This document shows positions 1-20,000 of a DNA stretch of 20,000 nucleotides, one piece after another (the stretch's first letter is position 1; every line of letters begins with the position of its first letter). The stretch spans positions 78,169,444 through 78,189,443 of the forward strand of contig NC_057718.1 in assembly GCF_004010195.1 (NCBI RefSeq), read 5' to 3'. The translations under genes were made by a program, and so were the position numbers. The stretch is from Chiloscyllium plagiosum (Eukaryota). The notes below the pieces were generated by a model. That model saw only the letters and a list, made by a program, of their open reading frames with translations, was not told where the DNA came from and did not search any database.

Positions 1-550
1 AGGAATTATAGCGTGTTCTAATACCTCTAACCTTTCCTGGTTAACTTTTAAGTTAAGTGACTTGAAACACTCCAAAATCTCCAGTTCATCTCAGAGTTTC
101 AAAGGGTTTCAGATGGATAACTTGGTAATGGCCCAATTGGAAATTTCAACTTGCCAGGCAATTCCCATAGAAGGAACAGTGTCAGCATCTCCACATGGTC
201 CTGATGCACATCTCCATTCTATGTTGCCCAATAATTACTTTCCTACTAGAAGATTGAGGGCAAAGAGTAGCAAGGCATGAGGAAGTATTTCTGTTAAATG
301 CTCTGCACTGCAGTCTGGTCATCTGTTCAATCTACAGAGGCCAATGATCGGTACATTTACTTTCCGTTTTCTATGATTGTCTTACATTGATTACAGAACT
401 TTAAAATCTGATACTCAGGGGTTGCATTTTCTCTTCAGGTAATAGTTCTGAAAAAGTTAATGTTAATGACTGTATTGAGCTTCAATAATATCATACTGGC
501 TCTGTGGGAATAAAATATCTTAGGATCTCACTGAATGCAGACCTACTCAT

Positions 551-1055
551 TGTCACAAAGCTGGTACGTTTTCTCAAAGTTACTGTGTCCTTGATTTTTT
601 TCAGAGGGTTCATAAAACAGCCCAGGCACTGAAACAGCTGAGTTGGTGCAGAGATGAATGGTTTATTGGGGCCCTTTTTGTTTACCCCTAAACAATTGAT
701 ACCTCAGGCCAAAGGCTTTCATGTTTTAGAAGTAACTTGTATAATGAAAGGGGAATGGCCAATCCTGGCAGCTGAGGTTTTATGGTTCAGTTGTATTGGG
801 ACTGTAGCACGTATTTTCGCAACAGCATCATTAAGTCAGGTTTGGATAGGATAAATTATCGGGTATTCTATTTTCTGTTCTTTCTGTTACATTATGTAAT
901 TTTGTAAATAAATTTTGTTTGTTTAAAACTTGGCAGTCGACCCAGCTAATTTACATCAGGAATATCCACGATACACCTAGCTAAACAAATAGCAAAGTTA
1001 CAGTCTGGGCTACCTGCTTAAAAATGTTTTGATGGGTCCAGTCTAGTCCATAATA
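551..1055 (+). mobile_element. 5' LTR of a decayed Ty3/Gypsy retrotransposon
   Basis: Starts TGTCA. Ends CATAATA (probably decayed ..AACA) just before a PBS-like motif. AATAAA at ~907. Followed by gag. The left boundary is approximate. Confidence 0.65.
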
Positions 1056-1058
1056 GAC

Positions 1059-1077
1059 TGGGAGCTCTTTGCAGGAT
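1059..1077 (+). promoter_or_regulatory. Degenerate tRNA-Pro primer-binding site
   Basis: TGGGAGCTCTTTGCAGGAT resembles the tRNA-Pro PBS TGGGGGCTCGTCCGGGAT and lies between the LTR end and the gag ATG. Confidence 0.6.
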
Positions 1078-1130
1078 CTAAACAGCAAATGGGAGATGTT
1101 AGTGTCTTTTGTTTTGGGTGTCGAATAGCA

Positions 1131-2203
1131 ATGGTTCTTTCAGTCAGCAAAGAGTTTCTGGGGGTGGAAGAAGTGACCCTGGGGGTTTTACAAAAGGCAA
1201 ATAAGACCAAGCTGTGGGAATTAATACACAAGCTGGGGTTGAATTTACCTCCTAATGCGAGGAAAGATGCAATGATTTTAGCTGTTGCTCAATATTTAAA
1301 TTTGCTGGAAACACCATCAGGATCTATAGTGATGGCAAGAATTGCATTTCAAATGAAGCAGCCTGAGTTGGGGATGAGAGATAGGGAAGCGGTAGCTGAA
1401 ATGAAACAGTTTGAGTTATGATTAAAATCAGAAGAAAATGTACACAGGGCTTTAGCAGAAAGGAAAGAAAAAGAGAGAGAGAGTTTGAACCTCAGAAATT
1501 GACACTTAAAAAGGGAAGTCAGCATAAAAGGATGGAGATGAAGGCTGAAGGTAGGCTTAATGAGGAAGAGAGTGAGGATGAGCAAGCCCCTGCTAGGCAA
1601 ACGCCTGGTGAGAAACTGTTTAAGTATGTTCAGGCATTGCCTAAATTTGAAGAGAAGGATGTGGAAACCTTTTTCATCTCATTTGAAAAAGTGGCTAAAC
1701 AAATGGAGTGGCCAGTGACCATGTGGGTTTTGTTGATCCAAACCAAACTTGTAGGTAGAGCTAGTGAGGTCACTATCAGAGGAGGTATTTGGGTAATATG
1801 AGAAGGTGAGAAAAAGCCATGTTAAGTGCTAATGAGCTTGTACCAGAAGCCAATAGACAATGTTTCAGGAATCTAAGGAGGGACCCTGGTCAAACCTATA
1901 TTGAGTTTGAAAGGATCAAACAAAGTAATTTTGATAGATGGATAAGAGCCTTAAAAGTAAAGCAAATTTATGATGCTCTTAAAGAGACAATTATTTTGGA
2001 GGAGTTCAAAAATTGACTGCCTGACATATTGCGAACTCATGTGGAAGAGCAGAGAGTTAAAATGGCGAGGTTAGTAGCTGAAGTGGCTGATGACTATGAG
2101 TTGATCCATAAACCGTGAGTTGACTTCCTAAATCAATTCCAATCCATGAGGGATAGAGGCTGGGGAAAAGAGAAATCCTTACACGGAAGGGGAAAGGTAG
2201 ATC
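1131..2203 (+). pseudogene. gag: Disrupted Gypsy (Gmr1-like) gag with a SCAN-like capsid domain
   Basis: ORF pieces 1089-1421, 1418-1801, 1819-2016 and beyond join across frameshifts: LPKFEEKDVETFFISFEKVAKQMEWP..W..LIQTKLVGRA / ELVPEANRQCFRNL..GQTYIEF..FDRW / ETIILEEFKN*LPDILRTHVEEQ..ADDY. Confidence 0.85.
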
Positions 2204-2209
2204 CCAGTG

Positions 2210-3731
2210 TTGATCATAACCATTCCATCAGTTTACTTTCGATTATCAATGAAGTGATGGAAGGCATTATCAACAGTGCTATCAAGCACCACATGCTCAG
2301 AACCAAACTAAGCAGATTATTGCTATCAGGGTCACTCTGCTCCTGACCTCATTACAGCCTTGGTTCAAACATGGACAAAAAAACTAAATTTTAGAGGTGA
2401 AGTGAGAGTAAACTGATGGAATCTTCACATCAAGGCCACATTTAACCAAGTAGTCTCAAGGAGCCTGAGCAAAACCAGAATCAATGGAAATCGGGTGGGG
2501 GCTCTACTAGTTGGACTCAATCCTGGAAATTGGTCTTGGTTGTTGAAAGTCAGTCATCTCAGCTCCAGGGCATGTTTGCAGGAGTTCCTCTTTGTTCTAG
2601 GCCCAGCCATCTTCATCTGCTCTCTCAATGATCCCTCCATCATAAGGTCAGAAGTGGTAATGTTCGCTGATGATTGCACAATGTTCAGCATTGTCCGTGA
2701 TTCCTGAGATACCGAAGCAGTCCATGTTCAAATGATATATAATCTGGACAATACCTAGGCTTGGGCTGACAAGTGGCAAGTAACATTCATGCTATACAAA
2801 TACCAGGCTATGACCATCACCAACAAGAGACATTCTAACCACAACCCCTTAACATTCAGCAATGTTACCATCACTGAATCCCCACCACCAACATCTTGGG
2901 GCTTACCATTGACCAGAAACTCACTGGACTCCTCATATAAACACAGTGGCTACAAGAGCAGATCACAAGCTAGGAATACTGTGGCAAGTAACTCACCTCC
3001 TGACTCCCCAAAGCCTACTTAGCATCTATAAGGCGCAAGTCAAGAGTGTGATAGAATATTAGGAAAACGTGAGGACTGCAGATGCTGAAGATCAAAGTGG
3101 AGGTTGTGGTGCTGGAAAAGCACAGCAGGTCAGGCAGCATCCGAGGAGCAGGAGAATCGACGCTTATGCCCAAAATGTCGCTTCTCCTGCTCCTCAGATG
3201 CTGCCTGATCTGTTGTGCTTTTCCAGCGCCACAGTCTCGACTGTAATGGAATACTCCCGATTTGCCTGGATAAGTGCAGCTTTAACAACATTCAAGCTTG
3301 ACACTATCCAGGACAAAGCAGCTCACCTGATTGGCACCATATCCACAAACATCCACTTCCACCACCACCAAAACACAGTAGCAGCAGTGTGTACTATCTA
3401 CAAGATGCGCTACAGATATTCACCAAAGATCCTTAGACAGCATCTTCCAAACACATAAACACTTCTATCTAGAAGGACGAGGGCTGCATAACACCATCAC
3501 CTGCAAATTCCCTGTAAACCACTCACCATCCTGACTTGGAAATATATTGCTGTTCCTTCACTGTCACTGGGTCAAAATCATGGAATTCCCTCCATAAGGA
3601 CATTGTGAGCCAACCAACAGGGACTGGAATGGTTTAAGAAGGCAAATCACCATCAACTTCTCCAGGTAAATGGGATGGGTCATAACTGCTGGCCAGTCAG
3701 CGATGCCCATGTCCTACAAGTGAATAAAAGA
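2210..3731 (+). mobile_element. 5'-truncated, decayed CR1/L2-group LINE (RT region and 3' end), interrupted at 3061-3241
   Basis: RT motifs SISLLSIINEVMEGIIN, VLGPAIFIC, VMFADDCTMF, then YKAQVKSV.EY..AW..A..TT.KLDTIQ. Many stops and frameshifts. Ends near GAATAAAAG at ~3730. Confidence 0.85.
3061..3241. mobile_element. Penelope-like terminal fragment in fold-back form
   Basis: Inverted arms 3105-3161 and 3177-3233. Degenerate TSD TGTGATAGAATA (3047-3058) / TGTAATGGAATA (3242-3253). Related to 5421-5550 and 19257-19373. Confidence 0.75.
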
Positions 3732-3828
3732 AGCTAGTCTTTATTCACCAATAACTATTTCATCCAGGTTTTCATGTAAGAGGCTTGAGCTGATTTTCCA
3801 ACCAATCAGTCAGTTAAAATCAGGCAAG

Positions 3829-4156
3829 TTAGATTAGATTAGATTTGATTTCCTACAGTGTGGAAACAGGCCCTTCGGCCCAATTAGTCCACACCCACCC
3901 TCCGAAGAGCAACCCACCCAGACCCATTCCCCTACATTTACCCCTTCACCTAACACTATGGGCAAGTTAGCATGGCCAATTCACCTAACCTGCACATCTT
4001 TGGACTGTGGGAGGAAACCGGAGCACCTGGAGGAAACCCACACAGACACATGGAGAATGTGCAAACTCCACACAGACAGTTGCCCGAGGCAGGAATTAAA
4101 CGCGGGTCTCTGGTGCTGTGAGGCAGCGGTGCTAACCACTGTGCCACCGTGCCACC
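3829..4156 (-). mobile_element. Full-length tRNA-derived V-SINE (HE1-like)
   Basis: Minus strand begins GGTGGCACGGTGGCACAGTGGTTAGC (A box) with B-box-like GTTTAATTCC. V-domain GGTTTCCTCCCACAGTCCAAAGATGTGCAGGTTAGG, CR1-like tail and (AATCT)n terminus. Confidence 0.9.
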
Positions 4157-4334
4157 CCTTATCAAACTGACATCACACTGGCCCAGCACTACAATCTTCA
4201 CCATTTTTTTCAAGTGAGCCAAGGTTCCCGCCTCAGGAAGACACAGACTTTGTTAAAGTATGAACACCAATGCAATTGGGTTTCTAATTAAAATAGCAAT
4301 TAAACTGTCTCTGTGTCTTCTTCTGCAGGCACAT

Positions 4335-4425
4335 CCTGCCATCATTCTTTAGCAGGTGGAGAAATGTTAGAGGAGGATGATATAATCAATTGTGTCAAAG
4401 GTTTCAGACAAATCAGGAGGGATTA
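4335..4425 (-). mobile_element. Small ancient L2 RT fragment
   Basis: Minus translation PDLSETFDTIDY.ILL resembles the L2 RT motif LDLSAAFDTVDH.ILL. Confidence 0.55.
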
Positions 4426-4730
4426 AGCTTCATATGGTCTCACCAAAATCTTCTCCTCTTCGTCAAACTCTCATCAAAGATGCACCCTAATGGTTCTAGT
4501 GTAACCGTTACCCAGTAACAAGATTCAGCTTGCTTTTTTGAAGAAACTGGAGGAGGGGGAAGAATCACGTTGTCCTCATGGAGGAAGAGGAGAACAGGCA
4601 GGATGAAGACATTGATTGAATCGATACTACTGTTGCCAGCACCAGCTTAGAGGACAAGTGCACCTGATGTCACATAAGTTAGAGACTATGGTTGCATAAT
4701 TATATAGTCAGTTGCATAGTTAATAAGGTG

Positions 4731-5069
4731 AGCAGGATGGCACAGTGGCTCACTGCAGCCTCACAGTGCCAGGGACCCAGGTTTGATTTCAGCCTTGGTG
4801 ACTATCCATGTGAGTTTACACATTCTGCACATGTTTGCTTGGGCTTCCACCAGGTGCTCCAGTTTCCTCCCACAATCCAAAGATGTACAGGTTAGGTTTG
4901 GCCACAATGAATTGCCTCGTTGTGTCCAGGGATGGGCAGGCTAGGTGGATTAACAATGGTAATTGAGGAGCTATGGCAATAGAGTTGGGGGATGGCTCTG
5001 GAATGGATGCTTTTTGGAGGGTCAGTGAGCCAAATGGCCTCTTTCTGGAGTGTAGGGATTATCTGATTC
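4731..5069 (+). mobile_element. Diverged V-SINE (HE1-like) copy
   Basis: TGGCACAGTGG A box, GGTTTGATTTC B box, CAGGTGCTCCAGTTTCCTCCCACAATCCAAAGATGTACAGGTTAGG core and CAAATGGCCT...TGTAGGGATT tail. Confidence 0.85.
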
Positions 5070-5128
5070 CAACAACAGAGTTGCATACGAAAATTTGCCA
5101 TGTGCTGTGAATTTCATTTGACACTAAC

Positions 5129-5329
5129 TGAAATTAGAAAAACATAGGGTGGAAGGAAGACCGTCTCCATTGGCATCTCACAAGCTGTTAAATGAGTGAT
5201 CCGATTTTTTTTAGTCAACAGCACTGATGTTGTTACAAATTGTACAGGATTGTTGTCTTCAGCACAAAGTACTGTCTTGTGTGGATGTGATAGTGGCAAA
5301 CTCTTTTGAAAAGAGTCAGTAAAACAAGT
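5129..5329 (-). CDS. Candidate internal coding exon of an unidentified host gene (201 nt, phase 0/0)
   Basis: Acceptor CTTCTGCTTTTACAG, 67 open codons (TCFTDSFQKSLPLSHPHKTVLCAEDNNPVQFVTTSVLLTKKNRITHLTACEMPMETVFLPPYVFLIS), donor GTTAGT. Non-repetitive context. No homology recognised. Confidence 0.3.
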
Positions 5330-5420
5330 CTGTAAAAGCAGAAGTGGTTTGATGGAATCTGGAATAGATTTATGTTATGTGTCCTCTGTTGTCTCAGTTG
5401 CAAGATTGTTCCTGCGTTTA

Positions 5421-5782
5421 GGTAAAAACAATGACTGCAGAGGCTGGAAACCAGATTCTGGATCAATGGTGCTGGAAGAGCACAGCAGTTCAGGCAGCAT
5501 CGAGGAGCTTCAGCAAAATCGACATTTCGGGCAAAAGCCCTTCATCAGGAATAAAGGCAGAGAGCCTGAAGCGTGGAGAGATAAGCTAGGGGAGGGTGGG
5601 GTGGGGAGAAAGTAGCATAGAGTACAATGGGTGAGTGGGGGAGGAGAAGAGCTTCAGGGCGGAGGAAATGACCTGGGAGTTGCAGTGGGAGAGGGACTCC
5701 CTGAGATTCTTGTAGACATAGGAGGAAAACTTCTTCAAGTCAGGCATCCTTGCAAGAGGATTCGCACTCTCCACGCTTCAGG
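5421..5782 (-). mobile_element. Penelope-like element end (pseudo-LTR with hammerhead) plus a short inverted piece
   Basis: Reverse complement matches 19257-19373. Contains a hammerhead motif at 5519-5550. 5767-5782 is an exact inverted copy of 5565-5580. Confidence 0.75.
5519..5550 (-). ncRNA. Minimal type I hammerhead ribozyme motif (near-intact)
   Basis: Minus strand UC-CUGAUGA-A-GGGC-UUUU-GCCC-GAAA-U-GUC-GA. Core boxes and stem II are intact; the stem III palindrome ACGU reads AUGU. Confidence 0.75.
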
Positions 5783-6730
5783 ATAATCGTGGCTGATCAT
5801 CCAACACAATATCCTGTTCCCACCTTCTCCGTAAAGCTTTTATATACCTTTGGCCCCAAGAATTATATATATCGCCTTCTTGAACACATGCAATGTTTCG
5901 GCCTCAACTGCTTAGCACTCTCTGGGTGAAGAAATTTCACCTCATCTCAGCCTAAATGACCCACCCCATATCTTTACTGTGGGGTTCTGGACTCCCCGTC
6001 ATTGGGAACATTTTTCCTGCCTTTGCCTTGTTTAACCTGTTAACATTTTATAGGGTTCTATAGGCCCTCTCATTCTCCTAAACTGCAATGAACTGAGCCG
6101 GACTCTCTCATACATCAGTCCTGTTATCCCAGGAAGCAGTCTGGTAAATCTTAGTTGTACTCCCTCTATAAACAGAGAATCCTTCCTCAGATAAGTTCAA
6201 AACTGCACTAAATATTCTTAATGCTGTACTCAAATCCTCTTGGTATCAAGGTCAAAATATGATTTGCCTTCTTAAAAAGGGTTCTGGCAAAGGATCACTG
6301 GACTCAAAACGCGACCTCTGTATTACCCCACAGATTCTGCCAGACCTGCTGAGTTTCTCCAGCAATTTTTTGTTTTATGATATCTTCATCATCTGCAGCT
6401 CTTTATTTTATTAAACAATTTGCCTTTTTCACCACCTGCCTCATGTACATGCCTACTTTCAGAGACTAATATACAAGAACACCCAGGTCTCATTGCAATT
6501 CCCCTTTTCCAATCTGTTCATTCAGATAATAATCTGTCTTCCTGTTTTGCTACCAAGTGGCTAACCTCATATTTATCTACATTATACTTCATCTGCCACC
6601 CAGTTGCTCACTCAACTTCTCCAAATCACACTGAAGCATATCTGCATCCTCCTGACAGTTCACCCTCCCAGCCAGTTTTGTCTTGTCTGCAAAATTGGAG
6701 ATATTGCATTTGTTCCATCATCTATATCAT
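5783..6730 (-). mobile_element. Decayed CR1 LINE 3' region, interrupted at 6274-6417
   Basis: Antisense CR1-type segments GGCTGATCATCC, CTCTCTGGGTGAAGAAATTT..CTCATCTCAG, CCAAGTGG.TAACCTCA.ATTT.TC.ACATT and TGTC.TCTGCAAA (FADD region). Confidence 0.8.
6274..6417 (+). mobile_element. Short Penelope-like terminal fragment with a decayed hammerhead
   Basis: TSD ATTTGCCTT(C/T)TT at 6262-6273 and 6418-6429. Same family as 17445-17590 (GCCAGACCTGCTGAGTTTCTCCAGCAATTT...CATCTGCAG). Confidence 0.7.
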
Positions 6731-6950
6731 TACTCTAGAGTCTTTTATCTCTGGACCTCTGCACTATGGTCCTTGCTAACTATAAATCCAACATAAGAAT
6801 TTTACAAACTATAAGCAATAAAAATGGTATAAATTCTCCCTGGGCCTTACACAATCAGCTAGTTCCACTTGCGCACCCTCATGTTTTGACACAATTCCCA
6901 GACTGCTTCTAGAAGGTAAAATCTTATCAGATCCTATGGCTATTCTGTCA

Positions 6951-7115
6951 CCAGAGAGAGATGACTGGTGCTGATTTAACTTGAGGGTCACTAGAAGCTG
7001 AGATGTTGAGAAGGCGAGACCTTCAGGGTAATCTCAGCCAGTGCAAGAATTGAATCTATGCTGTTGGCATCTCTCTGGCATTGCCAACCTGCTGTCCAGC
7101 TAACTGAGCTAATCA
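6951..7115 (-). mobile_element. tRNA-derived SINE fragment (second family)
   Basis: Minus strand TTAGCTCAGTTAGC (A box), GATTCAATTCT (B box), then GTGACCCTCAAGTTAAATCAGCACCAGTCATCTCTCTC. Confidence 0.65.
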
Positions 7116-7120
7116 ACTGA

Positions 7121-8046
7121 TCTCAGACTGCTTCACTGTGGTGCTGCCTGTCAGAGACTGTTCCTAGACTGTTTCACCACAATGCTACTACAGGACGCTG
7201 CTAGCAGGCTGCCTCACTATAATGCTGACAGTTGGATATTATTTTATTACCTATTCACTGCAATTCTGCTACAAAACACTGTTCCCAGACTGCTTTACTT
7301 TGATGATGAGATGGACATTCTTCCTACACTGCTTCACTATGCTGCTGCTATAGGTCTGGAAATTGGGACTGGGTTGGGGGAGTAGATGGCAGGGATGATG
7401 GATGGGAGGGTTTTGATGGTCAGGCCGTGTAGGCTTGGGTGAAGAGAGATTGTGAGGACCCAGGAAGCGAGTGGTGAGATTATGATCCAGCAAAGCACCA
7501 GAGGGGAAGGAGGTTGGTGCAGAGAACTGGGAGGGGAACATGGAAAGGAGGCAGAGAAAGAGAGAGCCTCCCACCTCTTTGGCTGTCCTTGCCACTCCCC
7601 TACCCTGTCATGGCGACTAGGTGCTCCTTGTCAAATCTTTCCCCGTCCCCATACCTCTACTCCCGATTTCCCAGGCTCTCATCTTCCCTTCTCACTCTGA
7701 GAGCTTCCCCCCATTCAGCGCAGCCTCTCTACACCACTGAAGCCCAGTTCAAACTCACACATGCACATGCACAGTGATGTATTTGTGCATGATGTTACAA
7801 GTAAAATCTACATTTTGATGTCATTGCTTGGAAACATATGTCTCTGAATGAGCATGCATGCAAAGTTGCCCACAATTGTTGCTGTCAGCAAACACTGCCA
7901 CCCCAGAATGCTTCATTGCAATGATGCTAGAGGACATTGTTGCCAGTCTACTTCACTGGAAAGCCAACTGTCAGATATGTTCTCATACAGTTTCACTATC
8001 TTGCCAACTGTCAGATACTGTTCCCAGACTGCTTCACTGCAATGCT
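7121..8046 (+). repeat. Degenerate ~40-bp minisatellite (core CTGTTCCCAGACTGCTTCACTGCAATGCT) in two blocks, 7121-7350 and 7880-8046
   Basis: Core variants near 7121, 7158, 7205, 7250, 7279, 7321, 7903, 7940, 7978 and 8018. Confidence 0.7.
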
Positions 8047-8064
8047 ATATTTTGGATTGTGGAC

Positions 8065-9759
8065 ACCCTCATCTTCAAGCAGAAGGGGGAGAGGGAGGAA
8101 CTCAAAAATTGGAGACCAACCTCACTATTGAATGCGGATTACAAAATTCTGTCAAAGGTAATCGCCAACCGGGTCAGGTCTGCTCTCGGGTCGGTGATTC
8201 ACCCTGACCAAACCTGTGTTGTGCCGGGCAGAAAGATCGCTGAGAGCCTCGCGCTCCTCAGGGATACGATCGCCTACGTGCAGGACAGGGGGTTGGACAC
8301 CTGCCTGGTCAGCCTGGACCAGGAGAAAGCCTTTGACAGGATATCACACAGGTATATGAGAGATGTTCTCTCCAAAATGGGCTTTGGGGAGGGAATCTGC
8401 AATTGGATCAGACTGCTCTACACCAACATTGTCAGTGCAGCCTCAATCAATGGGTGGGAATCAGATAGCTTCCCAGTCAGATCTGGAGTCAGGCAGGGCT
8501 GCCCCCTCTCTCCTGCCTTGTTTATGTGCTGCATANNNNNNNNNNNNNNNNNNNNNNNNNNNNNNNNNNNNNNNNNNNNNNNNNNNNNNNNNNNNNNNNN
8601 NNNNNNNNNNNNNNNNNNNNNNNNNNNNNNNNNNNNNNNNNNNNNNNNNNNNNNNNNNNNNNNNNNNNNNNNNNNNNNNNNNNNNNNNNNNNNNNNNNNN
8701 NNNNNNNNNNNNNNNNNNNNNNNNNNNNNNNNNNNNNNNNNNNNNNNNNNNNNNNNNNNNNNNNNNNNNNNNNNNNNNNNNNNNNNNNNNNNNNNNNNNN
8801 NNNNNNNNNNNNNNNNNNNNNNNNNNNNNNNNNNNNNNNNNNNNNNNNNNNNNNNNNNNNNNNNNNNNNNNNNNNNNNNNNNNNNNNNNNNNNNNNNNNN
8901 NNNNNNNNNNNNNNNNNNNNNNNNNNNNNNNNNNNNNNNNNNNNNNNNNNNNNNNNNNNNNNNNNNNNNNNNNNNNNNNNNNNNNNNNNNNNNNNNNNNN
9001 NNNNNNNNNNNNNNNNNNNNNNNNNNNNNNNNNNNNNNNNNNNNNNNNNNNNNNNNNNNNNNNNNNNNNNNNNNNNNNNNNNNNNNNNNNNNNNNNNNNN
9101 NNNNNNNNNNNNNNNNNNNNNNNNNNNNNNNNNNNNNNNNNNNNNNNNNNTCCGTCAGGAAGTGGTCAGCACGTAGTGTCCTTGAGATCCTTCGGGAAAA
9201 GGAGAGGGCGGATCCTGTCGAGCGGTTCGCTGAGCAGACTGTCAAAGCCATTTGGCAGGATGCCTCATCGCCAGAACTTTCCAACACGCACCAAGACATG
9301 GCTTGGCTGGTGGTGAGAAGGGCTCTGCCTGTGAGATCATTTATGCACGCCCGGACTCTCTGCCGCACCGCACGCTGCCCTCGAAGCGGTTGCGGGGGGA
9401 ACGAGACTGTCATATACCTCCTTCTGGAATGTGCCTATGCAGAGGGAGTCTGGAGAGGAATGCAGTGGTGTTTGTCGAGGTTCGTCCCGAGCAGTGCCGT
9501 GACGCGGGACTCCGTGCTCTACGGTCTGTTTCCCGGGACGCACACCGAGACGAACATCAACTGTGCCTGGAGGATCATCAACTCGGTGAAGGACGCTCTC
9601 TGGGTGGTCTGAAACCTGCTGATCTTCCAGCTGAAGGAGTTGACCCCGACTGAGTGTTGCAGACTGGCACATTCCAAGGTCCAGGACTACGTGTTGAGGG
9701 ATGCGCTGAAGCTTGGGGCAGCTGCCGCCAAGGCGCGGTGGGGAAAGATCACTGTGTAA
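8065..9759 (+). pseudogene. Tx1 ORF2 remnant (reverse transcriptase and zf-RVT)
   Basis: NWRPTSLLNADYKILSK, SLDQEKAFDRISH, GVRQGCPLSPALF, CPRSGCGGNETVIYLLLEC. Premature TGA at 9610-9612; the frame continues (NLLIFQ..ARWGKITV) to TAA 9757-9759. The middle lies in the gap. Confidence 0.9.
8536..9150. other. Assembly gap (615 N)
   Basis: Run of N. Confidence 1.
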
Positions 9760-10081
9760 AGTCTGCCTGCCTAACGAAGAACAGGGGGCCCATGCAGTCA
9801 TTTGGGCTCTGCTGACGCCTCAGCTAATTATATGGGCATATGATTGAAAAATGTACAGACCTGTATAAAAATGATAAATTCTGAAATCTGTATGTAAATG
9901 TTTACATATGTATGGCATGACCAATTGTACAGACCATCAAATTATTTTATGAATAAAGTATATTTTTGAAATAAAAAAAATATTTTGGATTGTGGACTGA
10001 CATAGGTAAAGATCTATTTTAAAAAGCAAAAGATGTAAAAGGGATTGCTTTGCTTTTTAAAAGCAAGCTACCAACACATAT

Positions 10082-10876
10082 TGTAAAGTTATTTAGACTG
10101 TGGCTTACTCACCAGTGGGGGAAGATTATTTGCTGATGAACTTGCACCAGGGTGTGTACAAAGTGGGGCTTAGTCAGCAACGAGTAGCTCATTACTCTGT
10201 GGAGTAGTGATGACTTGTCACAAAGCCCCCCTTCCTGCCAACAACTATGTGGTTGGCGTACAAGTAGCTGAACAGTTTGTGGGTGTGAATGGTATAGCAA
10301 GAAGCCTTAGGACCTCCGGACAGGGAGGTGCTGCCTTTCTGTGGTATAACACAACTAAAGCCTGAAGAAAGTCAGTTTATTTCCCTCATCAATTGCTGTA
10401 GGCTGTGGCTTGTAGCCAATAAGACAGCAATTTCTAAACCAGTCACATTGTGCCTCTTGATAGCAGATGAAAGTATTTCGAGAAGAAAGATCAAGGACCA
10501 GCAAGTCATTGTGAACCAAAAGGAACACCTGAGTGAACCATGAAGACAGGGACTACTGAACTTCATTCCCATCCATCCATACCACTGACTTTTTTTGCAT
10601 CTTTCTTTATGTGTGTGCAAGGACAATTTTATAACAGGTTTGAGAGTTTCAGTGGAGTTACATGTCAACAATTCATATTTGTTTACCTACAGTAATTTGT
10701 AATAAGTAATAATTCTTGTTCAGCACAGGAACCTGGTCCATGCTTCTGTTAACCTGGATCTAAAAAGACAGGCAGATTTGGAATTTTGTGAACATTGATA
10801 AAATCTTTAACTTCTGTGACAACTCCAGGATTAGCAAGACTTGATTTCCAATGTGCTAACTCAATGAGTTGCGACA
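10082..10876 (+). mobile_element. Solo LTR (795 bp)
   Basis: TGT...ACA termini flanked by a 4-bp direct repeat ATAT (10078-10081, 10877-10880). No internal coding sequence. Orientation is tentative. Confidence 0.65.
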
Positions 10877-10904
10877 ATATTCAAGATGGAAATCAATAGA
10901 TTTC

Positions 10905-11050
10905 TACATGTTAAAAACATCAAAGGACAAAATGGTGGTTCAGGAAAATCAAATTGAAGTAGATGATCAGCCACAATCTTATTGAATGCCAGAAAAGACT
11001 CAACAGGCTGAATGGCCTACTCCTGCTCCTGTGTCTTATGTTTTTCATAT
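10905..11050 (+). mobile_element. CR1 LINE 3'-end fragment
   Basis: GATCAGCCA.AATCTTATTGAATG...GGCTGAATGGCCTACTCCTGCTCCT..TCTTATG, typical of a CR1 terminus. Confidence 0.8.
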
Positions 11051-11974
11051 GATTTTCCAATGGGGATCCTTTCTGAACATTTACATATATTTTAATTTTT
11101 ATATTGTATATTAATTTACTTTCTCTCATCTGCCTTGAGCAAACTAGATGCTGAGAGTTCTTGAGCTGGAAGTCAGACCAGGTTGACAATTTCAGCCCAC
11201 AGCTTGTTCCGCAATGTCTCAATGTTAGGCATCAAAATCTCAGAGCACACTCTATAGGCATGGACACTATGTGCCCAGGGATATGTACCAAGCTCACAGA
11301 CTGGACAAATCTGCATCTCTGGGCTGTTCGCTTACTCTCTTAGAGTTTACTCACTTTGAGCCGACCCGGATGTTCACAATTTCCTTGCCTTGCCATGCCT
11401 TTTTCTGCCTTGCGCCTAAATTAGTGATGCCAGCCTCTCAGTACTGCTGTATTGCTGTGCCGCTTAGCACGGACACAAAACCAGGAAGTTTGTCATTGTT
11501 GGCAGCAGTCCTCAGTCAAGTCAAAGGAGATAGTCTGTGATCAGGAGATCCGAACACATTAAGTCAAGAGCAGCCTCCAATATCAGTCCAGGATTCGGGC
11601 AGGCAGTAGGCTACTTAGGGCGGCCAGAGTCAGAATCCTGTCCCCATAACGGATGAGGAGCCAAATATGGGAAAGCCCATAACCCATGTGAACATTTTCT
11701 GCCCTATTGTGAGCCGTTTTCCTCCTGGAATTACACAGAGGTCAGTTTTTAAGGGAGATGAAAGAGGGTGACACTGCTGTTACTTTTGGTGCAGATAGGG
11801 AGGTGTCTGCAGTGAGTGAGTAAACAGTGCAGAGGCCATGTAGAGTTAGTTGTGTTGGAATTGGGAAGTGAGTCAGTGAGGGAAGGTGTTGCAGATTTCT
11901 CGGAGGTGGTTTAGTAGCAGAGATAGAGTGAGTATGGAGTATTGGAGTGGAGATGGGGATATTTAGCAGGTGAA

Positions 11975-12184
11975 GTATAGAGGTTCAGGGACTTTCTTCC
12001 TATAATTGCTGGACATTCCTTCACAGGGCTGTGACTGCACTGACCCAGGTTCCAGGCTGCCATGGTCTGGTTTCAGTGGCTTCCACTGCCAGTCCTGAGG
12101 GAAGAGGACATCCAGAGTCTGCATCCACCAGGGCCTCTAGGTTCCAGCCTGCAAAGTGAGTGCCAATTTACCCTTCTCTTCCAT
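11975..12184 (-). pseudogene. PIF/Harbinger Myb/SANT-like DNA-binding ORF relic
   Basis: Minus translation across frameshifts: MEEKGKLA/HFAGWNLEALVDA/LDVLFPQD..KP/QTMAAW/VSAVTAL*RNVQQ/RKKV. This fits the F..LE.LV..V....LFP..W..VA..V...R..QC.KK pattern. Confidence 0.65.
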
Positions 12185-13954
12185 ATTTGGGGCAAATGTC
12201 AGGAACTGTGCAGGGTATCTCTAGATTAAAAGTGTTCTCTTCAGTGTTCTGCATCAGCACTAAGTGTTGCCTGTACATTCCAGGATATCCCAGCAGTGTG
12301 AGCTGTTCTGGTTATGACTAGTAATGCCATAGGAGTAGGGTATGTAGTTTATGAAGTGAATTAGGTAAGATGCACAAGAAACCCTCCATGAAACTTGACA
12401 AAACTAAAACTTAGCCAAAGCAACACAAGATTCAGCCCATTTCTTTTTAAAGAGCTTATAGTGATGTTCTTCTCTTTCCTTCAAATATGCCTTGAGAAAT
12501 TTGCTGTAAAAATATATAACCTTAATGTAGGTCTGTTCAACAGCTTTATTCTGGACAGAGTTTGTCTCTGTTCTCACTCTCAGACTTGCTGCTAATCATA
12601 ACTTCCTCTTCCTCTAATCTGATAATGGCATCTGTTGTTGCGGTGGCAGTTGTTTTAATCTTCCCCTGCCCATCCAATCTCCCCAAATATTGAGCAATTT
12701 TGTCAACACTTATCTAGAATAATTATGTTATTTACATGTAAACTATTGTAGTATCTTGTGGGATAACAGTTTGAAAGAATATTGCATATCCTCTGGATAT
12801 TCTCATCAGTCTCCTTGGGCACTTACTATCTGTGAAATTTCAGTGTACAATTCATTCCACTGTCAAGTTGAGAACATCACAAAATACTAGCGAACAAAAT
12901 GAAACCTCTAAAAAATATGAACTTCTTTAAACTGAGGCCCATTCCGCCCTCTTGATCAAATGTAAAACACCTTACAAGCTGTAGAACAGATAGTCGAGGA
13001 TTTCTCCTCTATTGTCTTGTTCCAATATTTATGCCTTTAAAAAGTAAGAGACTAAACTGGAGAGAAATCCTCCATGAAGCTCAACCAAATTTGAGCTCAA
13101 CCAGCCATTTTGTGTAAAATTCAGCCCACAAAATCAGGGTGTATTTGATCTGTGGATTTAACCTCCATGAGCCTCGAATGTTTTTTGACAACCATGATTA
13201 TGATGCAGGTTGGGTTATGAATCATCGATCTGTGGAATGTGTGCTGAATACAAACCTTTAGCATTGAGTCATATGGACCAAGCTAGAATTAGCAAGTGAA
13301 TTTAAATTATCTCGGTTTAATCGGTAATAAATGAGAGATCAGGTTACATAAGTTTCATTTCATTGTTTGGAAAGATCAATGGATTTTTGAAGTTTCTTTG
13401 GAAGTAAATCCAAATTATGCATTTTCTTTGCTCTTTACCACTGTTCTGATAATATTGGAAAGAGCAGTCATGATTCAGGTATGGGATGTGAGAACAGGAT
13501 GCATGAGAGGAGAGAGAGAACCGGTCACCTCGGAGGAGAGAGAGAATGGGATGTATGAGAGCAGATGATGAAGAACAGGTTACATAATAGCAGAAAGAAT
13601 GGGACATATGAGTGGAGAAAAATAGGAAGAGAGATATTTTGGGACATGTGAGAGTATAATGTGATCTGTTAAACAAGCACACAATTGAAATGAGATTTAT
13701 GAGGTGAATAAGAATGGGAACAATGGAAAGAAGAACACTCTCTCTAAGGTCCAAATTGCAATTTGGAATGTTCCACATATTGAAATAAAAGGGTTGCTTA
13801 TAAATTAAGGCAAGTTCGATAACTTTAAAATATTAACTGTACATGGAGGATAATGAGATGCTCAGAGGATTTTGTAGCAGACCCATTATGAAGAAAGATT
13901 CAAAGAATATTTCACCCTATATATATGAATGTTAACAAAAATGTGAACAAATGA

Positions 13955-14495
13955 ATTGTTGGCCTTTTCGTCAAGAGAGCTGGAATATAAAGCAGGCGAA
14001 GCTATATCATAGCCATACAGAGCTAGGACATAGGGGGGCATGAGGGGGCATAGTTTCAAATTGAGGGGTGATAGATATAGGACAGATGTCAGAGGTAGTT
14101 TCTTTACTCAGAATATTCGGGTCGTGGAACGCACTGCCTGCAACAGCTGTAGACTTGCCAACTTTAAGGGCATTTAAATGGTCATTGGATAGGCATATGG
14201 ACGAGAATGGACTTCAGATTGGTTTCACAGGGCGGCGCAACATCAAGGGCCGAAGGGCCTGTATTGCACTGTAATGTTCTATAGCTCTGTGTGCAGTCAT
14301 GGGCATATCTTAATGTATAGGCTTTGAAGTGTCCATTGTAGTTTCATCAGAATGATACTGGGTGTAAAAGTACTACATTTTAAGGGAAGATTGAAGGAGA
14401 TGCTTTGTACTTGTTAATATAACAGATTAAAGAATAATCTAATTGACACATTTAAAATGATCAAAGGAGCTATTAAGATACATAGAAACTATTTA
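13955..14495 (+). mobile_element. Old CR1 ORF2 fragment with a younger CR1 3' end nested at ~14030-14283
   Basis: LAFSSRELEYK..YRA and later CVQSW..F.RMI.G..LID.FKMIKG. Nested RGHSFKLRGDRYRTDVRGSFFTQ..WNALP with tail GGGCCGAAGGGCCTGT..TGTAATGTTCTAT. Confidence 0.8.
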
Positions 14496-15164
14496 AAACC
14501 AACAATACAGCAATTTAATTTCCTCACTCCTTTTTACTGCAGTCCTTTCACAGTGTAGGCCAGATGGCGTTCTCCAAAGCCCCATTTTAGGATTCCAATT
14601 TTTGCAAGACCCTTAGATGAGGTAGAATTTATTAACAGAACATTCAAAATTTGGGGGAATTGCTTCACTACTTCACTCTCACGTACACAAGCATGCAAGG
14701 TAGAAAGGGAAGAAGTTACAAATATTTTTTTTAAAAATCAAAGATATTGAGTATAGATTGATATAACTTAGATCCAGTAGATCTATAACCAACTGAGTAT
14801 TTCTCGGTTGACTGATCTCGTAGCAATTCTTTTCTTGGGGACTGGGATGTAATCAATTGAAGTCAGAGGTACAGCAATATTTCTTGTGAGTCCAATTTTC
14901 AGGCAAAATGCACGATTTTATTTTGGAGATGAGATTTATGAGAGCAACTAGGCAGCGTGCTCTCCAGCTTTCTAATGCAGTGAGCTGCTCTTCTAATGGT
15001 ATTCAAACAGCAACTGAAGTCAGAATCCAAATTGTATGCTTAAACACTTCAACAAATGCAGGTTCCAGTCATGCGACAAGCTGTTTCTGCTCAATCATTC
15101 AGAAATGTTCGGCTTTTTTTTAAAAAAGAGTATCATGCAGGGTATGTATAAATAACAGCAAAAT

Positions 15165-15907
15165 ATGTGGACATTAGAAATCCAAGTGTATTTTTTGCAA
15201 ACATCTTTGTATTTTCTGAGTAATTCAAAGATGTGCAGGTTAGGTGAATTGGCCAAACTAAACTGCCCATAGTGTTCAGGGATGTGTAGGTTAGGTGCAT
15301 TAGTCAGGGGAAATGTAGGGAATGAGTCTGGGTGGGATACTTCTCAGAGAGTTGGTATGAACTTGTTGGGCCAAATGGCCTGTTTCCACACTGTAGGGAT
15401 TCTATGATTCAATTATTCTAAAGCGAATCTCACTATATCTCCCTGTTGACGTTTTTCCAGAAATGAAAATGTAGTATCTGAATTCTCTAATATCTCTGAA
15501 CTGTTAACTTAATAGTAAGATGTTCACTTTGGGAATTGATCAATTCTCTTTGGCTTTCATACTTTTTCAAAAATATCTTTCTCAACTACACTTACTGCTT
15601 GACACACCTATACATTCTCATTGTCTTCTCTACAATAGCACTGTTTTAATATGTTCACATGACACAATTGATTCTTTTTCCTATGATCAGAAGTATCAAT
15701 TAAGTATGTTTCTTGACTAACCGTTTTAATTACTTTGTAGGGACCATTGAATTCTGCTTTTAATGGCTCACCTTGTAAAGGTAAGGTACTAAAACTTCAT
15801 TTCCTGCTTTAAAAATTCTGGTTGTGGCATATTTATCAGTCCACTCTTTCATCTTATTTTAGGAAGTCTTCAAATGTTCCTCTGCATGCTCCTGATAACC
15901 CTTTGAG
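15165..15907 (-). mobile_element. Gypsy (Gmr1-like) pol fragment: integrase C-terminal GPY/F region and downstream linker
   Basis: Minus strand EEHLKTS*NKMKEWTDKYATTRIFKAGNEVLV/LPLQGEPLKAEFNGPYKVIKTVSQETYLIDTSDHRKKNQLCHVNILKQCYCRE, then SEILENSDTTFSFLEKRQQGDIVR and, past the SINE, LLRKYKDVC. Confidence 0.85.
15225..15410 (+). mobile_element. 5'-truncated V-SINE (HE1-like) inside the Gypsy fragment
   Basis: CAAAGATGTGCAGGTTAGGTGAATTGGCC...GGGCCAAATGGCCTGTTTCCACACTGTAGGGATTCTATGATTC, matching the 3' half of 3829-4156. Confidence 0.9.
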
Positions 15908-16407
15908 NNNNNNNNNNNNNNNNNNNNNNNNNNNNNNNNNNNNNNNNNNNNNNNNNNNNNNNNNNNNNNNNNNNNNNNNNNNNNNNNNNNNNNNNNNNNN
16001 NNNNNNNNNNNNNNNNNNNNNNNNNNNNNNNNNNNNNNNNNNNNNNNNNNNNNNNNNNNNNNNNNNNNNNNNNNNNNNNNNNNNNNNNNNNNNNNNNNNN
16101 NNNNNNNNNNNNNNNNNNNNNNNNNNNNNNNNNNNNNNNNNNNNNNNNNNNNNNNNNNNNNNNNNNNNNNNNNNNNNNNNNNNNNNNNNNNNNNNNNNNN
16201 NNNNNNNNNNNNNNNNNNNNNNNNNNNNNNNNNNNNNNNNNNNNNNNNNNNNNNNNNNNNNNNNNNNNNNNNNNNNNNNNNNNNNNNNNNNNNNNNNNNN
16301 NNNNNNNNNNNNNNNNNNNNNNNNNNNNNNNNNNNNNNNNNNNNNNNNNNNNNNNNNNNNNNNNNNNNNNNNNNNNNNNNNNNNNNNNNNNNNNNNNNNN
16401 NNNNNNN
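15908..16407. other. Assembly gap (500 N)
   Basis: Run of N. Confidence 1.
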
Positions 16408-16530
16408 CGGGGCGCGAAACGGGACGTCACGTGACCGCCCGCAACCTTCCGGGGCGCGGAACGGGACGTCACGTGACCGCCCCGCACTCTCCCGGGTGCG
16501 AGCCGGGGATGTCACGTGGCCACGCCCCCT
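16408..16530. promoter_or_regulatory. CpG-rich tandem array (42-43 bp period) of E-box/CLEAR motif plus GC box; probable promoter edge
   Basis: GTCACGTGAC at 16426-16435 and 16468-16477, GTCACGTGGC at 16511-16520. Each is followed by CCGCCC or CCACGCCCC. CpG-dense against a CpG-depleted background. Confidence 0.65.
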
Positions 16531-16626
16531 GCTTGTGTTACAGAGTCACCACAGGGTTTTGAGTGCTGAATCCATCCAGAGTCACAGCCAGCCTTCCGTT
16601 TTTAAAGTAAGGAATATATTTACATG

Positions 16627-17352
16627 CTTCATCAGGTGGTTGTGAAGCAGGACTATAAGGCACAGAATTTAATGCAAAAGATTACAGTGATACAATGATA
16701 CTTTGAACAAATGTAAATTGTTAAGTCTTTCATCTTTTAAAATGGATTTGCTGGTTTCGGTTCTTTAATATGTAAATCCCAGAACTACTTTTAAGTCACA
16801 TGCTCAAGAATAATTTAAAGTTTTATAACAAAAGGTGACATCTCAGCTCAGACAATGCCTTAAAGATGAGTCAGACCAATCTTGAGTCAGACTGGTTCTA
16901 TTTCCAAAATGGAATTTACAAATATATAGATTCACTGACTGCATTGACTAATTGCAGATTCTGCATTTTGAGCAAAATAGAATGTACCTGCAAACATAAA
17001 TTCACCCCATAAACTTAAATGTGTGTGCACCTTACATTATCTTGAGAACGTGACTGAAAAGAAGCTCTGGGATTTACATATTAAAGAACCAAAACCAGTA
17101 AATCCATTCTGAAAAGTGAAAGACTTAACAATCTAGGTTTGTTCAATATATCATTGTATCACTGTAATCTTTTGCTATAAATTCAGTGTCTTATGGTCCT
17201 GCTTCACAACCACCTGATGAAGAAGCAGCGCTTCAAAAGCTAGTGCTTCTTTTCCAGCAACACATTTCCATCTCTAATCTCCAGCATCTGCAGACCTCAC
17301 TTTCTCCTTTTAACTTTGTTGACCCCAGTCCAACATTGGCTCATCCAAATCA
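16627..17352 (+). mobile_element. Penelope-like terminal fragment with a ~190-bp inverted duplication
   Basis: 16627-16819 is a diverged reverse complement of 17031-17222. Hammerhead motif at 17211-17245. A piece of the 3061-type family occupies 17250-17308. Confidence 0.7.
17211..17245 (+). ncRNA. Minimal hammerhead ribozyme motif with one core substitution
   Basis: CAC-CUGAUGA-A-GAAGC-AGC-GCUUC-AAAA-GCUA-GUG: stem I CAC/GUG, 5-bp stem II, palindrome AGCU. The GAAA box reads AAAA, so it is likely inactive. Confidence 0.65.
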
Positions 17353-17354
17353 CT

Positions 17355-17935
17355 GCATTTGAAGGCATGTAGCATTCAAACCAAAACAAATGAACTAGTT
17401 ACAAATTGAGATAAATAAGTACGCTCTGTTGTCCATTACTGAGACCACTCATTTCTGAAGAAGGGTCACTAGACACAAAGTAATAACTTTGGTTTCTCAC
17501 CACGGTTGCTACCAGACTTGCAGAGCTTTTCCAGCAATTTCATTTTTGTTTTTGATTTCCAGCATCTGCAGTTCTTTCGGTTTCTAAGAAATAATGGGAA
17601 CTGGTCAAAATGGTACAGCGATTATCATGGCTGATTTTAACTTACATATAGACTGGAAAAATCAGATGGGGAGAAAGTAGGTTAGATGAGGAATTCATTG
17701 AATGTTTTCTTAGATCACCATTCTACGCCACCAACCAGAGAACAGGCTATATTAGACCTGGTTTTAATAACTGAATGTGGGATCAATTACTGACCCTAGG
17801 TAGCAGAGACCATAATATGATTGAATTTTACGTACACTTTAAGCTAGAAAAATGTGGGTCTAAGTCTACTAATTGAACATAAATAAGAGCAATTATGAAT
17901 GTATGAAAACCAAGCTACCAAAGTGAACTGGCAAT
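17355..17935 (+). mobile_element. Old CR1 ORF2 AP-endonuclease fragment, interrupted at ~17445-17590
   Basis: ACSIQTKTNELV..EINKY..SITET, IIMADFNLHIDW, PTREQAILDLVL, LGSRDHNMIEF. Confidence 0.8.
17445..17590 (+). mobile_element. Short Penelope-like terminal fragment with a decayed hammerhead
   Basis: CTGAAGA-A-GGGTC-ACTA-GACAC from 17455. Body matches 6274-6417. Confidence 0.7.
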
Positions 17936-18206
17936 TTATTTTCTGGTTTTAAAAAAGAAAAGAAGGCTTAGGATAGCATTGATTCGATAGAAAGTAATCA
18001 GATAAGTTAATTGTTGTTTTAAGTCTGTCCAACAGAAAGGCTGCAGTAGTGGGTACAGTGGATTCTTTCTTGATTATGTTTTTGGAGATAAGCCTCTTGA
18101 TTAAACTTAAAATATAAGTCATAGCTATTAATTTAACCTGGGGCAGTTTTTGTAGTGGAATAAGACGGTGTTATGTTCTGGGTCTGTAGATTGTGAGGGA
18201 GCAAAA

Positions 18207-19117
18207 ATGGCCTTTGCAGTGATATGTACTTCTTGTCAGATGTGGGAGTTTAAAGAGAGTTTAAGGGTTACTGCGGATTATATCTGCATAAATGCTGTTG
18301 GATGCAAATCTGATCAGATCGAGTGGATCAGTTGGAGAGACAAATAGAAGCAATGAGGAATTTGCAACAGCTACAGTGTGTGATGGACTGCAGTTAAAGA
18401 AAGGGGGGAATGTCTCAGATACAGTCACATAGATGGGTTAACTCCAGGAAGGGTAAGAGAGGCAGGCAGGATATACCCATTTCAAACAGGTATGCTGTTT
18501 TGGAAAATGTAGGGGATGATGGATTCTCAGGGGAACATAGCACGAACAGCCAAGTTTCTGGTATTGAGACTGGCTCTGATGCAACGAGGGGTACGTCGGC
18601 TTCCAAGAGATCAATTGTGTTAGGGGATCCTGTAGTCTGAGGTACAGACAGACGTTTCTGTGGCCAGCAGAGAAAAATCAGAATCGTGTGTTGTTTCCCT
18701 GGTGCCAGGATCAAGGATGTCTCAGAGAGGGTGCAGAATGTTCTCACGGGGGAGAGGGGCCAGCAGGAGGTTATTGTCCACATTGGAACCAACGACATTG
18801 GAAGGGAAAAGCTTGAGACTGTGAAGGGAGATTACAGAGAGTTAGGTAGAATTTTAAAAAGGAGGTCCTCAAGGGTAGTAATATCTGGATTACTCCCAGT
18901 GCTACGAGCTAGTGAGGGCAGGAATAGGAGGATAGAACAGATGAATGCATGGCTGAGGAGCTGGTGTATGGGAGAAGGATTCACATTTTTGTATCATTGG
19001 AATCTCTTTTGGGGAAGAAGTGACCTGTACAAGAAGGACGGATTGCACCTAAATTCGAAGGAGACTAATATACTGGCAGGGAAATCTGCTCGAACTGCTT
19101 GGGAGGATTTAAACTAG
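18207..19117 (+). pseudogene. CR1 ORF1: zinc finger, coiled coil and SGNH/GDSL esterase (disrupted)
   Basis: MAFAVICTSCQMWE..DYIC/KC, coiled coil RVDQLERQIEAMR, ISNRYAVL. Esterase blocks IVLGDP (GDS mutated), FPGA, HIGTND, DGLHLN. Several stops and frameshifts. Confidence 0.88.
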
Positions 19118-19256
19118 TAAGGTGGGGGGGGTGGGACCCAGAGAGATAGTGAGGAAAGGGATCGATCTGAGACGGGTACAGCTGAGAACAGAAGTGAGTC
19201 AAACAGTCAGGGCAGGCAGGGACAAGGTAGGACTAATAAATTAAACTGCATTTATT

Positions 19257-19373
19257 GCTTTTGCCCGAAGCGTTGATTTTGCTGCTCGTCGGATGCTGCC
19301 TGAATTGCTGTGCTCTTCCAGCACCACTGATCCAGAATCTGGTTTCCAGCATCCGCAGTCATTGTTTTTACCT
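19257..19373 (+). mobile_element. 117-bp Penelope-like terminal insert
   Basis: Perfect 10-bp TSD TGCATTTATT at 19247-19256 and 19374-19383. Begins inside hammerhead stem II (GCTTTTGCCCGAAG). Same family as 5421-5550. Confidence 0.85.
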
Positions 19374-19703
19374 TGCATTTATTTCAATGCAAGGGGCCTA
19401 ACAGGGAAGGCAGATGAACTCAGGGCATGGTTAGGAACATGGGACTGGGATATCATAGCGATTATGGAAACATGGCTCAGGGATGGGCAGGACTGGCAGC
19501 TTAATGTTCCAGGATACAAATGCTACAGGAGGGATAGAAAGGGAGGCAAAAGAGGAGGCGGTGTGGCATTTTTGATAAGGGACAGCATTATAGCGGTGCG
19601 AAGGAAGGATATTCCTGGAAATACATCCAGGGAAGTTATTTGGATGGAACTGAGAAATAAGAAAGGGATGATCACCTTATTGGGATTGTATTAGACCCCC
19701 CAA

Positions 19704-20000
19704 TGTTTGTGAGAAGATTTGTAGCTCAGGTGCTCGTTGTTGTGGTTCTGTTCGCCGAGCTGGGAATTAGTGTTGCAGACGTTTCGTCCCCTGTCTAGGT
19801 GACATCCTCAGTGCTTGGGACCCTCCTGTGAAGCACTTCTGTGATCTTTCTTCCAGCATTTGTAGTGGTTTGAATCTGCCGCTTCCAGTTGTCAGTTCCA
19901 GCTGTCCGCTGCAGTGGCCGGTATATTGGGTCCAGGTCGATGTGCTTGTTGATTGTATCAGTGGATGAGCAGCAGACAGCTGGAACTGACAACCGGAAGC
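19704..20000 (-). mobile_element. Penelope-like element 3' end (ORF tail and pseudo-LTR) with an inverted segment from 19970
   Basis: Minus translation INKHIDLDPIYRPL resembles the tail after the GIY-YIG domain. Hammerhead at 19775-19814. 19970-20000 is the reverse complement of 19881-19911 with 2 mismatches. Confidence 0.85.
19775..19814 (-). ncRNA. Minimal type I hammerhead ribozyme, core intact
   Basis: Minus strand GCA-CUGAGGA-U-GUCACCU-AGAC-AGGGGAC-GAAA-C-GUC-UGC: stem I GCA/UGC, CUGANGA and GAAA boxes, stem II, palindromic ACGU stem III, GUC cleavage triplet. Confidence 0.85.

Follow-up and report, generated by a model that had tools for sequence, protein, structure and literature searches.

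The ribozyme-like motifs in this 20,000-nt stretch of shark DNA (the window) are real, and the seven inserts that carry them are probably the 3′ ends, 5′-truncated or inverted and dead on arrival, of EN+ Penelope-type elements (PLEs) from three lineages or more, not retrozymes. The model builds on direct observations: the motifs, short target-site duplications (TSDs), inversions, the ORF link of family D and the 5′-edge pile of family A. A first-pass annotation had pictured an abundant set of ribozyme-bearing units of several families, which our results support, and had suggested that they behave like retrozymes, which our results do not support: no head-to-tail tandem units, each with a complete hammerhead, occur in the 20-kb window, the motifs are minimal, four of the seven inserts are inverted, and the 5′ ends lie upstream of or inside the motif and not at the cleavage site.

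Minimal hammerheads and their families

All seven motif sites named in the first-pass annotation exist, with four stem II variants of a minimal type I hammerhead (min-HHR), but few are whole. The cores at 5548(−) and 19811(−) are complete and 17214(+) has a single core change, G12>A; that is, the CUGANGA and GAAA boxes with an NUH triplet are complete at two of the seven sites and one change short of it at a third. Two further sites are decayed and have no cleavage triplet, 6284(+) with A6>G, G8>A and G12>A, and 17455(+) with G12>A and A15.1>G. The remaining two, 3162(+) and 19257(+), are partial, beginning about 2 nt within stem II without the CUGANGA box. An extra half motif, absent from the earlier list, terminates an inverted arm at 16635–16627(−).

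An extra base between 9 and 10.1, together with the G10.1–C11.1 pair, is found at all five sites retaining the 5′ box region. The palindrome at 15.2/16.2 that replaces helix III is exact at 17214 and 19811; at 5548 it is a wobble (U at 15.2), while C, which gives the exact form, accounts for 72–83% of the aligned run depth. Helix I is 2–3 bp in all three near-intact motifs and the helix III loop is absent. Stem II is 4–7 bp long, and between families its sequence differs yet its pairing is kept. That the near-intact motifs (3/3) show the extra base after A9, G10.1–C11.1, a self-complementary 15.2/16.2 and the 2–3 bp helix I is a point in favor of reading them as PLE ends. The four stem II types, announced earlier as at least four families, are real, but they reduce to about three lineages because the tails of the GGGC type (subfamilies A and B) and the GGGUC type (family E) are homologous.

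A loose descriptor that asks for the core and a 3-bp stem II is weak evidence by itself: it matched twice in the window, while 30 shuffles averaged 0.23 matches and reached at most 2. The full min-HHR descriptor, drawn up after the motifs had been seen and from features in PMC4209133, gave two matches when exact and three at one mismatch, and none in 500 of 500 shuffles. That the motifs are chance occurrences in decayed repeats is extremely unlikely: Rfam returned 12 matches in the window at E ≤ 10 with no hammerhead family among them, some shuffles reached two loose matches, and a usable core is missing at four of the seven named sites, but the full motif never arose in the 500 shuffles, the majority base of the aligned runs restores the 15.2/16.2 palindrome in family A, and in family D the motif overlaps the end of a PLE ORF. 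For 5548, 17214, and 19811 the chance reading is ruled out. Unconstrained co-folding gave no active dimeric hammerhead fold, such folding being no test of self-cleavage, and motif scans of viral contigs, metagenome contigs and prokaryote genomes gave no matches.

Insert structure and associated ORFs

Features of the hammerhead-bearing inserts (positions in the window; C3, a position of the hammerhead core)
Feature	Position	Strand	Remarks
Subfamily B (GGGC-type) insert, head-to-head palindrome	3061..3242	.	within LINE remnant
Arms of subfamily B insert	3096-3161 / 3177-3242	- / +	right arm opens inside stem II
One-sided 35-nt tail	3061-3095		on left arm (-) of subfamily B insert
Subfamily A (GGGC-type) 3′ end	5420..5644	-	~96 nt upstream region, min-HHR and tail
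min-HHR of 5420..5644	C3 at 5548	-	predicted cut between 5521 and 5520
ORF start, 34 codons	5646..5766	-	Met at 5747; joined directly to upstream region, 5644-5648
16-nt exact inverted copy of 5565-5580	5767..5782	+	closes the 5420-5782 insert
Family E (GGGUC-type) stub, 144 nt	6274..6417	+	decayed min-HHR, C3 at 6284
Family C insert, ~700 nt	16627..17345	.	inverted arms, 88% alike; right end approximate
Family C arms	16627-16821 / 17029-17222	- / +	207-nt spacer between
Subfamily B tail, 60 nt	17249..17308	+	82% to 3061-3120; directly behind family C hammerhead
Second family E stub	17445..17585	+	decayed min-HHR, C3 at 17455; ends approximate
Subfamily A stub, 117 nt	19257..19373	+	opens inside stem II; in LINE endonuclease frame
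Family D 3′ end, Penelope/Poseidon-like	19705..19968	-	ORF end, min-HHR and tail to ~19705
Inverted family D copy, start only	19969..20000	+	94% to 19881-19912; runs off window

Short TSDs of 10–12 bp at AT-rich sites flank three of the six inserts tested, the seventh (19705–20000) running off the window. They are the three reported previously: 19247–56/19374–83 (10 bp, exact), 6262–73/6418–29 (12 bp, one mismatch) and 3047–58/3242–53 (12 bp, two mismatches). The first two outscore all null pairs (150 random boundary pairs), and the third is equalled by 13 of the 150; the host LINE frame repeats across this third pair (…VIEY / VMEY…). A TSD was sought and none found at the 5420–5782, 16627–17345, and 17445–17585 inserts.

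The four inverted inserts bear the inversion signature of PLEs, and one of them (3061–3242) carries the one-sided tail. In family C, the left arm ends just past the CUGAUGA box and the right arm carries the min-HHR at 17214, behind which the subfamily B tail may reflect either a nested insertion or a template switch. The 5′ edge of the first family E stub lies 10 nt upstream of its core, the subfamily A copies at 5420 and 19373 have the same 3′ end, and the distance from core to 3′ end is 107–133 nt. The earlier description of short non-coding inserts fails for 5420–5782, with its ORF start, and for 19705–20000, with its ORF end; the other five show no ORF pieces, and one of these, 16627–17345, is about 700 nt long. 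Six of the 12 Rfam matches are weak ones to miRNA models, all on the 3061–3242 insert. A miRNA there was rejected: the scores fall far below gathering and the matches reflect the inversion. The palindromes of PLE inserts can mimic miRNA hairpins.

Family D retains the last 57 codons of an RT + GIY-YIG ORF at 19968–19798(−), and its intact min-HHR (C3 at 19811) overlaps the stop codon. This ORF end is 77–94% identical to shark proteins (four matches among 13 candidates); the proteins P0002 and P0124 carry RVT_1, and GIY-YIG was recognized in two homologues (E 0.024 and 2e-5). Because the CX2-5CxxC linker is absent from all three proteins checked, we regard the family as Penelope/Poseidon-like. 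When 122 proteins were searched against the window with tblastn, family D was the only match, with none for families C and E.

The 34-codon ORF start of family A aligns with residues 1–34 in three shark proteins, with 30, 25, and 24 identities over the 34 positions. In other family A copies this segment comes after the tail, with an 18–21 nt spacer between, and joints 5766>5419/5420 and 5763>5420 occur in three of four runs. Pfam gave no domain for the proteins P0123, P0126, and P0127, hhalign against Poseidon-like proteins gave 0.4%, the family A HMM against 127 proteins had its best outside match at E 0.008, and an ESM Atlas search with the ORF start returned no informative cluster. The top match to the ORF start, P0125, was discarded as spurious, being a plant protein of repetitive sequence with 36% identity. 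The family A element may be a Neptune.

The Penelope-type RT/endonuclease, proposed from the outset as the mobilizing agent, is tied by its ORF to family D and, by inference, would serve the other families. Linking each family to an autonomous RT + GIY-YIG element succeeded for family D; no RT was linked to family A and no ORF to families C and E. The family A ORF without a link to an RT domain, and families C and E tied to no ORF, count against the PLE-end reading.

Family A in sequencing runs and the origin of the inserts

Runs were aligned to family A (the 5548 family) only, and their summed contig depth gives ratios along the element, not copy number. Depth over the hammerhead is 17–39 times that over the ORF start (4/4 runs). 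It falls 2.0–4.9-fold just upstream of the core (four runs), to 20–50% of the depth over the core, a step to which sister subfamilies with other upstream sequence may contribute. Behind 5552 there is a pile of loose ends, 588 of them in X1, 178 in X21, and 124 in X15, with an agreement of 0.33–0.53 and, in X1, a median length of 255 versus 14–18 at its other listed piles; unique flanks would produce this pattern. A point against is that X2 has no 5552 pile in the loose-end rows listed (24 of 819). Family A ends of ~135 nt are in huge excess and form a discrete size class; they start ~8 nt upstream of the core and so miss the cleavage site.

If the inserts are truncated PLE ends, the pseudo-LTR (pLTR) of each PLE lineage would hold a minimal type I hammerhead particular to that lineage. 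As published PLE work suggests, the GIY-YIG nuclease would nick AT-rich DNA, and the RT would be primed ~105–135 nt downstream of the hammerhead core and copy toward the 5′ end. Synthesis would mostly quit early, most commonly within stem II or ~8–10 nt upstream of the core, the latter as found for one family, and second-nick priming or a template jump would add an inverted or non-collinear segment. The same literature suggests that a min-HHR on its own forms helix III only with a second copy; if so, the solo, mostly mutated motifs here are unlikely to cleave.

A point against this model is the sharp 5′ edge of family A, which is not random truncation and could be where a short RNA with its own transcription begins. 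The ~135-nt class could then be a true SINE-like, non-autonomous family, whose RNA would be transcribed from solo copies, beginning just ahead of the core, and moved in trans by PLE protein. The fixed 3′ end, the pile of 5′ ends with its excess over the ORF start, and the same geometry in the 144-nt family E stub all fit. We nevertheless think it unlikely: two window copies open inside stem II and one extends 96 nt further upstream, the depth ahead of the core keeps 20–50% of its value over the core, and the transcript of a full-length element's 5′ pLTR, internally primed, would yield the same product. Nor does the RNA help. In the X21 poly(A) library, 1201 of 12,955,460 reads align to family A, on both strands, 97% of them run on into unlike sequence, and they pile up at neither a start nor an end; circles, which this library could easily miss, left no trace.

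Very unlikely, in our judgment, are retrozymes in the form of internally deleted elements with two pseudo-LTRs ~210–365 nt apart, which would be transcribed, cut by paired hammerheads, circularized and re-inserted; the 5420–5766 copy would then represent a permuted monomer that lacks 18 nt of a 365-nt unit. In this copy the ORF start does abut the stretch upstream of the hammerhead, and the tail-to-ORF spacer of 18 nt closes the unit. Of the 15 joints listed (of 53), 13 connect the upstream region (5551–5623) to the ORF start (5648–5744). The preprint bioRxiv 10.64898/2026.07.22.740005 also reports retrozymes that average 363 bp in its one chondrichthyan and derives them from PLE pLTRs, but this is a mean over families and the match may be chance. 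The 13 joints have 13 different breakpoints, in one contig each, with a short side of just 20–28 letters at 85% likeness, and not one of the 15 listed has support among the raw X21 RNA reads. The window's own 5644/5648 junction is bridged by none of the 24 pieces listed, and at 5644 another sequence follows in 71 contigs of X1 and 134 of X2. Furthermore, a tandem unit is absent from the window, two inserts hold ORF pieces where retrozyme units are non-coding, and no window motif has the helix I of ~6 bp and short capped helix III of a canonical type I hammerhead.

The recurrent ORF-start-to-pLTR junctions with varying breakpoints could be retrozyme precursors. A broader proposal, that PLE replication repeatedly makes such fusions of ~210–365 nt and that those keeping both pLTRs are two-hammerhead mini-elements able to cut and circularize, and thus retrozymes at birth, is quite unlikely; if true, the fusions and the sharp 5′ edge would open to direct test both how animal retrozymes originate and what the PLE hammerhead does.

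Relation to known systems

Non-LTR retrozymes, as described in the parts of PMC7229834 and bioRxiv 10.64898/2026.07.22.740005 consulted, form head-to-tail arrays with a complete hammerhead per unit and give circular RNAs. In those parts, the 2020 paper (PMC7229834) ties them to canonical, not minimal, motifs, and the preprint accepts minimal motifs too and reports retrozymes in its one chondrichthyan genome. The window inserts share with these accounts the type I hammerhead, PLE ancestry and dispersed monomers, but differ in having minimal motifs and no head-to-tail arrays.

For EN+ PLEs, the excerpts of PMC3846280, PMC8557442, and PMC11167929 that we compared describe an inverted 5′-truncated copy, a one-sided tail of 30–40 bp, partial tandems and TSDs of 8–10 bp; the window has head-to-head inversions, a 35-nt one-sided tail, 10–12 bp TSDs at AT-rich sites, TSD-less junctions and 3′ ends ~110–130 nt past the hammerhead. 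Its core-to-3′-end distance of 107–133 nt resembles that in the compared part of PMC11167929, where the RT starts 111–118 nt past stem II. Unlike those elements as described there, the window copies are extremely short (117–360 nt) and piled at the upstream edge of the hammerhead, and neither this 5′-edge pile nor the recurrent ORF-start-to-pLTR junctions feature in the descriptions compared. What PLE hammerheads do is treated as an open question in the same excerpts of PMC8557442 and PMC11167929. The very many copies, the cleavage-site-independent 5′ edge and the recurrent junctions are good material on where PLE RNA starts, and these features of the shark genome are suited to asking how retrozymes arise.

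A literature search, with repeat databases, subscription journals and the family lists of the 2026 preprint outside its scope, found no paper on these shark families. Min-HHRs are known from the pLTRs of metazoan PLEs (Cervera and de la Peña 2014, PMC4209133), whose main text names fishes, coelacanth, Xenopus and reptiles, with sharks unnamed there. Compared with that main text, the window motifs agree in the core boxes, the extra base after A9, G10.1–C11.1, the palindromic 15.2/16.2 and the lack of helix III, and further common points are the presence of more than one stem II family in a genome, the predominance of solo motifs, which that text ascribes to truncated PLEs, and opposite-strand pairs 100–700 bp apart; the window motifs differ in length, with only 2–3 bp in helix I and 4–7 bp in stem II. 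Both the motif and the insertion pattern are of the kind already described, to which the window adds shark examples.

Hammerhead motifs and inserts

The seven hammerhead sites named in the first-pass annotation fared unevenly: two have a complete core and a third differs by a single change, while two are decayed and two start inside stem II (Table). A full descriptor based on features in the available text of Cervera and de la Pena 2014 (PMC4209133) (an extra base after A9, the pair G10.1–C11.1, self-complementarity at 15.2/16.2, a UH triplet and a helix I no shorter than 2 bp) gave two exact sites, or three with one mismatch allowed, against 0 in 500 shuffles. Discrimination from chance by the loose descriptor is weak (two matches; shuffle mean 0.23, maximum 2, 30 shuffles), and an Rfam search of the window at E ≤ 10 matched no hammerhead family. 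At least four distinct families had been proposed, and four stem II types are present; the tail, however, is homologous between GGGC-type (subfamilies A and B) and GGGUC-type (family E) copies, which brings the types down to some three lineages: A/B/E, C, and D. The copies at 3162 and 19257 are independent and have about the same first base, which suggests a second preferred stop of the reverse transcriptase (RT).

Seven inserts in the window bear hammerheads, four of them with inversions. The reported target-site duplications of 10–12 bp are present at three of the six inserts testable; two have scores higher than any of 150 random controls; the score of the third is weak, but duplicated codons in the host LINE frame back it. 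The surplus of one inverted arm at 3061–3242 corresponds to the one-sided tail known from Penelope-like elements (PLEs), as described in the accessible parts of PMC3846280 and PMC8557442. An expansion of PLEs in the introns of the whale shark is known (bioRxiv 10.1101/443036, available text). The subfamily B tail at 17249–17308 and the family C hammerhead ahead of it form a chimera of two PLE lineages, made by nested insertion or template switch. The window otherwise consists mostly of LINE remnants and SINE copies, with two gaps.

Table. Features of the window
Position	Feature
3162(+)	Motif, starts ~2 nt inside stem II
5548(−)	Motif, core complete
6284(+)	Motif, decayed
17214(+)	Motif, G12>A
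17455(+)	Motif, decayed
19257(+)	Motif, starts ~2 nt inside stem II
19811(−)	Family D motif, core complete
16635(−)	Half motif, overlooked in first pass
3061–3242	Insert with inversion; one arm longer by 35 nt
5420–5782	Insert with inversion
16627–17345	Insert with inversion
19705–20000	Insert with inversion
16822–17028	AT-rich spacer, 207 nt, between family C arms
17249–17308	Subfamily B tail immediately behind family C hammerhead
5766–5646(−)	ORF start, matches residues 1–34 of three shark proteins
19968–19798(−)	Last 57 residues of family D protein
1047–2200	Broken reading frames, presumably like gag region of Gypsy-type LTR retroelement
8045–9976	Young-looking LINE (RT frame, gap, cysteine-rich C-terminus, A-tail), which we take to be L1/Tx1-like; host site a 40-nt-period repeat region
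7116–7354, 7904–8047	Degenerate repeat, period ~40 nt
3838–4165, 4720–5070, 15222–15410	SINE-like repeat, ~330 nt, 75–82% alike; presumably shark HE1 SINE
16408–16518	42-bp tandem repeat, GC-rich, 2.6 copies, adjoins assembly gap

Family A in sequencing reads

The query 5380–5830 matched 36,911 and 66,145 records in two DNA contig sets (X1, X2), 1,201 in a raw poly(A) single-cell run (X21) and 4,905 in a presumed RNA contig set (X15); the unique left flank of the 5420 copy is also present in X1. The majority base at 5524 (72–83%) yields an exact palindrome, and the family A core is therefore complete. The hammerhead has 17–39 times the depth of the ORF start; immediately upstream of the core, depth drops 2.0–4.9-fold. 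In X1, X21 and X15, loose ends form a pile behind 5552, with four common letters followed by long heterogeneous sequence. This gives a shared 5′ edge at about 5556, which lies 8 nt upstream of core base C3; in X2 the pile is absent among the best 24 of 819 loose-end rows. The family E stub at 6274 begins 10 nt upstream of its core. Cleavage of the 5548 motif is predicted between 5521 and 5520, where the rows listed hold no pile comparable to that at 5552, and the RNA-end table for 5380–5830 holds no read-end piles. The discrete size class at issue in the first pass is thus real in family A reads, as a ~135-nt class of hammerhead-headed ends, but its bounds are not set by ribozyme cleavage. Family A accounts for 93 RNA reads per million, on both strands and with 97% continuing into unlike sequence, as for repeats carried inside host transcripts; X21 is a poly(A) library, in which circular RNA could go unseen.

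The ORF-start segment follows the family A tail after an 18–21-nt spacer in three runs and is therefore the start of family A's own ORF. We take its N-terminus to be Neptune-type; neither Pfam, our own HMM nor hhalign linked it to an RT. In the window copy (5420–5766) the ORF start is fused to sequence that lies upstream of the hammerhead, and the resulting permuted stretch lacks 18 nt of a 365-nt unit. A less probable reading of such a fusion is a retrozyme precursor; a 2026 preprint reports retrozymes averaging 363 bp in its one chondrichthyan and derives them from PLE pseudo-LTRs (bioRxiv 10.64898/2026.07.22.740005, available text). Fusions of this sort make up 13 of the best 15 of 53 joints; each has its own breakpoint in one contig (short side 20–28 letters), and none of the 24 pieces listed bridges the window's own junction. 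One-off jumps between templates, or deletions, account best for the fusions; in what is available of PMC3846280 and PMC8557442, PLEs show both partial tandems and deletions mediated by microhomology.

The coding end of family D

Most of the motifs had been placed in short non-coding inserts. Family D is coding: it encodes the end of a protein with RVT_1 and, in homologues, GIY-YIG, and its hammerhead overlaps the ORF stop codon. The protein matches come from Chiloscyllium punctatum at 77–94% identity, which marks the DNA as that of a bamboo-shark-like fish. None of the three family D proteins checked has the zinc-finger linker that Neptune and Nematis carry, which, by the published PLE criterion as available, points to a putative Penelope/Poseidon assignment. 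The copy at 19705–20000 is a plain PLE end, 5′-truncated and inverted. Two annotated shark host proteins, a 5′-nucleotidase (P0001) and a MAP3K7 isoform (P0004), have C-termini of family D endonuclease sequence, being either exonised PLE copies or annotation artefacts.

Insertion and class assignment

Following the available text of PMC11167929, AT-rich DNA would be nicked on both strands by the PLE nuclease, and RT would start inside the RNA, downstream of the hammerhead. In the anole element, 111–118 nt separate stem II from that start (PMC11167929); window copies have their 3′ ends 107–133 nt past C3. Copying would mostly end at the hammerhead's upstream edge, where either the template RNA begins or RT stalls at the structure. 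Because insertion in vitro did not need hammerhead cleavage (PMC11167929) and single minimal hammerheads did not cleave (PMC4209133), in the experiments covered by the available texts, solo copies in the window are probably inert.

The proposal of a retrozyme-like population is not supported within the window: non-LTR retrozymes require a head-to-tail tandem, of which the 20 kb contain none among hammerhead-bearing units, and a canonical hammerhead, which these motifs are not. The motifs belong instead to the minimal hammerhead class of PLE pseudo-LTRs, and the inserts share the insertion architecture of endonuclease-bearing PLEs.

Follow-up and report, generated by a model that had tools for sequence, protein, structure and literature searches.

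Penelope-like elements (PLEs) of metazoans carry minimal hammerhead ribozymes in their pseudo-LTRs (Cervera and de la Pena 2014, PMC4209133). These were reported for the Xena, Poseidon, and Neptune elements of fishes, with about 4,000 motifs in coelacanth and about 9,000 in Xenopus (PMC4209133). When a single Schistosoma motif of this kind was assayed, there was no cleavage, and dimers gave weak cleavage (PMC4209133). In PAc, a Poseidon element of Anolis carolinensis (Frangieh et al. 2024, PMC11167929), the ribozyme cut only with protein and was dispensable for insertion in vitro (PMC11167929). More generally, PLE insertions are described as having a tail of 30-40 bp, 5' truncation, and an inverted copy at the 5' side (PMC8557442).

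We analyzed a stretch of 20,000 nucleotides from Chiloscyllium plagiosum (the window), which contains such a motif on its minus strand. With a probability of roughly 0.9, we conclude that this is a standard pseudo-LTR hammerhead of a Penelope/Poseidon-type family in bamboo-shark-like genomes, and that it is passive in a short dead copy.

A complete minimal hammerhead motif

A strict scan for type I hammerheads on both strands of the window gave a sole match, at 19814-19775. Its parts are:

19775..19814, minus: complete minimal type I hammerhead motif, predicted cut 19778/19777
19814-19812 and 19777-19775, minus: stem I, 3 bp (5' arm GCA, 3' arm UGC)
19811-19805, minus: core CUGAGGA
19804, minus: extra U after A9
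19803-19801 with 19788-19786, minus: inner pairs of stem II (GUC with GAC)
19799-19797 with 19792-19790, minus: outer pairs of stem II (CCU with AGG), beyond an A.G mismatch
19785-19782, minus: GAAA
19781, minus: C
19780-19778, minus: GUC triplet, followed by the cut (19778/19777)
19782-19779, minus: loopless palindrome ACGU (A15.1-U16.1)

The original prediction, made from the letters of the window, listed the core nucleotides CUGANGA, GAAA, and GUC, and all of them are present on the minus strand. The loopless palindromic stem III (ACGU) that it described is there too, and its cut between 19778 and 19777 agrees with ours. (The strand was not stated, and this cut site implies the minus strand.) It gave both stems 3 bp: this is right for stem I, whereas stem II extends to an interrupted 6 bp (3+3 around the A.G mismatch). 

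The motif has the intact CUGANGA, GAAA, and UH of the PLE core. It also has the remaining marks of these minimal hammerheads: an extra base between 9 and 10.1, the G10.1-C11.1 pair (G19803-C19786), the palindromic 15.2-16.2, and a place in a pseudo-LTR, where one ORF ends and the next begins. This anatomy agrees with what PMC4209133 describes and supports the claimed minimal type I, dimer-type architecture.

As a control, we shuffled the window 500 times while preserving dinucleotides. None of the 500 shuffles gave a loopless match, and 2 gave any type I match. The Rfam search that had been proposed as a check found no hammerhead among the 12 matches in the window at E <= 10. (Rfam hammerhead models expect a closed stem III.) The folding energy of the 40-nt motif is no better than that of shuffles (z = -0.36). 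Overall, the self-cutting RNA motif is real but ordinary: fishes, frogs, and reptiles are already known to have motifs of this kind.

The coding end of a Penelope-like element

The motif lies within a short PLE arm, which in turn interrupts a LINE:

19701..19969, minus: whole 5'-truncated PLE arm, 269 nt, with a stop at 19769-19767 that is private to this copy
19798..19968, minus: C-terminus of the GIY-YIG endonuclease region in an RT-EN PLE ORF, 56-57 residues
19701..19738, minus: PLE "tail", the 36-37 nt between family 3' ends at 19736-19738 and at 19701-19705, kept in this copy
19969..20000, plus: start of an inverted second copy, mirroring 19912-19881 at 94% over 32 nt and extending past the window edge
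18398..19704, plus: decayed LINE interrupted by the PLE
18641-19114, plus: esterase-type ORF1 of the LINE (Pfam Lipase_GDSL_2, E = 3.9e-12)
19245-19694, plus: AP-endonuclease of the LINE (Pfam Exo_endo_phos, E = 1.2e-11)

Using the 56 amino acids encoded by 19968-19801 as a query, we found 4 matches among 13 candidates, all from Chiloscyllium punctatum. Three of the four span the full query at 77-89% identity, and one has an RT domain. In P0002, a relative from the family, the RT domain (Pfam RVT_1, E = 3.3e-6; 27.4 bits, slightly below the cut-off of 29.6) comes before a GIY-YIG-type region that has two cysteines between its motifs. The motif VVYKIPCKDC...YIG is seen in the endonuclease region of this relative and is absent from the stub. 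Pfam's GIY-YIG family is matched faintly in P0004 (E = 0.18), and no Pfam family is matched by the stub's own peptide (19998-19801).

The passages of PMC8557442 on the linker between RT and endonuclease describe a zinc finger for Neptune and Nematis and not for Penelope/Poseidon. We tried 8 proteins and could locate the endonuclease motif in 5, and all 5 lack a linker finger of the form C-x2-5-C-x2-C. Judging by its domain layout, the element fits the Penelope/Poseidon clade.

P0001, P0003, and P0004 are annotated as isoforms of Chiloscyllium punctatum genes (a 5'-nucleotidase-domain gene and MAP3K7) that end in the family's endonuclease sequence; these ends are either exonised PLE ends or annotation artefacts. 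P0001 terminates within the ribozyme sequence.

Among the matches listed, tapeworm and fluke proteins (44-50% identity) make up most of the closest long relatives of P0002. One snake protein is 46% identical to the shark ORF, and matches from sea urchin, bee, and unnamed sources are 30-36% identical. The 40 matches listed, most of which are flatworm proteins, include no full-length shark ORF over 812 amino acids. The closeness to flatworms could reflect database bias or an old horizontal transfer.

Start and stop codons inside the ribozyme

Two codons of the PLE ORF fall within the motif:

19803..19805, minus: AUG start codon of the PLE ORF, made up of A9, the extra U, and G10.1
19795..19797, minus: stop codon of the PLE ORF, falling distally in stem II/loop II

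That is, the 40-nt ribozyme contains the start of the ORF (19805) and, 8 nt further and in another frame, its stop (19797). The cut site is 28 nt downstream of the AUG at 19805. P0001 and P0002 end at the identical residue. (P0003 reads through and P0004 is shorter.)

The peptide that starts at this AUG matches, from its first residue on, the N-termini of 2 proteins out of the 44 compared. These are P0009, from a fluke element (47% identity over 36 amino acids, E = 5e-4 among the 44 proteins), and P0010 (E = 0.009). Taken alone, the 21-aa piece beyond the private stop is a weak match to P0009 (E = 0.017). The endonuclease C-terminus upstream, the family tail, and this N-terminal match together support the claim that the motif belongs to a Penelope-like end.

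The overlap of start, stop, and ribozyme can be read directly from the strand, and we infer a function for it only with hesitation. We consider it rather unlikely, but in the parent element the hammerhead might act, when triggered by protein, as an off-switch and coupling device for translation rather than as a maker of unit-length RNA. On a tandem transcript, a ribosome finishing one ORF would then halt just beyond the next start, and cleavage 28 nt past the AUG would sever the start codon from the downstream ORF.

Family ends, the inverted neighbor, and the LINE

Of 24 listed sequencing runs, we aligned 4 to positions 19400-20000 (601 nt) at 85% likeness. The search that listed these runs named no RNA run as containing the stretch, which says nothing about expression. 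In the two DNA-type runs, 31,569 and 39,771 contigs aligned to this stretch (LINE and PLE parts together), so this is a high-copy repeat. All four runs have an end of the family sequence at 19701, three of them also have one at 19736-19738, and the loose flanks are mostly AT-rich. Relative to the PLE ORF, these 3' ends correspond to +101/+105 and +68/+70, respectively. The arm shows the PLE traits: a tail of 36-37 nt, 5' truncation, and an inverted copy at 19969, of which 32 bp are visible.

Beyond 19969, the family contigs carry on with further endonuclease sequence, and the window instead turns to the inverted copy, so 19969 is an inversion junction. If the inverted arm continues, then a mirror hammerhead would lie near 20067-20106. 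The insertion's right end, together with any target duplication, falls beyond the window. Among the contigs and reads listed from the runs, none spans the locus, so the junctions are those of the assembly.

The family of the interrupted LINE, which we take to be CR1/L2-like from its architecture, continues with different sequence behind 19693 in the aligned runs. We therefore rejected the idea that the motif is part of the LINE. The sequence CAAT at 19701-19704 is common to the LINE target and the end of the PLE (a 4-nt overlap). It may reflect microhomology at priming, or a preference for cutting at ATT, as reported for PAc.

From the anatomy of the arm and the PAc model, we infer the following history. 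Reverse transcription would have begun on a tandem transcript, about 100 nt inside the ORF, with priming at a nick in the LINE. The RT would have run back across the hammerhead, entered the end of the upstream ORF, and halted after about 270 nt; a second segment, inverted, would then have been joined at the 5' side. The ribozyme would have been carried along as a piece of the pseudo-LTR. Its cleavage in the parent element is probably rare and would occur either as a dimer via the ACGU palindrome or aided by the element's protein.

Other hammerhead relics and repeats in the window

The window contains further hammerhead relics as well as other repeats:

5516-5551, minus: second minimal hammerhead, of another family, with CUGAUGA, a 4-bp stem II, GAAA, GUC, and U replacing C15.2
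17211-17243, plus: third hammerhead relic, with G12 changed to A, an AGCU palindrome, and CUA in place of GUC
16627-16809 and 17040-17222: inverted repeat, 183 nt, 89%
16408-16540: stretch rich in GC (72%) and CpG (21), next to an assembly gap
7852-8535 and 9152-9760: fairly intact non-LTR retrotransposon ORF with visible RT motifs, split by an assembly gap, with a poly(A)-like tail near 9975
7116-7346 and 7936-8046: two blocks of a degenerate tandem repeat with a unit of about 40 nt
1047-2200: decayed gag-like frames

In the second hammerhead (5516-5551), the U at C15.2 is likely due to CpG decay. Partial copies related to it lie at about 19257-19373 (plus strand, within the LINE), and its family also forms a head-to-head palindrome at 3091-3247. 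Rfam's miRNA-like matches at 3082-3254 are the hairpin of this palindrome.

The right arm of the 183-nt inverted repeat leads into the third relic, and the left arm stops just past CUGAUGA. This repeat (16627-17222) is the same inverted PLE-type layout, seen whole. At 17455-17490 (plus strand) is a decayed hammerhead-like stretch with CUGAAGA and a broken stem II and core, which was found by eye and is not a scan match. Because the hammerhead relics of the window belong to different families, a three-way alignment of their DNA gave no information.

The GC-rich stretch contains three GTCACGTG motifs (at 16426, 16468, and 16511), two of them within a 42-nt repeat. We take it to resemble a CpG-island promoter with E-box/CLEAR-like sites; if it is a promoter, then a first intron may contain the PLE. 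The non-LTR ORF is presumably Tx1/L1-like. By resemblance, we assume that the gag-like frames are from a probable LTR retroelement; Pfam gave no relevant family for 1415-1798.

Is this copy active?

The most serious alternative to a passive relic is a ribozyme that is active in vivo in this copy, made from a minus-strand transcript and cleaving in trans with another copy from the family or with the help of a PLE protein. The original prediction was similar: it held that the copy could still self-cleave when paired with a second copy. Every core position and pair is present, and this is chemically possible. We consider it quite improbable for this copy, for several reasons.

First, an intact motif is expected in a copy with this level of divergence. 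Compared with the majority of both sets of DNA contigs, this copy has at least 8 differences in 269 nt (about 3%). The probability that all 8 listed differences would miss the 40-nt motif is 0.27, so its intactness does not require selection. At the private stop (19769-19767), 99% of the family's depth reads otherwise.

In favor of activity is the one frequent variant listed for the motif. Among the 40 of 239 variant rows listed, C17/U17 is the only variant in the motif. The change from C17 to U17 is frequent (54% and 22% of DNA depth, and 86 of 221 RNA reads), so the cleavage-site base, 19778, is naturally polymorphic (GUC/GUU), at a non-CpG site. Hammerhead cleavage sites follow the NUH rule, which U17 keeps. 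The CpG sites in this part of the motif are at 19780-81 and 19785-86. Two indels in stem II are also found in the family's RNA (16 of 237 and 10 of 231 reads).

Second, the neighboring copy is on the other strand, so it is not usable as a partner in cis, and we rejected a tandem cis dimer at this locus. The visible arms at 19969 already form a 32-bp hairpin. If the inverted arm extends further, then it would pair across the motif and would tend to hide it in a hairpin of read-through RNA.

Third, the predicted folds favor other structures. The folding energy of the active dimer is -12.7 kcal/mol; the best dimer reaches -20.9, and two monomers together reach -17.4. In the predicted fold of the 300-nt element, stem II has a probability of 0.065, versus 0.87 for a competing hairpin that pairs GAC with the GUC triplet. 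A caveat is that the Mg2+-bound core is left out of the scoring in such models, which makes the folds soft evidence.

Fourth, the RNA data tie no cleavage to this locus. About 2% of RNA run X21 was read, and 657 reads aligned (from a polyA single-cell library, possibly of a different species). Over the PLE part, 85% of first mates were on the plus strand, compared with 26% over the LINE part; taking the LINE as a control, this points to family RNA that is mostly hammerhead-sense, so trans partners may exist. But just 11 of the 657 reads are at least 99% alike, and none of them can be assigned to this locus. Mapping of RNA ends at 19777 had been suggested as a check. In the X21 reads, there was no pile-up of molecule starts or ends and no step in depth at the cut. 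(This is weak evidence, because a polyA single-cell library retains such ends poorly.)

Given also that published PLE hammerheads are weak or depend on protein, the claim that this copy still cleaves is unsupported. With no RT or same-strand partner in view, it is most likely silent.

Other readings of the motif

Another possibility is that the unit is a non-autonomous retrozyme, that is, a tandem hammerhead repeat giving small circular RNAs. The retrozymes described in bioRxiv 10.64898/2026.07.22.740005 originate from PLE pseudo-LTRs, were found in the single cartilaginous fish sampled there, and have a mean unit of 363 bp, and the arm (269 nt) is of comparable size. However, the element has a single motif with no direct repeat of it within the window, the neighboring copy is inverted, and the arm follows the coding end of an autonomous-type ORF collinearly until it stops within that ORF. 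A retrozyme requires at least two head-to-tail hammerhead units and the part inside the window has none, so we rejected this reading as very improbable indeed.

Finally, that the motif is an unselected chance product of the codons at the end of the ORF is barely credible: the overlap with coding frames, the lack of an Rfam match, and the unremarkable folding energy would fit, but the shuffles gave no loopless match, all four hallmarks outside the descriptor that can be read on one copy are present (PMC4209133), and two further relics in the window have unrelated stems.

Comparison with known systems

The preferred reading, a passive pseudo-LTR hammerhead, places the shark motif among the minimal hammerheads of PMC4209133. 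As described there, it is of type I, lacks loop 3, and has a palindromic 15.1-16.1, an extra base after A9, and the G10.1-C11.1 pair. The long helix II and short helix I are also alike, as is the genomic arrangement (mostly single scattered copies, with pairs on opposite strands 100-700 bp apart) (PMC4209133). In contrast, helix I has 3 bp here, versus 4-5 bp in the Schistosoma families, and helix II has an A.G mismatch (PMC4209133). The host group differs as well: shark names are absent from the part of the PMC4209133 supplement that was searched. In the open-access literature, we found no paper on a shark PLE hammerhead.

PAc is similar in more specific ways. Its ORF begins at stem II, and its ribozyme cuts 26 nt after the start codon (28 nt here) (PMC11167929), so the overlap of the AUG and the ribozyme is already in print. 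In PAc too, two 3' ends flank a tail about 100 nt into the ORF, the targets are AT-rich with ATT, and RNA-seq gave no reads ending at the cut (PMC11167929). The start region of PAc is at 111-118, whereas the shark ends are at +68/+70 and +101/+105 (PMC11167929). Also, PAc is full-length and was tested in vitro, whereas the shark copy is a 269-nt stub with no RT (PMC11167929).

The non-LTR retrozymes of animals share a type I hammerhead, derivation from PLEs, and a similar unit size (bioRxiv 10.64898/2026.07.22.740005). Unlike those retrozymes, the shark arm comes from a coding end and is truncated, with an inverted neighbor and no head-to-tail repeat in view (bioRxiv 10.64898/2026.07.22.740005).

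As a single copy, the motif matters little, since such motifs number in the thousands per genome in fishes and amphibians (PMC4209133). Our analysis adds a shark family to the known PLE hammerheads. Because its ribozyme contains both the start and the stop codon and its cut site varies naturally between GUC and GUU, this family would be a fair test case for the function of PLE hammerheads, though an autonomous tandem copy would be a better one than this stub.
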